This document shows, piece by piece, positions 1 through 63,480 of a stretch of DNA of 63,480 nucleotides (its first letter is position 1; every line of letters begins with the position of its first letter). Made by a program: the position numbers and the translations under genes. Source of the DNA: Draconibacterium orientale (GTDB lineage Bacteria; Bacteroidota; Bacteroidia; Bacteroidales; UBA1556); contig DYSI01000005.1 of the NCBI GenBank assembly GCA_020718275.1, positions 1 to 63,480 on the forward strand. Reading direction: 5' to 3'. The notes under the pieces were generated by a model, which was not told the origin of the DNA, did no database searches, and worked only from the letters and a program-made list of their open reading frames with translations.

Positions 1-1453
1 TATCTGCCACCGTATTAATTTCCGGTGAAACCTTTGATAGATATATAATTCCTATATAAACAATGGAAACGATAGCACTTTTGTAAGGAATATCCACATA
101 ATATCGGTTGGTCATTGGTAAAAATTGTGACAAATACAAAAGTACAAGCATAAGTAATGTGATATACAGGCTTTTAATGTCGAAAGGTTGCATCTTGAAT
201 TTATACCAAATAAAGAAGTAACGGAAGCTTATGAAGCTAAATAGAGAAAGAAATGACGCAAATGCAGCGCCGCTAAGTCCATATTTTGGAATGAAAAGGT
301 AATTAGTTCCTATCACCATTAGGGCTAGACCTACCATGGCTATTGATTGTACATAATAATATTTTGAAGATCCAATTACGCTCTTGCTGACTCCAGTGGC
401 CATTTCCATCCAGGAAGAAATTCCAATAAAAATTAAAACGTATTTTCCTGTTTCGTAATTTTTTGGCAGGTATTGGTAGATGCTGTCGATATTGATAAAG
501 AGACCCAAAAGCAAAAAGCTACCAGCAACCATTTGACTTAACGTGCTTTTCTTGTAAATATCTCGAATATTGTTAAGGTCGTTTTTCATCCATGAGTCAG
601 CAATTACTGCATTGGCAATTTTCACCATTGGCCGATTTGGTACTGAGATTAAAATGGCAAAGAAATAATTAATAGTGTAGATACCGGTTGCCGCTACTCC
701 AGCTATGGTTGAGAGCATAATACTGTCTATATTGAGAATAATAACGCTAGTAACAGAGGTGAAAATGCTGATTAACGATACTTTAACTACTTGATTCATC
801 AAATCCTTATCAATGTATTTTAAGGTTGGATTTATTCGAAGTTCGCCAGCTTTGTAAATATTATAGGTTAAAAGTAGCGTGGGAATGGATACTGCTATGA
901 CAAACAGCATAATGTATTGCGAAAAATTTATCCAGTCGAACCAAAATAATAAGGTTATGATTATAAGTAAGATTCTTTGCACAAACTCTTTATGAATTAT
1001 TGCATAGGTGGAGTTGAAGAGTTGGGTAAAATAATTATCGAGGGTTGAAAATATTAATTGGGTAATAATCAGTAAATAAATCCATGAAAAGTACTCGGTA
1101 AATAGGGCTGATTTTTCGATGCTTTTGCTGATAATCCAGGGTTGCATCAGAAAAAGGCCTACGAAAGTAATGAGTAAACCGATGGCCGAAATCAGTAGTC
1201 CTAAATACAGAAAACCTTTGTGAGCCGTCTTTTTATCTCTGAAATAGGGGAAGAGGCGAACGGCTACGCCATTAAATCCCAAACTCGCTAATTGGGTTGC
1301 TAAGGTGGAGTATGAAAGTAGCAGTTTGGTGACTCCAATTTGTTCGGGTTCTAGAACAAATGGGTAAAGTAGTCCAGTAGTTACAAAACCTAAAAGCACG
1401 CCAATATATGAATAGAGGGTGCCTTTTATCGACTGACTTTGGATAATTCCCAT
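1..1453 (-). CDS. Polysaccharide biosynthesis / oligosaccharide flippase family (Wzx/MATE-like) membrane protein; 3' end runs off the window
   Basis: Not in the ORF track. I read ATG at 1453 (MGIIQSQSIKGTLYSYIGVLLGFVTTGLLYP...); the same frame is still open at the window edge (...YLSKVSPEINTVAD). Multi-pass hydrophobic; N-terminus resembles Bacteroidota flippases. Confidence 0.8.
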   Translation of the reverse strand, partial: MGIIQSQSIKGTLYSYIGVLLGFVTTGLLYPFVLEPEQIGVTKLLLSYSTLATQLASLGFNGVAVRLFPYFRDKKTAHKGFLYLGLLISAIGLLITFVGLFLMQPWIISKSIEKSALFTEYFSWIYLLIITQLIFSTLDNYFTQLFNSTYAIIHKEFVQRILLIIITLLFWFDWINFSQYIMLFVIAVSIPTLLLTYNIYKAGELRINPTLKYIDKDLMNQVVKVSLISIFTSVTSVIILNIDSIMLSTIAGVAATGIYTINYFFAILISVPNRPMVKIANAVIADSWMKNDLNNIRDIYKKSTLSQMVAGSFLLLGLFINIDSIYQYLPKNYETGKYVLIFIGISSWMEMATGVSKSVIGSSKYYYVQSIAMVGLALMVIGTNYLFIPKYGLSGAAFASFLSLFSFISFRYFFIWYKFKMQPFDIKSLYITLLMLVLLYLSQFLPMTNRYYVDIPYKSAIVSIVYIGIIYLSKVSPEINTVAD

Positions 1454-1463
1454 GCTAAAGAAT

Positions 1464-1495
1464 AAAAAAGCTAGCGAGTATTGGCGCTAGCTTTT
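1464..1495 (-). terminator. Intrinsic terminator after the PepSY-like gene
   Basis: Stem AAAAGCTAGCG / CGCTAGCTTTT, 8-nt loop, T-run on the minus strand. Confidence 0.75.
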
Positions 1496-1515
1496 GGGTT
1501 GTTTATTTCATTGAT

Positions 1516-2301
1516 TTATAAATCTTGCACTTCTTCCGAAAGCATTTTGCCGTAGATGTCGAAATTGTAAATAAACAGCTTCTTTTCTCCTTGCTTTTTC
1601 AGTTCAACATAGTAATGCTCTCCATACGTTTTGTTTTCGCGTATCCGCACTTCTTTAAAACGGTAATCAATTAAGTCATGCCGTTCTTTTAAATAATCGA
1701 TCGCTGGACTTGGTAAATCATCTTTTTTAATGCTCTTGTCATATTCAACTTCTTCTAAATCAGATAATTCCTTGTCAACTTTTTCTCCGTATTTATCTTG
1801 TGTATCTTCTTCCACTTTTTCTTCTTCTATAGTTGGCTCGTAAACCGTGATAACCACGCCTTGAAAATTATATTGTGCATCGTACACTAAGGGCGGTTTT
1901 TTGCGGCTTTGACTTTTATGTAAAATTACGGAATAGTATTTTTGCGTTGGTCCGCTTATGATCAAATAAGCCTTGTCGATTTTTTTATCGCTATGATTTT
2001 TGCGAATGTCGTCGGCAATTTTTGTGTTTAGCTTGCTAATTTCTATTTGCATTTTCGAGGCAATTTCTTTGCCGAGCTTGTCGTATTTTATCTCGGCATC
2101 TAGTCCATTATTTAGAAATTTCACCAGATAATCCTTCTGTGGATCAATGACAAACCATTTCGTTTCTTGTGGTGTTTTGTATTTTTTTGCAAACTTTTTG
2201 GTGATGGCTTCAGGCACTTTTTTTACGTCAATTAAAGTTTGGCAGTAGCTGTTATTGCTGAAAAAGCCAATTAGCATAACGATTAATAGGAGTCGTTTCA
2301 T
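1516..2301 (-). CDS. Secreted protein with PepSY-like (BLIP-like) repeats
   Basis: Signal peptide; repeated motifs VPEAITKKFAKKY and DLPSPAIDYLKERH with Y.VEL and FD..GK segments; acidic linker. Confidence 0.65.
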   Translation of the reverse strand: MKRLLLIVMLIGFFSNNSYCQTLIDVKKVPEAITKKFAKKYKTPQETKWFVIDPQKDYLVKFLNNGLDAEIKYDKLGKEIASKMQIEISKLNTKIADDIRKNHSDKKIDKAYLIISGPTQKYYSVILHKSQSRKKPPLVYDAQYNFQGVVITVYEPTIEEEKVEEDTQDKYGEKVDKELSDLEEVEYDKSIKKDDLPSPAIDYLKERHDLIDYRFKEVRIRENKTYGEHYYVELKKQGEKKLFIYNFDIYGKMLSEEVQDL

Positions 2302-2375
2302 TGGGTCTTGTTTTGGTTTAGGGTCGATGTTTGCTTGCTCGTTCTAAAGCTCTCAGAAATGAGAAAGCTAGGGCA

Positions 2376-2383
2376 CAAAGTTA
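2376..2383 (-). promoter_or_regulatory. Bacteroidota sigmaA -7 element TAACTTTG for the PepSY-like gene
   Basis: Exact TAnnTTTG match 75 bp upstream of the start. Confidence 0.6.
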
Positions 2384-2644
2384 CAAAACTTATCCATTGC
2401 CCAATCATAGTATTATAATAGATAATGCTTGCATTTTTCAATCTTTACATCCTTCCAATTCCCTGCTATCATTGCTTTTGCATTCTGAATTAGCGAATGA
2501 TATTTTGCGCTCGATTCGCATGTATTATGAGAATTTCGAAAAATGGAATTTAATGGTTTTCGATTCCATTTTTCGATGGCTATATTTGGCTTTAAAGCTT
2601 GATTGTTCTGTAAGTATTCGTGTTGTAAATATATTTAAGATTCG

Positions 2645-3991
2645 CTATAACAGATCGTTAGCTAAATTAGCTAGCTCCGAACGTTCTCCTTTTTCGAGGC
2701 GGATGTGTGCATAAATGGGGTGTTTTTTGATTCTGTCTATTAGGTACGAAAGTCCGTTTGATTGCGAATCCAAATAGGGAGTGTCAATTTGGTAAATATC
2801 ACCAGTGAAGATTATTTTGGTATTCTCACCAGCCCTAGTAATAATGGTTTTCACCTCATGCGGGGTTAGGTTTTGAGCCTCGTCCACGATAAAAATAATA
2901 TTTGATAAACTTCTGCCTCTGATATAGGCCAGTGGCGTGATTAGGAGCTTTTCCTTTTCGAGCATGGCGTCAAAATTCTTGTATTCTTTATCGGTTTCGT
3001 CGTATTGGTTTTTGATAAATTTCAAATTATCGAAAAGTGGCTCCATATAAGGATTGAGTTTTGATTTGATATCGCCCGGCAAAAAACCGATATCCTTATT
3101 ACTCAATGGTACGATGGGGCGAGCCAATAAGATTTGTTTATATTCTCGCTTTTGTTCCAGCGCGCAAGCCAAAGCTAGCAGGGTTTTCCCGGTTCCTGCA
3201 ACGCCTTGTATGGTCACTAGTTTTACATCCGGATTGAGGAGGGCGTGCATGGCAAAGACTTGTTCTGCATTTCTTGGTCGAATGCGCTGGGCATTAACCT
3301 TTTCTACTCTTTCAAAGAGTTTGGTGATAGGGTTGTAAAATGCTAAGGCAGAGGCTTTTCCGTTTTTTAAAATAAAATACTGATTGGGTATTGGATCTTT
3401 AATACCGACCTCCTCGGGCTCAATAAAGCCACTTTCATAAAGTTTTGCAATTACTTTGGATGGTAAGTTTTCAACCAGCCGTTTGCCTTCATACAGATCT
3501 TCTACATTCTGTATTTTTCCAGTTTGAAAGTCTTCGGCGAATAGATTTAGTGCTTTGGCTTTGAGTCTTAGATTAATATCTTTACTTACCATCGTAACTT
3601 TGCAGTCGGGATAATCAATCTGAAGTTTCAAGGCGGCATTCAAAATCCTATGATCGGCTTTGCTTTCTCCAAAAATCTTGTTTGCATCCTGCATCCCTTC
3701 TATCTCTTCGTTCATCACCACGCTCACTCTCCCTTTATTTTTCCCTTCCAGCTGAACCCATTCTTGCAGTTTGCCACTGCCCGAGAGCGTATCCATAATT
3801 CTAATAAACTCGCGGGCTTCAAAATTCTTGATTTCGTTGCCTTTCTTAAAATTGTCTAACTCTTCCAATACCGAAATTGGAATGGCTACATCATTGTCTT
3901 CAAAACTATTAATCGAATTGTGATTGTAGAGAATGACGGAGGTATCTAACACAAATATTTTCTTTTGCTTTTTCTTGCGAATGATGGCCAT
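2645..3991 (-). CDS. PIN-PhoH family protein (PhoH2/YlaK-like)
   Basis: PIN motifs LDTSVIL, EELD, ADHRIL, SKD; Walker A GVAGTGKT; GFLPG, RGRS, DEAQN, GD..Q.D. Start moved from 4039 to the ATG at 3991 (MAIIRKK). Confidence 0.92.
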   Translation of the reverse strand: MAIIRKKKQKKIFVLDTSVILYNHNSINSFEDNDVAIPISVLEELDNFKKGNEIKNFEAREFIRIMDTLSGSGKLQEWVQLEGKNKGRVSVVMNEEIEGMQDANKIFGESKADHRILNAALKLQIDYPDCKVTMVSKDINLRLKAKALNLFAEDFQTGKIQNVEDLYEGKRLVENLPSKVIAKLYESGFIEPEEVGIKDPIPNQYFILKNGKASALAFYNPITKLFERVEKVNAQRIRPRNAEQVFAMHALLNPDVKLVTIQGVAGTGKTLLALACALEQKREYKQILLARPIVPLSNKDIGFLPGDIKSKLNPYMEPLFDNLKFIKNQYDETDKEYKNFDAMLEKEKLLITPLAYIRGRSLSNIIFIVDEAQNLTPHEVKTIITRAGENTKIIFTGDIYQIDTPYLDSQSNGLSYLIDRIKKHPIYAHIRLEKGERSELANLANDLL

Positions 3992-4311
3992 AAGTAGTTT
4001 TAGTTTGATAATTGATGAGGTAAAGTTAGTCCTTATCAATCATTAAAGGCTGTTATGAAATTATTAACTCCTAACATGATGAAGTTGAAAACTGTTTTTT
4101 AATTGGTTTTGGTTCTGTAATTAGTTGTTAACTAAATTATTGAATACTTGGGGGTATTTATTTATCAAGAGTTGTCTGTTGATTATTAGTTTTGTTGTGC
4201 CTTTGATTTTTGTTTTATTGGTACTTTTACGGGCTCAAAACTTTAACGAATGTTCCAGTGATGAAGAAAATTATCATCATTCGAGCAAACAAATAATTTC
4301 AAAATTCAAAG

Positions 4312-5412
4312 ATGATTATTCAAGAAATAGTGAAAGGTACGCTTATCGAGGAGGTTGTTTCCAAGGTAATGGCTGGACAAAGGATTAGTGTCGAAGAAGG
4401 GATTCTGTTGTATGAAAAGGCTGATCTTTCGGTGCTTGGCTTTTTGGCCAACGAAATCAGAATTCGCAAAAATGGCGACTACGTTTATTTTAATAGAAAT
4501 CTACATATCGAGCCAACAAACCAATGCGTTTATACTTGTAAATTCTGTTCGTATTATCGCAAGAAAGGCGAAGAAGGTTGGGAATTTTCGCGCGAGGAAA
4601 TACTTCAGCAGGTGAGTGATATGGGCGATCAAATTACTGAAGTTCACATAGTTGGTGGTGTTCATCCTAAATGGGACGTTCATTATTATGGTTCGCTTTT
4701 TCAGCAAATCAAAGCCATCCGGCCTGATGTTCACATTAAAGCATTTACCGCTGTAGAAATTAGCTACATCTGTAAACGAGCCAATATGACTTTGAAAGAG
4801 GGTTTGGCCGCTCTGAAAAACTACGGATTGGATTCGATTCCTGGCGGTGGCGCCGAGATATTTGATGAAGAAGTGCGCCCTAAAATTTGCCCCCATAAAG
4901 ATACTGCGGAGGAATGGCTTCAATTACACGAAATTGCTCACCGATTGGGGATTCCTTCCAACGCAACCATTCTTTACGGTCATATCGAATCCATTGCCAA
5001 TAGAATTGATCACCTGAACAGGCTTCGTGAGCTACAAGATCGTAGCGCTGGTTTTAATGTGTTCATTCCATTAAAATACAAAAAAGCCAATAACGAAATG
5101 TCGTATTTGGGCGAGGTGAGCGTGATTGAAGATATTAAGATGTATGCTATGTCACGTATTTTCCTCGACAACTTCAACCATATAAAAGCTTATTGGCCTA
5201 TGATTGGAAAGGATATAGCGCAGTTATTATTGTCTTTTGGAGTTGACGATTTTGATGGAACTATCAATGATAGTACAAAAATATATTCCCTTGCTGGTGC
5301 CGAGGATCAATCACCGAGTATGAATACCGAGCAAATGGTGAATATGATAAAAGCCGTTGGACGTCAGGCAGTTGAGCGTGATTCGGTTTACAATATTCTA
5401 AAAATTTATTAG
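4312..5412 (+). CDS. mqnE: Aminofutalosine synthase (radical SAM, CofH/MqnC/MqnE family)
   Basis: CxxxCxxC (CVYTCKFC), EVHIVGG, HIKAFTAVEI, PGGGAEIF, HIKAYW. These motifs fit MqnE better than MqnC. Confidence 0.85.
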   Translation: MIIQEIVKGTLIEEVVSKVMAGQRISVEEGILLYEKADLSVLGFLANEIRIRKNGDYVYFNRNLHIEPTNQCVYTCKFCSYYRKKGEEGWEFSREEILQQVSDMGDQITEVHIVGGVHPKWDVHYYGSLFQQIKAIRPDVHIKAFTAVEISYICKRANMTLKEGLAALKNYGLDSIPGGGAEIFDEEVRPKICPHKDTAEEWLQLHEIAHRLGIPSNATILYGHIESIANRIDHLNRLRELQDRSAGFNVFIPLKYKKANNEMSYLGEVSVIEDIKMYAMSRIFLDNFNHIKAYWPMIGKDIAQLLLSFGVDDFDGTINDSTKIYSLAGAEDQSPSMNTEQMVNMIKAVGRQAVERDSVYNILKIY

Positions 5413-5491
5413 GGAATTAGGTTTATTTCATTGGGTCTGAACCCTTGTATGTAAATCTTAAATTTGAACAAATCGCCGAGTAATCAATGCT

Positions 5492-6622
5492 TTACAGTTT
5501 TATTATTTCTTTTTGGATGCTTTCCCAAACTGCCTTTGCGGTTTGATCCCACGAAAAATACTTTGCCCGTATTTTGCCTTTTTCAATATAGGCTTGGCGT
5601 ATTTCGGAATCGGAATCCATGGTTTCCATAGCCTTGGCGATTGATTCATAATCAAAAGGGTCAACGAGTAGTGCTGCGTCTTGGGCAACTTCAGGCATGG
5701 AGGTTACATTTGAAGTAATAACAGCGGTTTCTGCCCTAAATGCTTCTAGAATTGGAATGCCAAAACCCTCAAAAAAACTTACATAAACCATTGCAATAGA
5801 GGCGGCTACCACTTCATTTAAACGCTTGGAATCTAAATGGCCAATAAATTGAACAGCAGATTTATTCAACATCTTTTGGTATTGATTTTCCATTTCATCG
5901 TTCCACCAATATTTATTACCCACGATGATTAAATGCGTATTTGAGGCTTTTTTGTTTTTGTAAATCTCAAATGACTGAAGAAGTCCAATGATATTCTTGC
6001 GAGGATGAAGCGCGCCTACAAAAACAAAATATGGATTTCCATTACTCAATTCATCTCTTATTTGCTGTTGACGTACGTCTGCAATTGGTTGATAATTAGT
6101 GTTTACGCCATTGTAGGCTACCTCAATCAGCTTTGGACTAATGTCGTATTGCTTGATGATGTCACTTTTCGAGTAGTTTGAAACAGTGATAATTCGCTTG
6201 GCTTTTTTGGCAAATCGCGGAAAAAAATATTTGTAATACCAGCGAACCAATCTTGGTAAATGTTCAGGATAATGTTCAAAATTAAGGTCGTGGATAACCG
6301 AAATTTGGGGGAGTTTGCAACGCAACGAAAGGTAACCATCGGGCGATAGAAATAGGTCTGCTTTAAATTTTTTTAGAATATACGGAATCGAAAATTCAAA
6401 CCAGGCGATAAATAACAAAGGATGCCGGGCTGGAGGTCCAATCACCACTCCTTGTACATTGGCGGCAAATATAAAGTCGGGGTCAAATGGTCGGTCAAAG
6501 ATAAAAATGAATTCGTGCTCTGGGTGTCCCTCGGCAATTCTTCTCATGGTTTCGTAGGTAAACCAACCAATCCCCTCCAGTCGATTTTTAAGTAATAACC
6601 TTGTATTTACTGCAATTCTCAA
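5492..6622 (-). CDS. Glycosyltransferase family 4
   Basis: IHDL, VSNYSK, RKN and EGFGIPILEA (ExFG...E) GT4 signature; TTG start. Confidence 0.92.
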   Translation of the reverse strand: MRIAVNTRLLLKNRLEGIGWFTYETMRRIAEGHPEHEFIFIFDRPFDPDFIFAANVQGVVIGPPARHPLLFIAWFEFSIPYILKKFKADLFLSPDGYLSLRCKLPQISVIHDLNFEHYPEHLPRLVRWYYKYFFPRFAKKAKRIITVSNYSKSDIIKQYDISPKLIEVAYNGVNTNYQPIADVRQQQIRDELSNGNPYFVFVGALHPRKNIIGLLQSFEIYKNKKASNTHLIIVGNKYWWNDEMENQYQKMLNKSAVQFIGHLDSKRLNEVVAASIAMVYVSFFEGFGIPILEAFRAETAVITSNVTSMPEVAQDAALLVDPFDYESIAKAMETMDSDSEIRQAYIEKGKIRAKYFSWDQTAKAVWESIQKEIIKL

Positions 6623-6797
6623 GTTTTGTATACCGATAGTTTATAGGGTGCAAATATCTTATTTTTTAACTTGACATTGCGCCATTTCTTTCAATACTCA
6701 GGGCATGGGATTTTTATTTTTATAAATCAGACATTTAGCTTGCAAATTTGAAAAATTGGTTTAAATTTACGTCCCTAAACTAGCGTGCTCTACACCA

Positions 6798-9389
6798 ATG
6801 ATTACAATCTTTTTTACTGATAAGTTGACTTTCAATTTGCTTCGATTAGATTCGGATGCTTCTGTTGACACTTTGCATTATTTGCACTTCGATGAATTAG
6901 AATTTAGTGACTCATTATTAGCTTTATCCGAAGAATTTATTGCGGTGATTGATGTGAAATTCTTATCTACATTTAAGGATTATAGCTCCAAAAGGAGTAA
7001 TTATACCTCCATTCTATTGCTGGCTGACGACGATCAGCATGATATGGATTTAAAAGTGTATCAAACTTTTGATATTGTTTTGCCAAAAAAGGCAAATCTG
7101 AGTTGGATTACAACACTTTATTTGGTTATTAATCAAGTACAAGTGAGTCAGCTCAAACTTCAAAATCAAAGACTTAGCCAGCTTACAAAGTGCGAAATAA
7201 CTCCTGTAATTGCGGAAGCTCCGATAAGCGTTTATAGATTGAATAAGGACTTTATGGTGCTCAATTCAAATGTGGTTTTTCCGAACCCTTATGAAATACC
7301 GGAGCTTAAAGGACAGTCTTTCTTTGAGTTAGTGGGAGAAGAGAATAGGGAATTTATCCTTCATTCCATTGCTGAATTATCCGAATCAAAACCGGTTAGC
7401 GTTTTTGAGATTAAATATACTAGCCCGACTAATCAGATTTTTGTTTTCCAAATTCAATGGGCAAAATGCAATTTCCCTATTCCTCATTCCTATACAGTTA
7501 TTTGCCATGATATCACCAGTCAGATGCAGGCTGCCGAACGCATTCAAAGTAGCGAGCGAAGGTTTCGCACCTTTTATGATAACAATCTTAATGGTGTTTT
7601 TTTTGTTGATAATCAGATGATTGTTAAAAGCGTGAACACTAAGTTTATTGAACTGATGTCTCCAAAGATTAATTTTCACTTTATTAATTTACCATTAACG
7701 GAGGTTTTTAAAAATTTTGAAGGAGTTTCAAACTATTTGAAACAGCCACTCAAAATAGATACAATTAATCGTTTTGAGTGCTTCGGTACTAATTTCGAAG
7801 GACAACCATTATATTGCTTGTTTAGTTTGCAAAAGCTGGATGAAAACGAATGGCTTGGCGTAGTGTATGATATGACCGAAGAGCACGATGTAGCATTAGA
7901 AAATAAATTGCTTCGCAAATCGGTTGATAGCATCGTGTCGATGGTTGTCATAACCGACCGTACTGGCAAAGTTCAGTATATCAATAAGCGGTTTAAAGAA
8001 ATTACAGGCTATACTTTTTTTGAGGTAAAAGGGAAAAATCCACGCGTTCTTAAAAGTGGAAATACCCCAGCTTCGGTATATGAGAATTTATGGATAACTA
8101 TTTTATCAGGTAAAAATTGGACAGGAGAATGGCAAAATAAAGCAAAAGACGGTAGCCTTTATTGGGAAACTGTGCGAATTTCCCCTGTGCACGATCTGAG
8201 TGGAAACATTACCCATTTCATTGCCATCAAAGAGGATATTACCAAAGAAAAGGAGGCTCAAAAGAAAATGAACTTAGTCCAAGAAAAGGCTCATGAAGTG
8301 GAACAGTTTCAAAGCGAACTTTTGGCTACCATTGCCCACGAAATTCGAAATGCTATGAATACCATTCTTGGTTTTACGGACCTTCTGAGTCAAACTAATG
8401 TCAACAATGATAAGGTGCTCTTATACAGTAATTTTATTTATGGAAGCGCCAAAAATCTGCTGCTTACTTTTGATCATCTTATGGAAATTAGCCTTTTCGA
8501 ATTGCAACTAAAAGAAGTTAAGTTTGAAACTATACATGTAAATGATTTTTTAACAAAAATATATAAAAGCAGCTGCTTAAAATTTAGCAAAATTAATAGG
8601 TCACTATTGTTTCAAAAAACTGATTTTTCTACCGTTTCTATTAAAACAGATGTCACAGTCCTAGAGAAAACAATTCAAATTCTATTAGATAATGCGTTTA
8701 TATTATCTACAAACCAGCAAATTGAGATTGGAATGATTCTCCGTAATCATCAAGTCATAATTTACATGAAGGATACTGCTAATAGTTTGGACTTCAGTAT
8801 TCAAAGTAAACTTCTAAATGAATCCACCAGTGATGACAACACCATTTCCAGCAAGTTGAGCGGAATTGGCTTGGTTATGAATATTGCTAAACGAAATGTG
8901 AATTTGATTGGCGGAAGTATTGAAACAGAATCAAAGCCTGATGGTGATTGCATTTCCCTTGTTTTTCCCATCCTAGATCAGCAGATTGAAAGCAATGTCA
9001 AGGAGTCGAATGAATTGACTGCGAAAACTAAAACTATTTTAGTGGCTGAAGATGAGCTAATTAATTATAAATTATTGGAGATTCTGCTTAAACATATCGA
9101 TCGAAATTTTTCGGTTTTGCATGCCTTTAATGGAAAGGAAGCCGTTAAAAAGCTGAAAGAGAATCCTGACATGTCCGTAGTTTTTATGGATATAAAAATG
9201 CCGGTAATGGATGGTTTAGAGGCAATGCAGCAGATTCGAACCTTCAATACGGATATTCCTATCATTGCTCAAACGGCTTTCACGGCCGATGAAGATAAGC
9301 TTATTGCTTTTAAATCAGGGGCTAACGACTTTATTTCTAAGCCTATCAATAAAGAGGAGTTGAAGGCAATAATACAAAAATACTTATGA
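6798..9389 (+). CDS. Cytoplasmic PAS-domain hybrid sensor histidine kinase / response regulator with degenerate HATPase boxes
   Basis: PAS domains (ITGY...GKNPRVLKSG...WTGE), H-box IAHEIRNAMN, C-terminal receiver (AEDE, MDIKMPVMDG, KP); no TM helices. Confidence 0.85.
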   Translation: MITIFFTDKLTFNLLRLDSDASVDTLHYLHFDELEFSDSLLALSEEFIAVIDVKFLSTFKDYSSKRSNYTSILLLADDDQHDMDLKVYQTFDIVLPKKANLSWITTLYLVINQVQVSQLKLQNQRLSQLTKCEITPVIAEAPISVYRLNKDFMVLNSNVVFPNPYEIPELKGQSFFELVGEENREFILHSIAELSESKPVSVFEIKYTSPTNQIFVFQIQWAKCNFPIPHSYTVICHDITSQMQAAERIQSSERRFRTFYDNNLNGVFFVDNQMIVKSVNTKFIELMSPKINFHFINLPLTEVFKNFEGVSNYLKQPLKIDTINRFECFGTNFEGQPLYCLFSLQKLDENEWLGVVYDMTEEHDVALENKLLRKSVDSIVSMVVITDRTGKVQYINKRFKEITGYTFFEVKGKNPRVLKSGNTPASVYENLWITILSGKNWTGEWQNKAKDGSLYWETVRISPVHDLSGNITHFIAIKEDITKEKEAQKKMNLVQEKAHEVEQFQSELLATIAHEIRNAMNTILGFTDLLSQTNVNNDKVLLYSNFIYGSAKNLLLTFDHLMEISLFELQLKEVKFETIHVNDFLTKIYKSSCLKFSKINRSLLFQKTDFSTVSIKTDVTVLEKTIQILLDNAFILSTNQQIEIGMILRNHQVIIYMKDTANSLDFSIQSKLLNESTSDDNTISSKLSGIGLVMNIAKRNVNLIGGSIETESKPDGDCISLVFPILDQQIESNVKESNELTAKTKTILVAEDELINYKLLEILLKHIDRNFSVLHAFNGKEAVKKLKENPDMSVVFMDIKMPVMDGLEAMQQIRTFNTDIPIIAQTAFTADEDKLIAFKSGANDFISKPINKEELKAIIQKYL

Positions 9390-9465
9390 TAAACCTATGT
9401 AAGTAATTGCTGCGGCTTTTGTAAATTCACTTCCCCTAAAGCATAAAAGCTGCTTTTATTAGTTG

Positions 9466-9473
9466 TACTTTTG
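9466..9473 (+). promoter_or_regulatory. -7 element TACTTTTG for valS-aspS
   Basis: Exact TAnnTTTG just upstream of ATG 9496. Confidence 0.65.
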
Positions 9474-9495
9474 CGCAAATTTTTTAAAAATAATT

Positions 9496-12123
9496 ATGGA
9501 GATTGCAAGTAGATACAATCCGGTTGAAATAGAAGAAAAATGGTATCAGCACTGGCTGAAAAATAAATATTTTAGTTCCAAAGTCGATGACAGGGAGCCA
9601 TACACCATCGTTATTCCTCCACCAAATGTTACAGGAGTTTTGCACATGGGCCACATGCTCAACAATACCATTCAAGATGTGTTGATTCGCCGTGCACGTA
9701 TGCAAGGGAAAAATGCTTGTTGGGTTCCGGGGACCGATCATGCTTCCATTGCTACTGAGGCCAAAGTGGTTGCTAAGTTAAAGGAACAGGGAATACATAA
9801 AAACGATCTTAGCCGTGATCAGTTTCTTGAACACGCTTGGGAATGGACTCATAAACATGGGGGAATTATCCTCGAACAACTCAAAAAACTAGGCGCCAGT
9901 TGCGATTGGGATCGTACCAAATTTACCATGGACGACGATATGTCCGAATCCGTTCTACAAGTTTTTAACGACCTGTACAACAAGGGGTTGATTTATCGTG
10001 GCTACCGTATGGTAAACTGGGATCCTGAAGCCAAAACTACCGTTTCGGATGAGGAAGTCATTTATAAAGAGAAAAATGGTAAACTGTATTATCTGCGCTA
10101 TCCAATTGATGGCGAAGATCAATTTGTAAGCATTGCCACCACCCGCCCCGAAACTATTTTGGGAGATACCGCTATTTGCTACAATCCCAAGGATGAGCGT
10201 TTTGCACATTTGGCCGGAAAAAAGGTAATTGTACCAGTGGCAAATCGCCTAATCCCGCTCATCGCCGATGAATACGTGGATATGGAGTTTGGAACCGGCT
10301 GTTTGAAAATTACCCCAGCTCACGATCCAAACGATAAGGAAATTGGCGAACGCCACCAACTCGAAATTATTGATATTTTTAATGATGACGCAAGCCTCAA
10401 CGAACATGGGTTGCATTATCAAGGGATGGATAGATTTGAATGTAGAAAACAGATAGTTAAAGAGTTAGAATCGCTTGGTAATTTGGTTAAGATTGAAGAT
10501 TACCAAAATAAAGTGGGCGCTTCGGAGCGCACAGGTGCCGTAATCGAACCGAAATTATCCTACCAATGGTTTCTGCAAATGGAAAAACTTGCGCAACCTG
10601 CCTTGAAAGCAGTCATGGAGGATGTAATTCAATTGGTGCCCGAAAAATTTAAAAATACCTATCGTCATTGGATGGAAAATGTGCGCGATTGGAATATCTC
10701 CCGTCAATTATGGTGGGGGCATCGAATCCCTGCCTGGTTTTATGGTGAAGGATTTGATGATTTTGTGGTGGCTATGAATGCTAATCAAGCCTTAGAACTT
10801 GCCCGTGTTAAAGCTGGAAATCAATTCTTGACCCTCGATAATCTCCGTCAGGAATCGGATGTGCTTGATACCTGGTTTTCAAGTTGGTTATGGCCAATTT
10901 CTGTTTTCGACGGGATTCGTAATCCTGATAATCAAGAAATTAAATACTATTATCCTACGAATGATCTGGTAACCGCTCCCGAGATATTATTCTTTTGGGT
11001 GGCGAGGATGATTATTGCTGGCTATGAATGGCAAAATGACAAACCTTTTTCTGCGGTTTATCTCACGGGTATCGTCCGCGATAAATTGGGTCGCAAAATG
11101 TCGAAGAGTCTAGGCAATTCTCCCGATCCCATTGATTTAATCAATCAGTATGGTGCCGATGGCGTTCGCGTTGGAATGTTGCTTACTTCGCCTGCCGGAA
11201 ACGATTTGCCTTTTGATGAAGCTTTATGCGAACAAGGGCGTAATTTCTCCAATAAAATCTGGAATGCCTTGCGCCTCATCAAATCTTTTGATGTGTATCA
11301 GAATCAACCAAGTGCCGCTGCTATTGCTGGCATGGATTGGATGGAAGCTCGTATCAATCAAAGTATCGAAATTATTGAAGATCACTTTGTTAAATACCGC
11401 ATTTCGGACGCGCTAATGGCTACTTATAAATTGGTTTGGGACGACTTCTGCTCCAATTATTTGGAAATAATTAAACCTGCCTATCAGCAACCCATCGATC
11501 AAATTACGCTCGATAGAACGGTAATTTTCTTTGAAAAGCTAATGAAATTGTTGCACCCATTTATGCCTTTCCTCACCGAAGAAGTGTGGCATACACTCCG
11601 TATGCAAGATAAAGATTTAATGATTTCGTCTTTGCCAAAAGCCGACAAATATGACCTTCAATTACTGCAAGATTTTGAATTTGCACAAGAAATCATAGTC
11701 GGATTGCGTAATATTCGCAATAAAAAAAATATTCAAAACAAGGAATCTCTAGATCTTTTTATTCAATTAAATCAAGAGAAACCACTATCAGATTCGCTCC
11801 TTGCTTTGATAAAAAAGCTCTCTAATTTGAGTCAGATTCAATTGATAGATAACGAATTGGATGGCGCAAATCGTTTTATGGTGCGCACAGCTTCTTTCTT
11901 TGTGCCCATGCAAGAAGTCTTGGATGTAAGCTCCGAATTAAAAAAATTAAACGAGGAATTGAACTACCAACAAGGATTCTTAAATGCCATCGAAAAGAAA
12001 CTGAGTAACGAAAGTTTTGTCGCAAAAGCGCCCATACAAGTGGTTGAAATTGAACGCAAAAAGGCTAATGAAGCTAGTCAGAAAATTGCAATTATCAAGG
12101 AACAGATAAATAAATTGTCATAA
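9496..12123 (+). CDS. valS: Valine--tRNA ligase
   Basis: PPPNVTG.LHMGH (HIGH), [18 protein letters not shown]-terminal coiled coil; start set at ATG 9496. Confidence 0.98.
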
Positions 12124-12145
12124 GAAATAAGTAAATATTAATTAT

Positions 12146-13894
12146 ATGTTAAGGACACACAATTGTGGACAGCTCAATATGGTCAATGTAAATCAGGTGG
12201 TATTGTTGAGCGGATGGGTTCAAAAATCACGCGATTTAGGCGGAATGACTTTTATCGATCTTCGCGATCGATATGGACTAACTCAGTTAGTCTTCAATAT
12301 GGAAACCAATAGTGAATTATGCATGCAGGCTCGTAAGTTAGGTCGCGAATTTGTTATTCAGGTAAAGGGAATAGTCGCTGAACGCCAAAGTAAAAATAGC
12401 AAAATGCCTACTGGCGATATCGAAATATTAGTTAACGAAATCCAAATCCTGAACGTCAGCAAAACTCCACCGTTTACCATCGAAAATGAAACTGATGGAG
12501 GCGAAGAGATTCGCATGAAATATCGTTATTTAGATTTGCGTCGTAACCCTTTGAAGGATAATTTATTATTGCGCAATCAGTTGAGTTTTGAGGTTCGTTC
12601 GTATTTGCATGGAAACGATTTTATAGAGGTTGAAACACCTTATTTAATCAAAAGCACTCCCGAAGGCGCACGCGATTTTGTCGTTCCTTCGCGCATGAAC
12701 CCCGGTACTTTCTACGCCTTGCCACAATCACCACAAACTTTCAAACAGTTGTTGATGGTGAGTGGTTACGATCGCTATTATCAATTAGTAAAATGCTTTC
12801 GCGATGAGGACTTGCGGGCGGATCGCCAACCGGAATTTACGCAAATTGACTGCGAAATGTCCTTTATCGAACAAGATGATATTTTGAATACTTTCGAGGG
12901 ATTAACACGATATCTTTTCAAAAAAGTGAAAGGGGTGGAAATGAGCTCTTTCCCTCGTATGCTTTACGATGATGCCATGAGATTATATGGAAGTGATAAA
13001 CCCGATTTGCGATTTGGAATGCCTTTCGTGGAACTGAATGAATTGGCTCAAAATAAAGGATTTAGTGTTTTTGATACCGCTGAATTAGTGGTCGGAATTT
13101 GTGCAACTGGCGCCGCTTCCTTTACCCGTAAAGACTTGGATGGACTGACAGATTTTGTTCGTAAACCTCAGATTGGGGCTAAAGGACTCGTTTATGTGCG
13201 CGTAAATGAGGATGGAACTTATAAATCCTCAGTCGATAAATTTTATAGCGAAGCCGACCTTCAATCTTGGGCTGCGAAAATGAATGCTAAAGCGGGTGAT
13301 CTTCTGCTTATCCTTTCGGGTGACACGCATCCAACTCGAAAAGCTTTGAATGAACTTCGTCTCGAAATGGGCAACCGCCTCGGTTTGCGTAACCGAAATA
13401 CTTATGCTCCTTTGTGGGTTGTAGATTTTCCACTACTCGAATGGGATGAAGAAAGTGGTCGTTATCACGCGATGCATCACCCATTTACCTCTCCTAAACC
13501 CGAAGAAATGCATTTACTCGAAACCGATCCTGCAAAGGTGCACGCCAATGCTTACGATTTGGTTATCAATGGAGTAGAAATAGGTGGAGGAAGTATTAGA
13601 ATCTATGATAAAGACATCCAATCGCGTATGTTCTCTTTACTCGGTTTCAGCGAGGAGGATGCTAAATCCCAATTTGGATTTTTGATGAATGCCTTTGAAT
13701 ATGGCGCTCCTCCTCATGGCGGAATTGCTCTTGGTTTTGATCGATTGGTTGCTATGTTTGGTGGTAGCGACAGTATTCGCGATTATATCGCTTTCCCTAA
13801 AAATAATAGTGGACAAGATGTAATGATTTCTTCCCCATCAAGCATTTCTGATGTTCAGCTCAAGGAACTTAATCTGGTGGTGAAATTGAATTAA
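12146..13894 (+). CDS. aspS: Aspartate--tRNA ligase
   Basis: [54 protein letters not shown] insertion. Confidence 0.98.
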
Positions 13895-13983
13895 GCCTTT
13901 GTCGGTTTAGTTTCAAATTAGCATATCTGAGTTGTATTGTGTTTTGAATTCAACAAAGGAAATAACTTTCCTTATTGGTCAGT

Positions 13984-14021
13984 AAAAGAAAAAAGCCGAA
14001 ATATTTCGGCTTTTTTCTTTT
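13984..14021. terminator. Bidirectional terminator between convergent aspS and pckA
   Basis: Perfect 38-bp palindrome AAAAGAAAAAAGCCGAAAT|ATTTCGGCTTTTTTCTTTT. Confidence 0.9.
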
Positions 14022-14032
14022 CTATAAGAGAT

Positions 14033-15697
14033 TTATAATTCTTCTCCTAATTGATTTAATCGTTTGGGTCCTGCTTTTTTAACTTCATCGGGAACGAAAT
14101 CGGCAAAGAGTTTGAAATTTTCAATATAACGAGAAACTAAGGCGTCGTATTTCTTCCAATAATCCTTCTTGTTTCCCCATGCATTAGATGGTTCAAAGAC
14201 TTCTTCAGGAACACCTGGGCAGCTCATCGGAATTTCAAAACCAAATAATTTATCGGTTCTAAATTTTGCGTTATCCAATTTTCCTTCGAGGGCAGCATTG
14301 AGCATAGCACGGGTGTGACGGATTGAAATCCGTTTACCAACACCGAATTTTCCGCCAACCCAGCCTGTATTTACTAGCCAAATGGTAGCACCAGAACGTT
14401 CTGCTTTTTGACGTAGTAAGTTGGCATAAAAGTAAGGATGGTGAACCATAAACGGGGCACCAAAACAAGCGCTGAAGGTAATTTCTGGCTCAATTCCTAA
14501 ACCTAATTCGGTGCCGGCAATTTTGGAGGTGTAGCCACTTATAAAATGATAAATTGCCTGATTCATATTCAAACGGGCAATTGGAGGTAAAACGCCTTGT
14601 GCATCAGCGGTCAAGAAAATGATATTTTTAGGCTGAGTTTTAACCATTTTTTCCTTCACCGCATTCGGAATAAATTCTAAAGGATAGGATAGACGGGTGT
14701 TTTCGGTGATGCGTTCATCATCTAAATCGAGTTGACGAGAGGCGAGATCGTAAACCACATTTTCCAAAATGGTACCGAAACGATAGGTACAGGCATGGAT
14801 CTCTGGCTCTGCTTCTGCCGATAGTCGAATGGCTTTTGCGTAACATCCAGCTTCGTAATTGAAAACTCCATTATCACTCCAGCCATGTTCGTCATCTCCA
14901 ATGAGCTTGCGTTTTGGGTCAGCCGAAAGGGTTGTTTTTCCAGTGCCACTGAGTCCAAAAAATAAAGCTACATCTCCATCATCTCCCACATTAGCAGAGC
15001 AATGCATCGACATCACATCTTGCAAGGGCATCAAGAAATTCATAATGGTAAAGATGGATTTTTTTACCTCACCTGCATATTCACTGCCTGCAATTATCGC
15101 AAGGCGTTGCGCAAAATTTATCACAATAGCAGTTTCGCTTAAGGTGCCGTCAATGCGGGGATCTACTTTGAATTTTGGACTTACCATAATGGTAAAATCG
15201 GGAACGAATTGCTTAAGCTTAGCCAAATCAGTTTCTGCTAAGAGCATATTTCTCGAAAAATGGGCAGTCCATGCCTTGTCGGTAATTATGCGCACTGGTA
15301 AACGATATTCAGGATCAGCACCAGCATATAAATCTTGTACAAATAATTCTTCTCCTTGCCAAAAAGATTGGAGGCGCGAGAATAATCCATTGAATTTTTC
15401 TGGAGTCATGGGTCGATTATAAACGCCCCAATCAATCATTTGTTCTGTACTATCTTCTTTTACAAAATACTTGTCGTTGGCGGCACGAGCGGTCCATTTT
15501 CCGGTGTAAACCTGAAAAGCACCTCCGTTTACAAGCTTTCCTTCGCCTCTGAAAACTGCCTCTTCAACTAAGGCAGGCGTTGGTAAGTTCCAATAAACCG
15601 TGTCGATATGCACTAAGCCATGGTTGGCTAATCCAAAATTGGATTTGTAATCCGCAGCATGTTTTATGGCTGGGGTATCAAATTTTAAATATTTCAT
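14033..15697 (-). CDS. pckA: Phosphoenolpyruvate carboxykinase (ATP)
   Basis: MHCSAN, FFGLSGTGKTTLS, LIGDDEHGW, GCYAK, FSACFGAPF, VNTGW. Confidence 0.97.
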   Translation of the reverse strand: MKYLKFDTPAIKHAADYKSNFGLANHGLVHIDTVYWNLPTPALVEEAVFRGEGKLVNGGAFQVYTGKWTARAANDKYFVKEDSTEQMIDWGVYNRPMTPEKFNGLFSRLQSFWQGEELFVQDLYAGADPEYRLPVRIITDKAWTAHFSRNMLLAETDLAKLKQFVPDFTIMVSPKFKVDPRIDGTLSETAIVINFAQRLAIIAGSEYAGEVKKSIFTIMNFLMPLQDVMSMHCSANVGDDGDVALFFGLSGTGKTTLSADPKRKLIGDDEHGWSDNGVFNYEAGCYAKAIRLSAEAEPEIHACTYRFGTILENVVYDLASRQLDLDDERITENTRLSYPLEFIPNAVKEKMVKTQPKNIIFLTADAQGVLPPIARLNMNQAIYHFISGYTSKIAGTELGLGIEPEITFSACFGAPFMVHHPYFYANLLRQKAERSGATIWLVNTGWVGGKFGVGKRISIRHTRAMLNAALEGKLDNAKFRTDKLFGFEIPMSCPGVPEEVFEPSNAWGNKKDYWKKYDALVSRYIENFKLFADFVPDEVKKAGPKRLNQLGEEL

Positions 15698-15721
15698 TGC
15701 TTGATAATGTTAAAGTTATAA

Positions 15722-16939
15722 CTAAACCCAATCACGAACTAATTTACGCTCACCAATATAGAGTTCATTTGATGAGTTGGGGTCTATAGCCCATTTCATT
15801 CGTTCGATTCCCTCGGTGATGTCTTTTATTGACCCGCAATAGCTTAAGCGCAAATGACCGTCGAGTCCAAACTCAACGCCAGGCATGGCCAATACTCTAA
15901 CCTTGTCGAGCAATAATTTTGATAATTTGGTTGAGTCTTTTTCGTAGGCACTGAAATCCGCAAAGGCATAGAAAGTTCCATCTGGTTCAATTAATCGCAC
16001 GCCTTCAAAGGCTTTTAAGCGTTGAATCATGACCGAACGATTGTTTTCGAGGGTGGTTCTCAAACTCTCGATGCTTGATTGTACTCCACTGATTGCGCCA
16101 ATGGCTGCTTTCTGAAGTAGGATAGAAGGTCCTGAAGTTTGATGGCCTTGTATGTTGGCCATTACTTTGATTAAGCGCTTGTTAGCAATTCCCCAGCCAA
16201 TTCTGAAACCGGTCATTGCATAGGCTTTGCTTACGCCATTGATAATAATTAGCTTGCTGTTTTCTGAGAAATCCTTCACATGATCAAATACATTAACTGC
16301 TTTCACCCCATTAAAAGTAAGTTGGTGGTAAATGTCGTCCATGATTAGATAAATGCTTTTGCGCTCGCAGAAATCCACAATTTCACTGATTAATGAAGCG
16401 GGATAAACGGCACCTGTGGGATTGTTTGGGCTATTGATAATGATAGCTTTGGTGTACGAAGTTACATTTCTTTCGATATCGCTGAGGCGTGGCGTAAAGG
16501 ATCCATCTTCGGGAAGTACTGGTACAGGAATGGCGCCACATAGTTTTACCATTTCGGGATAAGAAACCCAATAAGGTGCTGGGTAAATAACTTCGTCTTG
16601 AGGATTGAGAATAGCTTGTAAAGCAACCATTAACGCTTGTTTTGCGCCACTAGATGCGATGATATTCTCGGGCTCTACTTGACGGTGGTAATGATCCATG
16701 GTGTAACGGATAATTGCCTTTTTCATTTCTACACTTCCATCCACGGGGGCATAGCGTACCTCTCCCGAGTTGAGATGCGCAGTGATGGCAGTGAGTGCAT
16801 CAATGGGGGCTTTGCTTTTTGGTTCTCCTCCTCCTAGGTGAATTACGGGTTCGCCTTTGGCTTTTAAGATTGCAAATGTTTCATTCAGTTTTAAGGTCAC
16901 CGATTCACCAATAGATCGGCCTATTAGACTAATACTCAT
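15722..16939 (-). CDS. PLP-dependent aminotransferase class I/II (aspartate aminotransferase-like)
   Basis: GAKQAL, PYWVSY, NSPNNPTG, DDIY, SKAYAMTGFRIG (PLP lysine). Confidence 0.92.
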   Translation of the reverse strand: MSISLIGRSIGESVTLKLNETFAILKAKGEPVIHLGGGEPKSKAPIDALTAITAHLNSGEVRYAPVDGSVEMKKAIIRYTMDHYHRQVEPENIIASSGAKQALMVALQAILNPQDEVIYPAPYWVSYPEMVKLCGAIPVPVLPEDGSFTPRLSDIERNVTSYTKAIIINSPNNPTGAVYPASLISEIVDFCERKSIYLIMDDIYHQLTFNGVKAVNVFDHVKDFSENSKLIIINGVSKAYAMTGFRIGWGIANKRLIKVMANIQGHQTSGPSILLQKAAIGAISGVQSSIESLRTTLENNRSVMIQRLKAFEGVRLIEPDGTFYAFADFSAYEKDSTKLSKLLLDKVRVLAMPGVEFGLDGHLRLSYCGSIKDITEGIERMKWAIDPNSSNELYIGERKLVRDWV

Positions 16940-17005
16940 TTTATTATGTTTTGGACGTTAATATAAAGATTGTTTTGAAAATTGGATGTATGTGTTGAAA
17001 AGCAA

Positions 17006-17013
17006 CAAATATA
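17006..17013 (-). promoter_or_regulatory. -7 element TATATTTG for the aminotransferase-pckA operon
   Basis: Exact TAnnTTTG on the minus strand. Confidence 0.6.
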
Positions 17014-17187
17014 AAAGATAATATAATGAGTAATGAAAAAAACCTTTTTGAGAGGGCTATTTTATAATGTTTCTAAACAACAGACTGCTTTTTCACTCCT
17101 ACAAATGGTGGATTGATTACGAAAGTTTAGGCCAAGTTATGGAGATTGCGTTCTTCGTAAAAATACTGCCTAATCAGGATCTAACCT

Positions 17188-18159
17188 TTATGACATGCTT
17201 TGAGTAGGTCTGGAAGAAATTTCGATAATCTTTTTATATTCTTCGGGGCTAAGGTCTTGATAAAAGAAATTTACTGGATCGATTGGTTTCCCATTTTTAC
17301 GCACTTCGTAATGTAAATGGGGTCCTGTGGAACGTCCTGTATTACCAACATAGCCAATAATTTCGCCTCGCTTAACTATTTGACCGGGCTTTACAATGAT
17401 TTTACTCATGTGTGCATACAGCGTTTGGTATCCATAGCCGTGATTTATTTCTACCACTAGGCCATATCCTCCTAAATCTTCGCTTGGATAGGCGACTTTT
17501 CCGTCGCCAGTGGCATAAATTGGCGTTCCTATTGGAGCTGAGAAATCAATGCCGGTATGCATTCTCATCGTTTTATAAATAGGATGCATGCGATAGCCAA
17601 AACCTGAGACTATCCTAGTAAAATCTTTGTTTGTGATTGGTTGTATACCAGGTATGGACGCTAGCATTTTCGATTTTGATTTAGCTAATTTGTATACCTT
17701 ATCAAAAGATTTTGACTGAATGTACAATTCGCGGCTCAATTGATCTATACGCTTGGTGGTTTCTATAATTAAGTCGCTATTTTCGTATCCCTTCAATTCG
17801 GCATAGCGATCAACACCGCCAATACCAGCCCTCCGCTCGTCGATTGGCACCGGCTCAGCTTCGAAAATTGTACGGTAAATATTATCATCGCGCTCTTCAA
17901 TGTCTTTTAGCACTTTCGACATCAAATCAAGTCGTTTATTCATCAACTCAATTTGTAATTCGTATTGTCTATTTTCTCTTTTAAGCGTTAATTCTTTAGG
18001 CGAATCAAAGAAATTGTATGCAATTAGAATCATTGTCGCGGCAAATACCAACCCACCAATAATCGAAAAGCTACCATGTCGTAGCAGCTCTTTCCCTCGA
18101 AGTCGAACTCTTTCAAACTCTAAAGTATGTGGATTTATCTTATATTTCCCTTTGCTCAT
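17188..18159 (-). CDS. M23 family metallopeptidase
   Basis: HTGIDF, YAHM, STGPHLHYEV; N-terminal TM and coiled coil. Confidence 0.95.
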   Translation of the reverse strand: MSKGKYKINPHTLEFERVRLRGKELLRHGSFSIIGGLVFAATMILIAYNFFDSPKELTLKRENRQYELQIELMNKRLDLMSKVLKDIEERDDNIYRTIFEAEPVPIDERRAGIGGVDRYAELKGYENSDLIIETTKRIDQLSRELYIQSKSFDKVYKLAKSKSKMLASIPGIQPITNKDFTRIVSGFGYRMHPIYKTMRMHTGIDFSAPIGTPIYATGDGKVAYPSEDLGGYGLVVEINHGYGYQTLYAHMSKIIVKPGQIVKRGEIIGYVGNTGRSTGPHLHYEVRKNGKPIDPVNFFYQDLSPEEYKKIIEISSRPTQSMS

Positions 18160-18209
18160 ATTACACGATATCCGGTAAAAAATTGAGCGGTAAAATTAAT
18201 GAAATAATT

Positions 18210-18217
18210 TAACTTTG
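18210..18217 (+). promoter_or_regulatory. -7 element TAACTTTG for alaS
   Basis: Exact match followed by CCG. Confidence 0.65.
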
Positions 18218-18310
18218 CCGCCTAATCCATTTTATTGACATTTTTTAAGCTTTCATGGACTCAATGTCTTTTTGTTTTATGGATTTTAACGTCAAAATTA
18301 TTTTCATTTT

Positions 18311-20926
18311 ATGATGCAAGCAATCAATATCCGCCAATCTTTTTTGGATTTCTTTAAAGAGAAAAATCATCAAATTGTACCATCAGCGCCTATGGTTATT
18401 AAAAATGACCCTAGTTTGATGTTTACCAATGCAGGGATGAATCAGTTTAAGGAAATATTTTTAGGCAATAGCCCAGCTAACTATAAGCGCATTGCTGATA
18501 CACAGAAATGTTTGAGAGTTAGCGGAAAACATAATGATTTAGAAGAGGTTGGACATGATACTTACCATCATACCATGTTCGAGATGCTAGGAAACTGGTC
18601 GTTTGGCGATTATTTTAAACGCGAAGCCATTGATTGGGCTTATGAGTTTTTGGTCGAGCGAATGAAAATAAATAAAGATCAGTTATATGTAACGGTTTTT
18701 GAGGGTGACAAAGCTGATAATCTTGATTCTGATGAAGAGGCAAAGCAATACTGGGCTGAGAAATTTCCAGAATCTCAAATTCTTTATGGAAACAAAAAAG
18801 ATAACTTTTGGGAAATGGGTGATCAGGGTCCATGCGGGCCATGCTCCGAAGTCCACGTAGATATTAGAAATCCTGAAGATCGTGCTAGAATTTCAGGGGC
18901 TACTTTAGTCAATAAAGACCACCCACAAGTAATCGAAGTTTGGAATTTGGTATTTATTCAATTTAACCGTAAAGCGGATGGTAGCCTCGAATCATTGCCC
19001 GACAAACATGTGGATACTGGAATGGGTTTCGAGCGCTTATGTATGGTGATGCAGGGCGTACAGAGTAATTACGATACCGATGTTTTTCAACCGATGATTC
19101 AGCAATTGGCCGCATTGGCACATCAAAAATATGGCGAAAATAAACAAGTAGATATTGCTTTAAGGGTAGTTGCCGATCATATTCGTGCCATCGCTTTTTC
19201 AATTGCTGACGGTCAATTGCCCTCTAATAATAAGGCTGGATATGTCATTCGACGTATTTTGCGCCGCGCAATTCGCTATGGATATACTTTCTTGAATTTT
19301 GATAAGCCTTTTATTTTTAGCCTAATTCCAATGCTTGTGCAAGATATGGGCGCAGCCTATCCCGAATTGGTGAAGAATAAAGATTTGATAATGAATGTTA
19401 TTAGAAGCGAAGAAGAGACTTTTCTTCACACCCTTGCGCATGGTCTTACTATGCTCAACAAAATGATTGATGATCTTAAACTTAGAGGTGAAGACACTGT
19501 TTCGGGTGAAGCGGCTTTCGAATTGTACGATACTTTTGGATTTCCACTCGATTTGACGGCTTTAATCTTGAGTGAACGACAAATGAAAGTAGATTTTCAA
19601 GCTTTTGAGGGGCAAATGCAAATGCAAAAAGAACGCTCACGCAACGATGCAGCCAAAGTGTCTTCCGACTGGGTGGTGCTTGATTCTGAAAATCAAAGCG
19701 TTTTTGTTGGGTATAACTCTACCGAATGTGAGGTTTCTATCTTGAAGTATCGCAAGCAAGTGATCAAGAATAAAGATGTATACCAACTAGTATTTGATAA
19801 AACTCCTTTTTATGCCGAAAGTGGGGGACAAGTGGGGGATAAAGGATTTATCGAATTTGAATACCAAAAAATTTATATAACTGATACTCAGAAGGAAAAT
19901 AGCCTTATTGTACATACAACGGAGGCTTTGCCAATCCGTTTAGACGCTAGCTTTAGCGCTGTAGTGGATGTAAACCGTCGTCAACGAATCACCAATAATC
20001 ATTCGGCTACACACCTTTTGCACAAAGCCTTGAGGGAGGTTCTTGGATCTCATGTTGAACAAAAAGGAAGTTTGGTTTCTGAACATAGTTTACGATTCGA
20101 CTTTTCACATTTTCAGAAATTGTCCGATGATGAAGTCAAAAGAGTGGAACAGATTGTTAATCAAGCTATTCGTGCGAATGAGGCTTGCCAACTATTTAAC
20201 AATATGAGCATGAATCAAGCGCAACAAATGGGGGCAATGGCTCTTTTTGGTGAAAAATATGGGGACCATGTAAGGGTGGTAAAATTTGGCGATTCAGTGG
20301 AGTTATGCGGAGGTACTCATGTGAATGCCACCGGACAAATTGGACAATTTATAATTCGTCAAGAAACGTCCATTGCGGCCGGTATTCGCCGAATCGAAGC
20401 AATCACTGCCGATACCGCCGAACAATACTTAATTGATCAACGGGCATTGCTCGATGAACTGCGGTCATTGCTAAAGAACCCTGCAGATTTACCAAAAGCT
20501 ATCGAACAAATCATGACTCAAAATAAGGATTTACAACGTAAACTCGATCAGTTTCAACAAGTAGCTTTGCAACAACAAAAGCTTAGCTTGCTTGATCATA
20601 CTGTAAAAGTTGGCGAGGTTCAGCTTATTGCTAATCAATTAGATATGGATGTGGAGAGTTTGAAGCGAATCTGCCAGCAAATTGTAGCTGAAAATGCTAA
20701 TATGGTTGTTTTGCTGGCAAGTATTCAGGATGGAAAACCTTCTATTTGCGTTGGGGTCTCTAAAGATCTGATTGAAATCAAAAAGTTGAACGCGGGTAAT
20801 ATTATTAGAGAGTTGGCTAAAGAAATAGATGGCGGCGGTGGTGGACAAGCTCACCTAGCTGCTGCAGGCGGCAAAAATCCTGCTGGTGTTCCTGCTGTCT
20901 TGGCTCGAATTAAGGAATTAATTTAG
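18311..20926 (+). CDS. alaS: Alanine--tRNA ligase
   Basis: FTNAGMNQFK, QKCLR, FEMLGNWSFGDYFK, NHSATHLLH, ELCGGTH, C-Ala GGGGG. Confidence 0.98.
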   Translation: MMQAINIRQSFLDFFKEKNHQIVPSAPMVIKNDPSLMFTNAGMNQFKEIFLGNSPANYKRIADTQKCLRVSGKHNDLEEVGHDTYHHTMFEMLGNWSFGDYFKREAIDWAYEFLVERMKINKDQLYVTVFEGDKADNLDSDEEAKQYWAEKFPESQILYGNKKDNFWEMGDQGPCGPCSEVHVDIRNPEDRARISGATLVNKDHPQVIEVWNLVFIQFNRKADGSLESLPDKHVDTGMGFERLCMVMQGVQSNYDTDVFQPMIQQLAALAHQKYGENKQVDIALRVVADHIRAIAFSIADGQLPSNNKAGYVIRRILRRAIRYGYTFLNFDKPFIFSLIPMLVQDMGAAYPELVKNKDLIMNVIRSEEETFLHTLAHGLTMLNKMIDDLKLRGEDTVSGEAAFELYDTFGFPLDLTALILSERQMKVDFQAFEGQMQMQKERSRNDAAKVSSDWVVLDSENQSVFVGYNSTECEVSILKYRKQVIKNKDVYQLVFDKTPFYAESGGQVGDKGFIEFEYQKIYITDTQKENSLIVHTTEALPIRLDASFSAVVDVNRRQRITNNHSATHLLHKALREVLGSHVEQKGSLVSEHSLRFDFSHFQKLSDDEVKRVEQIVNQAIRANEACQLFNNMSMNQAQQMGAMALFGEKYGDHVRVVKFGDSVELCGGTHVNATGQIGQFIIRQETSIAAGIRRIEAITADTAEQYLIDQRALLDELRSLLKNPADLPKAIEQIMTQNKDLQRKLDQFQQVALQQQKLSLLDHTVKVGEVQLIANQLDMDVESLKRICQQIVAENANMVVLLASIQDGKPSICVGVSKDLIEIKKLNAGNIIRELAKEIDGGGGGQAHLAAAGGKNPAGVPAVLARIKELI

Positions 20927-20976
20927 CATTCCAAAATATGCTTTCGCTGCTTTCTTTAACCTTTAATCATTCTAAA

Positions 20977-21981
20977 ATGCGATTACAAAATCGGTATTGG
21001 ATTCTAATCTTTTTCGGACTTATAATCTTGAGTTCATGCGAAAATGATAAACCTAATTTGGCGGTTAATTTGGAAGGGATACCTGCTCCTTCAATTAAGA
21101 TACTACGGTATGAGCAAGCCATGTTTTCCTTGAATATGGATTCTTTCAATACTGAAATTGCTAAATTGCAACCTCAGTTTCCACTTTTTCTGAATGGAAA
21201 TTTGAACGACAGCCTCGCTGTACTTTCTTTAAAGGCTTTTTTTAGCGATGCCTATATGATTGAATTGAATCAATTGGTGCAAAACAAATTTGCTGATATT
21301 GCTCCTCTGCAAAACAAGATAAGTAAGGCTATGCAGTATTATCGTTATTATTTCGACATCCCCCAATCGTTTAGTTTCTATTCGTATGTATCTGGTTTAG
21401 ATGTAAATAATCCAATTAAAGTGATTGATAGCAATATCATTATTGGTTTGGATTTGTATTTGGGCTCAAGCGCTAAAGTGTACGAGCTAAGTGGTTTTCC
21501 AAAATATATTAGTAATTGGTTGACTCCCGAATCTATTCTGCCTGATGTGGCAAGCGAGCTATACAGGGGAATGGTTCCTGAGCAGGATTTATCAAATCAA
21601 CTGCTTGATCAAATGATTTATGAAGGGAAAAGATTGTACTTTGTTCAAGCCCTAATGCCAGAGATTGCAGATACTTTGCTGCTGCATTATTCTGCTCCAC
21701 AAATGAAATGGTGTTATGAAAATGAAGCAAAATTATGGGCATTGATGATCGAAAATCAGTTTATTTTTAAAAACGACGTTCAAATCCAAAAGAAGTTTAT
21801 GGATAACGGCCCTTTTACGACCGTTTTTGCAGGGGAGGCTCCATCCAGAATAGGCCATTTTATCGGCTGGAGAATCGTAAGTAAATACATGGCTAATACT
21901 AAATTAGAACTTCAAGAATTGCTTTTGCAAGAGGATACACAACTCATTCTCAAACGCTCGAAGTATAAACCAAAACGCTAA
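20977..21981 (+). CDS. gldB: Gliding motility lipoprotein GldB
   Basis: Lipobox LSSC; IGLDLYLG, LLDQMIYEGK, GPFT..F..EAP.RIG.FIGWRIV, C-terminal YKP; start set at ATG 20977. Confidence 0.85.
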   Translation: MRLQNRYWILIFFGLIILSSCENDKPNLAVNLEGIPAPSIKILRYEQAMFSLNMDSFNTEIAKLQPQFPLFLNGNLNDSLAVLSLKAFFSDAYMIELNQLVQNKFADIAPLQNKISKAMQYYRYYFDIPQSFSFYSYVSGLDVNNPIKVIDSNIIIGLDLYLGSSAKVYELSGFPKYISNWLTPESILPDVASELYRGMVPEQDLSNQLLDQMIYEGKRLYFVQALMPEIADTLLLHYSAPQMKWCYENEAKLWALMIENQFIFKNDVQIQKKFMDNGPFTTVFAGEAPSRIGHFIGWRIVSKYMANTKLELQELLLQEDTQLILKRSKYKPKR

Positions 21982-21996
21982 ATGAATTAGTAAAGG

Positions 21997-22620
21997 CTAG
22001 TCGGTGTAAGGAATCAAACGTGGATCAAAAAGTGGATTGCTTTGCTCAATAATATTCAAAACGTCTTGAATTCCTCTCTTACTCTCGGAGGAAGTTATAA
22101 TGTACTCGGGTAAGCTTTCCCATTGCTTTAGCAAAATATTCTTATAAATAGTCAGGTTTTTCTCTAATTTATTGGTAGTCAGTTTGTCTGATTTTGTAAA
22201 AATCAACGTAAATGGTAGTTCGGAGGCGCCGTATTTCGACATGAGTTCCAAATCCGATTTCTGAGGCTCAATTCTTGAATCGACTAAAATAAAGGTATTT
22301 ATTAAGTTCAGTCGTTTGAAAAGATATTGACTCAGCATTACCTCCCATTTTTGACGTATTTCTTTCGATATTTTAGCGAATCCATAGCCCGGCAAATCTA
22401 CTAGATACCAATTATCATTAATTAGAAAATGATTAATCAGCTGAGTTTTGCCAGGAGTACTACTTGTTTTTGCAAGCTTACTATGATTGGTAATGGCATT
22501 TATTAAAGAAGATTTTCCCACGTTTGATCGACCTATAAAAGCATATTCGGGTTTATCCATGGGGGGACATTGTGCGTAATCGGCACTGCTTTTTACAAAA
22601 ATGGCAGAATTAACCTTCAT
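21997..22620 (-). CDS. yihA: Ribosome biogenesis GTPase YihA/YsxC (EngB)
   Basis: GRSNVGKSS, PGKT, DLPGYG, TKSDK; start set at ATG 22620. Confidence 0.96.
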   Translation of the reverse strand: MKVNSAIFVKSSADYAQCPPMDKPEYAFIGRSNVGKSSLINAITNHSKLAKTSSTPGKTQLINHFLINDNWYLVDLPGYGFAKISKEIRQKWEVMLSQYLFKRLNLINTFILVDSRIEPQKSDLELMSKYGASELPFTLIFTKSDKLTTNKLEKNLTIYKNILLKQWESLPEYIITSSESKRGIQDVLNIIEQSNPLFDPRLIPYTD

Positions 22621-23569
22621 TGGATAATTCGCTAGAGTCAATTCTTTTTTCGGAGATATTGTATATATGGCGTGCTTTTTTTGCTTCGTAAATATCTGAT
22701 ATCTTGATTAAAATACCAGACTCTTCAACCGCTCCAAAATCGTGATTGATGGAAGTTCCAAAATATTTCATACCAGGACTTAAATTCATGTAGGCATTCA
22801 CTAAGGGGGGGATGTTTTCGCCAAATTTCCGCACCTGCTGATTCAGTATTTTGTAGTCTTCGAGGTAATCAATACCTTTAAATATGGGTTTAATATCATC
22901 AATATCAGTTTTGTAAAGGAGAGGTTCGCTTGGAAATACAAGTTTTTCGTGGTCTCCAAAATGCAAATCCAAAAAGTAGTGAATCATATCACGCGCTTTC
23001 GCATTGAAATTGGGATACATCGTAATTTTACCGAAGAAATACTCCATTGAAGGCTGACTTACAATTAGATATCCCAATCCGTCCCATAGATTATCTAAGG
23101 AATAAAGCCCTTTGCGTACATTGTAGTTTGGCTGGTAGTTTGGCTGAACAAAAGATCGCCCTAACTCGAAGGTTTGGGGTAAGTAGTCTTGAATAAACTT
23201 TTGACCAAAATCGAATAGATGCGCTGTCGGTGTGTCGAGTTTACTGCTTGCATTTCGCAAAATTTCATAGCCTTCCAAAAAACGATACCCACCTACAATT
23301 TCTTCATGCGATGGATCCCACACAATTAGTTGCTTAAAAGGTATATCAGATAAATCGTGTTCATCAAGATCGACGCTTTTTCCTGAGCCGCCACCAGCAT
23401 CACGAAAACTTATTTCGCGAAGACGCCCAATTTCCTGTATAGTATTTGGGGCGTTGAAATGACTGATAATGAAAATTTCTTTCTTCCCATTATTAGTTCT
23501 TCTAACAAAAGTTGAGTCGTTCAACTCGGCTCTAATCAGCGCTTTATTAATTGGTGCAATGATGTCCAT
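22610..23569 (-). CDS. GNAT-family N-acyltransferase (OlsB/GlsB-like, amino-acid lipid synthesis)
   Basis: EIGRLRE.SFR.AGGG, ELGRSFVQP.YQ, LDNLWDGLG, IPPLVNAYM; downstream of a PlsC-like gene. Confidence 0.8.
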   Translation of the reverse strand: MDIIAPINKALIRAELNDSTFVRRTNNGKKEIFIISHFNAPNTIQEIGRLREISFRDAGGGSGKSVDLDEHDLSDIPFKQLIVWDPSHEEIVGGYRFLEGYEILRNASSKLDTPTAHLFDFGQKFIQDYLPQTFELGRSFVQPNYQPNYNVRKGLYSLDNLWDGLGYLIVSQPSMEYFFGKITMYPNFNAKARDMIHYFLDLHFGDHEKLVFPSEPLLYKTDIDDIKPIFKGIDYLEDYKILNQQVRKFGENIPPLVNAYMNLSPGMKYFGTSINHDFGAVEESGILIKISDIYEAKKARHIYNISEKRIDSSELSNEG

Positions 23570-23802
23570 GGTTTGTTTTTCGCTTGTTTATTCTTGTGCA
23601 AATTTAGTTGATAAATTGTATTTATCAAAATTTATCCTAGAAGCTGCCGTTAATGAAGGTTTTTATTTTTATTAAGTAAACAATGGATTGATTATTTGTC
23701 TCTCTGATTGGATTAGCACACGCTGGCTTGTTGTTATGCAGAAATTAATTTAATAAAAGTAATGTGTTATAAATTAACTTGATGCGAAAAATACACCCCG
23801 AA

Positions 23803-24654
23803 TTAATCGTTGATACTTCTTTTGTATTCTTTCCCTAGTTCGTATACGGTCGCTTTTACCCAAGCTGCCCATTCTTTCTTGGTTTTGGTTTTATCAAAAG
23901 TCTTGTAACTAATTGGATTGCCAAAGTGAATATGGATTTTAGCTTTCTTCTGTTTAAAGACTTCGGCTGGAAGAAACAGCATCTCAATATTGGTTTTTAT
24001 GCCAAGCATTTTTCGCCACTGAGCTAATTTATAGAAGAACCTCGAATTATATGCTTCAATATAAGTAGGAATGACGTCTCTATTGTAAGTAATTGATTTG
24101 CTGATGAAAGTATGTTTCCATTCGAGGTCGAATATGCCGTGTTTTTGCCGCCTTGAAACGAGTCCAGCGGGGAAAAATAATAGAATTCGATTAGAGGCAA
24201 AAGCTTGTTCTAGAACTTCTAAATATTCGGCATTTCGGCCGTGCTTATTAATGGGTATCAGCAAGGGGGCAACGCCTGGCAATTTCATCAGAATATCGTT
24301 TACTGGAAATTGTAAGTCTTGACGTACTTGACCAACGGCATGGATGAGGGCAATGCCATCAAAGCCTCCAAGCGGGTGATTGGCTACAATCATTGGATTT
24401 CCTTCTTTGGGAATGTTTTCTAATCCCGTAATTTTTAAATCTAATTCAAAATCACTGATAGCTTTGGCCACCCAGTCCAAACCAAAATAATCTCGCCATT
24501 TATAGACATAGTAATTTACCTCGTCAATATGAACTATCCGCTCGATTAGTCGTATTACAAAGCGCGGTATTTTGCGATATAATCGAGGACTTTTTTCATA
24601 AATGATTTTGGGAATATTGATGAAGCGTTCACCTATTTCTATCTTCCCTTCCAT
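23803..24654 (-). CDS. PlsC-family acyltransferase (GlsA-like)
   Basis: NHPLGGFDG (HX4D), FPAGLVSR, EMLFLP.E. Confidence 0.85.
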   Translation of the reverse strand: MEGKIEIGERFINIPKIIYEKSPRLYRKIPRFVIRLIERIVHIDEVNYYVYKWRDYFGLDWVAKAISDFELDLKITGLENIPKEGNPMIVANHPLGGFDGIALIHAVGQVRQDLQFPVNDILMKLPGVAPLLIPINKHGRNAEYLEVLEQAFASNRILLFFPAGLVSRRQKHGIFDLEWKHTFISKSITYNRDVIPTYIEAYNSRFFYKLAQWRKMLGIKTNIEMLFLPAEVFKQKKAKIHIHFGNPISYKTFDKTKTKKEWAAWVKATVYELGKEYKRSIND

Positions 24655-24824
24655 GCCATTTGTTTAATGGAAAATTTAAAAGCAAATTTAGGTATTTTAA
24701 TAATGGCTTTGCTTTATTTCTATATGATTTGCAGTCTATTTTTTATTTCTATTCATTTTTTCCAAAATTGCTTACTGAGAATAGGATACTAGAAAAATAC
24801 TATCTTCGTTGTCTAAAATTTGAT

Positions 24825-25847
24825 ATGTACGCCTACTTTACCTTTTTGCAAAATTACTTGTTCGAGAAGAAGTTTTTTAAAGCCTCTGAATTTGATATTC
24901 CGATAATTAATGTTGGCAATTTAGCCGTGGGCGGAAGTGGAAAATCGCCTATGATTGAATATCTTATTACACTATTATCGCCTCATTATCAAATTGCTAC
25001 CTTGAGTAGAGGCTATGGTCGTACGACCAAGGGGTTTAGGGAGGTGCTGGCAAATTCTACCACCAATGAAGCTGGAGATGAGCCTGTTCAATTCAAAACT
25101 AAATTTCCTTTTTTGAAAGTGTTCGTGGGTGAAGATCGGGTAGAATCTGTTACCCAATTACTTTTTGAATATCCTTCGATTGAGCTAATTCTTTTGGATG
25201 ATGCCTTTCAACATCGTGCTATCAAAGCAGGATTAAATATTTTACTCACCGATTATTCAAAAATTTTTACCCGAGATCTTTCCATGCCCTTGGGTCGATT
25301 AAGAGAATTTCCAGCTGCCTCGCAACGCGCTCAAATGGTCGTAGTTACTAAATGTCCTGCCAATATTTCGGAACAGGAGCAAGCGATTTTGCGCCAAGAA
25401 TTGAGCCTACACACCGAAGCTCCAATTATGTTTTCGTACTTAGTGTACGATAATTTGAAGTATTTATCCTCCGATATTTCTGTTCCTGAATTTGGTAATA
25501 TTTTGACCGTTACTGGTTTGGCAAATCCGAAGCCGATGATTGACTATTTGCAATCGCATTATAATCCTTCAAGAATGGAACATCTTTCGTACCCAGATCA
25601 TCATCGTTTTAATTCCACTGATTTACGCACTATCAAGGATAAATTTGATAAATTTGCAACTCAAAACAAAGTTTTAGTGGTGAGCGAAAAAGATGGTGTG
25701 CGCTTAAAAACCCTCAACCATACTAACTCATTATTGGATTTACCCATTGTAGTTCTTCCCATTAGAATAGCTTTTATTGAACCTCAAGGTCACTTATTTA
25801 ACCAAATAATCGAAAATTATGTACAACAAAATACAAACGACAACTGA
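24825..25847 (+). CDS. lpxK: Tetraacyldisaccharide 4'-kinase
   Basis: VGNLAVGGSGKSP, LSRGYGR, GDEP, LDDAFQH, GRLRE, PDHH, EKD. Start uncertain; ATG 24825 chosen because TATCTTCG at 24801 looks like a -7 variant. Confidence 0.92.
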   Translation: MYAYFTFLQNYLFEKKFFKASEFDIPIINVGNLAVGGSGKSPMIEYLITLLSPHYQIATLSRGYGRTTKGFREVLANSTTNEAGDEPVQFKTKFPFLKVFVGEDRVESVTQLLFEYPSIELILLDDAFQHRAIKAGLNILLTDYSKIFTRDLSMPLGRLREFPAASQRAQMVVVTKCPANISEQEQAILRQELSLHTEAPIMFSYLVYDNLKYLSSDISVPEFGNILTVTGLANPKPMIDYLQSHYNPSRMEHLSYPDHHRFNSTDLRTIKDKFDKFATQNKVLVVSEKDGVRLKTLNHTNSLLDLPIVVLPIRIAFIEPQGHLFNQIIENYVQQNTNDN

Positions 25848-26631
25848 TTTTATTCGTAGTAAAACTGATTTTACCCCGCAAATAGGGATTGTTTTAGGTT
25901 CTGGATTAGGTAATCTTGGAAACCAAATCGAAATAGTGCTATCTATTCCGTATTCCGACATTCCAAATTTTCCCGTATCAACCGTTAAAGGACATCAAGG
26001 TCGATTGATTTTTGGAATCCTTGGCGAGAAAAAAGTTGTTGCTATGCAAGGCCGTTTTCATTTCTACGAAGGCTATAATATGCAAGAGGTTAGCTTCCCA
26101 ATTCGGATAATGATTGCACTCGGTATTGAATTGTTGGTATTGTCAAATGCGGCTGGCGGCATGAACCCTGATTTTAAAGTCGGTGATATTATGATAATTA
26201 ATGATCATATTAATCTGTTTCCCGACAATCCACTAATGGGTGCTAATGACGAACGTTTAGGACCTCGTTTTCCAGATATGAGTGAGGTGTATGACAAAAA
26301 ATTAGTGAATCTTGCCATGCAAATTGCCACTGAACATCAATTAAAAATACATCAAGGGGTTTATGTTGGTACTTCAGGACCTGCTTTTGAAACTCCTGCT
26401 GAATATCGTTACTTCAGAATAATAGGCGGGGACACGGTGGGCATGAGTACTGTTCCCGAAGCCATGGTTGCCCGACATGCCGGAATTCCTTGTTTTGCTG
26501 CTTCCATTGTTACGGATTTAGGAATTGCTGGATTAGTAGAAACGGTATCGCATGAAGAAGTGTTAGAGGCTGCGCAAAATGCTGAGCCTCAGCTTACTTA
26601 TATTATTACTGAACTGTTTAAACGGATCTAA
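25819..26631 (+). CDS. Purine-nucleoside phosphorylase (trimeric family)
   Basis: GSGLG, GH.G, GRFHFYEG, SNAAGG, GP.FETPAE, VGMSTVPE. Confidence 0.95.
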   Translation: MYNKIQTTTDFIRSKTDFTPQIGIVLGSGLGNLGNQIEIVLSIPYSDIPNFPVSTVKGHQGRLIFGILGEKKVVAMQGRFHFYEGYNMQEVSFPIRIMIALGIELLVLSNAAGGMNPDFKVGDIMIINDHINLFPDNPLMGANDERLGPRFPDMSEVYDKKLVNLAMQIATEHQLKIHQGVYVGTSGPAFETPAEYRYFRIIGGDTVGMSTVPEAMVARHAGIPCFAASIVTDLGIAGLVETVSHEEVLEAAQNAEPQLTYIITELFKRI

Positions 26632-26685
26632 GCCCTCGGTTTTTTAAAAATCGATAAGTAATACCGTTTTTGTGACTCCCTAGAA

Positions 26686-27744
26686 TTATTCTGTAGTTTT
26701 CTTCTTTCGATAAACCCTTCTTAACCAAATAGGTAACACAATGCTACCGATAATGAGGTACGAATAGTAGCTTAAAATTCGCCAGCCAAGGGCAATTTCA
26801 TTTCCAAATGGTCCAAGGTATTCCCCTAAGAATTTGGGAAGTATGAATTCGGCAATTCCACTCCCTCCCGGAGTGGGACTTATGAGCAAAATAACCCACA
26901 TGATGAGTTGACGAGCAAAAATCATAATCTGATCGCCATGTCCAATAACCATTAGGATAATTGCGTTTATTACCAAAAAGCGAGCAGTCCATGAAATAAA
27001 AGTTGACCCAATGGCTTTCAGCCAAAAATTGACACTTTTTCCTTTCATTTCCTTAGAAGTAATCATAATTTCTTCTCCTAAATGATCAGCACCTGTTCTC
27101 CATCGATTCAATAGAGGTAAGCTGAATAGCTTATGTAGAAAATCTTTGAAAAGTTTGGGTTTTATGAAAATTGCCATAGCTACCGTTGTGGTTAGCAATA
27201 TGATGAATGAATAGCCGATTAGAAATAAAGTTTGGGTAGGAAAATTGCCAAAATTGAAAAACTTAAATTCTGTATTGATAAACAATTCCTTAGAGCCTAA
27301 TAGCAAAATTGTTAGGGGAACCATCACTATATAAAATAGTTCGTCCAAAAGAGCCGTAATCATCACTATTGCAGTGGCTTTGCCTGGATTGTGAATCTCT
27401 TTTGATACGATGTAAAGTGCCACCGCAGAGCCGCCTATAACAGAAGGAGTTAACGCTGAGGAAAACTCCCATAGCATAATTACTTGAAAACTATGCTTCC
27501 ATCCAATGGCTTTATCAGTCAAAAGTCGGATGCGGTACATATAGGCCAAATCTCGAATTATTTCAAGTATTATGGCTAGGAAAAGAAAGAAAACAACCTG
27601 AAAACTCCAATGGATGCCTAAATAGCTTTCCCACGAAAAATCCCTGAGAACCAAATATATACTGGCTGAAAGCCCTACAGCTACTGCCAACAGTATTCTC
27701 CAAGCTGAAAAGATTTTTAGTATTTCGTTTGGCTTATGATCCAT
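26686..27744 (-). CDS. Lysylphosphatidylglycerol synthase TM / flippase-like (UPF0104) membrane protein
   Basis: Multi-pass; TPS..GG, PTPGGSG.AE, WR..SYY motifs. Confidence 0.85.
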   Translation of the reverse strand: MDHKPNEILKIFSAWRILLAVAVGLSASIYLVLRDFSWESYLGIHWSFQVVFFLFLAIILEIIRDLAYMYRIRLLTDKAIGWKHSFQVIMLWEFSSALTPSVIGGSAVALYIVSKEIHNPGKATAIVMITALLDELFYIVMVPLTILLLGSKELFINTEFKFFNFGNFPTQTLFLIGYSFIILLTTTVAMAIFIKPKLFKDFLHKLFSLPLLNRWRTGADHLGEEIMITSKEMKGKSVNFWLKAIGSTFISWTARFLVINAIILMVIGHGDQIMIFARQLIMWVILLISPTPGGSGIAEFILPKFLGEYLGPFGNEIALGWRILSYYSYLIIGSIVLPIWLRRVYRKKKTTE

Positions 27745-28145
27745 GTCTTAATTTTACGTAAAAGTAGAATAAATATGTTATAATTCGAGATGCCCTTTCG
27801 TGTTTTAAATGTTATATAAATCTTTTGCAAACAGTAGTGCTTTTCTATCCTATTTCAGTTTTTAGTGTTCTTTTTTTAGAATTTTAAAAGCAATCTTTCT
27901 GCATGACTTAGGTTGACTAAATTTTTATTGCCTGATTGCAATCAATTCTTCAACGATTTTTCTCTTTAGGAACGCTGGTACTGTTGCTTCTTCGGCTCTT
28001 TATACACTTCTTATGGTTGTTTTTTTCGGTGAGTGAAAGAATATTTGACACGTTTAGGGCTATATAATCGCTGGGTAACGACAAAAAGACATATGTTAAT
28101 TTTTAAAGCAGACATAATGGCGTAAAATATTCTAAAAAGATACGA

Positions 28146-28160
28146 TGGTATAGTGATTGA
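28146..28160 (+). promoter_or_regulatory. Putative sigma54 -24/-12 promoter TGGTATAGTGATTGA for hsp20
   Basis: GG-N10-GA spacing matching TGGYA-N5-TTG(C/A); 70 bp upstream of the start. Confidence 0.6.
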
Positions 28161-28229
28161 AAAGGGCATATCAAATTTGTTTTAAAAATTAAAATTTAAG
28201 TATAACTTTAAAAATAGGAGGATCAAATT

Positions 28230-28667
28230 ATGTTAGTAGTAAAAAAAGATTTTCAGCCCGTAATCAGTGATTTTATGAATCATTTTTTCAACAATGACTA
28301 TTTCAATCACTTAGAAGAAGATTTCAAAGTGGCACATCCAAAAGCGAATATTGTGGAATTGGACAAGGAATTTAGTATTGAATTGGTTGCGCCAGGTTTT
28401 GATAAGAATGATTTTTCGATTGAAGTAGAAGATGATCGTTTACGTATCAGTGCTAAAGTCGAAAATCAAACTGAGGACAAGAAAACCGAAGAGGAAATCA
28501 ACTATTTGCGCCGTGAGTATCAGCTTCAAAGTGTTGAGCGCAATTTTAAATTAAGTCACAAAATTGACAGTTCAAAAATTTCTGCCAGCTACCAAAATGG
28601 TATTTTGAAGGTTCAAGTTCCTAAAAAGGAGGAAGCAATCATTAAGCGCAGCATTGCTATTCAATAA
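28230..28667 (+). CDS. Small heat shock protein (Hsp20/alpha-crystallin)
   Basis: P.ANI.E....F.IEL.APG, YLRRE, ISASYQNGILKVQVPK, C-terminal IxI. Confidence 0.95.
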   Translation: MLVVKKDFQPVISDFMNHFFNNDYFNHLEEDFKVAHPKANIVELDKEFSIELVAPGFDKNDFSIEVEDDRLRISAKVENQTEDKKTEEEINYLRREYQLQSVERNFKLSHKIDSSKISASYQNGILKVQVPKKEEAIIKRSIAIQ

Positions 28668-28688
28668 TGCGTTTTATGATTCGTTACG

Positions 28689-28727
28689 ACTGCCTATCTG
28701 GTGAAAGCCATTTAGGCAGTTTTTTTT
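28689..28727 (+). terminator. Intrinsic terminator of hsp20
   Basis: Stem ACTGCCTA / TAGGCAGT followed by a T-run. Confidence 0.75.
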
Positions 28728-29322
28728 ATAGAGCAAGTCGTAATTGTTTTTTTAGATGAAAACTTTTTCGGTGATATTGGCAAAGGCCATGTTCTTCAAT
28801 TGCCACGACATGCTTTTTTGTTCCATAGCCTTTATTGTTTTTCCAATCATAACTTGCAAATTCAGCATCTAATTGAATCATCAATTGATCGCGGTAGGTT
28901 TTGGCAAGAATTGAGGCTGCGGCAATCGATAAGTATTTGCCGTCTCCTTTTACAATACATTCGGCAGGAATATCATGGTACGCTTTAAATCTATTTCCAT
29001 CAATAAGGAGTAATTCTGGTCTTAATGCGAGCTGACTAATGGCTCGATGCATGGCTAAAAAGCTGGCATTTAGGATATTGATTTGGTCTATTTCCTCGCT
29101 TGATACTACTCCAATGGCAAAGGAAATGGCTGATTTTTCGATTTCATCACGCAGTTGTTGGCGAAGTTTTGCTGGGATTTTCTTTGAATCATTGATCGTT
29201 GGGTGCGTGAATTTCTGGGGTAAAATAACGGCAGCAGCAACCACAGGACCAGCTAAACAGCCTCTGCCGGCTTCATCACATCCTGCCTCAATCCATCGAT
29301 CTGAAAAAGAGGATTTAAGCAT
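28726..29322 (-). CDS. rnhB: Ribonuclease HII
   Basis: GCDEAGRG, DSKK, IDGN, KGD, SIAAASILAK. Confidence 0.97.
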   Translation of the reverse strand: MLKSSFSDRWIEAGCDEAGRGCLAGPVVAAAVILPQKFTHPTINDSKKIPAKLRQQLRDEIEKSAISFAIGVVSSEEIDQINILNASFLAMHRAISQLALRPELLLIDGNRFKAYHDIPAECIVKGDGKYLSIAAASILAKTYRDQLMIQLDAEFASYDWKNNKGYGTKKHVVAIEEHGLCQYHRKSFHLKKQLRLAL

Positions 29323-30295
29323 GGATTAAGTGAAATAATTGATATAAATAATGGAATGCAAATAGGAATATGAAAATATCCATGAGCTTATTTTTTGTCT
29401 GATCCGAAAGGTAAATGCCCACCAAAACTGCGATTAGGAAGAAAATAAAAAGAAAGTGAAATGCAAAATTTTCACCAGCTACGAATACTAAGGCAGTACT
29501 TAGGAATAAACTCCATAGCAGAAATAAAATGTAAGTACGGATTTGGATCAGCTTATTTCGTTGTGCAGCAAGCAATAAAAAAATAATGTATATCGAGATG
29601 AGCGCAAAAATTATATAAAAAACATAATTTATCCAGTGATTGGGAATTTCCAAAGGAAGGCTTCTAATTGGATGTGCGGTGAGTAAATTCCATTTTTCAA
29701 TTAACTGATTGTTAAGGTAATACCAAGATAATAAATATAAATAAGGAAGAAAAAAGGAAACGATAATCAGCATCATTTCACGTAAGTTGAACTGCCGGAA
29801 GATTTGCAAAGCCAGCAATATCAAAAAGAGATCCCAAATTAGGACGCTATAAAATAAGGAGCCTATCGAAAAATAAATGGCGCTTGCCGATAGGGGTGTA
29901 TTGGCTGATTCGATATTAATGATTTTGAATAGATGATAGGTGCCAAGGATGATAAATGGTAATGAGAAAAGCACTGGATTAACACTCCAAAGCGAGTTGG
30001 TGGATAATATTATTAATGGACTAATTAAAACAAATATGTAGTTATGCCTTTTGTAGAGCCCAAATGAAGTAGCCATTATTTGAGTCAGAAAAACTGGAAC
30101 CGCCAATAGAATGATAAAGGTAATTTTTTGTATAATTAATTTGCCTTCTAATAGATGATAAATATAATCGTACAGTGGATTATAACCATAATTTGGTATC
30201 AATTGTATTGGAATGGTAAAAACAGGTATCCAAACTAAAAGAATTAGTGCAAATTGGATAATTATATTCCTACCGCTGAAAATTTTAATAATCAT
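29315..30295 (-). CDS. Multi-pass membrane protein (probably DUF6427-like)
   Basis: Many hydrophobic segments; lies between purD and rnhB; family call is from memory of Bacteroidota synteny. Confidence 0.55.
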   Translation of the reverse strand: MIIKIFSGRNIIIQFALILLVWIPVFTIPIQLIPNYGYNPLYDYIYHLLEGKLIIQKITFIILLAVPVFLTQIMATSFGLYKRHNYIFVLISPLIILSTNSLWSVNPVLFSLPFIILGTYHLFKIINIESANTPLSASAIYFSIGSLFYSVLIWDLFLILLALQIFRQFNLREMMLIIVSFFLPYLYLLSWYYLNNQLIEKWNLLTAHPIRSLPLEIPNHWINYVFYIIFALISIYIIFLLLAAQRNKLIQIRTYILFLLWSLFLSTALVFVAGENFAFHFLFIFFLIAVLVGIYLSDQTKNKLMDIFIFLFAFHYLYQLFHLIHA

Positions 30296-30299
30296 GGAA

Positions 30300-31577
30300 T
30301 TACACTAAATCTTTACCAATGTCTTTGCGAAAATAGGCCTTTTCAAATTGTATATCTTGAATGCTTTTATAACTTTGTTGAGTTGCTTCATGAAGCGTAT
30401 TTCCTAAGCTAGTCACCGCTAAAACTCTCCCGCCATCAGTCAAGGTATCCCCATTTTCGTTCATTTTAGTGGCGGCATGAAAAATTAAACTTGAATTATT
30501 ATTCTCTAAACCTCTTATTATCTTCCCTTTGTCGTACTTGTCGGGATATCCGCCAGAAACCATCATGATGGTTGCCGCTATTCGATTATCAATCTCCATT
30601 TTTACTTCCTTCAATTTTCCCTCTTTCATTTTGGAAAAGATCGCTAATAAGTCATTTTTTATTCTTGGAATCACTGATTCAGTTTCAGGATCTCCCAATC
30701 GCACGTTATATTCAATTACGAATGGATTTCCTCCAACATTCATTAGCCCAATAAATACAAAACCTTGGTAGCTTAAGTTCTCGCTTTTTAATCCACTAAC
30801 CGTTGGTGCAATGATTTGATCTTCAACTTTTTTCATAAATTCAGCATCGGCAAATGGGACAGGCGAAATAGACCCCATACCGCCAGTATTTGGCCCTAGG
30901 TCACCATCTCCAATTCTTTTATAGTCCTTTGCTTCAGGCAGAATTAGATAATCGTTACCATCGGTCAATATAAAAACGGATAGCTCTATTCCGTGCAAGA
31001 ATTCCTCAATTACTACTTTTTGCCCAGCTTCTCCAAATTTGTTTTCTAGCAGCATCTCGCGCAACGATTTTTTTGCTTCATCCAAATTATCCATAATTAG
31101 AACTCCTTTACCTGCAGCTAGTCCATCTGCTTTAAGTACAAATGGGGCTTGTAGATTTTCCAAGAATTGCTCGCCTTGACTTAGTTGTGATGAGTCAAAG
31201 CTCTGATAACCAGCGGTTGGTATATTATGACGCATCATAAATGCCTTTGCGTATTCTTTGCTTCCCTCCAATTGAGCGGCTTCTTTTGACATGCCAACTA
31301 CAAAAATAGATTGTGTAGCGTCTTCTGATTTCAGCGAATCATACAATCCATCTACTAAGGGTTGCTCAGGGCCTACTAATATCAAATCTATTTTCATATC
31401 AAGGGCAAATTTCTTGATAGCCGAAAAATCTGTAAGACCTAGATTTACATTAGTTCCAATTTGCATGGTTCCAGCATTACCTGGTGCAATATACAGTTGT
31501 TCTAGATGGGGACTTTGATTAATTTTCCAAGCCAATGCATGTTCACGACCTCCGGAACCTAGTAGTAATACTTTCAT
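30300..31577 (-). CDS. purD: Phosphoribosylamine--glycine ligase
   Basis: GSGGREHA, APGNAG, KADGLAAGKGV, GPNTGGMG, EYNVRLGDPE, GGRVL. Confidence 0.98.
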   Translation of the reverse strand: MKVLLLGSGGREHALAWKINQSPHLEQLYIAPGNAGTMQIGTNVNLGLTDFSAIKKFALDMKIDLILVGPEQPLVDGLYDSLKSEDATQSIFVVGMSKEAAQLEGSKEYAKAFMMRHNIPTAGYQSFDSSQLSQGEQFLENLQAPFVLKADGLAAGKGVLIMDNLDEAKKSLREMLLENKFGEAGQKVVIEEFLHGIELSVFILTDGNDYLILPEAKDYKRIGDGDLGPNTGGMGSISPVPFADAEFMKKVEDQIIAPTVSGLKSENLSYQGFVFIGLMNVGGNPFVIEYNVRLGDPETESVIPRIKNDLLAIFSKMKEGKLKEVKMEIDNRIAATIMMVSGGYPDKYDKGKIIRGLENNNSSLIFHAATKMNENGDTLTDGGRVLAVTSLGNTLHEATQQSYKSIQDIQFEKAYFRKDIGKDLV

Positions 31578-31597
31578 TTATCGGTTTTGGGTTTTGG

Positions 31598-32257
31598 TTA
31601 ATCTAATTCTCTTTTTTCGCCGTATGCTAAATCTCCTGCATCGCCTAAGCCAGGAACGATATACGATTGAGCCGTAAGCTCGTCATCTATGGCTCCAACC
31701 CAAAGGCTCACCCGATTCATATTCAGTTTGCGTTTTAAAAAATCAACTCCTTCTTGACTTGCAATGGCTGCTATAATGTGGGTATGTTTTGGATTACCAT
31801 ATTGCAGTAAGGATTTGTAAGTGATTTCCAGCGAAGAACCAGTGGCAAGCATCGGATCAATTATAATCAGCGTTTTGTTTTCGATGCTTGGACAGCTTAT
31901 ATATTCCAAAGCAATATCAAACTTGCCATTTTTGTGATGCCGACGATAGGCTGAAATAAAGGCGTTGTCGGCATATTCAAAATAATTTAATACTCCTTGA
32001 TGAAGTGGTAGTCCAGCCCTTAAAATGGTCGCCAATATGGGCTGATCTTTTATTAACATCATTTCCGAAACTCCTAGAGGCGATACAATTTCTTGAGGTT
32101 CATACTCAAGCGTCTTGCTGATTTCATAAGAAAAAATTTCGCCTAGTCGTTCCATATTTCTTCTAAATCTTGCTCGATCGGTTTGCGTCTTATGATTGCG
32201 AATTTCCGATAGAAACTGATTGAAAATTGAATTGTTTTTACCTAAATTATTGACCAT
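31598..32257 (-). CDS. upp: Uracil phosphoribosyltransferase
   Basis: ILRAG, DPMLATG, YIVPGLGDAGD. Confidence 0.97.
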   Translation of the reverse strand: MVNNLGKNNSIFNQFLSEIRNHKTQTDRARFRRNMERLGEIFSYEISKTLEYEPQEIVSPLGVSEMMLIKDQPILATILRAGLPLHQGVLNYFEYADNAFISAYRRHHKNGKFDIALEYISCPSIENKTLIIIDPMLATGSSLEITYKSLLQYGNPKHTHIIAAIASQEGVDFLKRKLNMNRVSLWVGAIDDELTAQSYIVPGLGDAGDLAYGEKRELD

Positions 32258-32338
32258 CTTGCTCCCTTTTTGGTTTGATATATAGCTTGCTAAATTATTA
32301 AAAATAAAGCTTGGGTAAGCAAAAATTTAAAAAACAAC

Positions 32339-32384
32339 AAAGGCAGCGAATCTTGCTAATTCATTAGCGCAAAAAGCTGCCTTT
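32339..32384 (-). terminator. Probable terminator hairpin after the T9SS cargo gene
   Basis: AAAGGCAGC / GCTGCCTTT outer stem with inner GCTAAT / ATTAGC; T-rich tail on the minus strand. Confidence 0.55.
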
Positions 32385-32404
32385 CTGGTACGTTGGTTTG
32401 GGTT

Positions 32405-35176
32405 TTATCTGATTAGGGTCACAGTGCCTTTTATTTCGTATGGTTGGATGCTCTTTTCCGATACTTGTATGTAATAAGTATAAACCCCTTGCATTGCTTT
32501 TACGCCACTAATCAGTCCATCCCATTGCTCAAACCGATCATTGGTTGTGAAGATTATCTTACCCCATTGATCTAGGATAATAAATTGATAATTCGCATGG
32601 TCTGAAACGATTCCTTTTGGACCAAATAAGTCGTTAAGACCATCACCATTTGGGGTAAAAGCCGATGGAATATAGAGCGCACAATGTTCGACAAATACAA
32701 AATAGGAGGTGGTATCATAACATTGAGTACCATTTTTTTCATTAATTGCTGTTACGTGATAGGTCTTCGAAACAATTGGTGCATCACTGACACTGGAATT
32801 TGGTAACCCATTATCCCACAGATACTTCATGGCTCCTTGGGCCACTAAACTTACCGTTCCTCCCTTGCAGATAGTATCATAATCAGCGTAAATATTGGGT
32901 GTTGGGTTTTCTAAGAGATATACCTTTACAACGGCGCTATCAACACATTGATTTAGATTGGTTACCGTTACTTTGTAAGTTTCATCTTGGGTTGGATATA
33001 CGGTCTGTTGTTCGGAGTTCACCCCGTTACTCCATTGGTAAATATTTCCTCCTTTGGCTTTAATGAGGGCTTCAGTTCCCTCACATACCGTGGTGTCATT
33101 ACTGGTGATAATTTGAGGTAGGGGAGCCACAATTACTTGCATCGAACTATCATTCACACATTGGTTTTGGTCTGTAACGGTTACTGAAAACACTTGGCTG
33201 ACATTGGGTGAAACTACAATCGAAGCTCCTGTTTGCCCATTGCTCCATAGATATTGATTACCGCCGCTGGCATGTAGGTTGGCAGTGGTACCAATGCATA
33301 TTAAAGTATCCTCAGTTAACGTTATTTGTGGAAGTGAATTAACGATTACATCGAGTGTATCATAGTTAATACAGCCCTCTGGAGAGGTTGCGGTTAACGA
33401 ATATTGCGTGGTGATTTGAGGATTCACCTGAATAGAAGCTGTCGTTTGCCCATTACTCCACTGATAGTTAGTGCCTGAAACTGTATTACCTGACTGAATA
33501 TTGAGGTTGTTATAGATACAAATGGAGGTATCGTTTCCTAAATTTACGGTCGGAACAGGGTTCACAAATACCTGAAGACTAGTGTCATAAATACATCCTG
33601 CCCCGTCAATCATCGTATAAGTTAAGGTCTGCAAACCGGGGGTTGTAATGATCTGCTGTACGGTGTCTAAGGGACTAATATTCCAAAATGATGAATCAAT
33701 TACTGGCGTATAACCCCAGGTAACTGGTAGAATGGCGGGGTCGAAAGCAATCCCCCATTGAAAAATATAACCATTATCAGCCATCAAGTTGTCTGTTACG
33801 GTAATCGTCCAGGTGCCATTCAATGGACATCCAATAAAATTAGAAAAAGGAGTCTCTGGCAAGTATTGAATAATTGGATATGGGGCTGATGCGGTTGAAG
33901 TAGCTGGATATGGGGCTGATGGGGGTAAATAAGAAGCAGACGCATAGGGTGTTCCAAGAATGTCTGTAAAATTATGGGAATAACTTCCTGCTGCCGCTAA
34001 CATGGTGGTGCTTCCAACTGAAGTCCAATGGTACATATAACCTAAGCCAGCAACTTGAATCCCTTGATCGATAGGTTCGCCAAGAAAAGTCCCTGTTCCT
34101 CCTGGATACGATTTTAAGGTGACGGTGGAGTTGTTTGGACATTTTAAGGTAATATTTAAATCGCCTAAGTAACTATGTTCCATTTCTGCGAAGACTTTCA
34201 AAATATTGCTTGCATTTTGAATGGTTTGTCCAGCACCAAAACCAGTGAATACCACACTGGTAGTATACGAAACTCCCGACCCATCAGGTAGATAGGTCAA
34301 GCCTGCCACACTTAAGCTTGGTACTACAGACCAGCTCGTTGGCTGAACTGCACCAAATAAATTTACAGCTGTATTTTGACAAATGGTATCGTCTAATGCG
34401 TCGGTTCCGTTGAAGGTGGGAGTGGTGGAAACTCTGATTCTTACTTCTGTGGTTTGGTTGGCTCTACATCCATTGGAATCGAAAGCCGTAATGGCTGCAT
34501 TATAACCTTGGATATTGTTGAATACCGCGTTAATATTTTGACCATTGATACTGGTGGCTCCTCCAAAGCTCCAAGTGTAGTTTGTGGTAGCAGTGTCTTG
34601 GTGGTAATAGATGTCGTTTAAGGGAAAACTCGAAGCAGCATGCAAAGAAACTGAGTCGCCAGGGCAAATGTCGATGATGTATCTACCGTTTTCAATTACA
34701 AAAGGAGGCGTAGAGTTGGTTAAAATGGTGGAGAAATTCTGGCATGGAAAACCACAATGAACCATGGCTGCCCATCCTATTCCTGTGCCAACCGATGTCC
34801 ATTTGAAAGTTAATTTTCCACCAACATTAAAGAAACTGGGGCGTATCGTTTGCCCGACTGGAGAATTGCCGTTATTGTATATGTTCATTAATGGTGCAGC
34901 AACGGTTGCGCCGTCATAAACTTCTAGAGCATCGCCAATTCCAACGCTGAAAGACGTAAAAGTAATATTGCTAACAGTGCCAGCAGTGCCTGGCGCAAAA
35001 GTTACAGTGTAGGTTTGATTGCCAACATAAGCTCCTCCCGATCCTCCTGGATCAAAAAAATTACCACTGCATGAACTTATGGTTTGACCGTTATAGGCAT
35101 TGATATTGTAAATTTGTGCCCAAGAGTAATTACTTATAAAAGCAATAATTATCAAAAGAAGGAGATCTTTTTTCAC
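32405..35176 (-). CDS. T9SS type-B CTD cargo protein: CUB-like, P-proprotein-like and four Ig/PKD-like repeats
   Basis: C-terminal YIPSAFTPNGDGLND...DQWG...WDG...GVY.Y...GTVTLIR; CSG.F.DPGG (CUB-like); EHSYLGDL.I.L.CP and LNGTW.I.VTD (P-domain-like). Start moved to GTG 35176, which gives a signal peptide. Confidence 0.88.
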   Translation of the reverse strand: MKKDLLLLIIIAFISNYSWAQIYNINAYNGQTISSCSGNFFDPGGSGGAYVGNQTYTVTFAPGTAGTVSNITFTSFSVGIGDALEVYDGATVAAPLMNIYNNGNSPVGQTIRPSFFNVGGKLTFKWTSVGTGIGWAAMVHCGFPCQNFSTILTNSTPPFVIENGRYIIDICPGDSVSLHAASSFPLNDIYYHQDTATTNYTWSFGGATSINGQNINAVFNNIQGYNAAITAFDSNGCRANQTTEVRIRVSTTPTFNGTDALDDTICQNTAVNLFGAVQPTSWSVVPSLSVAGLTYLPDGSGVSYTTSVVFTGFGAGQTIQNASNILKVFAEMEHSYLGDLNITLKCPNNSTVTLKSYPGGTGTFLGEPIDQGIQVAGLGYMYHWTSVGSTTMLAAAGSYSHNFTDILGTPYASASYLPPSAPYPATSTASAPYPIIQYLPETPFSNFIGCPLNGTWTITVTDNLMADNGYIFQWGIAFDPAILPVTWGYTPVIDSSFWNISPLDTVQQIITTPGLQTLTYTMIDGAGCIYDTSLQVFVNPVPTVNLGNDTSICIYNNLNIQSGNTVSGTNYQWSNGQTTASIQVNPQITTQYSLTATSPEGCINYDTLDVIVNSLPQITLTEDTLICIGTTANLHASGGNQYLWSNGQTGASIVVSPNVSQVFSVTVTDQNQCVNDSSMQVIVAPLPQIITSNDTTVCEGTEALIKAKGGNIYQWSNGVNSEQQTVYPTQDETYKVTVTNLNQCVDSAVVKVYLLENPTPNIYADYDTICKGGTVSLVAQGAMKYLWDNGLPNSSVSDAPIVSKTYHVTAINEKNGTQCYDTTSYFVFVEHCALYIPSAFTPNGDGLNDLFGPKGIVSDHANYQFIILDQWGKIIFTTNDRFEQWDGLISGVKAMQGVYTYYIQVSEKSIQPYEIKGTVTLIR
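32690..33565 (-). repeat. Four tandem ~73-aa Ig/PKD-like repeats (protein level; boundaries approximate)
   Basis: Unit P......DT.IC.G....L.A.GG..Y.WSNG.......V.P.....Y.VT.T....C seen four times. Confidence 0.8.
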
Positions 35177-35354
35177 CCAAGATGTTTTTAATATTGTGGT
35201 GTAAAGATAGGTTTTTTGCACATTAAGTTGTCTTGAAGTTAAAAAAAATATCTGAGTTTTTATTGCTCTTTCCTTACGCTCAATTTGTGAATATTTAATC
35301 GCATTTTGAAAATTCAAAATAGTGTTTAGAATTCTTAATGTTTTTTGACATAGC

Positions 35355-35388
35355 AAAAAAAAGGGAAATATCTATGATATTTCCCTTT
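35355..35388 (-). terminator. Intrinsic terminator of the ppiD-like gene
   Basis: 13-bp stem AAAGGGAAATATC / GATATTTCCCTTT, T-run on the minus strand. Confidence 0.85.
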
Positions 35389-35406
35389 CAGTTATTTTGG
35401 GATTAC

Positions 35407-37596
35407 TTAGTAGAAGAAATTAATAAATTCTTCTATTTCAGCATTTTCTTCGATTGCGTTATAGGCTGAAGTACCTACTCTTTGGGTGAATGATTCAGCA
35501 CTTCTTTGTTGTAAGTAGTCCAAATTCATTTTTTTAGGAATTTCGCCATTTTCTAATACTTTAAAAAAGAAAATGCCTTGTTCGCCTTTGATGGGGCCCA
35601 TGAGTTTACCTTTTTCGGCAACTGCTATTTTACCTTGCACTACAGGTTCTGGCCCATAAGTAGGCAATGAATAGGTTGCAAAAGCGAGGTTCGCGGTGTC
35701 AATCTTAGATTGGAATTGAGTAGCCATGGTCAAATCGCTAACTGAGTTCATCTTTTCAATCAATATTTTGGCTTTCACTTCTCTTTGAACTAAAGATTTG
35801 ATACCTTCTTTTACAGATTCCAACGGTAATATTCCTTTGGGGTTTATTTCGGTTAGGACAGCAAGTGCAATTTGATTCTCGAAGTCAAATACATTAGACA
35901 TACTTCCTTTTTCAGTAGTTTCATTAAACATCCATTTAACCATTTCTCTTGAGTCTTTAAGTCCCGTAATTCCTTTTGAAAGGGAGTTTATAAAATCACT
36001 TTTAATCACGTTAAGGCCAAGGCTTGCAGAAGCGGTATCAAAGGCATCGTAGGTTTGATTGCTGGCTGCAAATTTGATTGCCTCACCATAAACTGCATTG
36101 AAGGTTTCCGAAGAAAAGGTTATTGGCAGGTTCAATTGGGCGATTCGAATGCGGGTATTAAAATTTTTCTTATCGTCTACTCTTAGCACATGAAAACCGT
36201 AGGCTGTTTCTACTACTTTTATAACTCCTTTTTCATTTTCAACGCATGCTTGGTTGAATTCTGGAATCATTCCGCCATCAGCAAACCAGTCAAGTGAGCC
36301 TTTGTTTTGTGCTTTTGATGGGTCATCAGATAGATTTACTAATTGTTCGAAATTATCGCCTTTTTTGCTAAGAACTGCTTGGATACTATCGGCTAAGGCA
36401 CGAGCTGCAATTTTGGTTCTTTTAACGGCTGGATCTGCACCATAAGCACCGCCGTAGGAGATTAAGATATGACTTGCTTTCATCGAGTCGGGGCGAACTT
36501 GACGATCCATAACTCTGGCAATGTGATAGGCTGTATTTTCAGTCCATGGTCCAATTACAGTTCCTATCTCAGCCACAAAAGCTGCAGAGTCGATATAGGG
36601 AGATAAGGTGCCCGCTTTAACCCAACTACTATCGTAACGATTATCGCCCACTTGATTGATAATAGATGCTACGCTTTGCTTGTTGGCATTTTTTAATTCG
36701 GTACTTAATTGTTGTATTTGGGATTCTAATTCTTGAATGTCTTTTTGTGAGGGGCTAATATTCCATACAATGTATTCAATTTTGCGAAGCTCTTCCTTGT
36801 TTTTAAATTCTTGTTTATGTTCCTCATAATAGGCGTTAAAATCAGCATCGGTCGGAACGGATTCTTCATCGGTTACCAGTTTGTATTGGGCGGCGAAGAA
36901 AGCTGTTTTTTCCATTTTGTTGTTATCAACAAATTCTACTTCGGCTAAAGCTTTTGGTAAATAATAGGCTTTACTGATTAGCGAATTGTATTTGCTGACT
37001 TTGATATCATTTTTGATATATTTAACTAGTAAATTCCATTGCTTTTGCGATTCGATGGCTTGTTCTCTTTTTTCAGCATCTTCGTTGTTGATATTTTCTT
37101 CAAGGTAGTTTAGGAAATTACTAACTGCTTGTGGATTAAATTGTCCTGTTTTCGGGTCGCTGAAGTTTCTTAAAATTTCAGGATGAATATTGGTTCCTGT
37201 AATCCGGTTCATATATTCGTCCATGGTGATGTCTGCAATGGAGCTATTGGTTGCAGTAGATTTTTGTATCAAGCCTAACTCTTCCATTTGTTGACCAAGC
37301 AAGGTTTCTCTTTTTACGACGTTCCAAACATCTATAACTGTTTGAAAAGATTCTTCATTGGTTAAATTATCTTTTTTTAATTGTTGTTTAAGCATTTCAG
37401 TTTGCTCACTCACTCGCGATGAGAAATCTTGCGAAGAGATCTTTTCGTCATTGACTAATGCTAATTTTGTTTGGTCAAAGTTATTCCCTTTTCCTAAATT
37501 CTGCACTAAATCACCTAATACGAAAGCGGCTAAGGCTACTCCAATAATAACTAATAATAATCCTGATCTAGATCTGATTTTTCCAATAATTGCCAT
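35407..37596 (-). CDS. PpiD/SurA-family peptidyl-prolyl isomerase chaperone
   Basis: MAIIGKIR.R..LL..IIG.AL.AF N-terminal anchor; parvulin motifs ASHILI, SDD, G.L.W, ETAYGFHV. Confidence 0.9.
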   Translation of the reverse strand: MAIIGKIRSRSGLLLVIIGVALAAFVLGDLVQNLGKGNNFDQTKLALVNDEKISSQDFSSRVSEQTEMLKQQLKKDNLTNEESFQTVIDVWNVVKRETLLGQQMEELGLIQKSTATNSSIADITMDEYMNRITGTNIHPEILRNFSDPKTGQFNPQAVSNFLNYLEENINNEDAEKREQAIESQKQWNLLVKYIKNDIKVSKYNSLISKAYYLPKALAEVEFVDNNKMEKTAFFAAQYKLVTDEESVPTDADFNAYYEEHKQEFKNKEELRKIEYIVWNISPSQKDIQELESQIQQLSTELKNANKQSVASIINQVGDNRYDSSWVKAGTLSPYIDSAAFVAEIGTVIGPWTENTAYHIARVMDRQVRPDSMKASHILISYGGAYGADPAVKRTKIAARALADSIQAVLSKKGDNFEQLVNLSDDPSKAQNKGSLDWFADGGMIPEFNQACVENEKGVIKVVETAYGFHVLRVDDKKNFNTRIRIAQLNLPITFSSETFNAVYGEAIKFAASNQTYDAFDTASASLGLNVIKSDFINSLSKGITGLKDSREMVKWMFNETTEKGSMSNVFDFENQIALAVLTEINPKGILPLESVKEGIKSLVQREVKAKILIEKMNSVSDLTMATQFQSKIDTANLAFATYSLPTYGPEPVVQGKIAVAEKGKLMGPIKGEQGIFFFKVLENGEIPKKMNLDYLQQRSAESFTQRVGTSAYNAIEENAEIEEFINFFY

Positions 37597-37726
37597 TCTG
37601 TATCTGTTTAAAAAATTGCTTGCAAATGTACATACAAAACTAATAGCTCCGAAATTATATTTAACCTCTTGAAAATTAGCTTTTAAAACGTTTTAAATAA
37701 TTAGTAATCAATATTATACAATTACT

Positions 37727-39001
37727 TTAAACTTTGTTAACGCTTATTTTTATTAAATCTATTTTAGTGTTTCCGGCTTGAATTATTTCAAAAGTATTAT
37801 CATCGATATTCATGATGGTTCCTTTTTGAGGTATACTTTCGTGATGATGGATTACATAGCCACCCAGTGTCTCAAATTCGTCTGATTCCACTAAATTTAA
37901 ATGGTATGTTTCGTTCAAATAATCGATTTCTAGTCGCGCAGAAAATAAATAGGTATTTTCATCTATCTGTTTTTCAACTGATTGATCTTTATCAAATTCG
38001 TCTTCTATTTCGCCAAAGATCTCTTCCATCAGATCCTCCATCGTAATAATTCCTGAGGTTCCTCCAAACTCGTCCAAAACTAAAGCAATGCTGTTATGTT
38101 CTTTAATCATTTTGTTGAGCATGGTATTGGCCGCCATGGTTTCAGGGATCATAGAGATTGTTCTGAGTATTTTCTGAATTGTTTCGGGTTTTTTGAGGAG
38201 GTCATAGGCATGTACATAGCCTATAATATTATCAATATTTTCTTGGTGAACGAGTATTTTTGAATGACCTGTTTGGTGAAATATTTCTATTAATCGTTCA
38301 ATAGTTTCATCTAGCTCTACTGATTTTATTTCCGTACGTGGCACCATACACTCTCTGATTTTGGTAGATCGAAATTCTATGGCATTTTTGAAAAGCTGAA
38401 TATCGCTCTCTATTTCTCCATTTTCAATGAATTCTTCGCGATGAAAATCCTGAATAAAATAATCTAAATCAATAGTTGAGAAATGGTGTTTTTGAGTGGT
38501 AATGCTTGTCCTAAAACCATATTTTAAAATAATTTCGGATATTTTAATGAAAAACCAGACAAAGGGAAATAATAAAAAATAAAGAATAATCAGGGGTAAA
38601 CTGAATAGTTCAATAGCTTTATTGGCGACTAGTCTAAAGGTGGCCTTTGGAATGTATTCTGCTAAAATTAGGATTAAAAAGGTTGAAATTAGTGTGTTGG
38701 CAAATAGAATTGCAAAATCGCTTTGTAGGTAATAGGGGAGAGAACTTGCTAGAAGTGGATTTACAATTTTCTCCATATTCATTCCATAGATTACTAGAGA
38801 TATATTATTGCCTACCAATAACATGGCAATAAAATTAGCTTCTCGTTTGTTGAACCAGGAGACAATTCTACCTGATAATATATTTCTACTCTTGTTGAGC
38901 TCAATTTTTAATTTATTAGCGGTAACAAATGCTATTTCCACTCCTGAAAAGAATGCGGAAAATACTATGCTTAGGATGATAATGATTATTGCAGCGTTCA
39001 T
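37727..39001 (-). CDS. HlyC/CorC (CNNM/DUF21-CBS-CorC) family protein
   Basis: SAFFSG.EIA, LVGNN, E.IPK, MVPR, GHSKI, DEFGGTSG..T.ED..EEIFGEI.DE.D. Confidence 0.92.
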   Translation of the reverse strand: MNAAIIIIILSIVFSAFFSGVEIAFVTANKLKIELNKSRNILSGRIVSWFNKREANFIAMLLVGNNISLVIYGMNMEKIVNPLLASSLPYYLQSDFAILFANTLISTFLILILAEYIPKATFRLVANKAIELFSLPLIILYFLLFPFVWFFIKISEIILKYGFRTSITTQKHHFSTIDLDYFIQDFHREEFIENGEIESDIQLFKNAIEFRSTKIRECMVPRTEIKSVELDETIERLIEIFHQTGHSKILVHQENIDNIIGYVHAYDLLKKPETIQKILRTISMIPETMAANTMLNKMIKEHNSIALVLDEFGGTSGIITMEDLMEEIFGEIEDEFDKDQSVEKQIDENTYLFSARLEIDYLNETYHLNLVESDEFETLGGYVIHHHESIPQKGTIMNIDDNTFEIIQAGNTKIDLIKISVNKV

Positions 39002-39582
39002 TGTGTTATGGTGTCAGAAAATTCACTTTGGTTAAACTCAATATCTCCGCTAGGGTTAGTAATTACCCATTTCTCAAAGGTTTCGTCTGCCTCTAGTCCA
39101 TCACCGAATAAAATTTTCCCCTCGGTAACTACTCTCACTTTATTATTCGTATAAATTAAATGCTTGTTTTGATCCCAAATGAGTCGCTCAGTATATAATT
39201 GTTGACCTTGTGCGTTCACCGCAACCACATTATTTTGGGCTTCCATTATTTTAGTTTTGGTGTAATTTATAGCATAGTCGGCTTTAAGGCTCGAACGGAC
39301 TTGCTTGGTTGAATCATAAAAAATCAAATTAATTCCTTTAGGCATTTCTAAATAGTCGTCGTCATTGAGGTATTGATTGACCTCAGGGCTTTCCATTTTC
39401 ATCATTAATTTTCCGCTGTCAGTGTATACCATTGTCATATTATAAGTAGTTGAAATTGGTGTGTTTTCATCTACTTTCAGTGCTTTGATGGCGGATAAAT
39501 CATTTTCACACGAAAAAAGCATTGTTCCGAGCAAAATCAGAACAATGCTTTTTAAAAAAGGTAAGATGCTATTATAAGTCAT
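38998..39582 (-). CDS. lptC: LPS export periplasmic protein LptC
   Basis: Lipobox FSC; Y.DSG, EMPKG, L.A.YA, LYTE.L.WD; expected synteny. Confidence 0.85.
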   Translation of the reverse strand: MTYNSILPFLKSIVLILLGTMLFSCENDLSAIKALKVDENTPISTTYNMTMVYTDSGKLMMKMESPEVNQYLNDDDYLEMPKGINLIFYDSTKQVRSSLKADYAINYTKTKIMEAQNNVVAVNAQGQQLYTERLIWDQNKHLIYTNNKVRVVTEGKILFGDGLEADETFEKWVITNPSGDIEFNQSEFSDTITQ

Positions 39583-39619
39583 TGAATTTTAATATTCAAC
39601 CGCGAATTTACATTTTTAT

Positions 39620-41038
39620 TTAACGTGAGCGCACAGTAGTTTGTTCATTTATCCAACATTCAATGGTAATGGTTTGTCCATCAGATAGATTTCTCATGAA
39701 AACATCTTGTTTCTCAGGAAAGTTACCTCTAATTGCAGCAAGTTTCTTTTGTGCAAGATCTTTTACTTTTTCATCATCAGATATTGTAATGGCTCGGGAA
39801 TATTTATCGGCGGCAGCCCAGTAGGCAACTCTTAAGCCTTGTACAGTACAATCTCCAGCACTGTTAACATACAAATCGCCAATGATGATGTAAACCATGC
39901 CCTCTTTTGGATTGTAATCGAGTACTTTTAATGCTGCATTGCGGGCAGCACTGTATTGATTCAACGAACGATAGACCTCGGCAAGTAATAAATAGGCTGA
40001 TGATTTTTTTGAAACTAATGAATCAGGTAAAGTGTTGCAAGCTTCTTCCAAATAAGGCTTGGCTTTACTGTATTGTTCCCGTTCAAAAGCTAATTTACCC
40101 ATCGAAAAAGCTGATTCGGCATTTGGCTCTTTGGCGTGTACTTTTTCTAAAGCCTTAAAATAAACGTCTGATTTAGTACATCTTCTCTTTTCAAAGAACT
40201 TTACGATGTTTTTTGCTAGTGCTAAATTATCAGGGTCGGCATCAAGCTTTGGACCATATAACTCAATCAGTTTTTCGCAAGTGGCAAATTTGCTAATGTT
40301 TTGTTCGATATTATTATCTACTGATGAATACTTATTCAAATTTACTGAATCCTCAGCATATTTTTGCAGATTATACTCGAGGGCATCTTCAATATTTACA
40401 TAGTTCTCTAAGATTAGATCTTTGTCTGCAAATCCTTGTTGAACATAACGTATGGTTGCAACATAAAAGTAAAACAAAGTGGTAGGTTCAGATTCAGCTT
40501 TCAGCACGTTAAAAGATTCAACAAACCAAGGATAATAGGTTTTGGCTTCATTAGGTCTATATTTCATAAGGTCTGCTGCTTTTCTGCCAATTAGCATTTC
40601 CTTATTAACACTTTTATCATCACCAAAATATTGAATTCGTTGGTCATAAATCATCATTAAGGTGTCAACGTATGCAAACCGCTTTATTGAATCAGTTTTG
40701 TTTGAATTAATGTAATAATTGATAAGCTTGTCACCATGTATGTAAATGTTTTTACTGACGGAAGGACAATTTAAGAAGCAGTAGCGCCATGAGTTCAGGG
40801 TTTGTTGTACCAAATTTGCATCTTTGTATTTGCTAGCTGACCATTGCTTGTAAAATTCGCGATACAAACTTAGGTTTTTGACGCAGTTTGCACTGTCTTT
40901 TCCATATTTGCCATCTTTTACTTCTGTCAATGCAAGGTCATTGATTTTATCAGTTTTAATTATTGCAGCTTTTACCTCTGCGTTTCCAACCATCACAATT
41001 AAACCAAGTGCGATTAGGACTAGTTTTAATTTTTTCAT
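39620..41038 (-). CDS. Secreted TPR protein
   Basis: Signal peptide from ATG 41038 (MKKLKLV); TPR helices; C-terminal YWAA.DKY...P.....F......G......CWI.E.T.VR. Confidence 0.8.
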   Translation of the reverse strand: MKKLKLVLIALGLIVMVGNAEVKAAIIKTDKINDLALTEVKDGKYGKDSANCVKNLSLYREFYKQWSASKYKDANLVQQTLNSWRYCFLNCPSVSKNIYIHGDKLINYYINSNKTDSIKRFAYVDTLMMIYDQRIQYFGDDKSVNKEMLIGRKAADLMKYRPNEAKTYYPWFVESFNVLKAESEPTTLFYFYVATIRYVQQGFADKDLILENYVNIEDALEYNLQKYAEDSVNLNKYSSVDNNIEQNISKFATCEKLIELYGPKLDADPDNLALAKNIVKFFEKRRCTKSDVYFKALEKVHAKEPNAESAFSMGKLAFEREQYSKAKPYLEEACNTLPDSLVSKKSSAYLLLAEVYRSLNQYSAARNAALKVLDYNPKEGMVYIIIGDLYVNSAGDCTVQGLRVAYWAAADKYSRAITISDDEKVKDLAQKKLAAIRGNFPEKQDVFMRNLSDGQTITIECWINEQTTVRSR

Positions 41039-41058
41039 TTCAGTTTGTTTATTAAAGT

Positions 41059-42342
41059 TTATAAATATTTTGGCCTTTGAAACCATGTGTTTCGGATGTT
41101 GAGCCCTAGTTTAATCTTAATGTAATCTTGCTGTATTAGACTATTTGCTAAGGTTCCTCTTCGTCCAAATTCAAACCCTAAATCCATATACGATGTACTC
41201 GGGGGATTGTTTTGACTCATCAGCGGAATGCCGACCCCAAAACTTATGCCATAGTCGTTTATGTTTTTCTCGTGGAGCGTTAAATAGGATTCGTTGTACA
41301 TAAATCCCATATTAAGTGCATATTTACCAATAAAATACCGGCCCCCAAAATTAATTTTAATACTGTTATTCAGAATACCCATGACCCCAAATGCTGAATA
41401 TTTACTCCATTCTTCAAAACTAACATCGGCGGCCATCATCCATGATTTCTCTTTTCCAAAGCTAAATCCTGCTCCAATTTTTTGTGGAATAATGATATTG
41501 CCAACTCCATTTTCAGTGTTCAGAACCGTATCTTTATGATATTCATAGCCCTCTGTTCCTTCTGAATAGGTGTATGCCAAGGCGGATTTTACTGCTTTGA
41601 AATTCTGTTGGTTGGCGTATACTAAACCTAAATCGAGAAAATAATCTTTTTTATTGCCAAGACTCGTGTGGTATTGAATTCCATATTCAAAATACAGACT
41701 CTTAATGTTTACAGTGTTGGTGTATCTATAATTGAAAGATTTGGCTAAATCTAACATTTCGGATTCCCGTCTTAGGTTCAGATTTCCAAAGATATACGAC
41801 ATATTTACGCCTGCAGCGAAATTCTTTGAAATCCTAAATGCATTTCCCCAATAAATACGGCTAGCTCCTCCGTCACCTAAATAACCGTATCGTACGGTGC
41901 CAATTGAATCAATCTCTTCATAAACGTTGACATCATAACCAATTGTTGAATAGGGGACTAATCCTGCGCTCGTTTTCCACCATTTGGTAAATGGCATGGC
42001 AAAATTCAAATTGCCTATATTGAAATAATTGCTATTTCCACTTTGGCTTGATGATTTTGTTTGAATCAAGAAGCCTGAAAAGCCAGCATTGAAAACAAAA
42101 CTGCTAGAATCAATATTGATGTAAGAAGCTGGATTTAAGATGTTTATCCTTAATGGGTCTCTGATAGCAAATGCTACTCCTCCCATCGAAGACTGACTTG
42201 CATTATAGCCCGGATTTACATCGCCAAGCCCAAATCTTGAATAAGGTGAGTCGATACGAAGCTGCCCAAACATATTAGTTTGGAGTATACACATTACAAA
42301 AAATGTTAGCGTAAATCGTTTATAACGAATGAGTTCTTTCAT
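41059..42342 (-). CDS. Outer membrane beta-barrel (FadL/Toluene_X-like)
   Basis: SPYSRFGLG...SMGG...NPA plug motif; alternating beta strands; C-terminal W F..P KY. Confidence 0.75.
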   Translation of the reverse strand: MKELIRYKRFTLTFFVMCILQTNMFGQLRIDSPYSRFGLGDVNPGYNASQSSMGGVAFAIRDPLRINILNPASYINIDSSSFVFNAGFSGFLIQTKSSSQSGNSNYFNIGNLNFAMPFTKWWKTSAGLVPYSTIGYDVNVYEEIDSIGTVRYGYLGDGGASRIYWGNAFRISKNFAAGVNMSYIFGNLNLRRESEMLDLAKSFNYRYTNTVNIKSLYFEYGIQYHTSLGNKKDYFLDLGLVYANQQNFKAVKSALAYTYSEGTEGYEYHKDTVLNTENGVGNIIIPQKIGAGFSFGKEKSWMMAADVSFEEWSKYSAFGVMGILNNSIKINFGGRYFIGKYALNMGFMYNESYLTLHEKNINDYGISFGVGIPLMSQNNPPSTSYMDLGFEFGRRGTLANSLIQQDYIKIKLGLNIRNTWFQRPKYL

Positions 42343-43057
42343 TAAAAATTAAAATTTCGTTCAGTCCAATAAGAACCAAGTTTGCAACTGCAAAGATGTT
42401 ATTTTTTATATACTTATCAAAATAAATACTTTCTCCACCAGTTAGAAAAATCTGTAAGTCTTTGAATTGTGACCGGTATTGGGCTATTAACCCATTTACT
42501 TCTGCAATTGCTCCGTTCATTACACCTGATAAGATGGAAGTCTCTGTGTTGGTTCCTATTAAATTATGAACATGGTTATACTCGACTAACGGTAGTTTTG
42601 CAGTAAAATTATGTAGCGCTTTAAATCTTAAGTATAAACCTGGAGAAATGCTTCCTCCAAGATATTCTCCGTGGCTATTCACAAGGTCAAATTTAATTGC
42701 AGTACCAATGTCAACGGTCAATACATTTTGATGTGGTGCTAAACTAGCTGCTCCAACTGCAACTGCTAAACGATCTTTGCCCAATGTTTCGGGAGTAGAA
42801 TATTTATTTATAATTGGAATTATGGTCTCGCTAGTTAACTCAATATGCATTGGAAACGTTTTTAACCATTCAAGAATATTCGCTTCGGTGTGGATTACAG
42901 ATGAAATAATGCAAGACTTAACCTCAGGATAAGGATTCAAAAACTCCTGTAATTGAGTTAATGTTGCCTTTTCAAAACGCTCAAAAGCAATCATCTCTGA
43001 TTGTTTGAATAGAGCGCATTTTTGATAACTATTGCCAAAATCAAGTACAAATTGCAT
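42320..43057 (-). CDS. coaX: Type III pantothenate kinase
   Basis: D.GNS, SSV, LG.DR, D.GTA, GG.ISPG, TGG, LV..GL. Confidence 0.95.
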   Translation of the reverse strand: MQFVLDFGNSYQKCALFKQSEMIAFERFEKATLTQLQEFLNPYPEVKSCIISSVIHTEANILEWLKTFPMHIELTSETIIPIINKYSTPETLGKDRLAVAVGAASLAPHQNVLTVDIGTAIKFDLVNSHGEYLGGSISPGLYLRFKALHNFTAKLPLVEYNHVHNLIGTNTETSILSGVMNGAIAEVNGLIAQYRSQFKDLQIFLTGGESIYFDKYIKNNIFAVANLVLIGLNEILIFNERTHSL

Positions 43058-43073
43058 GGGTTGTTTATTTTTG

Positions 43074-43081
43074 CAAAGGTA
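43074..43081 (-). promoter_or_regulatory. -7 element TACCTTTG for the coaX operon
   Basis: Exact match 17 bp upstream of the start. Confidence 0.65.
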
Positions 43082-43312
43082 TAAAATACCAACGGTTCTT
43101 TCCGTACTGACTTCCGTAATAGTTCGACTTATTTCTGGTTTAAAAAATATATGCTAGTAGTTATCTTGTTTTTTTTTGTTCCTGCCTTTGCTTTTTGTGA
43201 TGAGTTAATTTGTTTATAATCAATTTGTTTTAAATTTGTAATGCTGTTTGGATAATCAATTTTGGCTCGAAACGCCATGTTTCTTGATTCATTTTATTAT
43301 TTTGTTATTTTT

Positions 43313-43345
43313 TTTGTTGAAGGTTTAAAAAAAGTTTTACCTTTG
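43313..43345 (+). promoter_or_regulatory. sigmaA promoter of tRNA-Phe
   Basis: TTTG at 43313, 21-bp spacer, TACCTTTG at 43338-43345. Confidence 0.75.
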
Positions 43346-43358
43346 CAGCCGCTAAAAA

Positions 43359-43431
<73 letters not shown>

Positions 43432-43445
43432 CTCAACGTACATTT

Positions 43446-43479
43446 AAAACCTTATGAAATTCATTCATAAGGTTTTTTT
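43446..43479 (+). terminator. Terminator after tRNA-Phe
   Basis: AAAACCTTATGAA / TTCATAAGGTTTT stem plus T-run. Confidence 0.85.
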
Positions 43480-43606
43480 GTTTTTATTTCTATTTTTATA
43501 AACGTTAATTCGTTAGTGATGATTTTTCGATTTATTAAATTGAATTATTTATAAAAACTATTATTTTAGCTCGCTTAATTAATCTTTGTTTTAATTCGTT
43601 TGACTC

Positions 43607-44245
43607 ATGATAAAATTTTCTTTTCTTCTCCTTCTTTTTACCACTACTTTCGCAAGCTATAGCCAATCAGTTTTTGATGCAGTAGATACGCTCAATTATC
43701 CTTATCATTTGTGGAATAAGGAAGTAATTGAAGCTGCAAATACAGCCAAAGAATCCGCTTTTCTAACGCAACAAGAAAAGGATATAGTTTGGTTAACCAA
43801 TTTGGTACGCTTTGATGGTGCGCTATTTGCAAAAACATTTCTCAAAGAATATGTCGATAAACATCAGGTTCCAGAGGCAGAAAATTTGAAGTCACTCAAT
43901 AAGGAACTTCGCAGAATCAATCAGTTACCCCTGCTAATGGTTGATCGCAATATTGTAAATTTGGCTTCGGAATTTGCCCTTGAAAGTGGAATTAAAGGAT
44001 CGGTTGGACATCAGAAATTTAGCACAAGAGTCAAAAAATCTCGCCATGCTCGTTTTGCCGAAAACTGCCATTATGGGCAAGATACTTCTGCACTAACGGT
44101 CTTGATCAGCTTGTTGATTGATGAGGATGTGGCTAGTCTTGGTCATCGAAAGAATATTTTAGATCCTAAAATGCTATATATCGGCCTCGCAATTCGACCA
44201 CATAAAATCCATAAGTATGTTTGTGTTATCGAATATGGGGGTTAA
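43607..44245 (+). CDS. Secreted CAP (SCP/PR-1) domain protein
   Basis: Signal peptide; GH, AENC.YG, LLID..V.SLGHRKNIL. Confidence 0.85.
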   Translation: MIKFSFLLLLFTTTFASYSQSVFDAVDTLNYPYHLWNKEVIEAANTAKESAFLTQQEKDIVWLTNLVRFDGALFAKTFLKEYVDKHQVPEAENLKSLNKELRRINQLPLLMVDRNIVNLASEFALESGIKGSVGHQKFSTRVKKSRHARFAENCHYGQDTSALTVLISLLIDEDVASLGHRKNILDPKMLYIGLAIRPHKIHKYVCVIEYGG

Positions 44246-44883
44246 AGCAAATTCACAAATGGATTATTAATTTTTTCAAAGCCAATGGTGGTTGATGGCC
44301 CATGACCAGGATAAATCTTTGTTCCATTCGGTAAAACAAAAAGTTTTTCGAGTATGCTTTTTTGAAGCAAATCAAAGTCGCCTGTGGGTAAATCTGTTCG
44401 CCCAATACTTCCCTTAAACAACACATCCCCAACAATCACAAATTGATCTTCTTCCGCATAATAGCATAGGCTTCCATCAGCGTGCCCTGGTGTATGGAGT
44501 ACTTTTAGAGTGCTTTTGCCAAAATGAATTATATCACCATCATTCAAAAAAATAGTCGGAAGAATATATTCTTGAACATCAAAACCATAGTTTGAAGCAT
44601 ATTTTGCTGAACTCATAAAAAAATCAATACTATCGCGATGTGAAGCAGCCTGTATCCGATATTTTTGAAGGATTGCATTGTTTCCTGCAATATGATCTAT
44701 GTGCGCGTGGGTGTAATATAAAGCACGAATGGAAATATTTTCTTGTTCCACAAAATCGAATAATTGCTCGTTTTCTTCGCTGCTGTGATTACCAGCATCA
44801 ATGATAATTCCCTCGCCTAAGTCATCGTATAGTAGGTATGTGTTAAGCTGAAATGAATTGAATACAAATGTTTTAACATTCAT
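44242..44883 (-). CDS. MBL-fold metallo-hydrolase (glyoxalase II-like)
   Basis: THAHIDH, TPGH, GDVLF.GSIGRTD, PGHG. Confidence 0.93.
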   Translation of the reverse strand: MNVKTFVFNSFQLNTYLLYDDLGEGIIIDAGNHSSEENEQLFDFVEQENISIRALYYTHAHIDHIAGNNAILQKYRIQAASHRDSIDFFMSSAKYASNYGFDVQEYILPTIFLNDGDIIHFGKSTLKVLHTPGHADGSLCYYAEEDQFVIVGDVLFKGSIGRTDLPTGDFDLLQKSILEKLFVLPNGTKIYPGHGPSTTIGFEKINNPFVNLL

Positions 44884-44992
44884 CGTGTTTGTGTTTTTTT
44901 ATGGTATAATTTGCTAATAATATTTTCTTATAACCGTTCCGACCCCTCGGATTCTTATTCCAGATTCTTAATAATGCTAGAATTTTCGATTG

Positions 44993-45013
44993 CAAAAATA
45001 ATAATTAACTTTG
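44993..45013. promoter_or_regulatory. Back-to-back divergent -7 elements: TATTTTTG (minus, 44993-45000) and TAACTTTG (plus, 45006-45013)
   Basis: Two exact TAnnTTTG motifs 5 bp apart, facing the MBL and Omp85-like genes. Confidence 0.6.
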
Positions 45014-45048
45014 CTCGTTTTTGGAATACTTAATTTTTGAATTATAAA

Positions 45049-48000
45049 ATGAAGAAATATAGATACAGGCATTTATTAGCAGGGCTCAAATACCTGCTTG
45101 GACTGATACTTTTATTTGTTTTTTCAGCTGGTTTTGCTCAGTTTTATAGTGGATCGCAGGTTAATTTTGGAAAAAATAGAATACAGCATACCACTGACCG
45201 ATATTGGAGTTTCTACCGTTTCAACGAATTCGATACCTATTATTACAAAGGTGGACAATCTTTAGCGATTTACGCCTCTTCCTTTGCCGATAAGCAAATT
45301 GCTATAATTGCAAAAAAACTCGATTTTAATCCCGAAAGTAAAATTAGATTTCTGATCTTTAATGACTTATCAGATCTCAAAGAAACGAATATTGGACTTA
45401 TTACCGATGACGACTATAATGTGGGGGGCTTAACTCATGTTATTGATAATAAGGTTTTTATATATTTTAATGGAGAACATCTAGATTTTGAAAAGCAAAT
45501 ACAGCGTGGGATAGCCAAGGTTTTGCTAAACGAATTTCTGTATGGTGGTTCTACGAGTGCCAAAATTAAGAACTCGTATTTACTTTCATTTCCTGATTGG
45601 TATGTTGAAGGGCTGATATCTTATTTGTCGGACGATTGGAATACTACCATGGATAATGAATTGCGTGATGGAATTCGTATAGATGAATTTACCAAATTTG
45701 AGCGCTTAACCACCACTCAGCAAATAATAGCGGGTCATTCTCTATGGAAATATGTGGAGGCAAAATTTGGGGCGTCGGCTATTTCGAATGTCTTGTACAT
45801 GGCCAAGATTAATCATAGCATTGAAAATGGTTTTCAATATGTACTTAATGTGAGTTATGAATCCTTATTATTAGATTGGAAAAATTATTATTCACAACGT
45901 TATCAGCGAGATTTTGATGTTTTTGACTTGCCTCAAAATGCAGCCTTCAGAAAATTTACTCCAAAAATAAATTATGCCCAAGCGCGTATTAGTTCTGATG
46001 GAAATCTTCTTGCATACACTACCAATGATTTAGGAAAAGTGAAAGTATTTGTCAAAAATCTGGAAACAGGAAGGCGTAAATGTGTGCTGAAATATGGATA
46101 TCGATTAGCTGAAAAGATTGATTTCACTTATCCTTTGCTAGCTTGGTCGCCTCAGAGCAATCAACTAAATATGATTTACGAACATCGAAGCACTAATGTG
46201 TTGGTGTCATTTGAATACGGGAAGCGGCGAAAGAGAACACGAATCTTAAATCAATTTGATAAGATACATGATTTTTCCTTTAATAAGCGTGGTAATTTGC
46301 TTGCAATGTCGGCCATTGTAAATGGTCAGAGTGATATTTATCTCTTTAGCCTTGGTGGCAATTCGTTCAATCGCTTGACTCAAGATGGTTTTGATGATTA
46401 TTATCCTCGCTTTGTTAATAATGATAATGCCATTGTTTGGAGCTCCAATAGAATGGAGGATAGCTTGCGCAATATTCAACAAATTTCAAGTCAAATTGCC
46501 GAGGATACTATTCACGGAAATCGAAATAACGACTTGTTCTTTTACGATTTACTTAATCCTTCAAAGGTGCTGCATCGAGTTACCAACACCCCGCTTGCTA
46601 ACGAAATCTATGCTATGCCTGTTGCAAATAATAGTTTTGCTTGGTTAAGTGATGAAAATGGAATTTATAATCGCTACATTGGTAGTTTTGATAGCACAAT
46701 CAGCTTTATTGATACCACTACACATTATAGATATTTTACTAGATATCAGGCTGTTTCGGATTATGGAACAAGTATTTTAGAGCAAGATTATAACCTGTTT
46801 GCCACGCAATATACTGAAATAGCGAAAGTGGAAGGAAAGACTAAAATCTTTATTCGCCCAATTCCTGCCTATAAAGATTATGATCGGGTACTGCTTATAA
46901 AAACAGCCTATATGGAGGATCTATGGAACGCTCAACGCAAACTGCAAGAACGTAAAGAACAATTGCAATTGTTGCAGCTAAAAAGGTTATCAACATCCGA
47001 CTCGGCCAATCTACTTCCTGCAAATGACAAATCACTTATTAAAAAGCATTTTAAGGTAGTCAGACTGTCTGATCGACAAAACCAAAATAGCAATATTGAC
47101 ATCGATAATTACTCCTTTAATGGCAAGACAACTGAAATAGATAAATCATCAAAGGCAGCTTTGGAAGCGGGTCGCCAGCATGGACCTGCCGACGAAATTA
47201 GATCAGCTTATAGTTCGCGACCTTATAACATTGAATATAATGTTTCCGAAATTGTTACTCAGGTTGATTTTAGCTATATGAATTATTCGTATCAACCGTT
47301 TTCAAATCCGCAAACTCCTATTTATTTGACCTCCGGAATTAGTTCCTATCTCAAATTCGGAATCATGGATTTGCTGGAAGATTATCGTTTGATTGGTGGG
47401 GTTAAAATATCGCCATCATTGCAAAATAATGAATATTTCCTCACGTTTTCGGATTATAAAAATCGAATTGATAAGGATTATACTTTTCATAGGGTTCTAG
47501 TGGATGAATACTTGAGCGATAGATATTTAACACATCATATTCATGAGGTTTTTGTTAAATTTGGACTTCCTTTCGACAATATTCGAGGATTGAGAGCAAC
47601 TTTTGCCTATAATAATGATGTATCAGTGGTAAAATCCACCGACCTTACTAATCTGGCTCGTGAGGATGAAATGTCAAACAAAGCAATTTTTAGATTGGAG
47701 TATGTATATGATAATTCACGAGCTGGGGGTCTGAATATTTTATACGGTACTCGCTATAAGCTTTTTGGAGAATATTATCAGCCAATCGAAGATTTTAAGG
47801 AGAATCTGATTGTTTTTGGCTTCGATTTTCGCAAGTACGTTCAAATACATAAGAGTTTTGTTTGGGCAAATCGCCTTGCAGGTAGTGGTTCATTGGGGAC
47901 TCAACGGCTTATCTATTATTTGGGTGGAGTGGATAATTGGATGTACGCTAAGTTTAATACAGATATTCAAGTAGATCAAAATCAGGAGTTTGCATACCAA

Positions 48001-48411
48001 ACACTCGCTACCAATATGCGTGGCTTTTCGCAGAATATCCGCAATGGCAATAATTTCTTTTTACTCAATACTGAATTGCGTTTTCCACCGATCAACTATT
48101 TTAGTAATGTTCCGGTGAAATCTAACTTTTGGAATAATTTTATGATTGTTGGCTTTTTTGATATGGGTACAGCTTGGACTGGAATTGATCCTTTTGCCGA
48201 TGGTAATTCACTATTTAGAAAGAGTATCTATCGTAATCCTGTGGAAATTACCATTATAAATCAGGATGATCCCATTGTTGGCGGCTACGGATTTGGATTA
48301 AGATCCCAAGTATTTGGGTATTATATGCGCGCTGATTGGGCTTGGGGTATCGAAAATGGCTATGTTCATGATAAGGCCGTATTTTATTTTTCATTGAGTC
48401 TCGATTTTTAA
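45049..48411 (+). CDS. Large outer membrane protein: peptidase-like N-terminus, TolB/PD40-like propeller and Omp85-like barrel
   Basis: Signal peptide; FGKNRIQ; PDWYVEGL; ISSDG / WSP / FNKRG blades; MRGF (Omp85 VRGF-type motif); C-terminal FYFSLSLDF; ATG 45049. Confidence 0.7.
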   Translation: MKKYRYRHLLAGLKYLLGLILLFVFSAGFAQFYSGSQVNFGKNRIQHTTDRYWSFYRFNEFDTYYYKGGQSLAIYASSFADKQIAIIAKKLDFNPESKIRFLIFNDLSDLKETNIGLITDDDYNVGGLTHVIDNKVFIYFNGEHLDFEKQIQRGIAKVLLNEFLYGGSTSAKIKNSYLLSFPDWYVEGLISYLSDDWNTTMDNELRDGIRIDEFTKFERLTTTQQIIAGHSLWKYVEAKFGASAISNVLYMAKINHSIENGFQYVLNVSYESLLLDWKNYYSQRYQRDFDVFDLPQNAAFRKFTPKINYAQARISSDGNLLAYTTNDLGKVKVFVKNLETGRRKCVLKYGYRLAEKIDFTYPLLAWSPQSNQLNMIYEHRSTNVLVSFEYGKRRKRTRILNQFDKIHDFSFNKRGNLLAMSAIVNGQSDIYLFSLGGNSFNRLTQDGFDDYYPRFVNNDNAIVWSSNRMEDSLRNIQQISSQIAEDTIHGNRNNDLFFYDLLNPSKVLHRVTNTPLANEIYAMPVANNSFAWLSDENGIYNRYIGSFDSTISFIDTTTHYRYFTRYQAVSDYGTSILEQDYNLFATQYTEIAKVEGKTKIFIRPIPAYKDYDRVLLIKTAYMEDLWNAQRKLQERKEQLQLLQLKRLSTSDSANLLPANDKSLIKKHFKVVRLSDRQNQNSNIDIDNYSFNGKTTEIDKSSKAALEAGRQHGPADEIRSAYSSRPYNIEYNVSEIVTQVDFSYMNYSYQPFSNPQTPIYLTSGISSYLKFGIMDLLEDYRLIGGVKISPSLQNNEYFLTFSDYKNRIDKDYTFHRVLVDEYLSDRYLTHHIHEVFVKFGLPFDNIRGLRATFAYNNDVSVVKSTDLTNLAREDEMSNKAIFRLEYVYDNSRAGGLNILYGTRYKLFGEYYQPIEDFKENLIVFGFDFRKYVQIHKSFVWANRLAGSGSLGTQRLIYYLGGVDNWMYAKFNTDIQVDQNQEFAYQTLATNMRGFSQNIRNGNNFFLLNTELRFPPINYFSNVPVKSNFWNNFMIVGFFDMGTAWTGIDPFADGNSLFRKSIYRNPVEITIINQDDPIVGGYGFGLRSQVFGYYMRADWAWGIENGYVHDKAVFYFSLSLDF

Positions 48412-48422
48412 AATTTTACACT

Positions 48423-48797
48423 ATGCAAATATCTTTATCTACTTTTTTGATTTTATTAGTAATCGGTCTTGCTGGCGGTATGTTAAGTGGGGTTGCTGGA
48501 GTTGGCGGTGGAATAATAATAATACCAGCGCTAGTGTTCTTTTTGGGCATGTCGCAGTTCGAAGCCCAAGGTACTAGTCTTGCAATGATGGTTCCTCCAA
48601 TTGGTATTTTGGCAGCGGCAACATACTACAAACAAGGCTATATCAATTGGCAGTATGCTTTGATCCTTGCGATATTCTTTTTTATCGGAGGTTATCTTGG
48701 GTCAAAAATGATAATCAATATCCCGCAAACTATTGTGAAAAGAATATTTGCAGTGTTTATTATTCTGGTTGGAATTAAAATGCTGTTCAATAAATAG
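48423..48797 (+). CDS. TSUP (TauE/SafE) family half-size membrane protein
   Basis: SG..G.GGG.IIIP, AQGTSL; about 4 TM segments. Confidence 0.88.
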   Translation: MQISLSTFLILLVIGLAGGMLSGVAGVGGGIIIIPALVFFLGMSQFEAQGTSLAMMVPPIGILAAATYYKQGYINWQYALILAIFFFIGGYLGSKMIINIPQTIVKRIFAVFIILVGIKMLFNK

Positions 48798-48840
48798 TTT
48801 ACTAAATAAGTCAAAAATTTAATCTTTACTTTCATTTCTC

Positions 48841-50040
48841 ATGGCTGATATTTTAAAGAAGAGAATCGAACAATATTGTAGGTTGTATCATAGTGAGGTG
48901 GTTGCGATTCGTCGTCATCTCCATGCTCATCCTGAATTAGCATTTCAAGAATATCAAACTTCGGCATTTATTGCTAGTAAATTAACGCAATATGGAATTC
49001 CATTTCAAGCGAATGTTGCCAAAACTGGTATTGTTGGCTTTATCGAAGGGAAGAAGAAAGATAAAGTGATTGCTTTGCGTGCAGACATGGATGCCCTGCC
49101 AATTCTTGAGTTGAATCAAGTGAGCTATAAGTCACAAAATGAGGGCGTAATGCACGCATGTGGTCATGATGCTCATTCGGCTATGTTGTTGGTAGCGGCG
49201 AGAATTCTGAATGAAATACGTCATGACTTAGACGGTAGTATAAAGCTAATATTTCAACCCTCGGAGGAGGCTTTTCCTGGTGGGGCAAAAGCGATGATTG
49301 AAGCGGGCGTGCTCGAGAATCCACCTGTGCGACATGTAATAGGGCAACATGTTTTCCCTAATATGGAAGCTGGTAAAGTAGGGTTTAAGAGTGGAATGTA
49401 TATGGCTTCCACTGATGAAATATATTTGACTGTTAAGGGAAAAGGTGGCCATGGGGCTACTCCCGAACTTAATGTAGATCCTGTGTTGATTGGTGCTCAT
49501 ATTTTGGTAGCGCTGCAACAGGTTGTGAGCCGAATGGCTTCACCAAATATTCCAACTGTGCTTTCTTTTGGTAGATTTATTGCCGAGGGTCAAACCAATG
49601 TGATTCCTGACCAAGTAAGTATTTCTGGCACATTACGCACTTTTGATGAAAAATGGCGGGCAGATGCGCATCAGAAAATTACTCAATTAGCGCAAAATAT
49701 GGCTATTAGCATGGGTGGATCTTGCGAAGTGCGTATTGAACATGGTTATCCTTATGTGGTAAATGATCCGACTTTAACCAATAATTTGAGCCTTTTTGCT
49801 AAAGAGTATTTAGGAACTCGTAAGGTAGAGGAGCTTTCATTACGAATGACCGCCGAAGATTTTGCCTATTATGCGCATCAGGTTCCTAGTACTTTCTATC
49901 GGGTCGGGACTCGTACCAAAGGCAAAGAAATCACTAATTTGCATACCGCTCAGTTCGATATTGACGAAGAGTCATTGTTCAAAGGGATGGGCACAATGGT
50001 TTATCTTGCCTATCGCACGCTTGAAGAACTGGTAGATTAA
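48841..50040 (+). CDS. M20D family amidohydrolase
   Basis: H.HPEL.FQE, LRADMDALP, MHACGHD, FQPSEE, EDF, H. Confidence 0.93.
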   Translation: MADILKKRIEQYCRLYHSEVVAIRRHLHAHPELAFQEYQTSAFIASKLTQYGIPFQANVAKTGIVGFIEGKKKDKVIALRADMDALPILELNQVSYKSQNEGVMHACGHDAHSAMLLVAARILNEIRHDLDGSIKLIFQPSEEAFPGGAKAMIEAGVLENPPVRHVIGQHVFPNMEAGKVGFKSGMYMASTDEIYLTVKGKGGHGATPELNVDPVLIGAHILVALQQVVSRMASPNIPTVLSFGRFIAEGQTNVIPDQVSISGTLRTFDEKWRADAHQKITQLAQNMAISMGGSCEVRIEHGYPYVVNDPTLTNNLSLFAKEYLGTRKVEELSLRMTAEDFAYYAHQVPSTFYRVGTRTKGKEITNLHTAQFDIDEESLFKGMGTMVYLAYRTLEELVD

Positions 50041-50062
50041 ATGATGGCTTATTTTGATTTTA

Positions 50063-50443
50063 TTACTCGTCGTAAAATTCAACTAAACGACTCATAAATA
50101 CTTCATTCCACCCGTCTACAATGTTTTCGTAATCGTCATCAGGGATATTGGTGTGGCGCAATTCTAAGGAGGTGTGATTTTTTTTAGGGTGCAGAATCAT
50201 AGTAACCACAGATGCTTCTTCCTGATCGCCAAAAAACCATTGCTGAACAATCTTATAACCAGGTTCTAAACCAATGATAATTCCCGTAATATTCCCTTCA
50301 AACATTGAAAATTCTTTCCCTATTTCTGCTTCAAATTCAGCTTCTTCGCCACTCCAAAGCCTTATGGTTAAAGGATTTGTGAGGCCTAAGTACGCTTGAT
50401 CTGGGGTGGTTTTCAGTTCGTAATAGCTTTTATAATCTTTCAT
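50063..50443 (-). CDS. SRPBCC / AHSA1-like domain protein
   Basis: Y..LTNP..I.LWSG, IVQQW.F, L.HTNIP, GW. Confidence 0.85.
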   Translation of the reverse strand: MKDYKSYYELKTTPDQAYLGLTNPLTIRLWSGEEAEFEAEIGKEFSMFEGNITGIIIGLEPGYKIVQQWFFGDQEEASVVTMILHPKKNHTSLELRHTNIPDDDYENIVDGWNEVFMSRLVEFYDE

Positions 50444-50452
50444 TTTATTTGG

Positions 50453-51169
50453 TTATTTAGTGTTTGGGTAAATTTGATTTGCTTGAGTCCATTTTTCCTC
50501 AAAATCTTTGATGATAAGATTCGATTTTTTAATGGTTTTCCTGGCCCATTCTATTTGTATTTCAACTTTTTCTTCCGCTGATAATTGCCAATGGATGTCA
50601 GATTTGCGTAATTTTTCGGTAAGATAAAACATGCTTAGCGCAGCCGAAACGGAGATATTAAAACTTTCGGTAAAACCATACATTGGGATTTTCATAAAAC
50701 CATCAACATGGTTAAGCGCTGTTTCTGAGAGTCCAAGATGCTCGGTTCCAAAGACAAGGGCAATTGGTTTGTCTAAATTGAGTTGCTCAATGAGTACGTC
50801 ATTATGATGTGGAGTAGTTGCAATGATTTGGTAGCCTTTTGCTCGCAACTTATTAAAGCAGTCTAATGTATTGTTTTCTAAGTTATTATACTTTTTTAAT
50901 TTCAGCCATTTTGAGGAGCCCATAGCAACTTCTTCGCTAAGTTCGTATTTATGTGTATTCTCAATGATATGTACATCATGTACTCCAAACAAATCGCATG
51001 AACGAATTACCGCACTGGCATTATGGGATTGATAAATGTTTTCGAGTACGATGGTAAGATAGCGTGTACGGTCCTCGATGTTTTTTTTAAATAATGATTG
51101 CTTGTTGTCTGAAATAAAATTCATTAAGTAATCGCGTAGGGCAATTTGGTAAGCGTGATTCTCTGACAT
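50453..51169 (-). CDS. TrmH/SpoU-family RNA 2'-O-methyltransferase
   Basis: HNASAV.RSC, FG.E..G, IPM.GF.ESFNISV. Confidence 0.9.
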   Translation of the reverse strand: MSENHAYQIALRDYLMNFISDNKQSLFKKNIEDRTRYLTIVLENIYQSHNASAVIRSCDLFGVHDVHIIENTHKYELSEEVAMGSSKWLKLKKYNNLENNTLDCFNKLRAKGYQIIATTPHHNDVLIEQLNLDKPIALVFGTEHLGLSETALNHVDGFMKIPMYGFTESFNISVSAALSMFYLTEKLRKSDIHWQLSAEEKVEIQIEWARKTIKKSNLIIKDFEEKWTQANQIYPNTK

Positions 51170-51183
51170 TGTTTGTGGTTATT

Positions 51184-51219
51184 AAAAAAAGCCCCAACGT
51201 TTAAAAACGAGAGGCTTTT
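51184..51219 (-). terminator. Probable terminator after HU
   Basis: AAAAGCC / GGCTTTT imperfect stem; T-run on the minus strand. Confidence 0.55.
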
Positions 51220-51241
51220 AATAGTTTACTTAGATGAAAAA

Positions 51242-51505
51242 TTATAAAGCCAAATCAGCACCAGCTTTAAATTTAACTACTTTTTTAGCAGGAATATTGA
51301 TGGTAGTTCCTGTTTTAGGATTACGTCCTGAACGAGCAGCTCTTTCAGAAATAGAGAAAGAACCAAAGCCTACTAAGGCTACTTTGTCACCACTTTTCAA
51401 CGATTCGGTAGTTGCACCAACAAATGCTTCAAGAGCTCTTTTTGCATCAGCTTTTGTCAAACCAGAGGTCTCAGCCATTGCATCAATTAATTGTGTTTTG
51501 TTCAT
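51242..51505 (-). CDS. hup: DNA-binding protein HU
   Basis: MNKTQLI, V.LVGFGSF, R.GRNP.TG..I.IPA..V.KFK.G; -7 TATATTTG at 51547-51554. Confidence 0.97.
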   Translation of the reverse strand: MNKTQLIDAMAETSGLTKADAKRALEAFVGATTESLKSGDKVALVGFGSFSISERAARSGRNPKTGTTINIPAKKVVKFKAGADLAL

Positions 51506-51697
51506 GTCGAAATATTTTAAGATTAGAAATTAAGGTAATACGTTGACAAATATAATTGATATTTTTGTTCAGTCCTACGCAATCGCTTGGTTTTATTGGA
51601 TTTGTTGAAAAATGAGTCTAATTGTTAATAAATATTGACAAAAAATAGTGTTTTATAATTATTTTTTTAAATCCCTTGCTATCATTAGGTTTGCCGT

Positions 51698-52651
51698 TTA
51701 TTGCCATTTCCAATCCATTTTTGAATTGAAGCCTCTTAAAAATGCATCAATTGGCATTCTTTTTTTGTTTTGTAATTGTAGATCATGTACATATAAACTG
51801 CCATCATCAAATCCTAATTTTAAAAAGTTTTTTCGGTCAGTGGTGACTTTTCCCGCTTTATTTTCTTCTTTCACAAAACTTGTTTTAAAGATCTTGAGAT
51901 ATAACTCCTCATTTTCATCATTCAGAATTTTCACAAAGGCAGTCGGGTAGGGGCTAAGCCCTTTTACCAATCGATGGGCTGATTCCACCGTTTGGGCGTA
52001 TTGAAGGTGACCATCTTCTTTAAATATTTTAGGAGCTGATTTAAGACTAATTCCGCTAGGGCAAAACTGAGATTGATCTATGAGTTGTACTTCTCCTTCA
52101 TCAATAAGGTCGCAGGTTTTAATAACAATTGCTTTGCTTATCTCCATTAAACGATCGTGTAGATCTCCTGCGGTATCTTCTGGACCGATGGTTACTTTAT
52201 GTTGCAGGATAATCCGACCTGTATCGATTTCCTCGTCAATTATAAAGGTGGTGAGTCCACTTAGGGTTTCGCCGTTGATGATAGCGTGATTGATAGGTGC
52301 AGCGCCACGATATTGAGGCAGTAGGGAAGCATGAATATTGAAGGTTCCTTTTGCTGGAATTGTCCAAACTGATTTTGGAAGCATTCTAAAAGCGACTACT
52401 ACAAAAACATCAGCTTGCCATTCTCTTAATTGCTCAATGAAGCTAGGGTTGCTTAGTTTTTCTGGCTGCAAAAGGGGGAGTGAGTATTGCAATGCATAAT
52501 CTTTTACGGCGCTGGTGGATAATTGTTTTCCTCTCCCAGCTGGTTTATCGGGGGTGGTTACCACACCAACCAATTGGTGCTTGCTATGGTTTAATGAATC
52601 AAGGGCTGCCACTGCAAATTCAGGTGTGCCCATGAAAGCAATTTTCAGCAT
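51698..52651 (-). CDS. fmt: Methionyl-tRNA formyltransferase
   Basis: FMGTPEFA, PD.PAGRG, NIHASLLP.YRGAAPI, DTG. Confidence 0.97.
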   Translation of the reverse strand: MLKIAFMGTPEFAVAALDSLNHSKHQLVGVVTTPDKPAGRGKQLSTSAVKDYALQYSLPLLQPEKLSNPSFIEQLREWQADVFVVVAFRMLPKSVWTIPAKGTFNIHASLLPQYRGAAPINHAIINGETLSGLTTFIIDEEIDTGRIILQHKVTIGPEDTAGDLHDRLMEISKAIVIKTCDLIDEGEVQLIDQSQFCPSGISLKSAPKIFKEDGHLQYAQTVESAHRLVKGLSPYPTAFVKILNDENEELYLKIFKTSFVKEENKAGKVTTDRKNFLKLGFDDGSLYVHDLQLQNKKRMPIDAFLRGFNSKMDWKWQ

Positions 52652-52654
52652 GGT

Positions 52655-53149
52655 TTATTTTTTTGATATTTCGTTTTGTAAACTAATCATTTTGAGGGCG
52701 GTGATAGCGGCTTCGCTTCCTTTATTGCCATGTTTTCCGCCAGCGCGGTCTAGGGCTTGCTGCATATTGTCGGTGGTTAATACCCCAAAAATTACGGGGA
52801 TTCCACTTTGTAAATTAAGTTGAGCAATGGCATTGGCACTTGCATTACAGATAAAATCGAAATGTCGGGTTTCGCCCTGAATAACGCAGCCTAAACATAA
52901 TACAGCATCAACCTTTGCATGCTTTATGAGCATCTGAGCTCCTAAGGCTAATTCAAAAGTCCCGGGTACGTATTTTACTATAATTTGATCTTGCGATAAT
53001 TCATGTTTTTCGAGTAACTGGATTGCACCATTTGCAAGTGCATTGGTGATTTCTATGTTCCATTCGGAAACTAGGATTCCTATTTTTGCCCTCTGGATGC
53101 TTAGCGGGCTTTCTTGGTATTCTGATAAATTCTTATGTGTGCTAGCCAT
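52655..53149 (-). CDS. ribH: 6,7-dimethyl-8-ribityllumazine synthase
   Basis: SEWN.EI, VPG.FEL, G.VIQGETRHF, FGVLT, GNKG.EAA; start set at ATG 53149. Confidence 0.96.
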   Translation of the reverse strand: MASTHKNLSEYQESPLSIQRAKIGILVSEWNIEITNALANGAIQLLEKHELSQDQIIVKYVPGTFELALGAQMLIKHAKVDAVLCLGCVIQGETRHFDFICNASANAIAQLNLQSGIPVIFGVLTTDNMQQALDRAGGKHGNKGSEAAITALKMISLQNEISKK

Positions 53150-53180
53150 TTTATGTTGTTTTATTGGGTTCAAAAATAAA

Positions 53181-53214
53181 CAAAAAAGGTCGAGTTATAG
53201 CTCGACCTTTTTTG
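53181..53214 (-). terminator. Strong hairpin (terminator or attenuator) between the TPR gene and ribH
   Basis: CAAAAAAGGTCGAG / CTCGACCTTTTTTG 14-bp perfect stem. Confidence 0.8.
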
Positions 53215-53229
53215 TAATACGTTACTTTT

Positions 53230-53952
53230 TTACTTGGCAAGAATCGCTTCTTCTCGGGCAATGTATTTTTTAATTTCGTAGTATTCTTGACTTCTGAGAT
53301 ATTTATTTTTGATTTCGTTATAGGTTTCAAGTGCTTTTTGGTGGTTGCCTAGGAGGGCATAAGTCATCCCTGCTTTCTTCAAGAGCATTGGGCTAATAAA
53401 CTCATTATCATTCATGTGAGCACCTTTTAAGTATAATTCTACAGCTTTTTCGGTATTTCCTAATTCCATTTGGCAATCTCCCATAACTCCGATAGACATT
53501 GGTTTTACGTTTAGATCATCGCTGTCAAAATCTTCTAAATAATCAATAGCATTTTGATAGTATTCTTTAGCGGTTTCGGTAGAGTCTTTTTGGGCAATTT
53601 TGAAATAACAGATACCTGCATAGTAACGTGCCAAATTGCCACTTTTGGTTGAGCCGTAATCATCAATGATTTCAAGGAATCCAGGGTATTCACCGCTTCC
53701 GTTTAAGGCTAGGTCAATACTATCTTGGTTAAAATATTCTTCGGCATGCCAGATGGTGTTAAAAGCCTCTTCTTCATTAGGAATACGAATGTACTTGTTG
53801 TAGCCCATAATCAGCAACACTACGGCAAATATTCCAATAATTCCATAACTTAGATAATTCTTATTCTTTTCAACAAATCGCTCGGTTTTGCTGATTGCTT
53901 CTTCAATATTTGCCAGATTTTCCTCTGTATGTTCGAACTTATTCTTAGCCAT
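53230..53952 (-). CDS. Membrane-anchored TPR protein (YfgM-like)
   Basis: Single TM then TPRs; ALNG....GF..I...Y..TK.GNLA.YYAG; -7 TACTTTTG at 53985-53992. Confidence 0.8.
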   Translation of the reverse strand: MAKNKFEHTEENLANIEEAISKTERFVEKNKNYLSYGIIGIFAVVLLIMGYNKYIRIPNEEEAFNTIWHAEEYFNQDSIDLALNGSGEYPGFLEIIDDYGSTKSGNLARYYAGICYFKIAQKDSTETAKEYYQNAIDYLEDFDSDDLNVKPMSIGVMGDCQMELGNTEKAVELYLKGAHMNDNEFISPMLLKKAGMTYALLGNHQKALETYNEIKNKYLRSQEYYEIKKYIAREEAILAK

Positions 53953-54071
53953 TCGTATTATATCTTAATAAATTTTTAATCGTGCAAAAGTAGATTATTT
54001 TACAATATAGAAATCAATCGAAATTTAAAAAACTTTTATTAGTTTAAATCTCAGTGTTTCAAATTAGTAGC

Positions 54072-54752
54072 TTATTTATGTTTTTTCTTAAATGGTTTTT
54101 GGGCTATGCTGGGTTTTGGCCGCACAAACTTTTTAGGTTTTGCTCTTTTAGCGTCGGCGCTGGGTTTTACACTTGCTAAATTGGATTGCAATTTTTTCAA
54201 AATCACATTGGAAGAAATAAGTTCTGTTCCTTCTGCAAGTTTAAGTCTTCCTTTAGTAATTACTTTAATATGCTCTTCAATCACATCGTCGCCAACGATA
54301 TTTTTATTCCAGTTGATATACATTTCTTTCATTTGATTTGCCATAATAAGCAGGAGTTGATCTCGTTCTGGACCTTCTTCACGCTCGGCAAGTGCCCGCA
54401 ATACTAATTCGGTATTTTGACCGTAAAAACGGTAATGTATTTTATTGGTTTTGTATTCAAGATGGACAGGACGATCTTCTGCATTTTCAATTTTATGCAC
54501 TTCGTATGGATAATCAATGTCGAGTTTGAAATCGGATATTGCAAAAAGATGATTCCATAATTTCTTATAGTATTCATCGTTGGTAGTTTCTGGTGGATTA
54601 ACTTGTTGCATAACCGATACAATAATGAACGCTAATTTGGTTCGTTTGTTACGGTCTTCAATCGTTAAGGCATATTCAACTAAATTTTGAACATTGCGCC
54701 CGTATTCACGAATTACCATGCTGGGCCTAGTGGTATTATAATCTCTTTCCAT
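54072..54752 (-). CDS. DUF4290 family protein
   Basis: YNT.R..M...EYGR.VQ, KLW.HL..IS.F.LDID.PY, YG, AN.MK; basic tail. Confidence 0.85.
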   Translation of the reverse strand: MERDYNTTRPSMVIREYGRNVQNLVEYALTIEDRNKRTKLAFIIVSVMQQVNPPETTNDEYYKKLWNHLFAISDFKLDIDYPYEVHKIENAEDRPVHLEYKTNKIHYRFYGQNTELVLRALAEREEGPERDQLLLIMANQMKEMYINWNKNIVGDDVIEEHIKVITKGRLKLAEGTELISSNVILKKLQSNLASVKPSADAKRAKPKKFVRPKPSIAQKPFKKKHK

Positions 54753-54821
54753 ATATCTAAATTATCGGCTGCAAAACTAAGCTAAAATATTTAATTAATA
54801 CTTTAGGATTGTTTTGAAGGT

Positions 54822-57128
54822 TTACTGTTTAAGAATTTTGAGTTTTGCAAATTTTAATAAAAGGTTTTTAGTTCCTGAGTTATTGAAGAATACGGTAGCT
54901 TTGCGATCGGCGCCAATACCTTCAAGGGTAAGGACTTTGCCTCTTCCAAAGCGGTCATGAAAAACTTCCATTCCCACTTGTATACTTTCAGATTGGTCGG
55001 TAGAGGTTCCGTTGTGGCTCTGGCTCATTCTTCGCAAATTGCTTGGCACAGCCTCTGGGGCTTTTACTTCGTTACTTTTGGGTTTTTCGTAGAATGACGC
55101 CTTGGATTTGGCTTCGGCGGATGTTTTGATAGTTGGTTTTGCGGTTAATATTCTGTCAGAGGTTTGGTCGTCGATATATTGAGGGTCTAGTTCCTCGATA
55201 AAACGGCTGGGTTCGGAATATTGTAAATTTCCCCACTTAAATCTGCTTTCGGAATAGCTAAGGAACACTCTTTTTTCGCCACGGGTGATGGCTACATAGA
55301 ATAGTCGGCGTTCTTCTTCTATTTCGGCTCTTGAATTGAGTGATAGGAGTGAAGGGAAAAGGTTTTCCTCCAAACCAACAATAAAAACGTAAGGAAATTC
55401 AAGTCCCTTGGAGGCGTGAATGGTCATCAGGGTAACGTATTCACCGTCGATTTTACTTTTTTCGTCGGCATCAGTATGCAAGGCAATATCTTGCATGAAC
55501 TCACTGAGTGTACGGATATTACCAGCTCCAACTTCATCGTTTTCAAGTTCTGAAAATTCTTTTATAGCCGAGAGCAATTCTTCCATATTTTCAAATCGCA
55601 TGACGCCTTCGTCCTCGTCTTTTGCATGATACATAGTGGAATATATACCTGAATGTTTGGTAATATGCTCCGCAAGTTCGTAAGCGTTTTTGATATTAAG
55701 ATCAAGTCTGAAAGCCCGAATCATATTCACAAATTCCAAAATAGTAAGGGCGGCACTTCGGGCAATGATGGGGTTTGATTCCAGCCGTTCGAGTAAAGCC
55801 CATAGCGAAATATTTAGCCGATTAGCTTCTATGCGTAACTTTTCGATACTGGTTTGACCAATTCCTCTTTTGGGGTAATTGATAACTCTCAAGAGGGCTT
55901 CTTCGTCGTGAGGATTAATGACAAGCCTGAAATAGGCCAGAATATCTTTAATTTCCTTGCGACTATAAAAGGATAGTCCTCCAAAAATGCGATAGGGAAT
56001 ATTCATTTTGCGCAAGCCCTCTTCTATTGATCTAGATTGGGCATTAGTACGATAAAGAATGGCAAATTCAGAGTCTTTGGCTTGCTCGTTATTTTTAATG
56101 TCGAAAATAGTTCGCGCTACTAAACTTCCTTCCTCATTGTCGCTTAAGGTGGAGTGTAGGGTGATTTTTTCGCCTGTGCTATTTTCTGTCCAAATCGTTT
56201 TGTGAATTTGCTTTTTGTTTTGGCTAATGATGGCATTGGCAATTCCCACTATGTTTTTAGTAGAGCGGTAGTTTTGTTCTAATTTATAGGTGTTAAGCTG
56301 AGGGTAATCTTTGTTGAGATTAAGAATATTTTGAATGTTTGCGCCTCTGAAGGCGTAAATGCTTTGGGCATCATCTCCAACCACAGTTAAGTTTTCGTTT
56401 TGTGCTGCAAGTCTCTTTACGATAAGGTATTGTGAGTGATTGGTGTCCTGGTACTCGTCTACTAAAAAGTATTTGAAACGTCTTTGATATTTGATAAGCA
56501 CATCCGGAAAATCGCGAAGAAGTACGTTGGTATTGAAAAGTAAATCATCGAAGTCCATGGAAGCAGCTTTACGCAATCGCTCTTGATATAAGGTGTAAAT
56601 CATTCCCATTTTTCCTCTGCCACTGTCTTTGTCGGCTTGGGTTAACTCGGGATTATTGTTGTATTCTGCGGCCGATATTAGATTGTTTTTGGCACTGGAT
56701 ATTCTTCCTAAAACATTGCTTGCTTTGTACACCTTATCATCTAATTGTTGCTCTTTCACAATTTTCTTGATGATACTTTTACTATCGTCGGTATCGTATA
56801 TGGTAAAGTTATTTGGAAATCCTATTTTTTCGGATTCAATGCGTAAAATGCGTGCGAAAATGGAATGAAAAGTACCCATCCAAACGTTACGAGCTTCGGT
56901 GCTCTCAACCAATTGCTGAATTCTATTTTGCATTTCACGGGCTGCCTTATTGGTAAAAGTAAGCGCCATGATGCTAAAGGGGTCAACGCCTCGATGAATC
57001 AAATAGGCTATTTTGTAGGTAAGTACTCTGGTTTTGCCCGAGCCTGCTCCTGCAATAATCATACTGGGTCCTTCGGTTTGTTTTACAGCAAATTGCTGTT
57101 CTTCGTTCAATTGTTCTAATAAATTCAT
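54822..57128 (-). CDS. uvrD: UvrD/PcrA ATP-dependent DNA helicase
   Basis: AGAGSGKT, TFTNKAA, DEYQD, VGDDAQSIY.FRGA, QNYRS, TIHASKGLEF, EERRLFYVA.TR; -7 TATCTTTG at 57269-57276. Confidence 0.96.
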   Translation of the reverse strand: MNLLEQLNEEQQFAVKQTEGPSMIIAGAGSGKTRVLTYKIAYLIHRGVDPFSIMALTFTNKAAREMQNRIQQLVESTEARNVWMGTFHSIFARILRIESEKIGFPNNFTIYDTDDSKSIIKKIVKEQQLDDKVYKASNVLGRISSAKNNLISAAEYNNNPELTQADKDSGRGKMGMIYTLYQERLRKAASMDFDDLLFNTNVLLRDFPDVLIKYQRRFKYFLVDEYQDTNHSQYLIVKRLAAQNENLTVVGDDAQSIYAFRGANIQNILNLNKDYPQLNTYKLEQNYRSTKNIVGIANAIISQNKKQIHKTIWTENSTGEKITLHSTLSDNEEGSLVARTIFDIKNNEQAKDSEFAILYRTNAQSRSIEEGLRKMNIPYRIFGGLSFYSRKEIKDILAYFRLVINPHDEEALLRVINYPKRGIGQTSIEKLRIEANRLNISLWALLERLESNPIIARSAALTILEFVNMIRAFRLDLNIKNAYELAEHITKHSGIYSTMYHAKDEDEGVMRFENMEELLSAIKEFSELENDEVGAGNIRTLSEFMQDIALHTDADEKSKIDGEYVTLMTIHASKGLEFPYVFIVGLEENLFPSLLSLNSRAEIEEERRLFYVAITRGEKRVFLSYSESRFKWGNLQYSEPSRFIEELDPQYIDDQTSDRILTAKPTIKTSAEAKSKASFYEKPKSNEVKAPEAVPSNLRRMSQSHNGTSTDQSESIQVGMEVFHDRFGRGKVLTLEGIGADRKATVFFNNSGTKNLLLKFAKLKILKQ

Positions 57129-57509
57129 TTAGTAGCTTATGTCGATAGAATACGGTAAACAATTTGCGATTAATTCAAAACCAATAACAATAAATCATTA
57201 GATTATTGATAGCTAAATGCCTTATATTGTTTAAATTATACAGTAAATATGTTCATTTTTTTCCTGTACAAAGATAGTTAAATACTATTACTAGTCAGCA
57301 TGATAGATTTATAGGTTTCATTATTATTTTATCCTTAGGAGGTTATTCTGCTTTTCATCTTTGTTAAGTTGTTGGTTGATGGTTTTTTAGTTCAAATATT
57401 TGCTTTAATTCTGGCTGTTTTTTTAACTTAATATTTTAGTATTGATGGAAGTAGCTTAACCTTAGAATGCGGTTATCACTATTGCTTGGCACTCAACGCA
57501 TTTTTAATC

Positions 57510-57603
57510 CTACACCATATATTTTTTAAAAGGTATTTTACCTAGTCGAATTAGGTATTATAGCCCTCATTTAATGAGCGCTGGCTGGTGTAGTTTTGCT
57601 TTT
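57510..57603 (+). ncRNA. Candidate structured RNA element (multi-branch hairpin), family unknown
   Basis: Outer stem CTACACCA / TGGTGTAG enclosing TACCTA / TAGGTA and CTCATT / AATGAG hairpins; T-rich tail. Folded by eye only. Confidence 0.3.
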
Positions 57604-57621
57604 AAATAAAAATATAAATCC

Positions 57622-57708
57622 ATGAAAGGTTTAATCGCATTGTTCAAATTATCGCTCATCGGCTCAGTGGTGATGCTTCTTTGTATGTTTTTGTCGATTT
57701 ATTTCTAA
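57622..57708 (+). CDS. Unannotated 28-aa hydrophobic small protein MKGLIALFKLSLIGSVVMLLCMFLSIYF
   Basis: ATG..TAA read directly; AT-rich leader TAAATAAAAATATAAATCC; TAGTTTTG -7 match at 57591-57598; + strand terminator downstream. Confidence 0.5.
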   Translation: MKGLIALFKLSLIGSVVMLLCMFLSIYF

Positions 57709-57951
57709 TTCCTTGTTTCGTTGAAAGAAGTAAATTATGAAGTAAAATTATCTCAAAAGCGACATTTAGCATAGGGAGTCGGCTAATTATAAATTGAATT
57801 TTAAGTGCTTACGTTTTATTGAAAAACGCTAAGTTGAAATGAGAGAATTATAAATAAATGAAGAATTTTGCGCCAATATTCTAAAGCAAAATAGTGAAAA
57901 TTACGTGGACACTCAATAAAAAGCGTAATGGTTGTTTTTTAGTTCGGTAGT

Positions 57952-57992
57952 GAAACTCTATTCCTTTTGGTAATAGGGTTTCCTTTTTTTTT
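57952..57992 (+). terminator. + strand intrinsic terminator
   Basis: GAAACTCTATT / AATAGGGTTTC stem (one G-U) followed by C and nine T. Confidence 0.8.
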
Positions 57993-58030
57993 GGTTATTA
58001 AAACCTTTGGCGAATTAGTTCACTAGAATC

Positions 58031-59320
58031 TTACTCTTCGATAGCGGAAAATTCTAATTGATTGTATCCAAAGCTTCTATTGAAAACAATATTCGTGGCG
58101 CCTAGATTATCGATTATATATTTTTTGCAAGAGGTTTCTATTCTATTAAACTGGAGATTGTTCTGGAACAAGTCGATCAAAGTTTCATTTAATTCGGACG
58201 TATTATTTACACAAAAAGCTGCCTTTAGTTGAATCAAGTCGATTGCTTCTTTAAATTTTCGGTAGTTCGGGCCAAAAATTATTGGTTTACCAAAACAGGC
58301 AGCCTCCAAAATATTATGGATACCAGCCCCGAAACCACCTCCAATATATGCAATATCAGCGTATTGGTAGAGATGCATAAGACTTCCAACCGAATCGATT
58401 AGCAGTATTTTTGATTCATGGGCATAATTGGGTTGTTTGCTTATTTCTGACCAACGAATTGGTTTCAATTCTTTAAATAGGTGCTCGATTGATTGCAAGT
58501 GACTTTCGTCTACTTCGTGGGGTGCAATAATCAGTTTAATAGTTTCTTGGGGTAAAATTGTTTCAAAAAGGGAACTTGAAATAGCCCTCTGTAGTAGCTG
58601 TTCATCTTTTTTCCAAGTGCTTCCTGCAATGATTACGCGGCTATTTTTACAAAATTGAAATACTGAATCAAACTGATTAGGCAGCAATGTATTACTATAC
58701 ACCCTGTCGAATCGTGTATCGCCGCTTACACTCACATTTTGAAGTCCAACTTCTAATAGTAACCTCATCGATTGTTGGTCTTGAAGAAAAATATGCTCAA
58801 AGTAACCAAGTTTATCCTTAAACCACTTAGCATACGATTTAAAAAAGTATTGTTTTGGTCTGAAAATGCCTGAGAGTAAGTAAAGTGGTATATTTCGTTG
58901 GTGTAATTCGATGATATAATTGTACCAAAATTCGTATTTAACGAAAAAGACGATTTCGGGTTGGATGATTTGGATAAAATCGCGAGCGTTTTTTGGTGTG
59001 TCGATTGGTAGATAATAGATGTAATCTGCCAAGGGATAGTTTTTTCGAAGTTCGTAGCCTGAGGGAGAGAAGAATGTGACGAGTATTTTTTTGTGTGGAT
59101 ATTCTTTTTTAATCCTTTCAATCAGGGGGCGTGCTTGCTCAAATTCTCCGACTGATGCACTATGTATCCAAACGATGTAGCCAGGTCTAAGCTCTTTTTT
59201 AATTTTATGTAACAGTCCTTTACGTCCTTCTATCCATTTTGAAGCCTTGGAGTTGAAATGCGAAGCAAACCAAACGAGTAGGTAGTAAAAATATACAGTT
59301 AAAGAATAAAAGTGTCTCAT
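58031..59320 (-). CDS. waaA: 3-deoxy-D-manno-octulosonic acid transferase
   Basis: WIHSASVGEFEQ, TFFSPSG, KYEFW, GDTRFD, AGSTW, APH, GGGF..GIHN.LEAA; -7 TAAATTTG at 59343-59350. Confidence 0.95.
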   Translation of the reverse strand: MRHFYSLTVYFYYLLVWFASHFNSKASKWIEGRKGLLHKIKKELRPGYIVWIHSASVGEFEQARPLIERIKKEYPHKKILVTFFSPSGYELRKNYPLADYIYYLPIDTPKNARDFIQIIQPEIVFFVKYEFWYNYIIELHQRNIPLYLLSGIFRPKQYFFKSYAKWFKDKLGYFEHIFLQDQQSMRLLLEVGLQNVSVSGDTRFDRVYSNTLLPNQFDSVFQFCKNSRVIIAGSTWKKDEQLLQRAISSSLFETILPQETIKLIIAPHEVDESHLQSIEHLFKELKPIRWSEISKQPNYAHESKILLIDSVGSLMHLYQYADIAYIGGGFGAGIHNILEAACFGKPIIFGPNYRKFKEAIDLIQLKAAFCVNNTSELNETLIDLFQNNLQFNRIETSCKKYIIDNLGATNIVFNRSFGYNQLEFSAIEE

Positions 59321-59347
59321 TAAACCGAGAATATTTGACCGGCAAAT

Positions 59348-60106
59348 TTAATAATAATAATAAGCTTTTGGTGCTTTATTATAAAAAGGAATTATCCACC
59401 CTACTTTAAAAGCCGCGAGTAAATCTAGTTGTTGTTTTAAATTTTGGTCGGTGAAGTCCGCATTGTAAGATCTGCGATTTTGAGTAAATGCTTGTGTAAA
59501 CTCAATGCCCAAATAGAAATTAGTAAGATTCTTATTCCCCAAAAAGCGATAACCAATAAATTGTGAAATGCTGGAGCCATTAGTAAGCCGATCATACATT
59601 TTTAGATAGTTATCTTTGATTTGTGGAGCAGTGAATCCTGGATTTTCGATTCGAACATGATATTGCATAAAACCAAATCCCACTTGTATAAAAGGGCCAC
59701 TATTGGGGTTTGGAGACCAAAAGTGAAATTGATAGCCAGCGAAACCTTGTAAATTAAAACCGCGCTCGTATAAAAAAACCTCGGCATACATTCCATTGCC
59801 ATCGATAATATAGCCTTTACTGTTTTTTATATCTTGAAAATAGGAGTCTTGATTCAATACGTGATCACTAAAGTAGTATTCAAATCCTAAGCCGAGGATG
59901 ATTTGATTTTTAAACTTAAAAGTCAAATCAGTTCCTACAGCATGATGGTTGCCAAAAGTATTAGCCATGTCGCCTCCAACCACATGAAAGGCGTAATTAG
60001 CACCTAGCGAAGGAATAAAAATGGAAGAATCGGTATGACTTATTTGCGCTAAAGCGTTGAAAAAGAAGCTGTTCAGTATTAATGTAAATAGTAAAATTCT
60101 ATTCAT
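59348..60106 (-). CDS. Hypothetical outer membrane beta-barrel protein
   Basis: Signal peptide; alternating aromatic/Gly strands; aromatic C-terminus YYYY. Confidence 0.6.
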   Translation of the reverse strand: MNRILLFTLILNSFFFNALAQISHTDSSIFIPSLGANYAFHVVGGDMANTFGNHHAVGTDLTFKFKNQIILGLGFEYYFSDHVLNQDSYFQDIKNSKGYIIDGNGMYAEVFLYERGFNLQGFAGYQFHFWSPNPNSGPFIQVGFGFMQYHVRIENPGFTAPQIKDNYLKMYDRLTNGSSISQFIGYRFLGNKNLTNFYLGIEFTQAFTQNRRSYNADFTDQNLKQQLDLLAAFKVGWIIPFYNKAPKAYYYY

Positions 60107-60221
60107 AATGTTTATAAGGCGGATTTGAAAACCTACTGCAAATTAACGGAAACAAATGCTTGATGTTGCGTAAGCGTTAAAAATATCCGAATATTCGATT
60201 TCAAAAATAGTCGAAACTATT

Positions 60222-60695
60222 TTATGAATGATGATAGGGTTCGTTTTTTAAAATAGTCATGGCTCTGTATGTTTGTTCAAGCAGCAGCAAACGAATCATT
60301 TGGTGCGAGAAGGTCATTTTAGAAAGGGCAATTTTTTGTTGGGCAATTTGATAGACAGCTTGACTAAATCCATAAGGTCCACCAATAACGAGGCATAAAC
60401 TTTTAAGTCCGCTATTCATTTTCTGTTGTAAATATTGTGCAAATTCTACACTGCGATACTCTTTACCTTGCTCATCCAACAAAACTACAAAATCAGCATT
60501 TTCAATAGCTGCTAATATTTGTTCTCCTTCTTTAATCTTTTGCATTTCAACGCTTAATGATTTTAGGTTTTTTAAAGAAGGGATGGTAATTATCTCTATT
60601 GGAAGGTAATTTTGAAGTCGCTGGAGATACTCATTATTGGCTTGAATTAAGTAGTCGACATCGGTTTTGCCAACGAAAATTAGTTTGAGTTTCAT
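60222..60695 (-). CDS. rlmH: 23S rRNA pseudouridine-1915 N3-methyltransferase
   Basis: VGKT, LDE.G, IGGPYG, LS.MTFSHQM.R....EQ.YRA.TI....PYH. Confidence 0.97.
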   Translation of the reverse strand: MKLKLIFVGKTDVDYLIQANNEYLQRLQNYLPIEIITIPSLKNLKSLSVEMQKIKEGEQILAAIENADFVVLLDEQGKEYRSVEFAQYLQQKMNSGLKSLCLVIGGPYGFSQAVYQIAQQKIALSKMTFSHQMIRLLLLEQTYRAMTILKNEPYHHS

Positions 60696-60728
60696 TTGGT
60701 GTTTTAGCGTGAAAGCTTGTTTTTTAGA

Positions 60729-62966
60729 TTAGTCAATACGGTATATTTTATCAATTCCTTGTACTTGGTACAATTTATTGATAATGTGATTGAGTTGATT
60801 GATATCACTAACATATAAAGTGGCTTGGCCGTCGAATAAATCTTGATTAGTTTGGATGCTGAATGATCGAATATTGATACCCATTTCACCAGTAAGAATA
60901 TTGATAATTTCTTTGATTAATCCAAACTTATCATTGCCATAAATTCTAATACCGGTCAAGAATTGTAGGTCTCCTTTTTCGCGCCATTTTGCCTTGATTA
61001 TATTGTTTCCATATTTTGACATGAGGTCTGAAGCGGTAGCACAAATGGTTCTGTGAATGGTTATTACACTATCTTTTTCGATAAAACCAATTACATCATC
61101 TCCTGGAATGGGTTTACAACACTGGGCAATATTTACTTGTGCATGATCGTATTTCTTCGAGAGCAGTAGTCCATCAGGCTTTTTCGATAATTGGGTTCTG
61201 ATTTCGTTGGAAAGGGTTTTGTCCTCTACTTTTGGTTTTCTTGAAAATGGGTTTAAGTATTTTATCCAGCGGTTTTGATCCCGATGAAATTTCATAAACT
61301 CCATTAGGTCATCAGCGGTGAAAGTGTTTTTTGCCACTCTTACGAAAAGCTCCGATTCGTCTTGTATACCAGCGAATTTGTTGAGTTCCTTCAAAAGCGA
61401 TTCGTTGCAATCGAGATTATTTTTCTTACAGAGTTCCAAAAACGTCTCCTTGCCTTTGGTTATTAGTGTTTTGCGTTCAGCTTTCAGCGCATTTTTAATC
61501 TTTGATTTGGCTCGAGCAGTAGTAGCCCAACCCATCCATTCCTCCTTAGGAATTTGCTTGCTCGAAGTTAGAATCTCCACCTGATCGCCACTATTTAATT
61601 GGTGGTTTAGCGGCACTAATTGATTGTTGATTTTTGCGCCTATTGCTTTTTGACCAATATGGGAGTGAATAGTGAAGGCAAAATCAATAACGGTTGAGTG
61701 GGTGGGCATGGTTTTTATTTCACCTTTTGGGGTGAAAACATAGATCTCGTCCGAAAATAGATTGAGTTTAAAATCGTCTAAGAAATCCAAGGCGTCAGAG
61801 TCGGGGTTTTGTAACAATTCTCGAATCTTCGATAGCCATTCGTCTAAACCACCATCTGTTTTTGTTTTACCCTTGTATTTCCAATGGGCAGCATAGCCTT
61901 TTTCGGCTATTTCATCCATTCGAGTACTCCTTATCTGCACTTCAACCCATTTTCCGCTTTTACTCATCACAGTGGTATGCAATGCCTCATATCCATTGGC
62001 CTTAGGTACCGAAATCCAATCTCTAAAGCGGTCATGCTTTGGAATGTAGATATCGGTAATGGCTGAATAAGTTTTCCAGCAAACTAGTTTTTCATCTTTG
62101 AGTTCACTTTCTAAAATGATTCGTACTGCAAAAAGATCGTAGACCTGTTCAAAGTCAACTTTTTTATTTTGCATCTTTTGCCAAATTGAGCTGATAGACT
62201 TATTGCGATAAAGGATTTTATAATGGAGATCCTCGGCACTAAGTTTTCTTTTTATTGGTTGTATAAATTTGGTAATAAAGACATTACGGTCGAATTGTGT
62301 ATACTCAAGTTTTTCGTTAATGATGCGATAGGCGTCAGGGTTTTTGTATTTCAAAACAAGGTCTTCCATCTCGCTTTTAATGGTAAACAGACCGAGGCGA
62401 TGAGCGAGCGGGGCATAAAGAATACTGGTTTCGCTACTTATCTTCATCTGCTTTTCGTGCGACATCGATTCTAAGGTGCGCATATTGTGCAAACGGTCGG
62501 CAAGTTTTATCAAAATTACGCGTACATCATCGGCTAAGGTGAGTAATATTTTTCTGAAATTTTCTGCCTGAAGTGAATCCGACTGCGAAAAGATACCAGA
62601 TATTTTGGTGAGTCCGTCAACAATTTTCGCAACCTTTTTGCCAAATAATCCCTCAATATCTTTAATGGTGTACTCTGTATCTTCTACCACATCATGTAGT
62701 AAAGCGCAAATTATGGAGGTGGTTTTTAGTCCAATATCTTTGGTGGCAATTAATGCAACTTCCATAGGATGAAGAATATATGGCTCTCCACTTTTTCTTC
62801 GCATTCCTTGGTGTGCATTTAAGGCAAAGTCAAAGGCTTTACGTATTTTCTTTCTGCGAAGTGGATCTTCGATGGCACTAGCCCGGATTATTTGAACGTA
62901 TTTGTTTTTGATAATTCGAGATTCTTCTTCCGTAAACTGCTCTATGCCGATGGTCTTCTGATTCAA
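60729..62966 (-). CDS. Long RSH bifunctional (p)ppGpp synthetase/hydrolase (Rel/SpoT)
   Basis: RKSGEPYI.HP, intact HDVVED, KLADRLHNMRT, DLFAVR, NGYE.LHT, EVQIR, TGS, CC.P.PGD, ACT; TTG start. Confidence 0.95.
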   Translation of the reverse strand: MNQKTIGIEQFTEEESRIIKNKYVQIIRASAIEDPLRRKKIRKAFDFALNAHQGMRRKSGEPYILHPMEVALIATKDIGLKTTSIICALLHDVVEDTEYTIKDIEGLFGKKVAKIVDGLTKISGIFSQSDSLQAENFRKILLTLADDVRVILIKLADRLHNMRTLESMSHEKQMKISSETSILYAPLAHRLGLFTIKSEMEDLVLKYKNPDAYRIINEKLEYTQFDRNVFITKFIQPIKRKLSAEDLHYKILYRNKSISSIWQKMQNKKVDFEQVYDLFAVRIILESELKDEKLVCWKTYSAITDIYIPKHDRFRDWISVPKANGYEALHTTVMSKSGKWVEVQIRSTRMDEIAEKGYAAHWKYKGKTKTDGGLDEWLSKIRELLQNPDSDALDFLDDFKLNLFSDEIYVFTPKGEIKTMPTHSTVIDFAFTIHSHIGQKAIGAKINNQLVPLNHQLNSGDQVEILTSSKQIPKEEWMGWATTARAKSKIKNALKAERKTLITKGKETFLELCKKNNLDCNESLLKELNKFAGIQDESELFVRVAKNTFTADDLMEFMKFHRDQNRWIKYLNPFSRKPKVEDKTLSNEIRTQLSKKPDGLLLSKKYDHAQVNIAQCCKPIPGDDVIGFIEKDSVITIHRTICATASDLMSKYGNNIIKAKWREKGDLQFLTGIRIYGNDKFGLIKEIINILTGEMGINIRSFSIQTNQDLFDGQATLYVSDINQLNHIINKLYQVQGIDKIYRID

Positions 62967-63362
62967 GTTGCTATGTCAATTAGTTAATGAAATTGCTTGT
63001 TATTTGGAATGCTAAAATAGGAAAAATAACTGCTTAGACCAAAGAATTGTATTAAATTTTAAGTCTGTGTAGTTGATCAAACACTGCAAAACTTGTTTTT
63101 ACCATTGGTTTTTTTTCTTTAATTAGTTTCTGAAAATTATATTTCTGTTCATAATTGGTCTTGTTTAAATACTTTAGGCGTTGATTTACATGTATTTATG
63201 TATAATTTTGATGTGTAAATATTAACTTAATAATATATATTAGTCTTTTTATGTTGAAAGGGTAAAAAAAAACAGTTCTTTTACCTTTTTATTTTTAATT
63301 TTGAATTTTCAATCTAATAAATACAATTGCATTAGTTCATTAAATCTTAATCAATACTTAAC

Positions 63363-63480
63363 ATGAAACATTTCTTACTTTCCCTGGTACTGATTGCTGC
63401 GTTCTTTTTTAATCAAGTACAAGCGCAATCCATCGTTTTACAACAGGATTTTGAAGCAGCCCCCACGAATTTGACTTCTA
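63363..63480 (+). CDS. 5' end of a secreted protein (partial)
   Basis: MKHFLLSLVLIAAFFFNQVQA-QSIVLQQDFE...: signal peptide with Gln at +1; open to the window edge. Confidence 0.7.
   Translation, partial: MKHFLLSLVLIAAFFFNQVQAQSIVLQQDFEAAPTNLTS

Follow-up and report, generated by a model that had tools for sequence, protein, structure and literature searches.

The 902-nt gap between uvrD and waaA (57129-58030) raises the question of whether a small gene lies hidden in it and, if so, what kind of product that gene would make. The window (the whole 63,480-nt stretch of DNA that was analysed) is contig C78 of a 1.97-Mb genome assembly that consists of 80 contigs, is 71% complete and has a G+C content of 37%. 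A sequence-only reading of the window had proposed that the gap contains an unannotated plus strand unit with a promoter, a leader, a 28-codon ORF and a terminator, possibly encoding a type I toxin or acting as a dual-function RNA. Gene calls place both neighbours on the minus strand, as that reading had it: a UvrD-type helicase at 54822-57128 (Pfam match at 1e-86) and the Kdo transferase WaaA at 58031-59320 (8e-48). The -7 box of uvrD itself, TATCTTTG (57269-57276, minus strand), lies outside the small-gene unit and marks its left limit. The uvrD gene appears to have a conserved long leader (57129-57276), with the -7 box 141-148 nt 5' of the ATG in this genome; all four syntenic congeners have a box in the corresponding position, which there lies 142-181 nt away from the gap's uvrD end. 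At the other end of the gap, the WaaA protein of this genome extends approximately 11-15 residues past the end of the congener alignments (58031-58075).

A perfect -7 element had been claimed at 57591, and our motif scan located TAGTTTTG at 57591-57598 on the plus strand, starting 31 nt before the ATG of the ORF. This box agrees with the -7 part of the sigma-ABfr promoter consensus (TAnnTTTG at -7 and TTTG at -33, as quoted from PMC7366714) and is the only perfect plus strand TAnnTTTG within the gap. The motif alone is weak proof of a promoter, with 112 copies in the window compared to 88.5 +/- 9.7 in shuffled sequences. No TTTG is present near -33 upstream of the box. The nearest equivalent is TTTA at 57570-57573 (plus strand, 17 nt 5' of the -7 box), a weak match at three of four positions, which bears out the earlier remark that no clear -33 element is visible. 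The box and the ATG are separated by an A-rich spacer of 23 nt, in keeping with the AT-rich leader that had been described. The box starts 31 nt before the ATG in the window and 30 nt before it in a paralogue on another contig of the same genome (C61), and the leader is therefore probably roughly 18-20 nt long. With transcription starting near 57604, the predicted 5' UTR (57604-57621, plus strand) would be approximately 18 nt long; the segment is rich in A and lacks any Shine-Dalgarno sequence. PMC7366714 gives 23 nt as the modal 5' UTR length of B. thetaiotaomicron. According to PMC6847099, Bacteroidetes mRNAs have no Shine-Dalgarno sequences, so that their absence is normal for the phylum, and an A at -3 favours initiation; among the three loci of the family described below, the C61 copy alone has this A.

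The ORF (57622-57708, plus strand) comprises 28 codons and a stop codon and encodes MKGLIALFKLSLIGSVVMLLCMFLSIYF, a predicted single-pass membrane peptide. Both its coordinates and its mean Kyte-Doolittle hydropathy of 1.95 match the earlier description of a 28-codon ORF that is essentially one transmembrane helix. The peptide resembles a Sec signal peptide that consists of the n-region and h-region only, without a cleavage site or cargo. It and its two homologues stop 2-7 residues past a cysteine, within the hydrophobic stretch, and none of them has the make-up of a cleavable Sec signal peptide. In a lipobox the cysteine is immediately preceded by G, A or S, all small residues, and we rejected a lipoprotein signal peptide because leucine precedes the invariant cysteine in all three peptides (MLLC, LALC and LSLC). 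Searches with hmmscan returned no Pfam family for any of the three peptides at E <= 10. NCBIfam gave no family either; its one match, to MerF for one of the three peptides, scored 16.2 bits against a cut-off of 50 and was dismissed as hydrophobic noise. The nearest named clusters in the ESM Atlas, which was queried with the 32-codon stop-to-stop frame, were YncL, YkgR and PmrR of E. coli, at 0.80-0.82, values that serve as leads only, being below 0.9. These three proteins are alike in size, in having a single hydrophobic helix and in being encoded by stand-alone genes missed by gene callers, but they come from a different phylum and none of their families was found by the Pfam search at E <= 10.

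Downstream of the ORF, a predicted 3' UTR of 240 nt (57709-57948, plus strand), in which, as everywhere between 57709 and 58061, no plus strand ORF of at least 20 aa is listed, leads to a predicted intrinsic terminator (57949-57992, plus strand). As expected of such an element, a stable hairpin (57949-57983) passes directly into a U run in the predicted transcript (T9, 57984-57992). Its hairpin has a folding energy of -15.4 kcal/mol, compared to -7.1 +/- 2.2 for shuffled sequences (z = -3.83; 0/200 shuffles as good). A terminator had been expected about 245 nt downstream; it is present, but its hairpin starts 240 nt after the stop codon. The T run is confined to the plus strand, as had been stated (T9 on the plus strand and none on the minus strand), and the minus strand version of the hairpin is weaker (-11.4). 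A simple terminator scan missed the hairpin at 57949. Scanning the 902-nt gap for a hairpin followed by a T run gave none on the minus strand and one other on the plus strand, which is weak (-9.4) and overlaps the -7 box. No minus strand terminator lies 3' of waaA, where the sole hairpin is the plus strand terminator of the small gene. A terminator common to the small gene and waaA was ruled out because the T run is missing on the minus strand.

The whole predicted mRNA of the window unit folds marginally better than shuffled sequences (z = -1.98). As regards the suggestion of a dual-function RNA, the 3' UTR is conserved neither between paralogues nor between species. A 13-nt unit is repeated twice at 57727-57751, and a tandem-repeat artefact was ruled out because this array, the only one, sits in the 3' UTR. 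We also observed a near-copy of the start region of the small gene at 57846-57884 (AATTATAAATAAATGAA versus AAATATAAATCCATGAA, 82% over 17 nt); it precedes an 8-codon mini-ORF (MKNFAPIF) inside the 3' UTR and is probably due to chance.

We compared the gap with related genomes by blastn and tblastn, the searches that had been named as a check, and these recovered both a homologue and a paralogue of the ORF. The blastn search against 41 related genomes gave one meaningful match, in congener G001 (81% identity over 52 nt, E = 2.7e-6). This match spans -17 to +35 around the ATG, i.e., it runs to codon 12, and past codon 12 the DNA is unalignable. In the leader part of the match (-17 to -1), 14/17 positions are identical. 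The G001 ORF encodes a peptide of 25 aa (MKGLIVLFKFSLGIIVLVLLSLCIV), and the paralogue in the window's own genome (C61:52358) encodes a peptide of 24 aa (MKGLTLLFKLSIAFLIVLALCWII); tblastn between the two paralogues reached only E = 0.115. All three peptides have the common start MKGL..LFK.S and one cysteine, and ten residues are invariant among them (M1, K2, G3, L4, L7, F8, K9, S11, L20 and C21).

Within codons 1-12, the window copy and the G001 copy differ at eight nucleotides, six of them at third codon positions (P = 0.02). Third positions account for 8/14 differences between the C61 and G001 copies (P = 0.06) and for 6/12 between the window and C61 copies, a proportion that is not significant alone (P = 0.18). 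Four of the six to eight differing codons are synonymous in each of the three pairs, and serine 11 is encoded by three different synonymous codons across the three copies. These substitutions look like those of coding DNA, with statistics that rest on few sites because the family consists of three distinct members only. Beyond codon 12 all three frames stay open and hydrophobic (1.95, 2.16 and 2.45), contain one cysteine and stop at 24-28 codons. Sequences of the G001 type were also compared with one another: contig C192 of G001 and metagenome contig L059 are identical over the whole 78-nt ORF, with three differences in 150 nt upstream and seven in 167 nt downstream of it, and contig C75 shows no difference over the part of the ORF that it covers.

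T-rich DNA readily gives hydrophobic frames, which counts against reading such an ORF as a gene. As a control we used 1185 ATG ORFs of 18-45 aa in intergenic-like DNA of the genome, 53 of which have a hydropathy of at least 1.5 and eight of at least 2.0. The combination of a hydropathy of at least 1.8 with a perfect TAnnTTTG no more than 45 nt upstream was found in just two of the 1185, and these are exactly the two paralogues. The locus appears to be more than a chance arrangement because of the comparative data and not because of the motifs themselves. The paralogue, the homologue in a congener, the codon substitutions and the promoter-to-ATG distance together give good support to the earlier proposal of an unannotated small-protein gene, and we consider that the ORF is very probably a real gene.

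The same comparisons bear on whether the product is instead a non-coding RNA, either the transcript of approximately 390 nt or a shorter sRNA ending at the same terminator, with an incidental ORF and with the -17 to +35 block conserved at the RNA level. Conservation between species is limited to that one 52-nt block, which starts in the untranslated leader, and a one-mismatch box at 57863 (GAATTTTG) could start an RNA of approximately 115 nt that ends at the terminator. The only Rfam match is to BTnc201 (RF04177) at 57897-57991 (E = 0.62), which the locus resembles in that a terminator hairpin with a U tail comes after a small hairpin. However, this match reaches 21.4 bits where the gathering score is 105, and it is mostly due to the terminator hairpin, and we rejected membership of BTnc201. 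The 3' part is conserved in none of the 41 genomes searched, the differences concentrate at third codon positions, including the three synonymous codons of serine 11, and the frame remains open and hydrophobic where the DNA can no longer be aligned. We therefore regard a purely RNA-level function as improbable.

The small-protein gene occurs in varied surroundings. The C61 copy lies on the opposite strand to both of its neighbours, which encode an H+-pyrophosphatase and a TPR protein, and these two genes are not adjacent in congeners. Its -7 box (TATATTTG) has CTTG 18 nt further upstream, and its ORF is followed by a 3' UTR of approximately 130 nt and then by a hairpin of -15.1 kcal/mol with a T-rich tail (TCTTTTGT). 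The fold of this unit has a z score of -3.48. The G001 locus lies between queG and the convergent gene lepA. No perfect box is found at the same distance from its ATG; TAAATTTG occurs further upstream and a one-mismatch box lies at approximately -29. We looked for a plus strand terminator at the G001 locus and found none. We counted G001 as one locus because its contigs C192 and C75 share an overlap of 238 nt (97.9% identity) and the metagenome contig joins both contexts, carrying queG, the small ORF and lepA. In the window's genome, queG is followed by a different gene, without a small ORF. The three loci are located at three unrelated sites, and at each of them the small ORF is followed by a convergent gene.

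A further sequence with a similar start was found in another congener, G003, where a minus strand gene (L022, 1-1563) encodes a secreted protein of at least 521 aa that belongs to no Pfam family. An apparent transcriptional-regulator-like ORF adjoins this gene. The protein starts MMKGLSILFKFSVALFALILF (as read, MMKGLSILFKFSV), and its signal peptide, which begins MMKGLSILFKFS, fits the pattern MKGL..LFK.S; a one-mismatch -7 box lies 30 nt before the first ATG. In contrast to the small ORFs, which stop inside the hydrophobic core, the G003 peptide is followed by a c-region (TLFA/QGG) and by the rest of a protein that measures at least 521 aa, and it does not contain their invariant cysteine. 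The likeness suggests an evolutionary link between the start of the G003 secreted protein and the small ORFs, though the match is statistically weak.

This likeness raises the question of whether the small ORF is what is left of the 5' end of a gene that once encoded a secreted protein and then decayed. An internal deletion would have spared the promoter, leader and signal peptide of that gene as well as its old terminator downstream. The first 12 codons of the G003 gene are like those of the small ORFs at 23-26/36 nt, while the small ORFs share 22-28/36 nt with one another, and such a deletion would be expected to leave a promoter and a short ORF, then a long 'UTR' and a terminator. However, decay would need cuts after 24-28 codons at three loci, and all of the tails past the cysteine are purely hydrophobic (MFLSIYF, WII and IV), none showing the polar residues of a random read-out. 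The genome was searched for the body of the G003 protein and yielded neither a homologue nor a remnant (the best tblastn match has E = 1.6, and none lies near either copy), the HMM match to G003 itself is weak (E = 0.03 per genome, 15 genomes searched), and the pattern of synonymous change indicates continuing constraint. We consider it unlikely that the ORF is a pseudogene remnant.

To characterise the distribution of the small-protein gene, we examined the uvrD-waaA region across the genus. WaaA proteins are only 45-60% identical across the genus, which is therefore deep. The two genes are adjacent in four of the 13 congeners with a waaA match. In all four the gap measures 200-255 nt and contains no hydrophobic small ORF and no plus strand terminator. 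Because the syntenic congeners (4/4) have a short gap without such a unit, we take the unit to be accessory DNA. The extra DNA in the window amounts to approximately 650-700 nt, made up of the unit itself and approximately 310 nt upstream of it.

The family has three distinct members, in 2/15 genomes of the genus. An HMM built from the three peptides found nothing else credible in these 15 genomes; five of the 14 weak hits (E >= 0.3) were inspected and lie inside larger frames or in non-hydrophobic frames. Across 151 genomes of the order, the HMM gave two hits with E <= 0.01 outside the window's own genome, neither of them a member. The pattern MKGL..LFK matched nine other genomes among 401 of the order, compared to 12 for the reversed control, and a stricter pattern applied to species-representative genomes matched two loci, G001 and a chance match (MKGFRGLFKFSYKTD). 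A scan of metagenomes returned 21 loci, with one true member that is identical to the G001 peptide; the other 20 were rejected, having a hydropathy of 1.38 or less or being long or unrelated frames. Viral contigs gave one chance match only, and tblastn against plasmids gave nothing. The family is new and very narrowly distributed, and the unit is very probably an accessory gene for a predicted small membrane peptide.

From the promoter of uvrD to that of the small gene (57277-57590) there are approximately 310 nt of extra DNA, for which the gaps of the four syntenic congeners are too short; they contain no Rfam match and no ORF of note. On the plus strand this stretch folds better than shuffled sequences (z = -2.83; 0/100 as good), compared to z = -0.24 on the minus strand, and the predicted fold is closed as a whole by a helix of 11 nt (57289-57299 paired with 57580-57590). 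In blastn, a T-rich part of it (57394-57440) aligned with one segment of G025 and two of G027, both genomes of other families (lengths of 25-43 nt, identities of 81-96%, E = 8e-4 to 9e-4); these three short hits may reflect low complexity and chance, or else a small element common to the genomes. Direct repeats at 57377-57393 and 57929-57945 (88% over 17 nt) were considered as insertion scars but are indistinguishable from chance.

Patchy distribution and a hydrophobic product are both relevant to the suggestion that the small ORF is the toxin of a type I toxin-antitoxin system. Under that proposal the peptide would damage the membrane when made, and an unrecognised RNA would block its translation or destabilise its mRNA; candidate places for such an antitoxin RNA are antisense to the long 3' UTR or to the ORF, or within the 310 nt upstream. 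The peptides have the size and hydrophobicity of type I toxins (28 aa and 1.95 in the window, 2.16 and 2.45 in the homologues; all are 24-28 aa and all-hydrophobic). The unit is autonomous, runs opposite to its neighbours and is present in two copies per genome at unrelated sites. It is patchy, occurring in 2/15 genomes of the genus with the same site empty in 4/4 congeners, and has long 3' UTRs (240 nt and approximately 130 nt). The 5' UTR/ATG region (57604-57623) can pair with the end of the ORF (57685-57704, 70% over 20 nt) and with an upstream segment (57303-57323, 76% over 21 nt), and the upstream 310 nt are structured on the plus strand only. Seven putative, unvalidated type I pairs are described for B. 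thetaiotaomicron in PMC7366714.

In this respect the sequence-only reading fared unevenly. The insertion-like, multi-copy distribution and the long 3' UTR fit a type I toxin, but our searches gave no RNA partner, no perfect minus strand -7 box between 57277 and 58405, and no minus strand hairpin-plus-T-run in the gap. One-mismatch boxes such as that at 57750 (minus strand) are frequent, with 25 in 902 nt. A genome search for partners complementary to the 5' region of either copy found none above chance: the best complementary matches are uninterrupted words of 13-18 nt, and the one that recurs, on contig C27, falls within a coding gene. The pairings within the gap are AT-rich and imperfect and are not common to the C61 copy, and the consensus promoter and unstructured leader suggest free expression. 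On balance, we find a true type I system at this locus possible but rather doubtful.

Comparison with described systems leads to a similar position. The short all-hydrophobic type I toxins of E. coli include Ibs (with the Sib RNAs) and ShoB. The small ORFs resemble them in encoding approximately 20-30 aa with one hydrophobic helix and in forming autonomous intergenic units that are patchy and present in several copies. They differ in that no antisense or divergent RNA partner was found by our searches, and in showing no sequence similarity and no Pfam or NCBIfam match; toxicity of the peptide is a candidate property here. The B. thetaiotaomicron pairs described in PMC7366714 are similar in belonging to Bacteroidales, in being small intergenic ORFs and in having the same promoter type, but those pairs are overlapping antisense transcripts seen by RNA-seq, whereas the present locus is known from its sequence and has no second transcript evident in it.

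We also considered a broader proposal: that this is a mobile intergenic gene for a 'cargo-less signal peptide', representing a new Bacteroidales family of membrane-acting peptides of the type I toxin kind, linked to the start of the G003 secreted protein and restrained by an RNA element in its own UTRs or in the upstream 310 nt. We regard this as decidedly speculative. If true, this would be one of the first type I-like toxin families to be defined by sequence in Bacteroidota, a phylum in which type I toxin systems have so far been proposals from transcript maps, as presented in PMC7366714.

Our preferred explanation is that the unit is probably a monocistronic gene that stands alone and belongs to a small-protein family not described before. 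From the elements, homologues, coding-type substitutions and insertion relative to congeners set out above, we infer the following course of transcription, translation and membrane insertion. The sigma-ABfr-type promoter with its box at 57591 would start an mRNA near 57604, and ribosomes would initiate at 57622 after an A-rich leader of approximately 18 nt without a Shine-Dalgarno sequence. The product of 28 residues would insert in the inner membrane as a signal anchor, with a predicted topology in which K2 and K9 stay on the cytoplasmic side and the hydrophobic tail with the invariant cysteine spans the bilayer. The mRNA would run on through the untranslated tail of 240 nt to the intrinsic terminator at 57949-57992. 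As to what the peptide does, a harmless role as a modulator or stress peptide, as for many of the small E. coli proteins with one helix, is quite conceivable, if short of probable; a membrane-damaging toxin of the type I kind is possible, though we lean against it; and some other role, or none, takes up the rest.

The practical value of the locus is modest, the family being tiny, the organism uncultured and the peptide a candidate for either a toxin or a harmless membrane peptide. Gene callers skip such short ORFs, and the small membrane proteins of uncultured Bacteroidales are essentially uncharted. The locus provides a concrete candidate among them, for which promoter, ORF and terminator are defined and two paralogues and one homologue are available, and it shows that an intergenic site between housekeeping genes, though otherwise conserved, can gain a unit of this kind.
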